From: Chlorokybus atmophyticus
Taxonomy: Eukaryota; Plantae; Mesostigma and Chlorokybus algae
Direction of reading: 5' to 3'
Assembly: GCA_009103225.1 (NCBI GenBank)
Contig: RHPI01003156.1
Coordinates: 1,328,552 to 1,392,551, forward strand
Length of the DNA: 64,000 nucleotides
A program made the translations under genes and the position numbers. How positions within the stretch are numbered: position 1 is the first letter of the stretch; each line of letters starts with the position of its first letter. The notes under the pieces were generated by a model. That model saw nothing but the letters and a program-made list of their open reading frames with translations, was not told the origin of the DNA and did not search any database. Positions 1-64,000 of the stretch are shown in pieces.

Positions 1-3000
1 AGCTCGAGCTGACGCCTGAAGAGAAGAAGCTTGAGGCGGGCTTGAAGTCGATCTGGCAGTCTATTCTAGGCGCTGAATCCATCCGACCCACTACAGACTT
101 CTTCGCGTCTGGTGCTGGGTCGATGGACGTCACACGCCTCACAGAGACCGTGCGTGCACAACTCGGTGTCGCAATCACCCCCGAACAGGTGCTGAGGACA
201 ACATCACAATGAATGCCTCAATAGCTACCCATCCGTCACTTGTTGGGTATACTACACTGGCGTGTACTTCCGAGCACGTGTGTATAGCATACTCTCTGCG
301 CTTCCGTTGCATACGCGTCTACAATAGTTCGTCTTGTGGGTTCAGGTGTTCATGAACACCAAGTTTGGGGACTTTGTGACGGCGGCAGTGCTTGCCTCGC
401 GCAGTGGTGGGGAGATTGTCGTGGAGTATGACGCGCATGAGGTGGAGGCGAATAGCATGAAGCTGCGGTTCCCGACACAATTGTTCATTGATGGGGAGTT
501 TTGCAACGCACTGTCTAGCAAGACGATTGATACTATTAATCCAACCACAGAGGAGGTCATTTGCCAGGTACGGGACGACACGTCCCTTGCGTTTTTGGCT
601 ATGCCCAAGGCCTGGGTGTGTGTGGCATTGCGTCATTGAGTGTGCACATGGCTGTATGCACTCTGTGCTATGCTGGTGTTGCTACCCTGCAGCTCTTAAA
701 CTCGCATGGCAATTGAAAGGATCTATGCATTGGACAGCGTAGTAAGTGCACACGCATGCACATGTACACATGCGCGCGTGCGCACGCACACAAACATACA
801 TGAATGTGCGTGCATGCATGCGTCATGCATGATGCTACTTGCAGTGGGTCAAGTAGGACGATGTGGCATGAAGCTGTTACGTCTGTATGGTGGCAAAGTG
901 CCAGAGTGCAGGGCAGCTACTTGGTTCCGATGCTTGCTATATTTTGACGGATGGTCATCACATGCGCAGGTACAAGCCGCTGGAGTTGAAGATGTGGACG
1001 TAGCTGTGAAAGCCGCCAAGAAGGCCTTTGAAACGGGCGAGTGGCGGTCAATGAATGCGCGCGACCGCGGCCGTTTGATGTACAAGCTCGCAGATGGCTT
1101 GGAGGCCGCCAAAGAAGAGCTTGCAACACTGGAGTCACTAGATTCAGGTACCATTTTTCTTCTTTTTGCTTATTTGCATATTGCATCACAACATTACATC
1201 ACCACAAGCAGTACACTTGCATTACTAATATCTGAGATAGGTGCGTCTTATTCAACGCATGCACTCATTTGTTGCTTCTTACAATGCATATGCTCAATAG
1301 GTGCTGTGTACACGCTCGCGGTGAAGACCCACATCGGCATGTCCATCGACACATTCCGCTACTTTGCGGGGCTTTGCGATAAGGTCAGCGGGCGCGTGAT
1401 ACCCATCAACCACGCCCGCCCCAACTACGACCTGTGCTTCACCAAGAAGGAGCCCATCGGCGTCGTCGGCCTCGTCATTCCCTGGAACTACCCCCTCATG
1501 ATGCTCGCGTGGAAAATGGCCGCTGCCCTTGCGGCTGGAAACACTGTTGTTCTCAAACCTGCAGAGGTACTAGATGTACATTGGGCATATACATGTATGC
1601 ATATGTCTGCTCACATGTTCCAGCAGTTACGTACACCCATATCTGCATCTGTATTACACATGTTTCTGCTCGCATGCACATGTGTACTGTGTTTTACAAT
1701 ATCCTTGTTTTCTGCGGATGTGCATACATTGATAGGTGTGTGATGTATTACATAACTTGTGTATAGCCATGTTGTAAGTATGCATGCATGCGTTTGCCTG
1801 CGTGTGTGTCTACATGCATGCAAACAAATATATGTAGGTACAACTTACTCATAAACACACACATGCGCACAGGTATGCACGCATGCATGCATATATGTAT
1901 GACCTTGTATGACATCCTTTGGTACAGCGTCTGCAGGATATGACCAAGCGTGTGTTCCAAGAAGCTAACAACCTTTGCCGCAGGTGACGCCATTGACAGC
2001 GTTGAAGTTTGCTGAGATATCCGCGCGGGTTGGTTTTCCGAAGGGCGTGATCAACATCCTTCCCGGTTTGGGTCCGGTGGCTGGTCAGGCGCTGGCGGAG
2101 CACCCGCTGGTATCGAAGCTGGGCTTTACGGGGTCAACGAAGGTCGGGAAGATTGTAATGGAGGCCGCCGCCAAGAGCAACGCCAAGCGCGTGAGTCTGG
2201 AGCTAGGTGGCAAGTCACCGCTTATCGTGTTCGCTGACGCTGACCTTACGCGCGCCGTGCGTAATGCCCTCGGCGCCTGTTTTTTTAACAAGGTCAGGGA
2301 TGCGCGAACCAACACGTTACTCACGCTTTCAAGCACGTGCATGCAAGTGTATGCATGCATACAAGCACGCCGTGTGCTGAAGCATATATGATGCCATGCA
2401 CATCGTGGTCTCTCTCGCATGCGTGCGTGCGTGCATCACACAGGCAGGCGCACACTCAACTGCAGCATGCTGTGGGACATGTTGCCATCGTTCATGGAAG
2501 TTGTTTGCATGTTTGCAGGCTTGTTGTATGGTGGAACGCTTGGGCTCTGATGCATGGTGTACTGCATGCACAGTGGCAGCATCCTTGTGAAGATTGTGAC
2601 GATTTGTGTTTGCAGGGCGAGAACTGCATAGCAGCCGGGCGCATATTTGTTGAGGATAGCATACATGACGAGTTCGTGCGATTGGTTGTTGAAGAAACGA
2701 AGAAAATAACCATTGGGGACCCTCTGGACAGGTCAGTTGTTGCTGCTGGCTTAATGGTTTGCTTTAACTGTGTGGAGTATTGTATAGGATAAGTGACCCG
2801 ACACTGCACACACAAGCTGCGTCATTGCAGGAGCGTGTCACATGGCCCTCAGAACCACAAAGCCCACCTGGACAAGCTCGTGGCGTACATCCAGAAGGGC
2901 GTGGAGGAGGGCGCAACCCTTGCCTATGGCGGGAAGCGCGTTGACCGAAAGGGCTACTTCTTGCAACCGACCGTTTTTACCAACGTCAAAGATGACGTCT

Positions 3001-3635
3001 TCATCGCAAAGGAAGAAAGGTGTGCCCAATCTCATGCCTGCCTTTGTGAGTTGACTGCACATCTTGTTTCCTAGCGACTAGCACTATGTCAACACACATG
3101 CGCACATCGCATGGGGCTGTGCGTGTCTGCGTATGTGCGCAGGCACCTGTGTGCATGTGTGTGTAAAAGTGCACACATGTGTTTGTCCATGCACGCCTAC
3201 TTGCACGCATGCCCAGGCATGCACATGCGCGCGCTGGCACACATGTATGCACATACACATGCAAACACACGCGCATATGTCTACTCGCTTCATGCGCACG
3301 AGCTTGCACAAGCACACTGAATCCTCATTCACTCTGGCAGTTTTGGTCCCATCATGATTATCTCCACATTCGATGGGAGTGTCGACACGGTGCTGCGGCG
3401 AGCCAACAACACCGACTACGGGCTTTCGTCCGGCGTGTTCACGCGCGACATCAACAAGGCGCTCCGTGTAGTGGACGGCCTTCAAGCAGGCACTTGCTAC
3501 ATAAACACGTACAACAAGACTGATGTCGCCTCGCCGTTTGGCGGCTTTAAACAGAGCGGCTTCGGCAAAGACTTGGGCGAAGAAGCGCTCAATGAATACC
3601 TGCAAACAAAAGCCGTTACCATTGAGTACTCATAG
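1..3635 (+). CDS. ALDH1L: 10-formyltetrahydrofolate dehydrogenase (ALDH1L-type): acyl-carrier-like domain plus ALDH domain; 5' partial, 8 exons in window
   Basis: Exons approx 1-188, 346-567, 970-1147, 1301-1566, 1984-2292, 2616-2731, 2831-3019 and 3341-3635 join with GT-AG sites. Carrier-domain motif [15 protein letters not shown] (phosphopantetheine Ser). ALDH1L-specific strings [32 protein letters not shown] (Glu), [13 protein letters not shown] (catalytic Cys), [10 protein letters not shown] and [24 protein letters not shown]. Confidence 0.93.
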
Positions 3636-4047
3636 GTACTCATTCAACAATCATTGCAGCCATTTGCAGCCACTTCACTTGTCGGTTGTTAGCCATTTGC
3701 AACATTGTTAACAAGTAACAATTATTGAACCATCAGCATAGATTTTGTTGGGTTGCTCAAGTCAGTAGTTTGCAGAGTGTGTGGGCTTTATTTTCATGCT
3801 GTATAGTTTAAGCAGCTTTGCGCAGGGTGTGTTACATAGCACATTTGCTGTCTTACAAAACGCCTCTTGTTGAGTGTTGTTTACTAGCTGGCAATGCCAC
3901 GTAAGATCAGAAGGGAGTGCTAGTGCATATGCTACGCGCTGATGAACAAAAGTAAAGCTGCTTCTTTACATAACTTAACCTCATCATTCTTTGCTCAAGT
4001 AACTGCGTGTCAACTTCAATTGTTGTACATGTTATGGTTTGCACGGG

Positions 4048-5684
4048 TCACAAGGATCCAAATGCACCCCTGCGTGCCGCTGTGACTATATCCGAGTCCC
4101 AATGCTCGTCTCCGCCCAACTTCTGCGTCATTTTGTCCAACGTTTCCTGTTGGGAAGGCATGTGAAGCCATGTCTGTATGTATGCATATGCGTGAGTGTG
4201 CATGTGCGTGCGTGCATGTGCATGTGCGTGCGCGCATGTGCATGTGCGTGTGCGCGTGCCTGCATGCGTGCCTGCATGTGGGGGCGCAGGTGGGTGTGGG
4301 GTTGTGCGGGTGAATTTGTGTGTACTGCACATGATGGATGATGCGTGTGTCGTGAGCGTGGCTGTGCTGATATGCTTCAGCTGACAAGGGCTCAGTGAAT
4401 CGTTCACATCATCAGTAGTGCTGCTGCTTGTTTATGAGATCCTTAACCTCGCAATACCTTCAACATGTCCGAGAACTCCTCCGCCATGTCCTCCATCTTC
4501 GACTTCATTTCCGACACCTAACATTTGCAACAAACAACAACACGTTTGTCGTATCCGAATGTGTCATCGCCGTTGCGTACTTTGTCATGCCCTCAACCAT
4601 TGTCATGCCAATGCTAATCAAACAGTGCGTTCAAGGCGCTCGCATGCGGTCATGCACAGATCTCGATATCACTCTCAACATTGAATGTTGCAATGTTGCA
4701 ATGCACTTACTGCACGCTCGTGTGCAGACTCTGCTGCCAGCTTCTCCTTCTTCAACTGCGCAATCGCAGAACTCTTCTGCGCTGTGAGACAAAGGATGTC
4801 AGTTCAGCAACAAAAGTATAACAGTACTCAGAGTGGCAACAACATCTTCAATAGCACCAACAACAACATCAGCAAACACACTATGATGAGCGCACCGGAC
4901 TCGGCCACCAGAGTAGTACAACGCGCCTCCAGATCAGTAATTTTCCCTGTCAAGCCCGCCTGCACCGACTGCGCTTGCCGCCTCATACTCGCACTGCCGT
5001 CGCAAATTGTTATTGTTCTTACTTTGATGACAACAACAACAACCACAAGAACAACAACGACACCACACCCACAACAGTCACAACTACTCACACAATGTCA
5101 TCTGCGTTTTTTTTCTGGTCTGTTATGTTCTTCTCCTGCAGCTCTATCTGCTCCCTCAGCCGCCTCTCTGAAGCCCTGCCCAGCAACATCTCCCTCTCCC
5201 TCTCCCCTGCCAACTATACGAGTTGAAAATTACGGAAGATAGCGCAGTGGCTTTGTCCGCGCTCACAACAATAACAACAACAACAACAACAACAACAATA
5301 CACGCAACACACACCTAGTTGCCATTTGAGCGTGGTGATGTCGGTTTCTGCCCTTTGCAGCTGAGCTTTGTATGCGGCGATCACAACCTCAGGATCAGCT
5401 GCACGCACAGAGAGGATCATTGGTACAAAGTCGACCTTTGAGTGGTTGTGGTTGTGGTTGTGGTTGTGGTTGAGGCGCACGCACGCGCACACGCAGTCAA
5501 AAGAGTGTATGTTGAGCAGGTGTTCTTTCACGAGTTCAGCAAACTTTGATCTTGGATGATTGATCTGCTGCACACCTCTCTCTGACGTATGTGTAGTATT
5601 GCTGATGATAAACTCACGCTTTTTCTGTGCTGTTTTGGGCCTCTTTGAGCTCGCTGTCGCCGGCCTCGGCCTCGTGCTGGCCAT
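4048..5684 (-). CDS. Coiled-coil protein similar to dynein regulatory complex subunit DRC12/CCDC153; 7 exons
   Basis: Manually spliced: MASTRPRPATASSKRPKTAQKKP|DPEVVIAAYKAQLQRAETDITTLKWQL|GEREREMLLGRASERRLREQIELQEKNITDQKKNADDIV|ASMRRQAQSVQAGLTGKITDLEARCTTLVAES|AQKSSAIAQLKKEKLAAESAHERA|VSEMKSKMEDMAEEFSDMLK|ETLDKMTQKLGG..GSL*. Intron phases are consistent. The C-terminal MEDMAEEFSDMLKETLDKM matches the remembered CCDC153 signature. Confidence 0.7.
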
Positions 5685-6032
5685 ACCCACATCACAACTA
5701 AAAGGCAGACTCGACAACACCCTTAATGACAAAAATTTCAAACACCACACAACATCAGAAAGCCGTGAGCTGAGTTGGTGCGTAAACAGGCAACAACAAC
5801 AACAACAACAACAACAGCATCACATGTTTGCGACACGTGAGTTGAACCCAGTTCCAGCCTCCAGCAAGCAATACACTCGCCGCGATCCGGATCATGCCTG
5901 ACTGTCACGATCGCGCCACACAATTGCCACGCGTAAGGATCGCCACGGCCAAGTTAGTTGCAGCGCTGTTGCTCAGCCGCTGCCTGCTGCAGTGGCAAGC
6001 GCGGCGTTGCAGATAGCGTTGTAGGACGCGTC

Positions 6033-6175
6033 AAACCCTACCTCGAGGTGGCGGCGGCAGCAGCCATAGCCGCAGCGGCAGTGCTGTGGTAGCCCTCTTT
6101 GCGCCTGGTTGTTGCCGGCGCCGGTGGCGGCGGCGGCGGCGGGTGCGGTGGGTTGGTGAGGAAGGAGGTTTAGGG
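6033..6175. promoter_or_regulatory. Telo-box motifs in the DRC12/RPL19 divergent promoter and 5' leader
   Basis: AAACCCTA at 6033-6040 and TTTAGGG at 6169-6175, just upstream of the RPL19 ATG at 6200. Confidence 0.6.
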
Positions 6176-6199
6176 AGGGTTGGACGGAGTTTGGACAAG

Positions 6200-7531
6200 A
6201 TGGTGTCCCTCCGCCTGCAGAAGCGCCTGGCGGCGTCGGTGCTGAAGTGCGGCAAGCGCAAGGTCTGGCTTGACCCTAATGAAGTCAACGAGATCTCCAT
6301 GGCCAACTCCCGTAAGTGTGACGTCATTCTCTCTTATGTTGGTTTTGGCTGTGGGGCTGCGCAGGTGTGTCGTCTATGACGCACAGTTCCTGCGCTTGCT
6401 GCCGATCTCCATAAAACGTTGCCCGCAGAGGCTAGCAACTCTGCAGTTGGCAGTACTTGTCATCATGGTGGGCTGCAGCCAGGCGTCTGCACCTCTGTAG
6501 CGAGTATCAGCTTGCTCATTGCTGCTGGTCCAGCAGCGAGCAGCAAGTCTGCTCAGCTTGACGTGGTTTCGGACTTAATTGAAGTGCGGAACACATAGGT
6601 TGACTGTGTTGATCCGCAGTTGCATGCCAGCACTGGTTGTGGCTTGTGGCGGCATACCGCAGCTGTGACGACCTCCTGGCTGTTGCACTGCATTTTGCTT
6701 TGTGCATATAGCTGTCAAAGCTTTGTGCATCCATTCACTAATACTCTTGCCATGGCAGGGCAAAACATCCGGAAGTTGATCAAGGACGGTTTCGTCATTC
6801 GCAAGCCCCAGAAGATTCACTCGCGCGCTCGCACCCGCCGTCTGCATGAGGCGAAGGCCAAGGGCCGTCACACTGGCCGCGGTACGGTACACTCCAACAT
6901 TGCACAATACTGCATATGTTGTATAATCTGCAGTGTTTCTCGTTTGTGTAGGATTTGGTTGCTTTAACTGTGGCTAGACACTGATGCTCTTTGCCCTGCA
7001 GGTAAGCGCAGGGGTACGCGGGAAGCGCGTCTGCCCACAAAGATCTTGTGGCTGCGAAGGCTTCGCGTGTTGCGCCGATTGCTTAGGAAATACCGTGACG
7101 CCAAGAAGATTGACAAGCACATGTACCACAACTTCTACATGCAAGTGAAGGGTAACGTGTTCAAGAACAAGCGTGTGCTCATGGAGACCATCCACAAGGC
7201 CAAGGCCGAGAAGGTCCGCGAGAAGACCATTTCCGACCAGTTCGAGGCACGCCGCGCAAAGAACAAGGCTTCGCGTACTCGTAAGATTGCACGCCGTGAG
7301 GAGCGACTTGCGGTAAGTCAATTGCGATAGTGGAGCGTGCGTGCTCATAAGACTGCTTACGTTGCCACATTCTGATGTCATTCTCCATGTGCAGGGCATT
7401 GCTGCTGATGTTGCCATGGATGCTCCCACCGGTCAAACAGGGTAAGCTAGCGCAATTTGCTCTTGTCCAAAGCCATTTCAGGCGCTTGTGCTTTGTGCTG
7501 AGTTCTATGTTTCTGTTGCAGGAAGAAGTAA
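6200..7531 (+). CDS. RPL19: 60S ribosomal protein L19 (eL19); 5 exons
   Basis: [38 protein letters not shown]|[22 protein letters not shown]..|[49 protein letters not shown]|[16 protein letters not shown]|KK*. Exons 6200-6311, 6759-6881, 7002-7312, 7395-7441 and 7522-7531. Confidence 0.97.
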
Positions 7532-9885
7532 ACACAATTAGTGCCGTAATCTTAGACTGGTGGGTTTGGTACCAAGCCTGACCGCAGGAATTAGCTGTAC
7601 CGTGTTTTGCCCTGACCAATGTCAGACCCTGTATGAAACTACATGAGCACGGGTTGCATGCCTTGGCCTCTCTGGTGTCTGGTTTGCACCGCGTTGCCTG
7701 ATCGTTCAAATTGTTCGTGTCAATGCCAGCTCCAGGTTTGTGACATCTCTGTGGGTGCATCTGCAGTCTGCTGCGTGTCCATTATCACCTGTAATTGAGC
7801 CATTGCAACCAGGGTCATACAGGTGTACTTGGCATTTTATGTACACATATTGGATGCCAGCATCAGGTATTATCATGGTTGGCGGGACCAGTCCTTGATT
7901 GAGGGGATTGTGTGCGCTATCTCTTACAACCACTATTGTACATATGCTTGGGTTGTACCGCATTTGCACATAGATACACAGCCCCATAGCTAGACCACGT
8001 GATCTCCGACTACTGACGCAGATGCGGCGCTTGCTTGGTGCGACATGATATCTGTGTGTAGGGTTGTATGTTGGTGGTGTCTGGTTGGCCATGGTGGTCG
8101 TTAGGCATGGTGGCAGCACTAGACAATGAACACTTGTGTCTCGTTGATATTACAGGTTGTCGTATATTAGCAGCTTGTGCCTTGTGCCCTGTGCTGTTTA
8201 CTTGCTGCATGCTGCGTGCTTGTTGTGGCTATGTTATGCTTGTAATCTTTCATTGCTATACACTATACTTGTAAGGACACCATAGTTGTAGCACTTGATA
8301 TTTCTTACGACGCTCTTTTGAATCTATGCGCAGTGCCGCGCATAAGGCGTTGGGTGATTATCTCATAGCGTGCAAGAAGCATGTTACTGCATCGGTAAAG
8401 AGCCTGTTGATTTCATGCCAATTCTTGGACAAGATACACAGATGCGAAAAGATTCCTTAATCGCGAAGTCAAGCCGCGGCTGATGCCTACTGTTGGAACC
8501 ACTATCATGAATTGCAGCACTCAATTAGGCAGGGAAGCACATGCCTCGAAGTTGGCAAAGTGCTGTAAGCACAGCAAGTATGCACATACAAACTCAGTTT
8601 CATTCTTCATTCTTCATGTGGCCGAGAGGCGTTTCGTACTTAGGGGACCTCATTCTACAAATACACCAACATCGCGCCCCGCATGGTTCAGCATAGAGGA
8701 TTGTATGCCATCCGCATGTCGGGCTAAGATTAACAACTTCGATGCCCGTAATTAGATTAAGATTAACGACTGCCCACCAACTCACTACGCTGAGGCGATT
8801 CACTCTGCCTAGCGCGACATCATACATGTCTGCTGCTGCATTATGTTCATGTACCTGCCGACTGCAGGGCTAATCGTGGCCACTTGTGTGCGCCTTGTGT
8901 TGCTTGAGCCATTGCACGACACATAGCAGCACTTATGGTAGAGAGTAGGTGGCTCCGGGTGTATTATGAACTACCTTTGCTTGTGATGTCCGCTTCGCTG
9001 GCCCTGCTGTGCATCTTCGCATGTCCACGCACGTTTGCATAATCTACTGCGATCCATACCATATTCAACTCTCCATGACAGTGTCTAATAGCTAGCATTG
9101 CTCTGAATCCGGGATGCAAGTCTTCGCGTGCATTCAATTTGGTTGCTCTTGGTGTGCTACTATGTTTGCACACGGGCACACTTGCACTCCATAGCTTGAC
9201 GTATGCAGCGAATTGTGCATCATCGGGCTCGAAGCGTGGCGCATGTTGAGAGAGCAACTACGAGCGTGTCTGCAGTTTAGGGTTGGCTACCACCACGGCC
9301 TGTCCCTACGACTACCCAGTCGGACGTTGCGATGCTCTTGGCGCGAGTGGACATGAGGTCACAAGAGAGTGCTAGTGCATATGCTTACATGCATGGGTGG
9401 TTGCCGCGTGTTGGTATTTGGTAGTTGCCTTGTGTTGATGTGTAGCGCTATGGTTCTACATTGGGGCCTTGTGAACTGGCATCACAATATGGATGATAAT
9501 AACTACGAACAAAGTCAAACATTGCAACTTCAATGATCACATTGATGCACGGTGTCGTGCTAAACACTCTTCTCATCAACACACACTACTAGCACGCAAC
9601 CTGTTCCAACGCACCCACTCACCAATATCAACTTGGCTGGTTATGACAACCGTAAGCGGCATATTATGCTGTGAAGGAGCATATAACATATATACAACTA
9701 CACATAGCTACAGTCCAGTACAACATGAGTGCTGTCCATTTTAAATGTGCCCAAGCTTTCAATCAAAAAGGGAAACCAGCTGAGTGCAGCATCAGGTTCC
9801 CCACTTTTGGCGGGTGATTGGTGTGGCGGAAGTGGAGCCAGCCATTAGATTTAATGAAGGCGTGGCGCGTCACAAACTATGCAGA

Positions 9886-11547
9886 TCACAAGCTGCCGCC
9901 CATAAAGTAGTTGGCGAGAAGCACAGCGCCGAACAGAGCCAGCGGACACTGCATCAGAGGGGCGTGTGCATGTCAGTCAACATATGCACACATGATCACA
10001 TAATAATCATTTCGTCCATGCGCAAAATCCCAGGCAGCAACACTGCATGTAACGAACATAATCAAGTAAGAAACACCTCTCTCGCTTACACATAATAGCA
10101 GGGTGAGGGGCGTCTGAGCGTCGCGCAGCAGCTCCCCGACAAAATGCGTCTGCAGCAGACCGAACAGCAGCATCGACCACACCACCACGTGCGTCACCAC
10201 TTCCAAGCTATCCACCTGCACCACACGCGCATACACAACACAATGATGATGCCGAGATTGTACTGGACACAGAATCAAACAATACTGCAAGCACACACGC
10301 GCATGTGCAGCACCAGGCACACACTTGTGCGTACACACGCGCGAGCGCGCGCAAGTACACACACATCCAACTCGCCTCATTGGCTGCCTTCTGAGGTGGT
10401 TTGGAGGTGTTCGTGTCAGCAAAGGCGCAATCGTATGAGAGATGGTCCTGCAGGTCCATCCGCAAAACTTGCGCGCACTTCTCGCCGCCAGCTGGACACG
10501 CCACGCTGGCGTAGTCGCAAAGCTGCGAGCGAGAGCACTTAGACGCACCACATGAACACAACGCAATCGCGTGGACACTGACTACCGGTGCGTGTTCATA
10601 TCTCGATCATGCGTACCCGTTCGTGCGAGTGGCGCCGACCCCATCGAAGCACTTCTGGACAACTCTCCTCGTCCACATCCCACCTGAAAATAGGAAACTT
10701 TGACTTAACTCTGTACGTGCACATTGACATGCATCCCGCTCCATGCTGTCACTAAACACTAAACACACTGGTGCACGCACGCACGCACGCACGCACAACT
10801 CACCCCGTGTCCGTTAGAACGCAAGCGTGCGTGCAGTGAACGAGCAGTCCATCGACGCGCGCCTGCAAATCTGGCTGCAAAGCAGAAACGCAAACACATT
10901 CTTTCAACCACCAACACCAACACCGATAATGACAACAACAACGACAACTTGCTGTTGTCGTACGACAACAACAACAGCAACAGCACAACCAAGCGCGGCG
11001 AGAGGCGCCATGTTACAGTGTCATGTGTTTGTTACCATCCGGAGCATTTTGTCGGGTGGCAGAAGTGGTCGTCGGTCCAACGGGCATCTCCCCGTGGCAA
11101 CGTACTCCTTTTCTGCGCAGGCGCCGCAGAAGACGTGACCGCACCTGTGTTGGGAATGGGAAACCATTGCATGCTGTGCAGGGAACAGATGGTGCTTTGT
11201 GTTGTGATCGACATGTGAGTAACGCGTGCGCAACACGTGTCGTAGAATGGAAACCACTTGCGTTCAGCAAGAGTCAGGCACGCTAACGTCTGGTAAAGAA
11301 TTATGCAAACCATTGTGAACAGTGTGTATACTATACCCTTGGGCGCTGTGTGCATTGTCTGTGACAGTGCGCGCGCGCGTCACTGTGTTTGTGTGTGTGG
11401 GTGTGTGTTTGTGTGTGGGTGGGTGGGGAGGAGGTGCGTGTGCTGACAACAGTCTCTGCTAGCTGTCAACTCAAGCCTGCCTTTGAGCACAACAAGTCAC
11501 ACCATAAGTCGGGCATCGAGGGACAATGTGTGCAGTTGATTGTAGCT

Positions 11548-11583
<36 letters not shown>

Positions 11584-11834
11584 TCCAACGACCATCAAAG
11601 CAGACATGACCAAGATAATGACGCGACACGAGCTGAAGTGGATGCCCCCCATTGTACGTACGTAACAAGCAATGGTATGTACAAACACCTGGGGCTCACC
11701 TACCTTGCCTGGAGCGGTCGTCGCAGCAGGCGGAAGCAGGCGGAGCACAGCAGCGACGGGTCCGGCCTGTCCACGAACACGTTGACGGAGTCTTCGCCCG
11801 CCACCTCAACGTGACGCCGCTTCCCATCCGCCAT
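9886..11834 (-). CDS. RING-finger E3 ligase with TRAF-type zinc-finger-like segments and a hydrophobic (membrane) C-terminus
   Basis: Spliced: MADGKRRHVEVAGEDSVNVFVDRPDPSLLCSACFRLLRRPLQAR|CGHVFCGACAEKEYVATGRCPLDRRPLL (C3HC4-like RING) ..DLQARVDGLLVHCTHAC..CPEVLRWGRRHSHE..CDYASVACPAGGEKCAQVLRMDLQDHLSYDC..|VVTHVVVWSMLLFGLLQTH..PLTLLLC|CPLALFGAVLLANYFMGGSL*. Internal exon boundaries are less certain. Confidence 0.72.
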
Positions 11835-11866
11835 CTCAACCACCCCACCCCAGCCTAGCCTTTTCC

Positions 11867-11897
11867 CTGGGCTGGCCTGGGCTGGCCTGGCCTGGCT
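11867..11897. promoter_or_regulatory. Tandem TGGGCT/TGGCC (site II-like) motifs in the 215-bp RING/PUM24 divergent promoter
   Basis: ctgggctggcctgggctggcctggcctggc lies between ATG 11834 (-) and ATG 12050 (+). TGGGCY is the plant site II element. Confidence 0.45.
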
Positions 11898-12049
11898 GCA
11901 CGTTTAAAGACACCAAACGCTCTCTCTAGCAACTTAAATCGTGGCCGTTCAGCGCCTTAACAGGCTGTTAAGGCGCTGAGCGAGTCTGATTCAGGTTGTC
12001 AGGCACGTTAGGCTCTTTGAGAAGTGACAGCTTAACGGGTTGGAGCAGC

Positions 12050-13885
12050 ATGGCGGCGGCGGCGGCGGCGGCGGGGAAGGGTAAGAAGGCGGCGGGGGCG
12101 ATGGTCGGCGTCAAGCGAAAGCCTGAAGGAGGAGGAGAAGGACGAGGAAAAGGGGGAGGAGGAGGAGGAGAAGGAGGAAAGGATTTGCAGAACAAGCAGT
12201 TCCGCCCAGCTGCTGCTGCAGGTGGTGAAGGCGGGAAGACGCAGCCGAAGCAGCACGATGGCAAGCCTCAGGAAAAGGACGCAACTGAGTCGAGGCAGGA
12301 TCAGAAGGTGACGTACACACGCACGCGCACGCACACACTCCCACCCAACTCACTCAGTCACTCTCTCATTCTCTTACTCACGTACTCGGTCTGTCACTCT
12401 CGCTCTCGCTCGCTCGCTCGCTCGTGCGCTTGCTCTCGTCTTGTTACAGTCATTGCATGCAAGTCTGCTGTCTTGTTACTGCTTAACGCGTACAGTGCAT
12501 GCAGTCGTCTTGAAAGCTATCCCTGTCAGTGGTGCAAACACACATCGTGTCTCACTTTCCTGCTGAAACACATTCAGTAAGCGTTAACAACAGAAAATGT
12601 GAAAAGGGTACGAGCTTTGCAATCAATCGCTGTACAGCTTTGGTCAAGGCATGCACGTGAACAATGTCATACACATGTTCTCTGTGCGTCAGCTGTGTCT
12701 GATCAAGTCATCATCACAGGCCGCAAAGGTCGCGCGGAAGGCGAAGCGCAAGCCCAACTTTGAGCTGATTCACGTGAGTCGTCACACCCTGCTGTTGATT
12801 CGTGTTGTTGACTGTGTTGTGTTACAAAACGCAACATATTGAATGCTCTGTCACTTGTCGTGTGCGCAGGATGCCTCGCAGCTTTGGGAGAAAGTGCGAA
12901 GTGAGAAGACGCCCGCAGCAGAACGCACTGCGTGAGTACACAGTCTTTGCAACACGCACCATCTTTTGTTATCGCCTAGTTGTGTTGTCATCGCATGCGT
13001 GCAGTAGATGACGACAACCACCATTATTGTGTGTGCTTGCAGCTTGGTTGGGCAGCTGTTGCAGAAGCTCAAAGGCAAGCTGTCTGAGCTGGCTGTGTCC
13101 CACACAGCTTCAAGAGTTGTGCAGGTACAGACTATACCTTCATCGTAATCAACCATTTCATACTGAGTTACACAGGCATGAACAGGCTGTGTGCTGAGGT
13201 TTTGTGTACATGTTACCATAGCTTGTTACGTTGTGTTCGGTAAATCTCATCCCTTAAATGTCTTGTTATTCTTGCGCACGCTTGATCAGCTTCCCTTACA
13301 GACTTGTCTCAAGCACGGCACGCCCGAGGCGAGGGCGACGATCTACGCGGAGCTTCAGCCTCACGCGGTGGTGCTGTCCAAGAATGTGTACGCGCACTTT
13401 CTGGTTGGGAAGCTGCTCGATTACGGCACCAAAGAGCAGCAGCAGCAGCTACGGAAACTGTTTAACGGCCATGTTGTGGCGCTGATGCGCCATCCCACAG
13501 CCTCAGCAGGTACGCGCGTATGTGCGCATGGTGCGTATGTGTATGAAGCATACATACACATATACACGCCTATACACACGTATGTGCGTCGCATACCTGT
13601 GCACACGCATGCAACACATACACGTGTGTTTGCATGTCTTGCATACACATGCACATATATGCGATGCATATGTATGCACAATGTTGGTTGGTTGGTTGGT
13701 TGATAGATAGTCATCCTGCGCAGTTGTTGAGCAGGTGTATCAGGCATCAAGCGCGAAGGACAAGCAGCTGATGGCCGCAGAGTTCTATTCAGAGGAGTAC
13801 CGGCTGTTCAAAGGCAGCGACGCTGTCGGCTCCGGCAGGTTTGGCATGCTAGTCATCTCTGTTACAATGCAGCTGCCTCACACAC

Positions 13886-13962
<77 letters not shown>

Positions 13963-15974
13963 CAATAACAACAACAGGCTAAAAGACATACTCGAGCGCG
14001 CGCAAACGGGCCAGAAGAATGCCGTGCTGGAACATGTGGCACACGCGGTGCAGCCCATACTTGAGAAGGGAATCATCGATCACTCGCTACTCCATCACGT
14101 CCTCATGGAATACCTCCCCGTGGCCACACAAGTGCGCAGATGTTGTGTATGCATCAACCGCGTTGTGTACTTACCCAACTATTTCTAATTAGTTTGCTGT
14201 CTGCTCTTCAGGGTAGTGTGGAGGACATAGTCAACGTGTTGGCGGGTCCTCTGCTCATGCGCATGGTGCACACGAAGGACGGGGCGAGGGTCGGCCTCGC
14301 TGTCATCAACTCCAGCACTGCGAAGCATCGCAAGAAGATTGTTAAGGGGATGAAGGGACTCGTGGCACGCATGTGCCGCGACGAACACGGCCACCTTATC
14401 GTGATGCGCCTGCTTGACGTGATGGATGACACCACGCTGCTGAACAAGGTGGGCTTGTTCCTGTTGGGAAGCTTGGTGTTTGACTAGCATACATTAGCCA
14501 TGTGCGTATGCATGCGCGCGCATGCGTGTGCGTGTGTAACACGTGTTTGTTGGTTCTGATATTGCAGCGTGTACGCATGTGTTGTGTGCACGCACATAAT
14601 GACGTGTGCACACAACACCCCCGCAGCCCCACATGCATTCACCCCTACACGCATGCACTCGTGCTTACACAACTTTCTCCTGCAGGTACTGGTGTCTGAG
14701 ATCCTGAAAGAGCTGCGCGACATTGTGCACGACAAGCGCGCTCGTTTGGTTGTGCTGAGGCTGCTGGCTCCCGCGTGCACGCGCTACTTCTCGCCCAACA
14801 TTCAGGAGTTGCTCCAGCGACAGGTCGCACCCATCGTCAACCCGAAAGTCAACAACGCTGCCGTAGCCGAAGGCGACAGCGATGACGATGATGAACAACA
14901 ACAACAAGAACAACACCAGAGTGTTAGCAAGAAAGACCCTGAAGTGAGAAGAGTTGAACTGTTGTCGGAGCTCGCGCAACCGCTCTCGGACTTGTGCGCG
15001 GATCAAGCGGGTGATATGCTTCGGTCGCCCACGGCAGGAGATGTGTTGTATGAAGTCATGGCCGGGTCGGCGCGAGCAAGCACGGATGCCGTGACAGCAG
15101 TGCAGCAGGCTGTTGCCGACGCAGCTGCTGAAGAACCCGGTTAGTGCTTGGTGTGTGCACTGCATCATCCATGCACCCGTGCAGTCAGCGAGTATGTACA
15201 CATGTTGCATACAACCAATGTGCACGCACGCTTTGTCTGTGCGTGCTTAGGCGCGTATGTGCACACCTGCATGTGTGTACGCATTGGCTATGTACACACG
15301 CGTACGTGCCTTCATCATGTACACAGGTCGGCATGTACACGCACAAGCACGCGCATACACCCACATACACGTACGCACACATGAGTACAAGTATATACTC
15401 TCTTTCACTGGCGCTCACTTACTGCTTGTCTTGCGTGCATGGTACAGGTACCAGCGATGCAGCTGCTGCGGAGGAATGCGCGATGGAGCACTTTTACGGC
15501 AGCCGTCTCCTTCGTCGCCTCGTGCTTGCGCCTCGTCCGGCCCACACCGACTGCGAGCCCTTTGCGGCCGTGCTGTGGCGGCGCGCTTTTCAAGGCCGAT
15601 GCGAGCGGTGGGCCAAAGGCCACAGCGCCAAGGTCGTGGCCGCCGTGTACACATATCCACACGACGCACAAGTGACCAAAGCAGCGGAAGCCGAACTCAG
15701 GCCACTGTTCGAGTCGGGACAAGTTGATGAGTCTTTGTTCAAGAAAATCGTGCCGGCGGAGCAGCTTGAGAAGCATACCAAGTCACAGGCTGAGCAGGTC
15801 ACCAAGCAGCCAAAATCAGCAGAGCAGTTGGCAGTGAATGATGCGGATGAAGCTGCATTGGATGTTGACTCCACCCCGTTGCGCACGCCAGCCAAGAGGC
15901 GTGTCAAAGCTGCCAGTGCGGTGCCCACGCCGGCCAGCACAAGGCCCAAGCGAGCGTGCACAGTCAAGAAGTAG
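12050..15974 (+). CDS. PUM24: Pumilio homolog 24 / PUM3 / Puf6-like nucleolar RNA-binding protein; multi-exon
   Basis: Exons translate to KRKPNFELIH|DASQLWEKVRSEK, LKGKLSELAVSHTASRVVQ|TCLKHGTPEARATIYAEL..LSKNVYAHFLVGKLLDYG, LMRHPTASA|VVEQVY, MRMVHTKDGARVG..STAKHRKKIVKGMKG..DEHGHLIVMRLLDVMDDT and CPL-like EHFYGSRLLRRLV. Stop TAG at 15972-15974. Confidence 0.92.
13879..13958. repeat. (CA)n microsatellite in a PUM24 intron
   Basis: Directly visible run of about 40 CA units. Confidence 0.95.
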
Positions 15975-17047
15975 TGGCATTCGTGCCTGTGCAGTTGACC
16001 CTGCTGATGCTGCGTTGGTCTTGTGATGGGTAACGTGATGTTGCCAAGACCCAGTTAAATGAGAGGCGGTTGCCTGTTGCATCTGGCGTGAGCAGACGTG
16101 CCACGTGCACTGTCATATATGAACTGCTACTACTGCTATGCCAAAGCATGCAGCGTGGCTCTTCAGAGTACAAAGCACTGCGCACTGCCACTGTGGTCAA
16201 TGCTACATGCTGGGCAGTAGTCAGACCATGTCTGACAACCCGGTGGGGGTGTTAATTGGATTGAAGTGTTAGTCAGTGAGGGCTTTCAGTCCAAGACCTT
16301 TTTGTTGTATGGGAGGAGCCACCTTGTGAATCATTGTCGCTGTGCGATAGCATTGGCGGATAGTGAGTGCGTTTGCCACCCGATCACCACTTGAGGGCCG
16401 ATATCCATAGCAATGAACGCGCACATAATGTGAGGCAACAACAAGGCTGCATTATGTGAGTGGACACATGAGTGCGAGCTTATGGTGGACGCGCTGCATC
16501 TGCTTGATCTGCTAGCATGCGCTATACTCCATGTAATTATGTACATACAATGCGCGTGGCATATGTAGGCCGCAGCAAAACACTTGTACACACAATCTAT
16601 CATAGTATTTACACTTCCACAGGCGTGTCATACCATGATGGAGGTGCCATCAATTGTTGCGTCAAGTTGCTTGGAATGACAAGAGACATGCTGCCTGTGC
16701 CCTCAGCCTGACAGCGGTGCTGCGCCAATTAGCCCCTTTCCTTACTTACTACAGCCCCTGCCTCTGCCTGCTGCTTACATAATAGCTGGGATTGTACTCT
16801 AGTGGTCTTGTCAACAGTCCCCTTTCACTTAGTGCCCCCCTTTGGTGAGTGTGAGCATTGCTGATACCATTGTTTTGGTATTGTATACTACAATGGTACC
16901 TATTACTGCGGTATGACCACTCAGCACGACCGGTGCCATGCACAACAAAACTGTGTCTGGAGAACACCCCCATTAACACAGCAGGCTGGCAAACAAACAA
17001 TAAGTGACAGAGTTAATAGCGGAGACAGGTTCATAAGTACATGATGA

Positions 17048-18247
17048 TCACCGTGGAGGACCACCCCTGCCCCTGCCCCTGCCTCCGTCACCACGCCCTC
17101 CCGCACCCGGTGGCTGCGCAACAATGCAGTTCAATCAGCAGTAATCCGCATTGCATCAACAAAGTACGACACGGCATCCCCATTCATAACAATCAACTAA
17201 TCACACTAGCACCGGAGCCCATCCATAATTGAGCACGAGACAGCGCAAGATGCACGCGGCAGATTGGCAACGTATGCAGTGAGCATTTACCCGTGGACCT
17301 CCCCGGCCTCGACCAGAACCACTGCGTCCCTGTGTGTGTGTGCGTGCAATGTTAATCAGTGCATAACAGGTACCAACTTCTTGAAATCAGTGCATATGTT
17401 CAACGCTTTACGATGCACAGCTTGTACCGAGTGACAGCATCAAAGCAAGGACACCAAACTATACAGTACCTTTGCCTTGGCTTCAATGCGCTTGAACATG
17501 GGGGCGTTCTTGAGCATGTCCGGGATGATCAAAAACCTGCATGCGACAATGTCAAACAAATACGGATGCATACTCTGCATAAGTATAGCTAAATGTATCT
17601 CACACTGATCACCTCACAGCACAACCAAACAGGTTTGTAAGGTGCACTTGATGTGCCTGGTGAGCAAGCTATTGCCATAAACATACGTGCCATGCGGATG
17701 GCTCAAGCCTTACGAACACAATGCAACTAGCGTTCCCTAAGTCCTTGAATCAAGCGCACGAGTGGCAGCAGTGTATTCTGGTTGGGAACGGCAAAGGGGC
17801 ATGCTCGCTGGGAGTAATACCTGACTTGGCTGCCGCGGATGAATGCATGCTCCAAATGGGTGACCTTCCCATCCTGCCAGCAGCACGCAATAGAACAACT
17901 ATTCAAGTATGTGCAAGAGTTTGAACGACGATATACTAGACAATGGGCACCGCTTATACACCATACTGTAGCATGCACAGTAATGAGTGCAATGCATGGC
18001 TTGCCTAGTGCGAACCAACTTGTTGGTGAGAGCTATCGCTGCATCATCAACAGGCATGCATGCATGCATACTGATCGCTTCACACCTTGCCAGTGGCTGT
18101 GATGCCTGTGAGCTGAGCGTTCCAGTTGTCTTCCGCCTCAACAAGCTGCCCGCGGTACGTCTCGCCGCTCTTCAGCTCCACGGTGACAACGTGCCCCTCC
18201 GCCTCGTGCAATAGCTTCACGGGTATCCCCAGCCCCTTGCCAGCCAT
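17048..18247 (-). CDS. SmD3: Small nuclear ribonucleoprotein Sm D3; 5 exons
   Basis: [54 protein letters not shown]|[18 protein letters not shown]|[22 protein letters not shown]|[13 protein letters not shown]|[21 protein letters not shown]. Sm fold plus RG tail. Confidence 0.95.
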
Positions 18248-18318
18248 GCTGGCCGCCGACAAGCCTCCCCCCAAACTACCTCACCGCCGCCCACGCCTGC
18301 TCACCCACCCCAGCCAAC

Positions 18319-18540
18319 AAACCCTAACCCTAATCGGCCAACCGCCACTGGAGGCCACTCAAACGCCACTCAAAAACACATCAAAAACACAACCACTCGC
18401 ACAACCTGACCTTGATTTTGACACAGAACACTCACACCACCAACACCAACACCAACACCAACACCAACGCCAACGCCGACGCCAATGACAACCGCGCCGC
18501 CGCCGCCGCCGCCGCCGCTCAGGCAGCAAGCAAACCCTAA
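18319..18540. promoter_or_regulatory. Telo-boxes upstream of SmD3
   Basis: AAACCCTAACCCTAA at 18319-18333 and AAACCCTAA at 18532-18540. Confidence 0.65.
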
Positions 18541-18759
18541 TCACTTGTCCATGTTGGTTGACATGGGCCGTACTGTTATTGAGCATAGCAGCTGTATTCG
18601 ATATCGACTGCGAGCGGATATCAGCGACGTCAGCACGTGATGTGAACTTAATTTTCCGCTATCCAATTGCGCAGGCAGGCAGTTAGGCGGCGGCGGGTGT
18701 CCGGCGGCTTGTCGTTGGTGGAGTCTTCTTCGTTGTTGCTGTCATAGCCATCACGCGAC

Positions 18760-20135
18760 ATGGTGGCTTTCAAAGAAGAAGATGAAGGTGAGTTGGTGTG
18801 GTATGTCTGTTGGCTGGTTACTGGCAACGTTGTCCACCTGCTAGGTGGTTGCTCTGTTTGTCTATCATTGGATCAATGCACTTGAGATGTTAGCTTGTCA
18901 TCAATATGCAACACAAATATTTGAGTGTTGGTCTCATGTTGAACTACTACTTCAGATGACATGCCGCCGCCGCTTGAGGACATGTCAGAACACATGATAA
19001 TTTCCGAGCGAAGTTGGGCGCAAACCCAAACGCAAGCCACCACAACAGCAGCAGGTAATCAGCCTACATGCCAACTTGCGTATATGTGTGCGTGCATGTT
19101 TTGGGTATGCGTTGCCATATGCGTGTGTGCATGCGTGCGTGCGCGTGGGTGAGTATAGGGTTGTGAAGAGGGCGCGTGTGTGTGCGTGTGTGTTGGTGTG
19201 TTGCCATCTGATGTGTTGCGTTTGCGAGCGTGTGCACGCGCACTTGCGTGTGCACGCATTAAGTGTGCATGTGCGCGCATGTATAAAGCGATGTGAAGAA
19301 GGATCGTGTATGGTAGTATGTACGTGCATGCAAACTCGCAGTGAGGTATGACTATGACTCTTTGCGTGGCAGCTACGGGTATCAGTGGCGCGGATACATC
19401 ATCAGAGAAGCCGGCACCATCAAGAAGCAATGGTTCTGCCATCAAGCGAGGGTTCTTTGATAATCCCAAACCAGCAAAGGCGAAGCTGAAACCTCAGCTG
19501 AAGGAAGACAAGGGGAATGAAGTCCCTTTCATCAAGGCTATGAGGGGTGCAGGGACCAACTCTGCAAAACAAATCCCTGGTGAGTACTGGCAACACTGCG
19601 ATGCATTGTACTTTTAATAAAGGTTACTTGCGCGTATGCCTGAAGTGTCCTGCTCATAAATGCAGACTTCATGAGGGTGGACCAGCAAGCGAACCCAGTG
19701 GAGAAGCTGAAGAAACAGATGATAGGTATAAGAGTTGGGTTCTTGCAATGACCTTCCTTCTTGACGCCAATGGTCCCAGAGCCAAACACACACATGTGCG
19801 CACACGCACATGATGTAAACGCGCACACATACACACATTCTCGCTCATGTGCACTGACACTGAGCCGAGTGCATTCTACTTTTCCCCCTCGCTTACTTCC
19901 CTTTCTATCAGATGCGTTGGCTCCTACCCCCGCCGTGATGTCCCGCGTGCTGTCCGACCCGGCCCTCCTCTCCGGTTTCGACGACCCCGAGGTGATGTCG
20001 GCCGTGGCGGAGATATCGCGCGACCCGACGGCCATGACCACGAAATACAGAAACAACACCAAAGTGGCCGCGTTCTACCGACAGGTGGCGGGGATGGTGG
20101 CGGGGAGACTGGAGGAGATGGGCGGGGGAGGGTAG
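18760..20135 (+). CDS. STI1/HOP DP-domain protein (co-chaperone-like); 5 exons
   Basis: MVAFKEEDE|DDMPPPLEDMSE..|..AIKRGFFDN..KQIP|DFMRVDQQANPVEKLKKQMI|DALAPTPAVMSRVLSDPALLSGFDDPEVMSAVAEISRDPTAMTTKYRNNTKVAAFYRQVAG. All junctions are phase-1 GT-AG. The DPEV..A..EI..DP pattern is typical of STI1 domains. Confidence 0.7.
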
Positions 20136-22559
20136 GAGGGAGGTGGGGAATTGGGATAAAAGATTGGCTATTGGTCGTGCATGCGCAGTGTGTGATCTTG
20201 TGTGGATATGGTGTGCATTGCGCGCATCGGTGATACGCACAGTGTGTGCCAAGGCTGTGGAGGAGAGCTACTGTCACTTTCATTGGCATGATACAGTTGG
20301 GACATACAGCATGCATGACATGTTGTGCCAGACACGCACAGTGCCAGAACATTATCCTCCGAAAACCATGCCAAACTAGTAAGGTGTATACGCCAAGATT
20401 TTGCCGGCGAATGCTCCTTGGTTGTGTGCATGGTGCTCATGCGTATGCACAAACATTCATAAGGCGCAACATTAGCTGTTGCTGTTGTTGCTGCTGTTGT
20501 CATTGCGAACTCAGTGTACTCTGTGCAGGGAACCAGTGTGCACAGATAAGCTCGGAGCAGGTTGTGAACAGCAGTGGTCGCGCCGTGCACACTGTGAAGA
20601 TCAGGAGCATGCGGGTGGTGTGTATGCGAGTATGGCAGTGCACACAACAGCATGACATTGACCCTCCTGTCAGGCGGTATGAACCATGTGTAACACAAAC
20701 ATCTCTAATAAGTTCCACCACCACGCTGCGGACCACCAGCCTCCTGTACATGCTAGGCACTACTAGCATGCACTCCGTTTTTGCTCCCCATAACTATCTA
20801 AGTACATCCAATTTACCAACGTGCTTGTTCTGTTACTCAATCAATCCCCAAATCCACCAGCGCATGTTGTCAGATTACCAGTGTCGATTGATGTACGCTT
20901 GTGGCTGTGAGTTGCTTTCTCATTGCGGTCTTGCCATTGCATATGCATACTGCTGCCCTACTGAAACAAAAGACTTCTGCATGCGTACTTGTAGTCTACA
21001 TATAGCAATGCATGGAAGAGCTTGCAGCGCCCGCGCAAACGGGGAGGGGGGGGTAGCCATCACAGGTACTGAACACTGAACAAAGGTCTGCAAGGCAAGG
21101 TGAAATGATAACTCTTGGGTAAAAGAGTGGTGGCGGGGCGTGTTGCTGGAAGACTTGAAGACATGATCTCGTGATATAGACCTTCTGCACGTGCAGTTTA
21201 GTGGGTGAGTAATATGTTCAACAAGCGTGCTGTATGAAGTATTGCACTTTATTGCTTACAACAGCAGCCCAGTGCCTGTTGTGAGCAACCGATTGTTAGT
21301 CGTGCATGCACGGTGTGTGTTGATAAGACTGCATGGTGTGTGCAAACACCGTGGACAGGAGAACTATCATCCTTGTCACGTTCAACAGCATGGTGCAGTT
21401 GGGGTGTAGATATAGAGAATGGCATGATACATGTTGCCAGGCATTAACAACTTGCACAGAAGCTAGCGTCTGCTGAGCAATCTATGTAGCCTATGCCCAT
21501 CTTGAATGAAGAGGAATTGAATCACAGTGAGCAGCATGCTAGCATGCTACCATACTGGTTGTGCATGAGTGGCACAACTTATTAAATGAATGCGAGGAGG
21601 GGGCCACCCTTACCGTGTCTGTGCAGATTGCACATTGTGCTTGTGTGTTGCCAGCAACACGTCCATGTGCCTCTGCATGCAATCTCTGCATACCATTCGC
21701 TATGCAAGTGACAAAGTTCTGATAACCACGTCCAAACACAGATTTGCATGTCAGCCGTTGATCAACAGGATACAACCGACACTACACAACACTGTCCGCT
21801 GTCTATGACTCCAAGCACACACATGTGTTGAATTTTGGTTCTTGAACACAAGCGCGGTGAGGGCAGGTGAGTCTGCAAGCTTACACTGCTGCTGCGTCAG
21901 AAGGAGGAACTGTGGCCTTACTTTAACGGTTTTTCATACAAACTGAGTGTACGCAACTCACACTAAGACGAAGGCATGCATGGTCGAAGGCATAGGGTAT
22001 AGAGCAAAAAGGCACTCAGCACACAGCATGCATATTGCCAAGCGCGTGTACGATTGGCAGCAGGTAGCTCTTGAGGACACTGCTCGTGTTCAGCCTACTG
22101 TGTGATGTAGAGTGTCGTGGGGTTTTTGAATACCTAAACTCACAACAGCCAGTTGGCACCCGTGTGATTTATTCATTCATTTAGCCACCAACAGCCTCAT
22201 GTGCTGCAAGCTGCTGCTGGTCTCTCCCTGCTCTACACTGCTACTAGCAACTGGCTACCACATACACAAGTCTCTCAGCTATGGCATGTTGTTGATGCTA
22301 ACAACGGTACTGCTCAAACCGCACACCAACGAAATACAAGCCTCAACGTGGCTTAGCTTGAAGAAAGGGAAAGGCGAGCCAGCAGCCATGCAGGATTGTT
22401 CGGGTCGCCTGGTGCCCGCATGGCTGGCAAGCTATACGCCATCGTCGTCGTCGTCGTTGTCGTCATCAGCGTGGTCGCTGGCAGCCACGCTGACAACAAC
22501 AACAACCACGGCACCCCTCGTCCGCCACCGCCGCTTGTCAAGCTGTGTGGCGCAGCAAC

Positions 22560-25500
22560 ATGGAGGCGGAGGCGGCGGTCGAGGCGGCGGAGGGGAAAGA
22601 TGTCAACCAGGAAGGGCAGGAGCATGAGGAGGAGATGGGGAAGGAGGTGGAGGTGGAGTTCAGGCGTGGAGGCTATGTCGGAGACGTTACTGCCTTGCGG
22701 CTGCTCAGCCTTCAAGGCCGTGCCTTTGCCGTCCTAGCTGGTAAGTGCTAGCTTATTTGCAGCAAACTGTTCAAGCTCCTCAAGCTTTGTCTGTGCACGA
22801 AGCTTAGCTCAACTTCAAATCATCATTGGTCTACTTGATGCTGTGAGTGACTGCAGCGAAGCATTGTGTGATGGTTGAATTGGTGTTGCTTGCTTCAGGC
22901 ACTGGAGCCCAGCTGCGTTGCTACCACCTGCACACCGGCCAGCTGCTACTCTCCTTGTGCGTGTTTGACGGACTCCGCATCCACTGCATCGAGGCAAGCC
23001 AATGACGAATGAAGTGTCTTTTGCTTGTCATTTGTTTGTCATTGCATTTAAGTGAAGCTGTTATCTCCTTTCAGGTGGAGGCTGCTGCTGTTGCTAGCAG
23101 TGGTACATTTGAAGAAGGGTCAGGGTCATGCTTCAACGTAGCAGTGGCTGGTGAACAACGGGTTCGGTTATTTCGCCTTGTGATGAATGCTGTGAATGAC
23201 AATGCTGGACAGAGCAGAGCTGAACTGGTCTGTCGGCTTCCTGCAATGGGGCACTGGGTGCTGGCAGTCAAGCTACTACTGGGACAGGTGAGAATGCCTG
23301 TGCGTGTGCCTGTGCGTGTGCTTGTGCGTGTGCAGGTGTTTCACACACACACACACACACACACACAAACAAGCGTGCGCGCGCGTGCTGGGTTGTGTGT
23401 GTGAAGCAGTGAGCAAGCCTGGAACAAACGTTTCTTTCAGTGCGTTTCGCTGACTCATCACTCTATCATCACTTCATCATCTTGGTGTTGGAAAACAATG
23501 CTGGATCAAGGCCTTTGTATGACAGCGTTTGACAAGGTTGATGTGTGTGCGCGACGCAGTTGCTGGCGGCGGGTCTTGCGAATAACTCGGTCGAGTTGTG
23601 GGACTGGAAAGCGGGTCGGCTGATCCGTAGGGTACTGTGCAGCGGTGAGTATCATCACATTTCATCGACAATGGATTCATATCAAGTTGTTGTTCAATAA
23701 CACCGTTTTTCGTATTCAAGCAGAGCGGTGCATGTTGTACTCGCTCGCCTTTCGCCATGACGACAGCGGTAAGCTGTTGGTCGCTGCTGGTACAATCTTT
23801 AATGAGGTCAGTGCCTGACTGATATAGATGCATATATCCACATTCAAGCGGATTCATCGTGATTACAGCTGTATTAATGCACGCTTAACAGGTGCTGGTG
23901 TGGCCAGCGGCAACCTCAACATCACCATGGCAAGAAGAGTTCACGCCACGACATAGGTTGCAAGGCCACGACGGCTCGATACACAACCTATGTTGGTCGC
24001 ACGACGGGCAGTGCATTGTGTCTGTTTCTGATGACAGGACGTAAGTGTGATGCCAAGTGACAGGTGCTTTGCTGCTTTTGTAATGTTGCTCATGCAGTTG
24101 GTATGGCATGCAGTGCACGGTTCTGGCACATTCCCAAGGAAGAGTACGAACATGCAATGCCTGGACCTGTTCTCTACGGTCACACAGCACGGATATGGGA
24201 CTGCTACTTGGGTAGACAGGTCCTCAACAGGCATACTCACATGCATGCATATGCTCGCACGCACGCATGCACGTGCACCCGCGCACACACTCATGCACGC
24301 TTGTATGCACGCACACACGCACGTGCAAGCACATGCGCAGGCAAGTGCGCACAAACACAATTACACGTCTTACGTACAGACACACGTGCACACCTTCATA
24401 CATACTCACAAGTTCTGTGTGATTCAGGTGCTTGTCACAGCTGGCGAGGACTGCACCTGCCGAGTATGGGACCATCAAGGCCGGTTGTTAACGGTGCTGC
24501 AAGGCCATCGGTGAGTGAAACCCAGGTACGCTTCCCCAAACTATGTACAACCATCCAACATGTGCCATCGAGCAAAGCCCAAAGCCCATCAAGTCCTGTA
24601 CTGACTACAGTGATTATGACAGGGGTCGCGGGATCTGGCGTGTTGCCTTTGATGAAGCAACAGCTTCCCTCGTCACAGCAGGCGCAGATGCATCCATTAA
24701 AACTTGGTCGCTTGCACAATGGCAGCAGATAGCCTCTATTGAAGAAAATTCTGGTGTTTGTAAGTCATCATCAGCTCCTGAGGTCTTTACACTGATCAAT
24801 ATGCCGGGTGTCAATGGAACAAACGAGAGTAACAGTGGCAATCTCCATGACAGGTACTATTACTTTGCCGTTGTGCAATGGTGCTATTGGTTGTGCTTAT
24901 GTTGTATCCTTTGCAGCACATCCGAGTATGTGCGAGCAGTGGTATTGCGCGACCATACAGCACTCTACGTGGCAACCAATCAGGGTTTGTTGCATCGCGT
25001 CCTTCTACCAACATCAACATCACCCTCCAGCAATGAATACTGGATTACGCTATTTGACTTTAGCTCCTTTGATGCACCTGACCAATCTACTTTTCGAGGC
25101 GCTCCCATCACCTGTCTGCAAGTGCTAGCTGGCGTTGACGATGATGATGGGGATTATGTTTTAGTTGGCGAGCACTCCGGTTGGGTAGCAGCATTGTATG
25201 TCACCCGTGCGAGTGATGCACACTGCACCGTTGAACGTGTCAATATCTGGCCTGCACACGACACGCGCCAGCTTGTTGGTGCATTCTGGTGCACGGAGCT
25301 TGGACCGAGGTAAATGCAATGTCAGTGGCTGTTGTGTATCCAGAATAGTAACTTGTGTGTGCACAAACAGTTTCTCACTGTCTTGTTGTGTGTGTACAGG
25401 CATGCGTTCACTGCAGACCCCAAAGGCAGGTTGAAGTGGTGGCTTCTGCCTGATAGATTGAAGGACAATGCATCAGACGCGAAGCATGACAAGACAAGCC

Positions 25501-28500
25501 ATTTGCTGGCGGAGCTCAAAACGAGTAGTAGTTATCGAGTACTCTGCTTAACTGTGTCGCCAAGCTTGCAGGTGGCTTTTCACGTTCTGTTGTTGTTGTT
25601 GCTGTTGCTAATAAATCAGGCAGGTTGGCCTGAAAATTGAGCAACTTGGTGTGCGTCCTTTGCTGCAGTTGCTTGTTTGCGGGGACCAGCAAGGCAATAT
25701 ATTTGCCTTCAAGCTGCCGGCTTCCCTGCTATCTCCAGGCAATGTAACACCTTCATCACAGGTAGAGGAGGCAGTCGCACATGACTGACGCCATATGCAA
25801 TGCTACTTTGTTTGCATTGAGTTTAATTATCGTTCAGGAGGTGGTGCAATTGACACCCACTGCAAGGCTTAGGGGTGCGCACGGCACGATGGCAGTTACC
25901 TCCCTGTCTGTGCGCAACGATACCGTCATATCGGTACGCACTCTTGTGTATGCTGTTTGGTGCTCAACTGTTGGGGGCCATGTTGGTGAGTACAGACAGC
26001 GTTGTGTACAGACAGGCCGGGACGGTTGCATTCGTCATTACATGCACCAAGACGGCAATTTGCAATGCTGCCAAACAGAGGGTACAGGTGTGCGCAAAAA
26101 ATGAAGCACATTCTTGCTTGCTACTCTGCACAGGGTGCCAAGTGCTGAGTTCAATGTTGATGCCACAGACATCTCAGCCGTGGAACGACTATACGCTTCT
26201 GATGATGGCAGCAATAGGAGTTCAATAGTGCTTGGGTTTCTTTCAGGGGACTTCATCATCCAAGACTTGACAGATAATAGAGAGGTGCTGAAGCACAAGT
26301 CCTTACAACGATGATAATGGCGCTGTGACCTGATCATCATGATTGTTCTCAATACATTGTTTACATGCTTAGGTGGTGCGCATAGACTGTGGCGGTTGGC
26401 GCCGCCCGCACGACTGTGCGATAGATGTGGGCACGTCGTTGCGCTACTGCTTCGTTTACTACACACACCGGCAGCTTTGCGTGCAGCTGAGTTGGAGTGT
26501 TAATGATGGCAACGAAGCGTTGACGGATGCTCCCGGCCGACAAACATCCTTACATTGGAGCTTTCATGGCATGGAAGTGCATAGCCTGCTATTTGCACCG
26601 CTCTCACTCGGCAGTCAAGCAGAACAAGAACAACACGTCATTGTCACTGGCAGCGAAGATGCATCCATACGACTAACCAGGTGACTAGCTGTTTGATTGC
26701 TAGTAATAGCGTCTCTAGCTTGATATCTTTAGTGGTTGGTTTTACATTTCCCTGTATGCAGGTGCACACAAGATGCGCAGATGGACAGTTCATATGTCTT
26801 AGGGGAGCACGTTGGCGGCCAGAGCGTGCGTGCCTTAGCCGTCATTCCCACCGACGGTCTGTTGCAACAACAACTGCTTGTTGCCTTGACCATCCCTCAC
26901 ACTTGCATGTTGAACTGAGTCTTGTCCCGATTGTGGAATTCAGGCCATAATGAAGAGACAGTTCTATTTACTGCTGGAGCCAAGGAGATACTCAGCTGCT
27001 GGGTGTTGTCGGAAGCATCCTCCATATGGCTCAGCACGTTTGTGCGTCACGGCGGCACATCGCTCGGACATGGCTCCAGCGATGACAGGCGATACCTTGC
27101 CTTGACTGCATTTGCAAAGGGCAGCTTTGGTGACAGGTATGTGGGTGCTTTATGAACACAATTGAAATGAATTTAAAATTGTGTCTGATTTTGAGGTTGA
27201 GCTTACGGTTGGTTGTATGGTGCAGGACTTTGGTGTGCTTTATTGTGGTGGCCAGCTCGAATGCTACGCTCACGCTGTTTGCATTCAACATGCACGAGAA
27301 GTCCTGGTAAGGCATTAGACAGATCACAGTTGCTCAATCGGTTGGCATGACCTCTTGTGGTTGGTGACTTCAATCCCACATGCAGGAAGTCTCTCGCCGC
27401 ACTGGATTGCCACACAGCGCCGGTTTTGTCGCTGGTCCACCACATCTTGGCCAAAGAGTCTGGTATGTGCCTCATAGCATGCATGCATGCATACGTAACC
27501 ATGTACTGCATACGTGCAACACACCACAAGCCTCTGAGTTACTGTTTGTCATGTTTGCAGGAGATGGTGATGCAACTGTGGTTTTCAGCGGGTCAACAGA
27601 TGGCTCGCTGGCTGCGTGGGACGTGACTGAGTTCACAGAGCAGTTCATGTCTGGCACAACCAATGGCAAAACATCAAGTCAGGAGGAAACAATAACGCAG
27701 AATGGGGTTGTAGACAACAGCACACTCTCTATGAAGAAGTCCGCTGATGGCGCGTACAGAAAGCGCACGTCTTCAAGGGCCAAAACCAGAGTAGCGCACA
27801 ACATGTATGCGACGGAAGGCCCGAAAGACCCTCTCACAGTGTTGAAGCCCGCTTTCTTCGTCAACAAGCTGCACCAATCTGGTGTCAATTGCGCAAGCGT
27901 TGCAACCGTAAGCGCACGAGCGTGCTTGCTGGTGACAGGCGGCGATGACCAGGCCATCACTGCAAGTATGGTAGTCAGAGACTCGAATGGTGGCTTCATG
28001 CATCAACTGCTACACCGAGTGGACATTGCTCATTCATCCGCAGTGCGAGGTACTGTTGTGACTATCAGAGTGGTTGCTGTGTCCTGTGCGTGCATTGTAT
28101 CGTTGGTGGTGAAGAGGTATCAAAACTGCAGTTGTTTGTTGCAGGTATCTGGACGGACGCCTGCTGCATCATCTCCGCCGGCCTTGATCAGAGGTTGCGG
28201 GTGTGGTCATTCAGTGAAGAGGGCTGCGCTTTATCACTCAAGGAAAGCTGCTGTATGGTGACTGATGTGCCGGACATCAGCGCCATGGACGTGCAGCTTT
28301 CAAAGCAATTGGACAGGCAAGGCTGTGTCTCGTCCTTTCTTGTCAGGACAATAACTGTTTGTTGACTGCTCATGCTGTAGGATACATGTCATAAACGAGC
28401 AGCCCATGACCAAATTGTTGACTCTGCCGCTGTACTGTAATGCAGCAACGGTCTGGGCCAGTCTAGACTGCACTATCGCATCGCGTGTGCTGGGCGTGGA

Positions 28501-28596
28501 CTTCAAGTTGTTGACGCTACAGTCAGATCACCGTTGAAGGCTTGCAGTGAATTACTTCAAAGAATGAGATGGGCATTGGTGGCCCCTGGGAGCTGA
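22560..28596 (+). CDS. WDR6: WD40-repeat protein WDR6/Trm734-like (tRNA 2'-O-methyltransferase regulator); many exons
   Basis: N-terminal GGYVGDVTALRLL..TGAQLRCYHLHTGQLLLSLCVFDGLRIHCIE; LQGHDGSIHNL; LYGHTARIWDC; VTAGEDCTCRVWD; LQGHR|GRGIWR; VTAGADASIKTW; FHGMEVHSL; LGEHVGGQSVRAL; VFSGSTDGSLAAWD; LHQSGVNC; TGGDDQAI; ISAGLDQRLRVW; terminal YRIACAGRGLQVV. Stop at 28594-28596. Confidence 0.85.
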
Positions 28597-29683
28597 GGGA
28601 TTTCCATGGGGAAGGACTTCTCAATCAACCTCCTGCCTGCATGGTGAGGCCGTGCAGTGTAGTTGTCGCCCATATGCTGTTTGCTCCTGGTGTGGCTGCA
28701 AATGTTGGTGTTTGCGCAACTACCCCAACTATTATGGCCAGCGAGCCTGCAGAACAACGCACATCAGCACAGGGACTGTGGCTGGCAACCCGTTCACACG
28801 CAGCAGATAGACGCAGCCATAAACTTGCTGTACGTGCATTGGGTCGTTGGCATCACCCTGGTTGGGTGGAGTGCAAGCATGTTCATGCAATCAGTGAGTA
28901 TCATCAATCATGCACTATGCGCTGCGTAGTGGTAACGATAGGAGCAGCTGTATTTGTGAATTGGCACTGCATTGTGCAACCATATATCAAGCCCAGCCTC
29001 AATTAAGCCACTGCCTTGCATGGTGCTTGCTAATAACTGCAACATGCATACAATACACAGGCAGGCCGGTGTTTCACCATTGTCTGTACTTATGATGATG
29101 CCCGTACCGCCCCATAAACACAGTGCAACACGCCATTACAGATCGGCATGCAACAAGTAGCCCCGGACGAGCTGCGCTAATCCACTTGCTATGGTTTGAG
29201 GATGTCTGGTGTGCAAGGAGTTGAAGTGAGGCAGGTACTGCTGTCGAAACACTATTGGACTATGCTGGTTGTAATGTGAACTGTTAGTTGTGGGTGATGC
29301 TATGATGCGTTTGCTGGTGTGCTTGCTTGTGACTGCTACTACAGAGGGACCCTTTCTTTTACCCTATGCTGGTGCTGCTACGCGTCGTTGGCTTGCTACT
29401 TGTGCTGCAAAGGCATGGGGAACCGCCGCAAGCATGTACGGCTTGGCTTGCATACAACCAGCCAGGTATTGGTACATATTAGACAGGCAAGCATACGTAA
29501 GAGCAACATGGTACCAATCGGAATGGCGATGAACTGTACAGTCTGATCAATTGGAATCGTCTCCATGTGTGCTTGAATAATTACTATTAGCATAAACTAT
29601 GAATACAGTATTATTTGTATCAGCTACTGCCGGCAAATTGCATTACCGCCTCCAGCTGCCCAAGTTATGACGGCAGTTGCGAC

Positions 29684-32600
29684 TCAGTCCTCTGCTGAGC
29701 TTGCAGAAGACACCTCAGATGATGCACTGGACTCCACTACGGTTTTGCGAGTCTGCCGTTGAGTTGTCTTTGGTGCAGCCTTCTTCTGTGGAGCCTGGTA
29801 CATGCAGTTATGTTGTCAATGCACATCGCTTTCCAGCTGTCCGCAACAGCAAGTTGCCATGCAGCCCACTCACCTTCCTTGCCGCAGCAGGCTTGGCTTG
29901 CCGGGTGGGCCTTGCATTGAGTACAGCACTCTGATTCTCGTCATTGCTTTCCTCAGCACCATCACTTGCTGCCTCTCTGGTGCTCGCAGAGGCTCTCCTT
30001 TGTTGCTGCGCCCTTTTTGCTACCGGCTTCTTCCTCACCCTCTTGGTCGAAGTGACCTCTTCTCGAGCGTCAGCGACCGTGGCGTTGCGGCTTGCAGCTG
30101 TTCAACACAACATAGACTCAATAACGGTGGAGGCAGTCTATGCGCACATGTTAGACCCACACACACAATGCAAGGCCTACCAGCAGACATGGACGGGGAT
30201 CCAGGCTCGTCGGAGTCCTGAGTGCTCAAGCGCTTAGCATCGGTTGTCTGGGCCTTCTCTACCACAGCTTCATCCTCCTGTCGCTCTTTGTGGCACGCAT
30301 GCAACTTCTCTTCCAGCTCCTCGATAACTGCTCGCACGTCTGCCTTGGCCTGCTTCTTGCCCTGTGGCACATTTGTGAGGACAAGTGCAGCCTTGAAGAA
30401 GAAAAAGACTTGTCTGCCAACCACTGTGACATGAGGCATGAGAAGTAGATGCACACATGCCAATAAACACCAAGTACAGACTGAATGCATTGCAGAGTTG
30501 CACCTTGGAAAGGTAAGCAAGGAAGAAACCTAGGATCTCCTCACTGTGCAGCAGATGCTGATAGGTGCGGAAGCTGTCTGCAAGCTTCTTGACACCCTTG
30601 TCGGTGAAGTTCAGCAGGGACATGCAGTACGCTATGTCTTTCTGCTGCTTAAATTCTGAGCATACCACACAAGATGAGCCAACTGGCGATATGCAGCACT
30701 GAAGGGTGCAATGCAAGCAGGCCTTACCCGTGACACTGCCCAATCGGTTGCAGAGCTTTTCAACCAAGCTCTCCGATTGCTTGTCCTGCAATATTAAGGC
30801 TTGCCAGGTAAGAATAGGCACTCCAGGTTGAAAGGGAGCAACAGGACAGAACTTTCTGACCTTCTTGATGAAGCCAAGCAAGCAGGTCATTATTCTATGA
30901 AAACTTTCGCTGGGGATCCCAGCACTGGACAGGCTGCTCAGCATGTCCGGCATGAGGTTATACACAGGGCTGGTACCTGTCAGCAACGTTTGTTGACTTT
31001 GTTTGTCCAACTCATCTCAAAGCTGCAGCGCTTACTTTTTTGTGACAGCTCATGGAAGAATAGTCTTGCTAAGCCCGCAATGCGAGGCGACTCATCCTCC
31101 AAGCAGAGGGCCATTTCACTAATGTGTCCCTTGACCTGTGCAAAGCACATTGATGAGGCTGAATGGTGCAGGCATGTGTGCATGCTTTGGCGTGTCAGTC
31201 TCACCTTGAGCATGTCATTGAGAATGAGATGTGTGAGAACCATCAGTGCATTCTTGCGCACACCAGGACACGTATCGCGTAACCTCTGATACATGTGCTC
31301 CGTCCAAGGCTCCACAAGGTTGGGGAACCTGAACGCGAGGTCTCCGAGAGCGATGATGCAGTTAGAGCGCACCGCTGTCGCCGGCGAGTTTTGCACGATG
31401 GTAAACAGAAGCCGGAGGTTGCGGTCACTGCAAGCCATGGCTCAGCATGCATCAGACCAAACTGAGAGCAGTTGCTTTGAGTGAGCTTACCAGAACTCGC
31501 TGTCAATCGCCATCAGTTTGCACATCGCCAAAATCACAGATGCGTGTAGATTGGGGTGCTGCACAACTGTATATCAGAACTGTAACCATATATGCTCATC
31601 AACTACTGTGTACCGGTCGCAGCCAATGCCACAGCAGTGGCGACTGATGTGGACATCTGTACCCTGGTTTCCTAGTCATACCTGCTGCAGCAGGGCCGTT
31701 TTGCTGCAGATAGCCTGCACAATAGGAGCGTACAAAGCAACAAAGTCCCTGTTGCTCTCTTCAGCGGCTGCACCAACAATCTCCTTTTCGCAAGCATCAC
31801 GCATGTCATCTAGCTCAATATCTGCCTGCATGCTGCTGGCACCGAGTTCTTCAGCTATATCCTGTTAAGGTAGAAACATTAGTAAAAGCATTAGCAAAAT
31901 ATCTTGCTGCCTTTCGTGTGTCTGCACATATTTGCACCAGCCAACTTGCCTGCTGTTTTGGCTGCTGTACACCAGCCTCAGCTGCTTCAGCAGCAGCCTG
32001 TGCGGCAGCTTTCTCTTCAGCCGCCCTACTTCTTCGAACACGGCGCACGCACGCCTCGGCGTAGACGAGTTGCTGCAAAGCAACTTGGCCGAGCGCAAAG
32101 AAGAATCGGCTGAGCGCAGCCACATTGACGGGCTCCCCAGGAGATGCGTTGCTGTCGCTGCCTTGTTCATCACATCCGCTTCGTATACCCACCGACATTG
32201 CTAGGTGTTGCAGGACTGCTGTGCTCAGAGCCTCTGGATGAGGATGCAGGGCGTATATCGCCTTGACTGCTTGCTCCGCTGCACCATACCAATGGCTGTC
32301 TGGGAGGTGCTTGTCCAGCAGCAGCTTTGACAGAGCACCAAAGGCTGCATGGTTTTCAGCCAGAGGAGAAGGCGCCTCTCCAGCCCCCGTCACGCGTTGC
32401 AGAGCCACGCAAGCGTATCTGGCAACATGCGGGTCCTCACGTGACAACGGTCCAAAGCCGGCTGCCAGCAACGGGTGCAGCTGTTCCTTCACAATGCTGG
32501 GTTCAGCGACAGCAGCCATGGACAACACCATCAGAGCGCCCCGTCTGTGTCTTGCTTCAGAGCCGTCTTTGCCTGTGGCAAAGATTGTCCAGAGTTCCCG

Positions 32601-35167
32601 CACCTGCAGCAAACACAGCAAACTAGGCTGAGAACTGCGAACTGTCTCATCAATCTGCCAGCAAACACTACAGCAGTGCATAAGATGTGGTAAGGACACA
32701 ACTTACTGTAGATGACTTCAGTTCTGTCCGACGCGTCAACTGCGCTACAGCCTCCTCAAGCGCTGTCAGCGTGCCCAAAGGTGCACCGACTGCTACGTCA
32801 ATGAGCCGCTGCGCAGTTTGCTCAGCCTGTCCTTTCATGTACAACGACAAGCACGCTTCCACAACAGCATTCTGAACAACGCTCTCCTTCGAGAACACCT
32901 GCCAGGAGTAGGCGGATTGTCCAACTGTCAAACAACCACATAAGACTTGCTGAAGCAAAATATGGCTGCAGGCTTACCATTGGCAGCATACGGTAAATGG
33001 CAAGATGAGTGTTGTCGACCTGGAACTGGTGAGCAAGAACAAGATACTGTATGCTTTCTGTAACGTCCGTCACACTGGAGGATGTCAGCAGCTCGCAGAG
33101 CACTGGCATCGTGCAAGCGAGTAACTTTGCAAACTGCAGTCCAACCTTCAGCGATGCTACCAGGTGTCGTATAGCATCATTTCCTCCTTCAAACTGTGGA
33201 ACACTGCTCGAGTTCTCATCAGGAACATCCTCGACTGCAGCGGCATCCTCGCCAGCAACGCTGCTGGAGCCCGTCTCTGCTTGGTCATCTGTTACGCAGC
33301 TGGTGTCTGGCTCTGCATCACCTGACTTCGGCCATATGTCTGGTTGTGCTGCTGAAGATGCTGATGGGTTCTGTGCTGTCAACTTGGCTTGATACTGGTT
33401 GAGTGTGGTTTCATACTGACTGGGAACCATAGTTGGACCAAAGGGGTTGTACTGTAGCATCGTGGCCAACAGGCGCAATGCAAGCTTGCGCACGTTAGCA
33501 GTCTTGTCTTGCAATCGCCCAGCAGCCAGCTGCGAAACTTGCATCCATTGCCCCAGAGGAATGGCCTTCTGAGCACACAGGTTGGCCCAGGTCTTCATGA
33601 CCTCACTCCTTGTCCAAACAGACGTGTCGCGTGCCCGCTCAACAAGAATGTTCAGCAAGCCTTGTTTGCTTTGTAAGCGAGCATGCTCACCGCCAGCAGT
33701 CTGCTCCGCATCAGTAAACGCATTGACAATAAGAACGCCAATAGCCGCAACCATCCCGCTCCGCAAAGGGTACGCACTGCAGTTCAAGAGAGGAAGCAGG
33801 ACACTGAGGTTGGTGGCGACCAACTTTGGCAACCTAGTTGCCAACTCCTGAATGAACTCGCCAACATGCTTCACACCGGGTGTTTCTCGGGCGTTCGCAG
33901 GAATTCGAGCCACCTCCCTGATCAGGTCGAGTGCTAGTCGGGGGTCTGCGTGCTCCCTAGCAGCTGTTGCGGCAATGTCCGCTGCATGTGGTGGCAAGTG
34001 CTCATGGTTGTGCAACGAGTGCACCAGCGAGGAGACAGTGCCCAACACTTGGTTGTACTTCACAGCACTTGTGACAAGGATGCGGGTCACGAGCTGCTTA
34101 ATGAGTGTGTTGCGCATAACTGCAGCTTTCTCAAGAAGCAGGAATGCTGCCCTGCCATATGAATATCAATTAATTAGTATCAGAAGTGCCAAGCGCTTAA
34201 CTGTACATGCAGTGAGTTCCAACCTGCTGAATGTGCCAAGGAGGTCCACGTCTGGCGTCTGCATCCTGTACAACCGAAACAAGTCCCCATCGAGCACTGC
34301 AGCCAGCCTGTCCATAACCTTCTCCCTTAGCTCCTCCCAATTCCAGCTTGCAGAGGCAGGTTTGGGTTTTTTCCTTCCCTGCATATGTGGCTGTCAGTCA
34401 TGTTGCACAGGGCATCCAGATGCATGCCCCATGAGGCAAATGAACATCTTACTTACCCTGGCTGTTTGGGAGCTTGTGACATCACTAGTGTTTTGCTCGT
34501 GCCACTCGTTCTCCGCACATGTCAAGATGGTGCAAAGGAAGTACACGTACACTTTCAGCGCAGTGCGATGCGCATTGATCGATGCCACAGCAGCATCTGC
34601 ATCGTCATCAGCAGAGAACGTTCCTAGCAGTGATGCAGTTGCTGTGTTTAGGACGGACAGATTGGAACAAAGACTATCCAACAGCCGAGCTTTCGCCCCT
34701 GCTGTTAACAAAGAGAAGTGCCTGCACCACAAGAAGTTGCTGCAATGAGAAACGCTTTGGGCCAACAGCAATAAGGTGTTGAAGCAGCAACTTGCGAGTT
34801 TCATCCAGCAGCATAGCTGTCGTGTAAACCAGCAATGAAGTGGCAGGGCCTGTACTTACTTGACCAGAGAGTAAACCCTACTGAAAACGGCCGCCTCAAC
34901 AATGCAAACAGAATCGTTGTCCAGCAACTCCGTTACAGTTCCTACAATGTCACCATGTGAGGTCAAGTTCATATCTGTCTGCTGAGCAGTCAGAGTACAA
35001 ATGTCAGACCAACGGCATTACTTACCTTCAACCAGTGCCCGAACATCAGCCTCCCCCAGCTCCGCAACATCAACAGCGTTGGCAGCGTACAGCACATGCG
35101 ACCCGCTCGACTCATGTTCCAGGTCCACCAGCCGCTGCGGCACAGCAAACTCTACGGGGGTATCCAT
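29684..35167 (-). CDS. CAP-D2: Condensin I complex subunit CAP-D2 (Cnd1/NCAPD2)
   Basis: HEAT-repeat protein with LRSGMVAAIG, ERARDTSVWTRSEVMKTW, AAGRLQDKTANVRKLALRLL and the Cnd1 domain VRSNCIIALGDLAFRFPNLVEPWTEHMYQRLRD..VRKNALMVLTHLILNDMLK|VKGHISEMALCLEDESPRIAGLARLFFHEL. Basic C-terminal tail. Confidence 0.93.
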
Positions 35168-35359
35168 TACGCGCTCAACCTCTCCAGCAAGCCATACCCC
35201 AGTTCGTCCAGACGCGCTCCTCTTCCACCTCAACCTCAACAAGACTCTTCCTTGTCCTTCAACTCCTTCTGTACCCTACAACGTCACCTCCAAACCTGCC
35301 TCCACATCCGCCTCCACTTCCTGCTCGTTGTCCGCCGCCGCCGCCCCCAAACACTGCCG

Positions 35360-35477
35360 TTAGGGTTTCAAAAGTTCCAAATGGCAACTTGCGTTCACCC
35401 AACAAAGCGCGGGAAAGCAACACTCACGTTCATGTCAACGCGCACGTTAGCCGGAGGTTAACAACACCTAACCCTAA
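35360..35477. promoter_or_regulatory. Telo-boxes in the CAP-D2/RUB divergent promoter
   Basis: TTAGGGTTT at 35360-35368 and CCTAACCCTAA at 35467-35477. Confidence 0.55.
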
Positions 35478-35695
35478 GCAGCTTGGCCTGTGTCGTTGTC
35501 GTTGCTGGCGTTGCCGGCACCATGGACGTCAGGGACGCTGCTCCTGGGCCGTCAGACTCCGCTTTGCTTGTGGAGGATGTGGCGACAGGGCGGCGCGGGC
35601 GGGCGCCGAGGGCGGCGTGGGCAAACCTAAAGGTTGTTGGCTTCGCTGCTGATGGCACCCTCAGAGTGGATGCGAGGGGCCTACTGGGAGGGACC

Positions 35696-36412
35696 ATGAT
35701 CAAGGTAACACTGCTAGCCTCCTTGTGATATTGCTGTTGTTCTGTGTCGTTTGTTTGCAGCAGCTTGCAGCTTCGACATGCAACGGCGCAGTTGTTTGCC
35801 TTGTTGACTCCAGCATGAGTGCCCGCACCCGTTTGCACGTGGCATGCACGGAATGCCATTGTACAGATTGAGTTGCGTCAGGTGATGTGCATAAGCGTGC
35901 CTCGTAGCTAAATGCGTGCGTGCATGCGCTACGAGCAGGCCAAGTGCCACAGGTAGAGTGTTGCGTAGAGAGTTGCTGCACGCGTGCCTGTTAGCTCCAC
36001 TACTCATATATAAATTAAGCAGGTGTTTTATAGTATTGCCATTGATAGTACTGCATGTGGCCGCGCAGCGCGTGATTAGTATGTTTGTGAGTTCTCCTGC
36101 GGCACGGTGTTGTAAACAGCTCTCACATATATTGCGTATGCACACTGCGTTAGAATTCAATCAGTTCAACAACTGGTTGGGCATGCACAGGTGAAAACGC
36201 TGACAGGCAAAGAGATAGAAATCGACATTGAGCCCGTTGATACTATTGAACGCATCAAGGAGCGGGTGGAGGAAAAGGAGGGCATTCCGCCAGTGCAGCA
36301 ACGGTTGATTTTTGCAGGGAAGCAAATGCAGGACGACAAGACCGCGCGCGATTACCACATTGAGGGTGGCTCTGTATTGCACTTGGTCCTTGCGTTGCGT
36401 GGTGGGTGCTGA
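35696..36412 (+). CDS. RUB1: NEDD8/RUB ubiquitin-like protein, stand-alone; 2 exons
   Basis: MIK|[73 protein letters not shown]. Exon 1 is 35696-35704 and exon 2 is 36191-36412. Plant-type RUB residues. Confidence 0.96.
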
Positions 36413-37644
36413 TATTAGGACAAACTTGTGAATATCATGGCTGGGTTCTTTGGTGTTGCTGTTGTGAATTGCTGGCAGCAGGTTATTGCGCGTTAATGCA
36501 TGCGTGCAGTGCGCAGTCAGACTGTATACCTATGTTTCAGTTGTGCACAATCTTCGTGGCTCCAATGGTATAAGAGAAAGTATGCACCATTGCCCACATG
36601 CAAAGTGTCATTTCGCATGCAATGTCATGCACCACACTCAGCACATGCACATGCACATGGTGTAATGACCAAACTGGGGTCTAAATCAGCATCAGTTGAA
36701 GAATGGCTATACTTCAATAAGCTCAAAGGCACTTGTAGAACGACATCAAGCATCTACTGTTGCTAGCTACCCCATCTGTGTACAGGATATGCGCGAGACA
36801 ATTGGCGACATGCATGACGTCACCACAGCATAGCATACCAACCAGCATGCAAACACAGTCACAAACACCACCACCGGGCTATATTGACTGCCTGTTTACC
36901 TACCACACTACCCTACTCTAGACCTCCCCGTTAGGCATGCATACATGCGTGTATGTAGAGTAACTTGGCCGCCACAGACTGCACAAATTGTTTTGGGAAC
37001 AGACAGGGTAGGACATCCTGTAAGCTTGACAAACATTCAACTACGGTGCATTCGCATGGTTACAGGTGTTTTTGCGCTTACATTGGAGCTTACCGTGAGT
37101 CAAGCATAGGTCTATGCGCACGCAGCAAGGTAAGCTACCTAACCTGTGCATTGACGATCCACTGGAGCTCTTGCGTGAGTAGCTGTCCTGACACAAGCTG
37201 CTGAATGCTATGATTATATGTCTACGTGACGCTCTTTGATTACAAACTTTCGCACACTCCATTGTTCAGCAGCACTAGCAGATCCAGCCCCAATGCATGC
37301 CAGCGTGTGAATCCATGACAGAAGTGAACTGCATAGCAGAGAGTGAAGTACACCATTACCCTTGCCACCCCGCAACAGGGCGTATGATTGGGTTGTCGAA
37401 GGGTAAGTGCACTCTATGGCTACATGTTAGACCAAATGCGCCACGATGCTGGACACATGCCTAGACTGCATGTGTTCCTCAGTAGCCTGTAGCTCACGAC
37501 CAGACTGCTCAACACAAGAGGCTCCACAACCCACGCAACAAATGACTAGAGCCGCACAGCACTCGCAAACACGAAGACGACGACCCGCATTGCAAGCAGG
37601 CAGCAACAATACACAGAGCAGATTGATGACTGCAAAGGTCCAGC

Positions 37645-38640
37645 TTAAACCTTGAAACCACGAGAGTTACGGCGACCACGAGCCTTCTCAAACTTGCGGC
37701 CCTTGGCCCGCACATAAGGCTTGGTGTGGCTGCCGGGCACACCAGGAGCGCGGCCGAAGTGGCGGGTAGCTTCGCGGGCATTCTTAGGCCCTCGCAGCAG
37801 CATGGTGTTGGCGCCGGTGGGTGCGATGAGAGCGAGCTGATCGAAAGTGAGGCACTCGCCACCGCTCTTCACAATGCGAGCGCGGGCAGTCTCCGTGAAG
37901 CGAAGCGCGCAGACCCGAAGCTTGGGCAGATCCTCTGTGTAGCGCACGTCGTCCGTGATGGTGCCCACCAACACCGCGATCTTGTCCTCCTTGCCAGACA
38001 TGAACTTGACCAGACGCCGCATTGACAGCGGCGGGTGGTTGGTTTTGCTCATGAACAACCTTTTGAGCACCGTCTCATTGAATGGGGACGTCGCTCGCCG
38101 AGCAAGGAACCGGTACAGCTTAACCAGCAGCTTCAGGTACACATTATCTGACTTTGGCGCCAAACGCTTGGTCTTTGTGTTGCGACCACCGGCCTTCAAA
38201 TCGATACCCTAACAAACACAGCCTTGGTAAACAACACATCCTACTGCCATACTGACCTCTGCAGACTAGAGTGTGTCTGTATTGGAAATAGTAACATCAG
38301 AAAACTACTTCAAAACGCCTTCAATTCTCACACAATCAAGCAAAGAACTGGACATTTCAAACTCTACCTAACACCTATCATGACACGAAGCCTAAGCTCT
38401 GCACAAGCTACAGACGGAGGGAGCAAGTGTGGGTGCGATGCGTGCCGATGGGCGCAATCGGCTCGCATGGCACCCACGCTTCACATTGGGGCCAGACTGA
38501 AACCCTAATCCACGCCCACCCATCCAGGCCAGGCCACACGCCGCGAGAATTGTGACAGCTCCCCAGCCCGTCCACGATCCAAGCTGACAACAACACCGTG
38601 CCAATTGCTCATCCCAGACAAGCATGCACCCACTCACCAT
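37645..38640 (-). CDS. RPL18: 60S ribosomal protein L18 (eL18); first coding exon is the ATG only
   Basis: ATG at 38640-38638 is followed directly by a GTGAGT donor. Acceptor at 38209, then [86 protein letters not shown]. Confidence 0.97.
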
Positions 38641-38709
38641 TGTGCCGCCGCCGCCGCGGTCGCCGACGTCGCCACCGCCGCCGCCGCCAGAGAGACCTGA
38701 TTAGGGTTT
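38500..38709. promoter_or_regulatory. Telo-boxes in RPL18 intron 1 and leader
   Basis: AAACCCTAA at 38500-38508 and TTAGGGTTT at 38701-38709. Confidence 0.65.
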
Positions 38710-39149
38710 CGAGCAGCAGGCTCACTCCGCACGCTCCGGTCTTAGAGAACGGCTGCAGTGCGCTGTGCGCGGGCGAAACCGCTTGCACGTAGTAAGACTG
38801 GTGCTCAACTCGGTCGACCTGGTTTCGATCCGGTACAAACGGGACCGCGGATTGGACCCCGATCGCGCATTGCTGACGGCATTGTCAAAACAATTCGCTC
38901 GCGAACAACTGTTGCACTGTTGGTTGAAGACTTCTTGAACTTGAAGTGCTGTACAGTTCAACTGTTGGACCTGAACTGGTTTGCTTTGCCTCAGGCGAGC
39001 GTGCTAGTTGAAAGAGTTGTGTCTGTATTCTGGGCTTGACTCGGTTGCTGCCTTTATTCGAGTCGTGTTGGGTGGTTGGGTAAACGACGAGTTGTTGGTT
39101 TGTTGTGCTGCTGGTGTGGGTGTGTGAGGGCAGGGCAGAGCAGAGGGCG

Positions 39150-40361
39150 ATGGCTGAGGGAGAAGGTGAGGGTGAGAGCTGGACTCAGGAGGAGGAGGCT
39201 GTCTTCAGCGGACTAACCAGCACACGCAAGATCCAGGAGTTTCTTGACAGCTTGAGGTGGAGCTGAGGTTCTTGTCTGCTTGTTTGAGTTACTTTGACAA
39301 TCAATCAAGTTGCGTGAGTGATTGCTAACTTCTGAACGCTTTGCTGGTCGAGGGGGTGACCGCAGCAGCCCCACAGCATTGCAGCATGCAGTTTCAATGT
39401 GCGCTTTGAAGATATACCTGTACACACAGTGTGCCATGTTACGGTCAGATTTTGCAGTGAAAACCAAGTCAGTACATGCAGCAACTCGCACTCGTCCGCA
39501 CCCACTCACTGCCTCATTCCTTCAATCCCTCGCCCACTCGTTTTCTGACACTCAGTCTCGCTTTCCACTCAACTAGTTACTCATCCACTTGCCACCTTAC
39601 CACATACTACTCACCCGCTCTGTCTCTCTGTGATCCCATTCACGCAACAGGTATGAGTCGCAGCCGGACGGGGCGTTTAGTCCTCGGCAGACGCTGGCGT
39701 GGAGGGCGGGTCACTGTTTCGGGGGCGCCCTGCTTGCCGCGGCGGCCCTGCGACGGCTGGGACACGCACCCCTGGTTATACACCTTGACACTGACCACGA
39801 CGTTGATGACGACCACGTCATCGCGGTTTACCAGGTGAGACACAAGTTCTATATTAGTAATCCCTCTCTGTTGTTGTCAGTCATTGTCAGAGTGTGCGCA
39901 TGCGTGTAGGTGACTGTGTGTATGGGTGTGTCTTCCTCAAAGCTTGACTTGGCCTGTCATCACATCTGTGACACCATTTCCAGGTGGATGGATACTGGGG
40001 TTCAGTGTCTAAGTCCAACTACACGACGTTGAGAGGGCGAGAGCCGGTGTATCACTCTATCCGGGAGCTGGTGATGTCGTACTTCGACTTCTACTTCTCC
40101 ATAGAGGGTGTGAAGTCCCTGGTTAGCTATTCGGACCCGCTGGACCTAGGCAGCTTCGACCACAGAGGGCCCGGCAAGCTCGGTTGGATGTATGCAGGAG
40201 ACAACATGGAGGATGTGGACGCTGCGCTAATCGCTGCCCCACACCATCCTGTTGTGACAAGCAAACAGGCTTCTATGCTCATACCCGTGCCGGACTACCT
40301 GCTCAAAGCAGCCACCATCGGATCCAACCCGGACGGCTTTCGAGCGGCGCCTCTGAGCTGA
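39150..40361 (+). CDS. Uncharacterised protein resembling a bacterial conserved hypothetical family with transglutaminase-like Cys/His motifs; 3 exons
   Basis: Exons 39150-39256, 39651-39833 and 39984-40361 join in frame: ..LTSTRKIQEFLDSLR|YESQPDGAFSPRQTLAWRAGHCFGGALLAAAALRRLGHAPLVIHL..DDDHVIAVYQ|VDGYWGSVSKSNYTTLRGREPVYHSIRELVMSYFDFYFSIEGVKSLVSYSDPLDLGSFD. The gene is well supported; the family call is from memory. Confidence 0.75.
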
Positions 40362-40767
40362 CAGCATTGTTGCTGGCAACAGTGTTTGCGACAGACTATG
40401 TGTCGACTGTTATGTTGAAAACCATAAGAGTTGTCAATCCCAAGTTGTCAATTATCGCGCGTGGAGTGCCTTGGGCATGTGACAGTGTAACAATGTTGGA
40501 AAATGATTAGCAACAGCAAGAATGCCACACCACACCATTAGTGTGTACAACTTGCGGGTTGGAACTTGCAACAAGATGAGTATCAAATGCCGACTGACTT
40601 CACGGTCACAGATAGACTTGCATTGAGACTGCATGAGCGAGCGAAGACGTGTAATGTGTCACAAACTTAAAGCTGCATAGAGCAATGAATCGGTGTACAA
40701 GTAGGTGCAACAACTGGACAGCGTTGCACCTATTGTCTTCAATGCAAGTGCTGTAATAACATCGCAA

Positions 40768-42394
40768 TCAAAGCCACCGAATGGGTCCTTCCAAGGAGCC
40801 AGTAGCAAACTGCCGAACGAGCTCATTATCCGAAGTATCAAATTCTTCCACAGGTCCCTCCCACGCAACGCGTCCTTGATGAAGGAACACAATGCGATCA
40901 ACCGCACGACGAATTGTTGAATGCTGGTGAGTGACAACGATGTAAGACTCCACTCCTCTTTGCCCTGTTGGACCCCTCTCCTGCATCTTTCTGATCAGGT
41001 CCTCGACCACGGTCGAAGCAATGGGGTCCAAACCTGCTGTGGGCTCGTCGTACATGACGATCTCGGGGATCTTCCCGCTGTCATTCTCAGTGTCGTCGGA
41101 TATAATCGCCCTTGCTAGTGCCACACGCTTCCTCATGCCGCCGGACAGGTTGGCTGGAAACACGTCCTCGATGCCCGACAGTCCCACACGTGCCAGCGAC
41201 TGAGACACAAGCTCTTTAATACGCCTCTCGGGCAGCTTGCTGTGCTCGTAAAGCACGAAGCCGACATTCTCTGCCACCGTCAATGAGTCGAACAACGCTG
41301 CTGACTGGAACACCATACCAATGCGGACCCCTTCCATCTCTGCCCCACCCGTGTCGCTGGCCAACCCTGACCGCTGGACACCTCTGATCCACACCTGTTT
41401 GAACTGAAAATGAGTCTCTCCCTCTTCTGGCTGCCACCACATGACCCGCATGCATGAGGCACACAAACAGCGCATGATTGCGCGTGCACACAGAGTGTCC
41501 GCGCTGGCCTGCTCAACCAATCGCCAGTTACGACTCATTGCAAGGAATGCTGTGGGACCAACCTATGCAAAATAACAGCCACTGCGAACATGCAGCATAT
41601 TGTTGGTGAACCACTTGAAAATAATGCAGCATATTCTTTGCCAAATCAACGACCAAGTAGTACTGCAGCACTCCAGGGCAAGCTCAACACCATATTGCTA
41701 TGTTGTGATGAACATGTGTGGTAGAGGGCTTACGCCCCTCAACAGCCTAACCAACACGAGCAGCTATGCGCACATTGACATGCAGCAAGCAGACAGCTCA
41801 AAAGCATGCAAAGACAACTACAAATCTCAAGTACAAGTGCTCTTGTAAACAACGCAGACCTACATGTATGCAAGATCACACTGCTGGTTGCAACGCCATC
41901 CATACCTCTCCTCTGTCAGGTTCAAGCAGGCCGGCCATGATCTTAAGGATGGTGGACTTGCCCGTGCCGCTGGGGCCAATGATGCCCACAGCCTCGCCTT
42001 CACGGATGACCAGGTCGGCGCCGGCAAGAATCTTCTTAGAGCCGAACGCCTTGTGCACGCCCTTCAGCTCGATCAGCGGAGGCTCCTCCTCCTGCTGTAA
42101 GCTGCTACTGCCGCCCAACGACGTGGAAGTGGTAGCTGCCGAATGCGCCGAGCATGCTGGCATTGGGGTTTCGCTCTTCCTCCAGCTAAGCGCACTCCTC
42201 CTCCTTCTCCTTCTTCTCCACGTACAGGGCATGCTGCTGCTTATCGAGCTCATGCTGCTGCTAGTGCTGGTGCCTGCGCTTGTGCTTGTTCTGCACAGCG
42301 CCGCTGGCAGCGCCGCACGCTTGCTGGTCGTGGGCGGCGTCAGTGTGAGCGAGGACAGGCCGGCTGCAGCTGCCATCGCCGTCTCCGTCGCCAT
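40768..42394 (-). CDS. TGD3: Plastid ABC-transporter ATPase TGD3 (MlaF/Ttg2A family); 2 exons
   Basis: Ser/Thr/Ala/Arg-rich transit-peptide-like N-terminus. Walker A GPSGTGKST, MVFQSAALFDSLTVAENVGF, signature LSGGMRKRVALARAI, Walker B IVMYDEPTAGLDPIASTVVEDLIR, VVTHQHSTIRRAVDR and QFATGSLEGPI. Confidence 0.93.
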
Positions 42395-42532
42395 CGCCAG
42401 CTATGCCGCCGCCGCCCTCTAAGCTGATGTCTTTCTTTGAGGACATGCTGGCGCATGTTATTGCCCTATTCAGCCGCTGCGGCGGCGGCAGGGGCGGCGG
42501 CGGTGCCGGGGTGCTGCGGGAAGAAGGACGTC

Positions 42533-45500
42533 ATGGAGGTGGTGGAGGAGGGAAGGGATCACAGCTTCCCCGGTGAGGAGGAGCGGATCCTGGCGCTGTG
42601 GGAGGCGCTGGACGCCTTCCATGAGCAGGGGAGGCGGCGGGAGAGGGAAGGCTGTCCGGAGTATGTGTTCTACGACGGCCCGCCCTTTGCTACTGGCCTG
42701 CCGCATTACGGCCACATCCTCGCCGGTACCATCAAGGACGTTGTCACCCGCTACGCTTCCTCCCGAGGCCATCACGTCACACGCCGCTTTGGCTGGGACT
42801 GCCATGGACTCCCCGTTGAGTATGAGATTGACCAGGTGAGCGTCATTTGCAAGCACTGTCAATTCAGCATTGAGCCACGGCATACATGTGCCCGGGTTCA
42901 GAGTGAAACGAGCAGCTGTCCCGCGGGTGTAGCTACCTAACGCAGGTGCATTGATTGCATGCATATGCGCGCTTGAGTGTGTATTCCTGCTATCCTACGA
43001 AAGCATGCATTGGTTTTGATTAGGCTCGTTAGGCGGCCCTCCTGACATTGTCACTTCTGAACGCTGTAAAGTGCATATGTGCATTGAACAGTGAATTGCG
43101 TTAATGCCACTGTATGGTTAGTGTCAATGACAGACAGTGCGCTCAAGCTTGTATGGCATCAAGCACGACTGAAGGAACAAACCACCAGCATGCCTGCTAA
43201 AGCACGATTGGCTGTCACACGTTGATGCTGTTTGCCAGGCTCATAACATCAAGTCCGCAGCAGACGTGGAGCGCATGGGCATCGCCGCCTACAATGAGGC
43301 CTGCCGCGCCATTGTCATGCGCTACTCGCGTGAGTGGGAATCTACGGTGACACGTCTGGGACGCTGGATAGACTTCAAGAATGACTACAAGACACTTGAC
43401 ACATCTTTCATGGAGTCAGTGTGGTGGGTGTTTTCGCAGCTATTCCAGAAAGGCCTCGTGTACAGGGGCTTCAAGGTCAGCATTTCGCCTTCATGTGGGG
43501 GTGGCATGTCCAGAAAGATGTTGACATTGTTCAAGGCACATGGTTGCATTTAGTGCAGTAAGGTCAAGAGCACCCATGGTACTGCATCCACTGCCTGCAT
43601 TGCTTCTCCTGAATAGCGTGTAGTAAGCATCCAGTCTGGTGTACTTGCATAGAACCAACGAGGCTGGATGTGTAGGTGATGCCATACTCAACAGGCGTGA
43701 CAACTCCATTATCCAACTTTGAGGCAGGTCTCAACTACAAAGATGTAACGGACCCTGCGGTGACTGTTGCGTTTCCTCTGCTGAATGATTCAGAAGGCGC
43801 TGCCCTCTTGGCATGGACAACCACTCCCTGGACACTGCCATCAAACTTGGCGCTTTGTGTGCATCCAGAGTTTGTGTATACGAGGGTCAAGGAAACCGTT
43901 ACAGGCAAGGTGTACATCTTGGCCGAATGCAGGCTGGCACAGCTTCCTGCAAAGAAACCAGAGAAAAAGGAAGACAAAGCAGAAGCAGGAGCGAAGAAGA
44001 CTGCCAAGGGCAAAGGATCTGCACCAGAGAGCAATGGCCAGCCAGAGGTATGCAAGAGCGTTGAGGTTGTCAATTGTAGCCGTTTGGGCTGCTGATGCCG
44101 AACAGTGGTTGCATCGCACAATTTTTGGTCATGTCCGTGCAAAGCAAGCCACTTTGTACCCGACCGCTTTGCAATGTTTAGCTATAGATTAGATACACTC
44201 AACACCAAGGTCACACAGTCCGAGGGCCGTTGGAGCAAGCATCCCCACATACAACCTAGTGTTGCTAAGAGTGCTCACAGCCTCACTCATCTGGAGCACT
44301 TACATCCATGTTTCTACAGGTTTCACAAGTTCCTGCAGGCTATGAGATTGTCGGCACCTGCGTCGGGTCAGATTTGGCTGGCAGGAAATACCAGCCACTG
44401 TTTCCCTACTATGCAGACATGAAGACAGCTTTTGTAATAACTGCAGATGGCTTTGTAACCACTGACGCTGGTACTGGTGTCGTCCACTGTGCGCCGGCTT
44501 TCGGAGAAGACGACTACCGAGTGTGTAAGCACTTAGTCTTGAAGTTTGAGTTGCTCCATGTGTAACCAGGGCACTGATTCATGGCACAATTTGCAGGTGT
44601 TGCAGCGGGAGTGATAGAGAAGGGCGGTGACCTGCCGTGTCCTGTCGATGACAGCGGGAGGTTCACATTGCCAGTGACTGATTTCGAGGGCGTGTATGTC
44701 AAGGAAGCAGACAAGGCCATTATTGCAGCCGTGAAGGCAGCAGGACGACTGGTGCAATCTGCAAGCATAGTGCACTCTTACCCTTTCTGCTGGCGCAGCG
44801 ACACTCCATTGCTTTACCGCGCGGTGCCATCGTGGTTCGTGGCTGTTGAGACCTTCAAGGACAGGCTGCTGTTGAACAACACAAAGACAAGGTGGGTACC
44901 TGAGTACGTACAGGAGAAGCGCTTCCACAACTGGCTCGAGAATGCTCGAGATTGGGCGATCAGTCGGTCAAGATACTGGGGCACCCCCTTGCCAATCTGG
45001 CAGTCACCTGATGGCGAGGAAACAGTAGTCGTGGGCTCAGTAGACGAGTTAGAAAAGCTTACTGGGGAAAGGCCCACAGATCTCCATCGACACAACATTG
45101 ACCACTTGACCATCCCCTCCAAAAGGGGCAGTGACCACCCTCCTTTGCGGCGCGTACCCGATGTATTTGACTGCTGGTTTGAAAGCGGCTCCATGCCTTA
45201 TGCTTCCCTCCACTACCCTTTTGAAAACAAGCAGCAGTTTGAAGAAAACTTTCCCGCTGACTTCGTTGCGGAGGGACTGGATCAGACAAGGGGCTGGTTT
45301 TACACCCTGATGGTGCTGTCTACTGCTCTGTTCGACCAGCCTGCGTTCAAGAACCTCATCTGCAATGGGCTCGTGCTTGCTGCTGATGGCAAGAAGATGA
45401 GCAAACGCCTTCGCAACTATCCGCCTCCTACTGAAGTCGTTGACAAGCATGGGGCGGATGCCTTGCGCTTGTACCTGATCAACTCACCGGTCGTACGCGC

Positions 45501-47562
45501 GGAGCCCCTGCGCTTCAAGGAAGACGGCGTGTTTGGAGTCGTGCGCGACGTCTTCTTGCCGTGGTACAATGCCTACCGCTTTCTGGTCCAGCAGGTGAGA
45601 GGGCTGCATACTGCATTGCCATCGTAGTTATGCTTGCAACATGCTACAGTACCACAATACCACACTTCAAAACTACTGGTGTTGAGCTATGTCAGTTGTT
45701 CAAGATGCAGTTTGCTTTGTTGCAGTCTCAGTCTTACGCGTGCTCAAACCAGGCCTCAGTAGCTGTATGCATTATACTCAACCAAGCATTTGCAATCGCA
45801 GGCAAGTCCAGGATTCAAGCCACTTTCAGATGCTGAGCTCGGCTCATCGCCAAACGTGCTGGACAGATGGATGCGCGCATCATGGAGAGCACTGGCGCGC
45901 TTTGTCCGAGCTGAGATGGAGGCTTATCGGCTGTTCACAGTCGTGCCGAGGCTGGTGCAGGTCATTGAGGACTTGACAAACACCTATGTCAGGTTGAACA
46001 GGAGTCGGTTGAAAGGAAAGTCTGGAGACCAGAAGGACCAAGCTCATGCTCTTGGCACGCTCTACGACGTCCTCCTGCACATGTGCATCATCATGGCCCC
46101 GTTTACCCCATTCTTTGTGGAATCGGTATTCCAAAATCTGCGCAGAGTCAGGCCAGAGCTGCCTGAGTCTGTTCATTATTGCGATTTTCCTGTTTTGGAA
46201 GATGAGGAGACGGAGGATGACGCCCGCATGCGCACCAGCGTCCGGCGCATGCAGACTGTGCTAGAACTTGGCCGCACCATTCGCGAAAGGCATAACCGAC
46301 CACTCAAGACGCCACTCAAGGAGATGGTTATAGTGCATCCAGATCAGGTAACCGGCAATAAGCAGAAAATTCACCTGTGGAAGTTGCATGTTGTGAAGTA
46401 ACCTTCTGATTGCATCATGTGCATGCATCCCGGCATTATTGCACACGTCTGAGTTTTCCTAACAACCTGCATGTGATGATTTGCAGCACGTGTGCTTGTC
46501 ATTGACAGTCCTTATTGTGCACAGGATTTCCTTGCAGACATTGCCGGCACTCTACAGCAGTATGTTCTGGAGGAGTTGAACGTCAAAGTCCTGACGCCCT
46601 GCTCAGACCCTCTGCAGTACGCTACTCTACGAGCAGAGCCTGACTTTGCAACCCTGGGACCCAAGCTGGGCAAAGGCATGGGTCTTGTGACTAAGGCTGT
46701 AAAGGCGCTCGACCAGGCAGCCATTCTCAGGTTACAGGTGAGCACCAAAGCATACGATGCTACTTGGATTGGCGTTTGCTGCTTCGAATTGTCATTGGAT
46801 TCAGCTTTACTGATCACTGCTTTGTAGGAGAGCGGTTCGATTGAGCTGCAGGGCCACACCTTGACAGCATCAGAGATCAAGGTCCTGAGCTGTTATCATG
46901 TTGTGTCCTTCAGCCAGTGTTTGCAGATCATAGAACCAACACGCGTTGCATTGTTGTCTCAGGTGGTGCGAGAGTTCAAGCCCCGGGAAGGCACGGCGGC
47001 CGGCGACATGGACGCTGCGGGTGATGGCGACGTGCTCGTTGTGTTGGACTTGCGTGCAGATCAGGAGCTGTTGCTGCAGGGTGTTGCGAGGGAGGCTGTC
47101 AATAGAGTGCAGAAGCTGAGGAAAAAAGCGGGACTGCTTGCCAGCGACAAGGTGGATGTCTTTTATGCCATCCACGACAGTCCTCCCGATGCACCCCTGC
47201 GCGCTGCATTCGAGAAGCTATCAGACTACATGCGCACTGCTCTCAATGCTCGACCTGTTCCGTTGGAGAGGAAACCCAAGCACGCCGTACGCTTGGCAAC
47301 GGACAAGTTTCCGGGTGTGGGTGAGGCAACTCTGGAGGTTGTGCTCACAAGGACATGCGTCATGGCCGTCGAAGCGCAGCTCTTGGATGCGTGTGGTGGT
47401 GACCGGCAGCTGGCAAGCGACGTCATGGTTGTGCTTGTGTCCCGAGATCCGGCTGTGCTGGCTTTGGAGAAGGATGTTGTTGTTAGGGTTGGCGACCGTT
47501 CCCCTGTCATGGTTAGGGTGGATGAGCATTTTGTCCTGGCTGCAGGTGAATTACCTGCCTAG
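42533..47562 (+). CDS. IARS1: Isoleucine--tRNA ligase, cytosolic (eukaryotic type); multi-exon
   Basis: [18 protein letters not shown] (HIGH-type motif), [13 protein letters not shown], editing domain [14 protein letters not shown] and [66 protein letters not shown] (KMSKS-type motif). Confidence 0.97.
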
Positions 47563-48734
47563 TGGTTGTGCATTTTTGTCTTATTCTTGACAATCATCAT
47601 AACGGCAGCTGGTCAGTATCACATGTGTATCATACGAGTGCACGCTACGGGTTGAGACTTTCTATGTGCAAGTGAATATTCAGTGTAAGCTGCGTTGTTA
47701 CTGCAGCACTGACTATACATGAGATTTCTCATAGCATCTATTGCTCCCACGCGCCGGCCATCTCGATCAGTATCACATATTGACTGTCACAACTAGCCAG
47801 GTTACTTACACCCTCAATAGATTACAACGTATACATCACTTATATTTGCTGTACTTGTCACTACCGCTGTCAATGGGCCGCTGACCACCATGGTGCATGT
47901 GCAGGTAATGAAAGCTTAAAATGCATGCTTAACCGACACGGGGGTAGGGGTAGGGGCAGGGGAAGGTAGGTAGCCATGCATGCAAGTATATGCATGGCTT
48001 AGCCTGGATAAGATGTAAGTAATAGAGGTGAGCATTGATGTGGTGGCATATGTTGCATGCGTTCGGCACTACGCATTTGCAGCGCCGCATTGGTAGCTTT
48101 TGTACACTACAATTCCTGCTCCAATGAACAAGCAGTGGCATTGTTGCAACTGTTACACCATGCTTTCGTGTTGTGTAACATGTGTGTGATAAACATAAGC
48201 TGCCAGATACAGATGCATTAGTGCCAAGCACGCATGCACAAACACAAGCATAAAGACCAAACACAAGCATTAGGCCGGAAGTGTAATTATAAAGGCCAAT
48301 GCACAGCCAATGCTAGGTATGTATTATAACCAAGAGCGTGACCGAGTTGGTGTGGAGGCGGGTAGCAAGTAGCAGAGCAGCAAGTAGCAGGGCATAGTTG
48401 AGCAACAGGTGTGGTGGTTAGTATAGCAGTTACGAACGGCGCAAGGCTGAAAAATAGCAGCAGCATGGTGAGGGGTGGAAGGGGTGGTTGAGTGCGGATG
48501 CGGTGCGGTGCTGTGCGTGAAACATGTGTTTGCGGCTTTACTTGCTTCAGACATTATCAAGTGTACACGCATACAAAACTACCATGTTCATTACTACACA
48601 CCAATGCAGCATGTGCAAACGTGTCGCAGTTTCGTGCTTACCAACAACAACCTATACACACCAAACAAAAGTGTTTTTGATTCAAAACAACACACCAACT
48701 GATCAACTTCTCTACACCTTTCTCCCTTCACTCC

Positions 48735-52476
<3,742 letters not shown>

Positions 52477-54009
52477 GGTGGAGAGAAGTGGTGAGAGAGA
52501 GAAGGGGAGAAGCGGCACGCGTGTGTCTCACACACGCAAGAAAGGACGTTTACCCGCTACTTTATGAAGTGCACGCTGCATACACTGCGCACCATACCAA
52601 GAGTGTGACATCAGCGCGCTATAATGTGATCATCATCATGTCAATACACTCCGCCCTCGTGCATGTATTCTTGTCGCTGAAGTACTGTGTGACAGTCTGT
52701 GTCTGTATGTCTCCTTGTTCCGCGCCTCGGACACAAATAATAACGCTATTTCGACTGGGGATGGGGCCACACGACAACCACGCGCTTGCCGCCACTGCCT
52801 GGGCATCTTAGCTTGAGGCCACCTAGTCAGCATCGGCAAAAAGGAACCAATGTCAGGGGTACGTACGTACGTGTGCAGCATTGCGCTGCAGTACAATTGG
52901 GCTGGCTCGACAGCATATTCATCAGCGTATTCATACATGCAATGCTCATGCATGCATGAGCCATGCATGCATGCCATCGCTATGGTCCGGTAACCGCCTA
53001 CCCCGCCAAATCCATGATAATATCCATTGATGCACATTATGTGCAGCACTTGTCTCGTCAGAAGGGGTACTCATGAATGCATACATAAGTACATAGTGTA
53101 CATGTACATACTGCACCAAAGGACTAATATTTGCCACGTGCCACACATACAGAGTACGGACATTTTATGATGGCGACGGGACAACTATCCGCGCCATCAT
53201 GATCAATGGATGCACTCATGCCGGCACGCCAAAGGGGAAAGTTTCTAAGCAATCGTGTCATCTTGCAAACGCGCATCCATACCGACAGCATGTCGGCGAC
53301 ATCGTTCTCGAGTGGTCGCGGATCTCCGTATCCTATCGCTAATGATGTCATTATGTATTATACTGTACTCTGCTGTATTTGTAATAAAGGCCGCGGAAAA
53401 CCTCACGGGTCGCGGAGGGGCCGCTGGCCCAGTATTGGGGCTGGCCCAGCCCGGCTGGGTACTTCCCCGGACGGGCCACCATGCACTGGCCAAAGTTTGC
53501 TGCACTGGCCACCACCCCAATCTTATGTTACAGGCCTGAATGTCACCCACGTCACGTGGCCACTACAAATCTCAAAGCTGATCTGCGTGCACTGAGAAAG
53601 GATGCGCTGACCAGGAAAGTGAGGAAGGGTCGACGGGTCGGCGGCGTGCTTCCCGCAAGCCGCCGACCCGTCAACCGTCGGCAGTTGCGCACTTCCGTCG
53701 GCGTCTTGATGCACATGCCGGAGTCGGAATCATCGACATCGACATCGACACATGGCCCGGGGCTCTGGACACCCGCGCCGGATCGCGACCGGCGGCATTG
53801 TCCGGGGATCGACCTGCGCGGCCAGGTGTGGGGCGCCGGCCGCGCGGTTAATCGCGCTGACCGCGCGTCGGCGGAGGGCAGTGCCGAGCGCCGACGAGGG
53901 CGAGCTGCGCCGACCAGCTTACAAAGTACACAAAGGTTGTATACGGTATGAATAAAGGTAAGTAGTTTACGCTATATATATTGATTGTAACTTGGCGTAG
54001 TGACATGAC

Positions 54010-54155
54010 TTGTATATATGTATTATTATGTATGTGCCATATACATATGTAGTATTGGTATACACACATGTATATACATATGTATGTATGTATATATATA
54101 TATACATATACATATATATACATATGTATGTATGTATATAGATGTATATATGTGT
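54010..54155. repeat. AT-rich (TA)/(TATG) low-complexity tract
   Basis: Directly visible tatatatacatatacatatatg-type repeats. Confidence 0.85.
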
Positions 54156-54504
54156 ATATTAACTTATTAACAAACACTTGTGTATATAACCATTTAATGA
54201 TAGAGTAACCGTATATTAATAGGGCATGTTGCACGCAAGCAGCAACTACGTTAATGTGTATATACGTGTTTTGGGTGCGCGTGCGCGTGCGTACGTGTGT
54301 GTGCGCGCGTGCGCGTGGGCGTGCGCGTGGGTTCACATGTGCAATGCATGTTGTGCAAGCAAGTGTGTATATGCAACGCCAATACAGTGACTATATTAAG
54401 GCAACGCAACAACAAACAGTTTAACCAGGTGCGTTCGTGTACACATGTGCAAACCACCATAAGCACGTCATATCAACTAATCACTATGCTTTGGGCGTAA
54501 CAAA

Positions 54505-57398
54505 TCAATCAACTCTACAACTGTCAATGCTCGAAAACTTGCCACATGGCTTCTGCTTCTGCTCATGCAAAAGATCCAGTTGTCGCGCTACCTCGTCTTC
54601 ACTTACACCCTCCTTCATTGTCAACTTTTTAATGGCTTTGTACAAGACATTGCACTTGCCATAATGCGTCTTCATTCTGTTGTCGGCAACGCGCCATGTG
54701 GTCTTGAACCTCGCCTTCAAATCGCGCACGGCAGGACCACCATCAATCCCCTCGCTGAACTCCTTCAAAACAGCTGCAACTGTTGGCAACTTCAGCTTCA
54801 ACTGGTATATGACAGGTACAGTGTGATGCAGCTGAATTGGTTGGTGTTGCATCGTCGTGTGCTTTTGGCTCGTTCGCTCGTGCTCGTTTGCGCGAAGGAG
54901 ACTTCGTAACATCAGGGTACATAGAATCTGAGGATGGTGTTTGCCTCTTTGGCAAAGGAACATTGAGACCGCTGTGAAGGTTCTCAATGAGGCTCGTGAC
55001 CGTGTTCAGCGCCTTGGTTTCTGCAAATTCTGTCTCTATAATGGAGTTTAAGCGTTGCACCTTGCTTGCGACATCAATACTGCGATCTGAAGTGGTGGTT
55101 TACAGCGCATAGCTCCCTTGCAGTATCAAGGCCAACTGTGAACAAGCAGTAGATAAGCATCATAACAAACCAATGTTGCATACACACGCATTTAAAAAAA
55201 ACCGACGCACACATATGCTTACCCGATCAGGTAAGTCTTGATACTCAGTTCGTTCCTCTTGCATGAACAAATTGTGCGCGATGACAACGGGAGTCGCCCA
55301 CTCCTTAAACTCCAAGTTGTTGAATATGTTGTGGTTGCAGATGGCGAGCGCATCAAGGCCTAGGATGCTCAAGCCCATTAATTGCACTCTGTCGCTGCGC
55401 ATAATGGCTACGTCCTGCAGCAAACAATGTAAAGACCGTGTTTTATTAGATATGCCTTGTATGGTTGATCTAATTGAGTGAACAAACCTGAGCAATCACG
55501 TTGCGAAAATTATCTAGCATCTGAAGATGCTTTCGGCTACCAAGTCCTTAACCCCTCCTTCCAAATTGCGTTGTGAAATAAAAGTTCAAAATGCATTGGT
55601 CACATTACAAGCATATTTTCAAGTTTGCAAACTAATAGTAGTACCTGCAGAACTTCGGCAAAGCGCTGGTGAAGATTGGGAAAAATCTTTTAGTGAAATG
55701 CGTCTGGTAATGTGAACCTGGACCGAGCAAGGATAAGTTTTGTGTCAAGGCTGCGAGGACCATAACCAGCCACCATTGCACATGTAGACACATGCAACTG
55801 TGTGCAGTATGATTCAATTGGTCATTGTTCCAGCGACCGTTCTGCTTTACTCCGTCTTTAGAAGCCCTGCACACAGCTAGGTTAACACACGCGCAAACAT
55901 GTATGTGTGCTATATGTACAGGGCATCAAAAATGGTTAATCATTGTTTATTAACGCTGCGTTGATGGCTTATTGCGCGAAGCCCTTGCCCGCAGCATGCA
56001 CATGTGCTGCCTGTGACAACTTTGCACGCTCTGCTAACTTCGCGCTGGCGTTGCCATTGTTGTCGGTGATGGGCTCACCTGGCTTCATGCCAGGAAACAC
56101 GTGCGTGCCATACCTGCACTCCACATTTTGTATGAATGTGGGCACAACGACAGCAGTAATGTGGACCACACACATGCCCGCAGTAACAACACATTTAGAG
56201 CAATTCAGCTCTTACCACGATTGCTTGCTTTTAAATGTGGGGAATGGCGCTTGAGCAAAATGAAACCTGTAAAAGAAATGGAAAGCTAAAGCGTTGTGGA
56301 AGTCCATGATGGGATTCCAATTGCGCAGGCCCCCAAAGTACTCCACATTGCCATTTACCACAGTAGCTTTTGGCATTAGTTTTTGACATGTACTTTTTTT
56401 TTTGCAGATGTCCAACCTCAAGAATTTAGAACCTCACCTTATTCATTGTGCCGGTGCGCGAGATGAAGCATAGCATGACCCCGTGGTCCGGACCTAAGAC
56501 TTTAATAGGGACGTCATACTTTTAGAAGTCACATTCCTCAACCGCGCGACATACATCCCCTCTGGATATACAAGTGTGCCGCATGATCAGGTTCAAGCTG
56601 TTGTGTAACACAAACTGGTTGCATTTGAAGTCATCGCAACCATGCAGTGGGGCCAACAATAGAACAGGGTCAGAAAGTTATACCGGGCATTCAAAGCAAC
56701 TTGCTTGATCTCATTGCTAGTACTGGCACTCTTACGCAGCCAATATTCACCCATGTTGAAGTAATCGTCCTGGGTGTACCCCTCAGCATCGGTGCCTGCT
56801 AGCCGTCCATGAAATTCCTTGAAAAGGACAATACAGTAAGCGCAATATTTCAACTCACACTCCTTGTATAATATATACTTCAAGCCCGTGCAAGTTCACC
56901 AATCTAACTTCTTGGCTATGTCGCTTATGCTTCGCCTTGCATCAATGAGCACTTGCTTGACAATAGGGCTGCGCCTACAGTAAAGAGGAGTAGTACCATG
57001 CCCATCCCTCATCGCCTGGTCCTTAGCTGCATCCTATACACTTTTGATAATGTTTTCCAACACACTCTATCTTCGATGCTGATGTGCCAGCATGAACTTC
57101 TTCACAGCCGCCACTTGAATACGCTCACCAAGCTGTTGCTGTATGCACCACTCATAAACACGACACGAAGTTGATGTTAACGTTACAGTAATACATTCCA
57201 ACGCGCATGCGTGCAACTTACCTTGTATTGCTTCAAGCCTCGATCATACTTGCTGCTTCCGTTCTTTGGGCGCTGCTTTTGCTTTCTGCTGAGCAAGTCA
57301 TCAATGTTGAGTGGTCGTGGATCATGTGCTGTAGCCTCCTCTTGCTGACCATCGTTGTTGTCAATATGGGTCTCCCCTTTGCTATTGTCATCGGTCAT
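54505..57398 (-). mobile_element. Decayed CryptonF-like DNA transposon gene: Ndc10-II-type tyrosine recombinase plus C-terminal GCR1_C DNA-binding domain, spliced, pseudogenised
   Basis: Spliced, stop-interrupted translation: AGTDAEGYTQDD; LNLIMRHTCISRGD (catalytic Arg); NGNVEYFGGLRNWNPIMDFHNALAFHFFYRFHFAQAPFPTFKSKQSW|Y; HVHAAGKG; KQNGRWNNDQL[frameshift]SY (catalytic Tyr)..MVAGYGP; LLQDVAIM; GCR1_C-like YQLKLKLPTVAAVLKEFSEGIDGGPAVRDLKARFKTTWR. Five in-frame TAA/TAG stops and at least two frameshifts. Confidence 0.8.
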
Positions 57399-57619
57399 GC
57401 TTGCCTGCAACAGTGCATGCTAAGACATCGCATATGAGAGCAATAGCATGTCCATATTGGTGCGGCTTCAGTCACAATGCAATGCTTGCCATAATTGCAC
57501 TTACTTGGGATTGCAAGCAACATAACGCAACTGCCATAGCGGGGAACATGCTCCATCTTGTTGGTGGATTGCGTCGGCGTTGATGGTGATGATGTTGTGC
57601 AGAAGCAGCAATAATGCTC

Positions 57620-58080
57620 AACAAGTGTTGCAATAATGGCAATGAGGGAGCATGTGACTCGCCCACGCTGCTAACCAATGTCGCCAACCTCCCCACGTTG
57701 CGCCAACGCAATGCCCGCGTGAGCAAGGGTGCTGGACCCCATGCACTCAACTCATTATCAAGGGTCGGCATGTGATTTGCAACCAGCATAAAGAGTTAAG
57801 CAAATAGATACCTTGGGCCGCCATCTATATGATGGGTAAGGTCCAATCCTTAAGAGCTAATCTCAAACTGTGCCGTGCCACTGGAACTTGCGAGCAGGCA
57901 CTTGAAGGCACTTGACAATGCATCATGGCAATCTGCTTGAGTGTTATCTGGCAGTGAAAGCAACAAAAGAGGAGTCACAAGCACGCAAATTGCACGTTGC
58001 AAGGGAAAAGCATGCACTGCCTGTCTGTCACAAGCGAATTGCTCATCTCAGCTGTATGCATGTGAACATACCCACAACAT
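57620..58080 (+). mobile_element. Highly degenerate Ty1/copia pol remnant (protease end to GAG-pre-integrase region)
   Basis: Fragments in different frames: VQSLRANLKLCRAT (resembles copia VPEL.ANL.SV..AT) and EKHALPVCHKRIAHLS (resembles the LWH.RL.HL pre-integrase motif). Short and broken. Confidence 0.4.
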
Positions 58081-58183
58081 CACTATAGACAACATGATCG
58101 TACCAGGCCAGTGTTATAGTGGGCCAAGGTGAGTGGTGTTCACATCCTCCCTACTTGCAACACCTGCACGATGTGTCATTTGG

Positions 58184-58725
58184 TGTAATGAAAAGGTACA
58201 CAAAATTACCATAAATCGACCATACAAGCACCAAGTCTTTTGTGGTCGAGTGGGCTGTGACATTGGTCATCGGAGCTTGAGACCCGGGTACGATTCCTGC
58301 CTTGCACACGAATTCCGTGGTCGTTGTTTTTCGATCCAATAACATCGGAAATGGTCACTTTATAAGTGCCATCATTGATGCGTCGCGACTTGCCTAATGG
58401 CAGTTGCGCCGAACTGACTAGTTTAGTCGGCACGACAGGGCGCGACCTGCCTATCGCGGCGACGCAACCTGTGGGGCCGGCAGCGGTGCGCTATGCGCGC
58501 GTTGACCGGTATGGGCCCAAATTGGCCGGTCCTTGGGCGGTGGGGCCGGTGACCGACCCTAATCAGACCCCTGGGATGATTCCCCAGCTGATGCAAGCCT
58601 GCTGCCGAGGACGTCAGCGTTCTTAAGTGGGGGGGAATGTAACGGGAAGGTACATTAAATTACCACAAATTGGCCATAAAAGCACCAAGTCTTTTGTGGT
58701 CGAGTGGGCTGTGACATTTGGTCAT
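58184..58725 (+). mobile_element. TRIM-like non-autonomous LTR element: LTR1 about 58184-58344, non-coding interior, polypurine tract, LTR2 from 58638 (truncated or diverged after 58725)
   Basis: Two direct repeats both start TGTAA and align over about 87 nt with about 10 differences. AAGTGGGGGGGAA (58625-58637) abuts the second TG exactly as a PPT would. LTR1 can end in AATAACA at 58344. No ORF in the interior. Confidence 0.7.
58236..58308 (+). other. tRNA-like Pol III type-2 promoter inside the TRIM LTR
   Basis: A-box-like TGGTCGAGTGG at 58243-58253 and B-box-like GGTACGATTCC at 58287-58297 are offset by 44 nt, the same as tRNA positions 8 and 52. Partial T-stem; the acceptor stem does not pair. 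Confidence 0.6.
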
Positions 58726-59262
58726 TATAACTTTGATGCAAGCGTGTTCATGCTGCGTCGCAAATTTTACACGGTGACTGACTAAGGACTGAGGGACTGA
58801 CTGGTGCCTGAGCCTGCCTGTCGCTGCCTGAAATATTACTTTTGCATTGTTGGGTTTGCCGTTGGCTTAAGTGGACTGACGCAGACGGCCGCGGGCCGAA
58901 AGTGGTTGTCAGTGGCACTAACCGGCCAAGAGTTGTCAACCAGTTACCCTTTGGTCGATGTGCACAGACGGCCGTTAGCCGGTAGTTACGGACAGCTGAC
59001 AGCAATAGCCGGCAGTTTCTTTGCCGTTACACTGCTGTTAATATGTGACCCTTGCCGTTTGACAAAAGTTGGCACATCTTGCCGTAAGCCAACACTAACA
59101 TGCCATGCAGCTTGTACAAACCTTGGACTGATTGTTTGGTCTTGCACCTAAAAGCCCACAATAAATACAATGTACGGGCAGTGGTGAGAGTATGTCCACG
59201 TACAACTGAGCAGCCGACTTGCGCATTGAACTACCCTATAACATTGAGTCTAGCTGTTGGAC

Positions 59263-60343
59263 TCATGCGCAGCTTGTCAACCCGTGGTGCCTCAGAACTC
59301 CTCCCCAAACCCCCTCCTCCTGTTCCTCCTCCAACGAGTCTTCCCCTTCAACGCCGGAGTCATCTTCATCCGCTGCCTCGCTCGCTGACAGTACAGCGGC
59401 TACTTCGTCCTTCAGCTTGAATGTCAGCGCCTCGCCGTGCACGCGCATGCGCTTGATGGTCGCTTTGAGAGTGACCACCTGCATTTGGTAATGCTGTAAG
59501 AGTGGCGTGCTGCCAGAGGACTAGCCCATCAGCATACACACGCTTACCTCGTCTTCCGCTTTGTTGCACTCCGGCAGGCAGACAGTCAGCCTGCCGCGCT
59601 GCTCTTGGTTCACTCTGACCAACATGACAATCTGCAAGCATACTGCTTAATTACCGCTGGAAACATTAAACTAGGTCATGGATTACCCGTTCGTGGTACT
59701 CCGCAGCTTCTGTTTTGCGACTTGTGAGCTCCCGCAAGTAGAAATAGGCTGTGCATTTGCGAGATTGGTCATGCTGTTCATGTGCATGACACTGGAGGTT
59801 GTGCATGAGGGTGTGCATGTCGTATTGACAATGTATGTCAAGTGCAAGATACTTGAGGCTGTGCATGTGCAAGATAAAAGAACCCTAGCATGTGGCATTG
59901 ACAGTGCATCGTAACCCACCTTGGTTATGCCAGTCTTGTTTGGTCCCTTCAATCATGTCGCCGTGGTCGCAGCTGCTGGTGGGTCGGATTTTCTTAGGGG
60001 CAGTATTGTGGTGTGCATTTGCCCACTCGGAGGGGGAGCCCTGTAAGATATCGCCCGAGTCACTGTTGTCATTGGATGTGCCCTTGGTAGTCTTGGTGGG
60101 GTTTGACACCGAGGACACCCCTCCGACACCCTGCCCGCCATGTGCGAACATGGAATTCATCCCGGACCTCGACCACGATGCCACTACGCCCTTGGTAGCG
60201 CCGCCAACGATCCTCCAAACGCCACATACCCTCGGCATCACGCCCCTGTAAGGGCATAGCCTGGCGGAGCTATCAATGGTGTTTTCATGCGCAGGGGGAC
60301 TGACATTGCCAGAGTTGTCAATGGTACGAACTGCCATTGCCAT
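59263..60343 (-). CDS. Spliced ORF of unknown function, divergent from the Plavaka transposase (putative second gene of the element); 4 exons, acidic C-terminus
   Basis: GT-AG joins keep frame: ..DMIEGTKQDWHNQ|AYFYLRELTSRKTEAAEYHER|IVMLVRVNQEQRGRLTVCLPECNKAEDE|VVTLKATIKRMRVHGEALTFKLKDEVAAVLSASEAADEDDSGVEGEDSLEEEQEEG..CA*. The start codon is uncertain (first in-frame ATG at 60343). Confidence 0.5.
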
Positions 60344-60519
60344 TGTACAAAGGTACCATTTCAATGGTACCTTTGTACAATGCCTAGACCTTTTGGCAAA
60401 GGCATCTTCGTACCATTGAAACGGTTCAATCAGAATATATATGTATATAAAAATATCCAGAGACTCACCCTGGACGTGCAATGGCTCGTTCGTACCATTA
60501 TAATGGTACGACGGAGCCA
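60320..60519. repeat. Cluster of six AATGGTAC motifs forming two hairpins or palindromes
   Basis: Perfect 20-bp inverted repeat 60341-60360 / 60363-60382 with a 2-nt loop. Perfect 20-bp palindrome CGTACCATTATAATGGTACG at 60491-60510. Single copies at 60320 and 60410. Confidence 0.9.
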
Positions 60520-60575
60520 GTGACTGGCGGCCAAGTTTCCCGCCTCTGGCATGCAAGGGTAGCGGTAGCGGTGGC

Positions 60576-60607
<32 letters not shown>

Positions 60608-60674
60608 GTGTGCGTGTTGCTGGATATGATGCAGGTTACATTGGCGACACCTGTGTCGACGTTAGTAGTGAGAT

Positions 60675-63209
60675 ATGGGAGTCCTTTGTCCGTATTGCCA
60701 CATGCGCTTCGCCACACGCAGCTCGGTCTACATGCACATTATTAGCAGCAGGGTGTGCAAGCAGATCAAGCTGTATGTTGGCCAGCGTTCATTACAGTAC
60801 GATGCGGGTCATGTTGAACCGGGGAGTTCAATCCAGGATGCTCACATGCTTGATGCTGAAGGATTCCTCTAGGAGACACACGCACAGCAGCAACAGCAGG
60901 AGGAGGAAATGAACGAGGGCTTTCGATGTGTGCGTGTGCCTGAGAAACCTGTGGCACGCCAACATGGAAGTGGAGGCGTCCCTTCGCACGCGTCGGAATC
61001 CAGGTGGTATGGCTCGGAGCATGCTCTTGCAGTGGCATTCGTGCAGTGCAACAACGGCCAAGGCCTGTCGGCCTCCGACATGGGGCGGATCATCAAGTGC
61101 ATCCGAAATGCACACTTCCTGACGGAAGAGCTCCAGTGGGAGACCGGTGTGCATGTGGCCAGCTACCTCCGGACCACGATTGCTTTCTCTCAGTCTGAGG
61201 TGTGTTCACGGTGTGCGGTGCATATGCTAAAAACCATCAGAGCCATGTCACATATGCACATGCGAGTGTGCTGCCGTATCAGAACTACGTGACGGCTGAC
61301 CTGCGCAAGCCTGGAGACCCTGAGAATCAGGACATCTGCGTCACATATATGCCGGCCAAGGTCTGTAAAATGCAGTACCTAATGCAGTATCGATGCAGTA
61401 TCTATTCTGAGGCCAGCATAGTAAGTAATGCTCTTGGTCGGAGCAGGTATGGCTCGCGCGGTTGTATGGCAATCCACATGCCGCCAATGGCTTCAATCTC
61501 CAGTACACTGGTGACGAGCACAGCTTTGGCCATCCTTCCACGGGCGATTGGTGGAAGGATGTGGAGGTGGATTTGAGGAGAGAGGTGGGGGAAGCGTCGT
61601 ACTTGGCGCCTGCCATTCTGTACAGTGACAAGACCACGCTGGACATCGCGGGCAAGCGCTCTGGCTACCCTCTGATGGCATCGCTTGCCAACTACAGTTG
61701 GGACATGTATGCTAGCAACATGGGGGTTGTAATGATAGCGCTTCTGCCGGTGGTTCACGCAGTGGCCGGGCATCCCACCTGGGCGCAGGGCAAGGAATCG
61801 ATCTCCATTCGGAAACGTGAGATTTTTCATGACGCTTTAAATGTAGTGTTAGGGGATGTGAAGCGGGCGAGTTGGGAAGGTCTGCAGCTCATCGACCCGA
61901 ATGGCATCGAGCGTCGTGTGTTTCCCGCGCTTGCCAACTACATCAGCGATTTGCAGGTAGTGGGCATGAATGGTTGTAACCGGATGCAGCCTGCCAGCAA
62001 ACAGTGCATGGAGGATGTTGTCAGTAAAATATCTGAGTTTGTCGTGTTGTAGGAGACTGCCACACTCGCACGCACTGTGTCGGGCAACCAAACACGACAT
62101 CCTTGCGATGTTTGTCTCGTCACCAAATCAGATCTGTTGGAGATGGATGAGGACTGGGAATTGAGAACCGAGGCCTGCTACACACCAGCAATACGTCAGC
62201 TGCGGGCGGACCTGCATAGCGGTGTTAGGAATGCACGCCAGACAGCCAAGCCTTTCAAAGAGCAGCACTCCATGCATGTCGAGGAGGTAATGGTCAAATT
62301 ATCGGCATTTGTGAGGATGAATGGCTTTTCGTGAAACCAGGCAATGTGGTTTGGCAACAAAATGCACTGTGGGGTTGGCGACAGTCGCGGGTGCCGGGAG
62401 CTGACTGCTACTCTCGTCTTGCCCCTGACGCAATGCATGTGCTGGGAGGCATCATTGACCACCTGCTTGCTGCTGTGTACGACGCCGCGAAGGAACGAAT
62501 GCGTCCATCCACGAGACAGATTCTGCAGGCCAGCCACGTCTTTGGTGTTGCTTTTGTGTTGAACACAAAAGCCAACAACACGTGCTCACGAGCAGATGTG
62601 CACAGGCTAGATGCATGCAAGGCGACTCTGCGGGTTTCGCACTTCAAGGCACCCACAAGCACAGTAGATCTCTTCCCGTCCGACCACTCCTTTTAGGTGG
62701 TGGAGAAAGTGGCGGTGCTGCAGCTGCTGCCGGTCCTCGCAGACGGTTTGCTGCTCGATAGTGAGGGCAACGATTTCTTTACCATTGCTGCCGCATCGCT
62801 TGCCCGGTGGAACAAGATGTTGCTCAAGGCGCATGAACACACAAAAGAGACCCTGACCACAGCCGACAACGAGCTGGCTGCCTTCAAAGCTGCAGTGTTG
62901 CATCCGCTACTGTCGTCATATTCTGCACAGAAATCAGGTTGGAAGATCGAGAAGATGCATCAGCTCACTCATTTTGGGCCGGCAATTGTCAGCAGTGGAC
63001 ACCTAGATTGGTTCAGCGCCAACCGCATCGAGCAGACGCACGCCCAAAATATCAAACGGTGGGCGCGTGGTGGCAACAACCGGGACTACCAGGCACGTAT
63101 CCTGAAGGCATGGAGCTGTGCGGAATATGTGAGAGAGGATGGCATGGTCGTGGATCCCGAGATGCACTCGGTCATGGCGCAGGCGCGGCAGCAGTGCTGT
63201 AATTGTTGA
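60675..63209 (+). mobile_element. Plavaka-type (CACTA/EnSpm-related) DDE transposase gene with N-terminal zinc finger, spliced, pseudogenised
   Basis: CPYCHMRF..YMHIISSRVC zinc finger; GHPSTGDWW; PAILYSDKTTLDIAGKRSGYPLMASLAN (first Asp); ALANYISDLQ|ETATLA (second Asp); HPCDVCLV; LAPDAMHVLGGII; WKIEKMHQLTHFGPAIVSSG..FSANRIEQTH..IKRWARGGNNRDYQARI (Glu). In-frame TAG at 60870 and 62694, and a likely damaged acceptor near 62358. Confidence 0.78.
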
Positions 63210-63312
63210 AGGACTAGCATGCACATGTAGTTGAGGCAAGCATAGATGCACAGAGACAGAGCTACCGCCACCAGAGCATACACAAGTCACATCACATTCA
63301 TCTATTACAAGT

Positions 63313-63627
63313 TGTCCGCTGGTTCTTATACCAGCCAGTTACACACACGTCTACGTTTGCAAGCACTGCGTAAGCTATACTCAGCCGTTTGACGCGCTCT
63401 AAGCTGTGTTGTCTTCCTTACAACCAGAGCTTTCCAACAAGCTCTTACACGCCTAATATGAGTAAGTATACGCGGAGATACGAAGCAGTTAGTAAGGCTC
63501 CAGTCTGGAGTCCGGAGTCTGGTCCGACGATGCCATCTTGCTAAGTCCGGACCTAGTGCTCGTCCTTACGACCTTCTACTCCTGTGTGGAGGGTCGATGC
63601 TGATCGTATGTAGGAATACTCTCGACA
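63313..63627 (-). mobile_element. 3' LTR (about 315 bp) of a Ty1/copia retrotransposon
   Basis: On the minus strand the PPT-like GCGTGGGAG is followed by TGTCG at 63627, and the segment can end in CGGACA at 63313, giving TGTC/GACA inverted ends. It lies directly downstream of the RNase H ORF. Confidence 0.6.
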
Positions 63628-63669
63628 CTCCCACGCGAGCAGCTTGACCTCCAACGCTTGCTCCTGTAG

Positions 63670-64000
63670 TCAAACACAGATGCCAAGTCCTGCACAACAA
63701 GTCTTGAACTTAAGTGGTGACAATGGCTTTGTCATGAAGTCCGCCAGCATGCGTTCGGTGTTGCAGTACTGGAACTCCACCTCCTTCCTTGTGACTCTGT
63801 CACGCACAAAGTGATGCATGACATCAATGTGCTTCGTCCTTGCCGAGGCGATAGGATGCTTCAACAACTTGATGGCTCCTTGGTTGTCACAGTTGATGAC
63901 GATGCACGCCATGGGGTGCTCCAAGTCTGCCATGAGCTTGCGAAGCCAGAGTGCCTCCTTCACTGCTGCTGCCGCTGCCATGTACTCAGCCTCTGATGTA
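63670..64000 (-). mobile_element. Ty1/copia pol C-terminus (RNase H); continues beyond the window
   Basis: EAEYMAAAAAVKEALWLRKL..IVINCDNQGAIKLLKHP..SARTKHIDVMHHFVRDRV..YCNTERMLADFMTKPL is the canonical copia RNase H motif set. The frame is open. Confidence 0.95.

Follow-up and report, generated by a model that had tools for sequence, protein, structure and literature searches.

10-Formyltetrahydrofolate dehydrogenase (ALDH1L) has been studied almost wholly as an animal enzyme, namely as a folate regulator in liver, a marker of astrocytes and a tumor suppressor, and accounts of its evolution usually stay within animals. To our knowledge, ALDH1L is regarded as mainly an animal enzyme and is missing from the land plant ALDH family set. 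A reading of 64,000 nucleotides of genomic DNA from the streptophyte alga Chlorokybus atmophyticus (the window; contig RHPI01003156.1), made without database searches, described an animal-type ALDH1L gene at the start of the stretch. Such a gene raises the questions of whether it belongs to the alga, whether it encodes a complete enzyme and where it came from. On the evidence presented here, it is likely that the window contains about two-thirds, at the 3′ end, of a nuclear gene that is native to the alga, is expressed and encodes a complete ALDH1L-type 10-formyltetrahydrofolate (10-formyl-THF) dehydrogenase, and that this gene is of old eukaryotic origin.

Gene Structure and Transcripts

Eight exons separated by GT..AG introns lie at window positions 3–3635 (+ strand), and together they encode the ALDH1L carrier domain and the whole ALDH domain, with the reading frame kept over the total length. 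The exons were searched one at a time, and full-length analyses were run on a deposited protein model of 903 residues (P0339), a single product. Exon 1 (3–188) encodes the end of a linker and most of the carrier (phosphopantetheine-binding) domain, including the serine of the GAGS motif; it matches P0339 residues 324–385 exactly and was recognized by the Pfam PP-binding profile (4.6e-10). The best match for this exon among solved structures was the carrier domain of ALDH1L1 (2cq8/7rlt, residues 314–365). In the 902-residue ALDH1L1, window base 3 falls at residue 314, and the gene extends upstream of the window. Intron 1 (189–345) is in phase 0, and its joint, 185>343 (cut +3), was present in transcript contigs from both of the runs described below. 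Exon 2 (346–567; residues 386–459), which matches P0339 exactly and aligns with ALDH1L homologues, runs from the last part of the carrier domain through the inter-domain linker into the beginning of the ALDH domain. It is followed by intron 2 (568–969), a phase 0 intron located after EEVICQ, the joint of which was also found in transcripts.

The remaining exons cover positions 23–461 of the 461 positions in the Pfam Aldedh profile. Exon 3 (970–1147; residues 460–519) ends past the first base of the Gly519 codon and is supported by Pfam (1.6e-12) and by a transcript joint, as is exon 4 (1301–1566; 3.5e-27; joint 1564>1982, cut +2). Intron 4 (1567–1983), also in phase 0 and confirmed by a transcript joint, separates KPAE from VTPL. 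Exon 5 (1984–2292; 5.1e-36) contains the GFTGST cofactor-binding stretch and SLELGGKSP, which includes the equivalent of the general base Glu673; its best matches among solved structures were ALDH1L1 entries at 134 bits, compared with at most 118 bits for other ALDHs. For exons 1 and 5, the ALDH1L1 entries at the top of the structure matches were those of rat, human and pig. The equivalent of the nucleophile Cys707 is located in the GENCIAAGR stretch of exon 6 (2616–2731), which was assigned by Pfam and by alignment to 7rlt. Exon 7 (2831–3019) encodes residues 744–805 plus split codons (5.9e-16; transcript joints), and the last coding exon, exon 8 (3341–3635; joint 3017>3339), ends with VTIEYS and a stop codon and extends the Aldedh match (4e-31) to the final profile position. 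The 3′ UTR starts at position 3636 and extends to at least position 3900. Thus, the fusion of a GAGS-containing carrier domain to an ALDH1L-type ALDH domain, as originally described, is borne out by Pfam and by the structure matches, and the three intron sites that had been named (between KPAE and VTPL, FFNK and GENC, and AKEE and SFGP) are all correct.

All seven exon joints were found in spliced transcript contigs from runs X1 and X2, which come from two independent studies with the same organism label. One spliced X2 contig of 3015 nt covers the gene from 1063 nt upstream of the window into the 3′ UTR, where it reaches position 3824; an X1 contig reaches at least position 3900. The window exons match P0339 exactly, save for a gap of six residues. 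Here, the model places the donor site of exon 4 18 nt upstream, so that VLKPAE is missing, and the transcript joint supports the longer form, which gives a full protein of about 909 residues. The first 323 residues are encoded upstream of the window and were read in P0339, with support from the length of the transcript contig, rather than in genomic DNA. The 1063 nt by which the contig extends upstream are accounted for by 967 nt of coding sequence and a 5′ UTR. P0339 is already public in EukProt, and it is a singleton at 90% identity.

Domain Architecture and Predicted Function

Pfam analysis of P0339 identified Formyl_trans_N (9e-38; residues 6–179), Formyl_trans_C (4.8e-14; residues 211–315), PP-binding (2.3e-10) and Aldedh (1.5e-165), with all three modules on one polypeptide and, by the single spliced X2 contig, on one mRNA. 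An upstream adenylation domain of the nonribosomal peptide synthetase (NRPS) type, which would have spoken against the initial reading, is rejected by the presence of the two formyltransferase domains in the model, with which the length of the transcript contig agrees. An alignment of P0339 with pig ALDH1L1 (7rlt) extends from end to end (residues 6–902 to 2–902; 1189 bits). Vertebrate ALDH1L1 and an amoebozoan ALDH1L are each 64% identical to the algal protein, compared with 45–51% for ordinary ALDH1/2 proteins. His106, Asp142, Ser354, Glu673 and Cys707 are all conserved in the alignment with the pig enzyme, in which Ser354, the phosphopantetheine site, is the serine of GAGS.

The structures available for ALDH1L1 comprise the full-length enzyme (7RLT/7RLU), the ALDH domain (2O2P), the hydrolase domain (1S3I/2BW0) and the carrier domain (2CQ8). 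By homology with this enzyme, the N-terminal hydrolase domain of the algal protein, with its equivalents of His106 and Asp142, would take the formyl group off 10-formyl-THF; a 4′-phosphopantetheine arm on the GAGS serine would then ferry it to the C-terminal ALDH domain, where the equivalents of Cys707 and Glu673 would oxidize it to CO2 with the reduction of NADP+. The predicted net reaction is 10-formyl-THF + NADP+ + H2O → THF + CO2 + NADPH. The gene for the 4′-phosphopantetheinyl transferase that would activate the carrier is not located in the window. Given that P0339 has no N-terminal extension and starts just four residues ahead of the conserved KxAVIGQS start, the deposited start leaves no space for a transit peptide, and the protein is probably cytosolic.

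Phylogenetic Placement and Distribution

In the family tree, the ALDH1L clade that includes the window gene was separated from five ALDH1/2-type outgroups with 100/100 support. The 18 named animals all fell in a clade (100/99.7) from which the window gene was excluded. The gene grouped beside amoebozoan and unplaced metagenomic sequences, the amoebozoan pair being nearest by path, but the base of the ALDH1L clade was a polytomy of the window gene, the amoebozoan pair and the animals, so that the window gene, which has a long terminal branch (0.4–0.5), has no supported sister. The description “animal-type” is an overstatement, in that the gene lies outside the animal clade and that Amoebozoa also have the enzyme. 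Given the position of the gene outside the animal branch, the ALDH1L enzyme is probably much older than animals.

The known distribution of ALDH1L is patchy, comprising animals, Amoebozoa, a few unplaced metagenomic sequences and Chlorokybus. Had ALDH1L been common and already annotated across green algae, the initial reading would have lost its point; no other green algal ALDH1L was present among the matches listed in three large protein searches (the best 120 of each, mostly animals), and no paper was found on ALDH1L in algae, Viridiplantae, Chlorokybus or Acanthamoeba. When P0010 and a metagenomic amoebozoan sequence (P0184) were used as seeds, the matches listed were almost exclusively from animals, and a profile search listed the window's own protein and nothing closer. 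Of the best 150 matches to exon 5 in a search of representative sequences, only 15 were of the ALDH1L type, all with 71% identity or less, and overall no relative closer than ∼70% identity was found. A scan of metagenomes yielded 30 loci, with identities of at most 65% across the full length and at most 75% for the best segment. Those loci that contain introns have animal-type intron sites, with the exception of one amoebozoan-like locus (L017). A look-up in the ESM Atlas returned arthropod and chordate clusters only. The part comprising Formyl_trans_C, carrier and linker had no relative in 185,579 prokaryote genomes by a pattern method that finds close relatives only.

Intron Positions and Genomic Context

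Intron positions were compared with those of animal genes, a comparison that the sequence-only reading had proposed, and with those of L017. The animal genes contain 14–19 introns in the compared region, and L017 contains ten short introns (47–83 nt), eight of them at sites other than those of the alga. Intron 2 shares its site and phase with L017, and intron 4 shares both with L017, Trichoplax (L001) and the sponge Ephydatia (L002). Accordingly, one of the seven window gene introns is shared with each of these basal animals and none with Saccoglossus, and five of the seven occur at sites absent from the animal and amoebozoan genes compared. For sets of seven and ten introns, two shared sites have a probability of 0.0006 under a uniform distribution of sites and of 0.05 when just one site in ten is taken as eligible. 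The shared sites lean toward old eukaryotic ancestry over recent transfer.

Several features of the locus mark the gene as native, as had been supposed. The codon usage of ALDH1L is within the range of neighboring genes (GC3 of 0.68; RSCU correlation, r = 0.59). There are no runs of N before window position 50,377, and hence none between ALDH1L and a neighboring eL18 gene, the best structure matches of which are plant ribosomes. Unspliced pieces of ALDH1L that cross exon-intron borders were present in two other, DNA-like runs. A chimeric join was looked for and none was seen: the spliced contig spans the gene, unspliced DNA pieces exist elsewhere and the first 50 kb are free of N gaps. The suggestion that the ALDH1L introns do not differ in composition from those of neighboring genes is only roughly correct (GC of 0.48 versus 0.50, both CA/TG-rich), but hexamers of the GCATGC type occur in the former at 3.5 times the density found in the latter.

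Alternative Explanations

The restriction of known ALDH1L to animals and amoebae would suit contaminating animal or amoeba DNA, or its chimeric assembly with algal sequence, and the two DNA-like runs that hold pieces of the gene do bear other organism labels (B and C). This explanation is nevertheless highly improbable, and was rejected on the basis of the stretch without N runs to a plant-type eL18 gene, the neighbor-like codon usage and the exact splicing seen in two independent studies. A contaminant of animal origin would also be at odds with the placement outside the animal clade and with an intron pattern of which a single site is shared with animals, and one of amoebozoan origin with the short introns of the amoebozoan gene; nothing more than ∼70% identical was present in the collections searched. 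An old transfer of genomic DNA between eukaryotes, for example from an amoeba-like or other heterotrophic protist to ancestors of the alga, followed by domestication to host codon usage and gain of new introns, deserves more weight but still appears rather unlikely. A lone green lineage ALDH1L in a very patchy distribution fits a single acquisition as well as massive loss, the amoebozoan pair provides the nearest rows by path, and both shared intron sites occur in the amoebozoan-like gene. Moreover, the roughly equal distance to amoebozoan and animal sequences (64–69%) represents high identity for a split near the eukaryotic root, although this family evolves very slowly, sponge and vertebrate proteins being just ∼65–70% alike. 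The transfer is further opposed by the failure of any donor group to emerge as a supported sister, by the long terminal branch, by the five private introns and by codon usage indistinguishable from that of the neighbors, and basal animals, too, have one of the shared introns, as would be predicted for an ancestral intron. Of the two origins initially put forward, an ancient enzyme lost in land plants or a horizontal acquisition, the shared intron sites lean toward the former, while the base of the clade remains polytomous. Most likely, this is an old eukaryotic gene that was fused and intron-bearing before plants split from animals and amoebae, and that was kept in the alga and lost from land plants. 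We regard the chances as about even that the shared ancestor of plants, animals and amoebae, near the last eukaryotic common ancestor, already had the three-module fusion together with some of its introns, and that almost all green and red lineages then lost it.

The function of the algal protein is predicted from its sequence, and another job for the ALDH1L architecture is conceivable, either as a general NADP+-dependent aldehyde dehydrogenase or as a hydrolase-only 10-formyl-THF deformylase with an idle carrier arm. In favor of this, animal ALDH1L1 also oxidizes short aldehydes in vitro (PMC7264889). Such a role is improbable given that none of the five residues defining the three coupled steps is altered, that carrier and linker are of full length and that, with 64% identity across 900 residues, the entire assembly must have been under strong purifying selection.

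Relation to Known Enzymes

The route normally assigned to plants is the PurU-type 10-formyl-THF deformylase, which is found in plants and bacteria, for example as the Arabidopsis deformylases. PurU acts on the same substrate as ALDH1L and likewise regenerates THF, but it has neither a carrier nor an ALDH domain and releases formate without yielding NADPH, whereas the algal ALDH1L would yield CO2 and NADPH. At least one green lineage organism may thus oxidize 10-formyl-THF to CO2 with a gain of NADPH, beyond the release of formate by PurU. If the gene is ancient, an early-branching streptophyte alga would still run the “animal” route, turning excess one-carbon units into CO2 and NADPH, and early in the plant lineage this route would have existed next to, or earlier than, the photorespiration-linked PurU formate route. 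The gain is incremental in that the enzyme family and its chemistry are already well known. A complete, expressed and intron-bearing copy that is found in a streptophyte alga and falls outside the animal clade, taken together with the amoebozoan copies, gives this natural fusion of three genes a much earlier origin, and intron maps with wider sampling now make ancient origin and transfer testable against each other. In addition, the alga would allow the swinging-arm mechanism to be studied outside animals.

Ordinary ALDH1/ALDH2 proteins, including plant ALDH2 (maize RF2C, ZmALDH), share the fold and the catalytic Cys and Glu of the algal C-terminal domain, but lack the formyltransferase and carrier domains, and differ in the identity and tree placement given above. 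The amoebozoan ALDH1L sequences (P0254 of Luapelamoeba hula, EukProt EP01087; metagenomic P0184; genomic locus L017) are non-animal, contain all of the domains and are 64–69% identical to the algal gene; L017 shares two intron sites with it in the same phase, without a supported sister relation. Vertebrate cytosolic ALDH1L1 matches the algal protein in its four Pfam domains, in their order and in having no N-terminal leader, and its five key residues are kept in the algal protein, but the algal gene falls outside the animal clade and differs from it in nearly all of its gene structure. Vertebrate mitochondrial ALDH1L2 has the same architecture and a similar identity to the algal protein, but carries a mitochondrial leader of ∼20 residues that the algal model lacks. 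In the tree, ALDH1L1 and ALDH1L2 form a vertebrate-only pair.

Structure of the ALDH1L Gene and Its Full-length Product

Inspection of window positions 1-4500 and their ORFs gave eight coding exons on the forward strand, at 3-188, 346-567, 970-1147, 1301-1566, 1984-2292, 2616-2731, 2831-3019, and 3341-3635. All seven introns have GT..AG borders, and the 1761 coding bases keep frame up to a stop codon at 3633-3635. In a Pfam domain scan run exon by exon, exon 1 was assigned as a phosphopantetheine-binding carrier domain and exons 3-8 tiled the Aldedh profile between position 23 and the last position. The best solved-structure match of exon 1 was the carrier domain of ALDH1L1, with NRPS carrier proteins ranking behind it, and exon 5 best matched rat, human, and pig ALDH1L1 (134 bits; other ALDHs, ≤118 bits). 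The fusion of carrier and ALDH domains read from the sequence alone is correct, as are the three intron sites named in that reading.

Base 3 of the window aligns with residue 314 of ALDH1L1, which has 902 residues. A profile search with three non-animal homologues and the window exons, aligned as one row per exon, returned as the protein encoded by the window P0339, a 903-aa deposited model from EukProt that is a singleton at 90% identity. The gene model is already public, apparently without a name. Residues 324-903 of P0339 cover the exon translations, exactly for seven of the eight exons; exon 1301-1566 matches except for its final residues. Here, the donor in the model lies 18 nt before that seen in transcripts (window 1549-1566), so the six conserved residues VLKPAE are missing, and the true product should be 909 rather than 903 aa.

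The sequence-only reading had proposed looking upstream for a formyltransferase domain and a targeting peptide. According to P0339, the upstream part encodes Formyl_trans_N (residues 6-179) and Formyl_trans_C (residues 211-315), followed by PP-binding (residues 337-397) and Aldedh (residues 443-898). The deposited model has no leader peptide, because only four residues precede the point at which the conserved sequence of the cytosolic animal enzyme begins.

Transcription and Integrity of the Locus

Two RNA-like public data sets from separate studies of the same organism each contained 0.44 of the sampled words, approximately the exonic fraction. Transcript contigs lacked all seven introns, which were cut exactly at the predicted GT..AG borders. 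One 3015-nt contig starts 1063 nt upstream of the window and ends at base 3824. Given that the 323 upstream residues of P0339 require 967 nt ahead of window base 1, ∼96 nt remain within this contig for a 5′ UTR, so the protein model and the transcript agree. Unspliced pieces crossing exon-intron borders at ≥99% identity were present in two further runs (e.g. 2960-3272 and 3076-3429). Thus, the ALDH1L gene is transcribed and spliced, and its genomic arrangement has been seen independently; neither the transcript contigs nor the unspliced pieces gave any sign of a chimeric join.

The host was assessed from a neighboring gene. A large exon of ribosomal protein eL18 (37648-38199, reverse strand) best matched solved plant ribosomes (wheat, tobacco, tomato, and Arabidopsis; 289-317 bits), well above those of animals (∼245 bits), and this lends independent support to a green-lineage host. 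Both in GC3 (0.68; neighbors, 0.47-0.73) and in codon-usage correlation with eight neighboring coding stretches (r = 0.59; neighbors, r = 0.36-0.72), the ALDH1L exons lie within the neighbor spread. Apart from single bases at 50377 and 52256, the window has no Ns. Taken together, the sequence-only observation of a native-looking ALDH1L-type gene in a green-lineage genome is borne out and its interpretation supported, with two corrections: the gene model is already public, and the label “animal-type” needs qualifying (see below). The further claim that its introns resemble those of neighboring genes in composition holds broadly, but GCATGC-type hexamers are unusually dense in them. GCATGC/TGCATG-type hexamers reach 26.7 per kb in the seven introns (189-3340); the window as a whole has 6.0 per kb, and the sequence between the exons of the aminoacyl-tRNA synthetase gene has 7.6 per kb. 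At 4170-4300 there are similar low-complexity tracts rich in CA/TG/GCATG.

Relatives and Origin of the Gene

P0339 shows full-length identities of 64% to vertebrate ALDH1L1 and 64% to the ALDH1L protein of Luapelamoeba hula, an amoebozoan (P0254). Identities are 67-71% to a few metagenomic sequences and 45-51% to ordinary ALDH1/2. Nothing closer was present among the matches listed from a 5.8-billion-cluster protein collection or a 1.84-billion representative library, in JGI metagenome contigs, or in prokaryote genomes, for which the query was the middle part specific to ALDH1L. Literature searches brought up no mention of ALDH1L in algae or plants. The family is known; the lineage of this gene is unexpected.

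With ALDH1/2-type sequences as the root, a tree of the ALDH domain gave the ALDH1L clade support of 100/100 and placed the window gene and an amoebozoan pair outside an 84/95 clade containing all animals. In the full-length tree, a 100/99.7 branch separated all 18 named animals and one cnidarian-like metagenomic row from the window gene and four other rows, two of them amoebozoan-type and two metagenomic and unplaced. This placement rules out that the gene came recently from an animal. Neither tree gives a supported branching order for the non-animal lineages. The label “animal-type” is not strictly apt, because the gene lies outside Metazoa and Amoebozoa share the enzyme. The metagenome ALDH1L proteins P0151 and P0010, which the full-length tree places outside the animals, show that further non-animal lineages carry the enzyme. 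The carrier domain most similar to that of the window gene is that of P0151 (60%).

For a comparison of intron positions, the genes of Trichoplax, Ephydatia, and Saccoglossus were mapped to their exact exon borders and projected, with the window exon rows, onto one alignment. The animal genes have 14-19 introns in the carrier-plus-ALDH region, and the sole window site coinciding with them is intron 4 (KPAE|VTPL, phase 0), common to Trichoplax and Ephydatia. A metagenomic amoebozoan-like locus, L017, is closest to Luapelamoeba. Its ALDH1L copy (3001-6533) has 13 short introns of 47-131 nt, one of them GC..AG (6020-6102), with ten in the carrier-plus-ALDH region. It shares with the window gene the site and phase of intron 4 and of intron 2 (after …ICQ/…IAQ), and with animals a phase-1 site, DRK|G. 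For two coincident sites among 7 × 10 introns, P is 0.0006 when placement is uniform and about 0.05 when only a tenth of sites can take introns. Such partly shared, mostly private introns are to be expected of a eukaryotic gene that is old, already bore introns, and has since lost and gained them in individual lineages; an old DNA-level transfer between eukaryotes is also a possible origin.

Predicted Function

The mechanism of animal ALDH1L is summarised in PMC7264889. By homology, the hydrolase domain should remove the formyl group from 10-formyl-THF, and the phosphopantetheine arm should then take it to the ALDH active site, where its oxidation to CO2 should reduce NADP+. Residues 6-902 of P0339 align with residues 2-902 of pig ALDH1L1 (7rlt), and His106 and Asp142 of the hydrolase domain, Ser354, which bears the phosphopantetheine arm, and Glu673 and Cys707 of the ALDH domain are all conserved. 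That these five key residues and the full linker are kept supports a coupled reaction; we infer activity, cofactor preference, arm loading, and cytosolic location. For land plants, the established route of 10-formyl-THF deformylation is through PurU-type enzymes. Whereas these release formate, the predicted algal enzyme would release CO2 and yield NADPH, so that the alga may possess an extra one-carbon exit.

Other Genes and Elements

At 30-34 kb, the reverse strand carries a condensin Cnd1-like gene. An ABC-transporter ATPase gene (40.7-42.4 kb, from 40768, reverse strand) and a large class-I aminoacyl-tRNA synthetase gene (42.4-47.6 kb, to 47600, forward strand; tRNA-synt_1, 1.3e-80) are arranged head to head. 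A haem-peroxidase gene with a Pfam peroxidase domain and catalase-peroxidase-like motifs (50246-52518, reverse strand) has introns that consist of long (CT)n/(AG)n microsatellites and appear as SLSLSL… in ORF lists; both single Ns of the window fall within its range. An ORF with a GCR1_C DNA-binding domain (54505-54987, reverse strand; 9.5e-14) sits where the window is richest in AT (54-56 kb, GC 0.44) and may be a mobile-element remnant. At the window end, a Plavaka (KDZ-type) transposase-domain ORF (61462-62052, forward strand; 5.7e-23), among ORFs at 59885-63209, is probably part of a DNA transposon copy.
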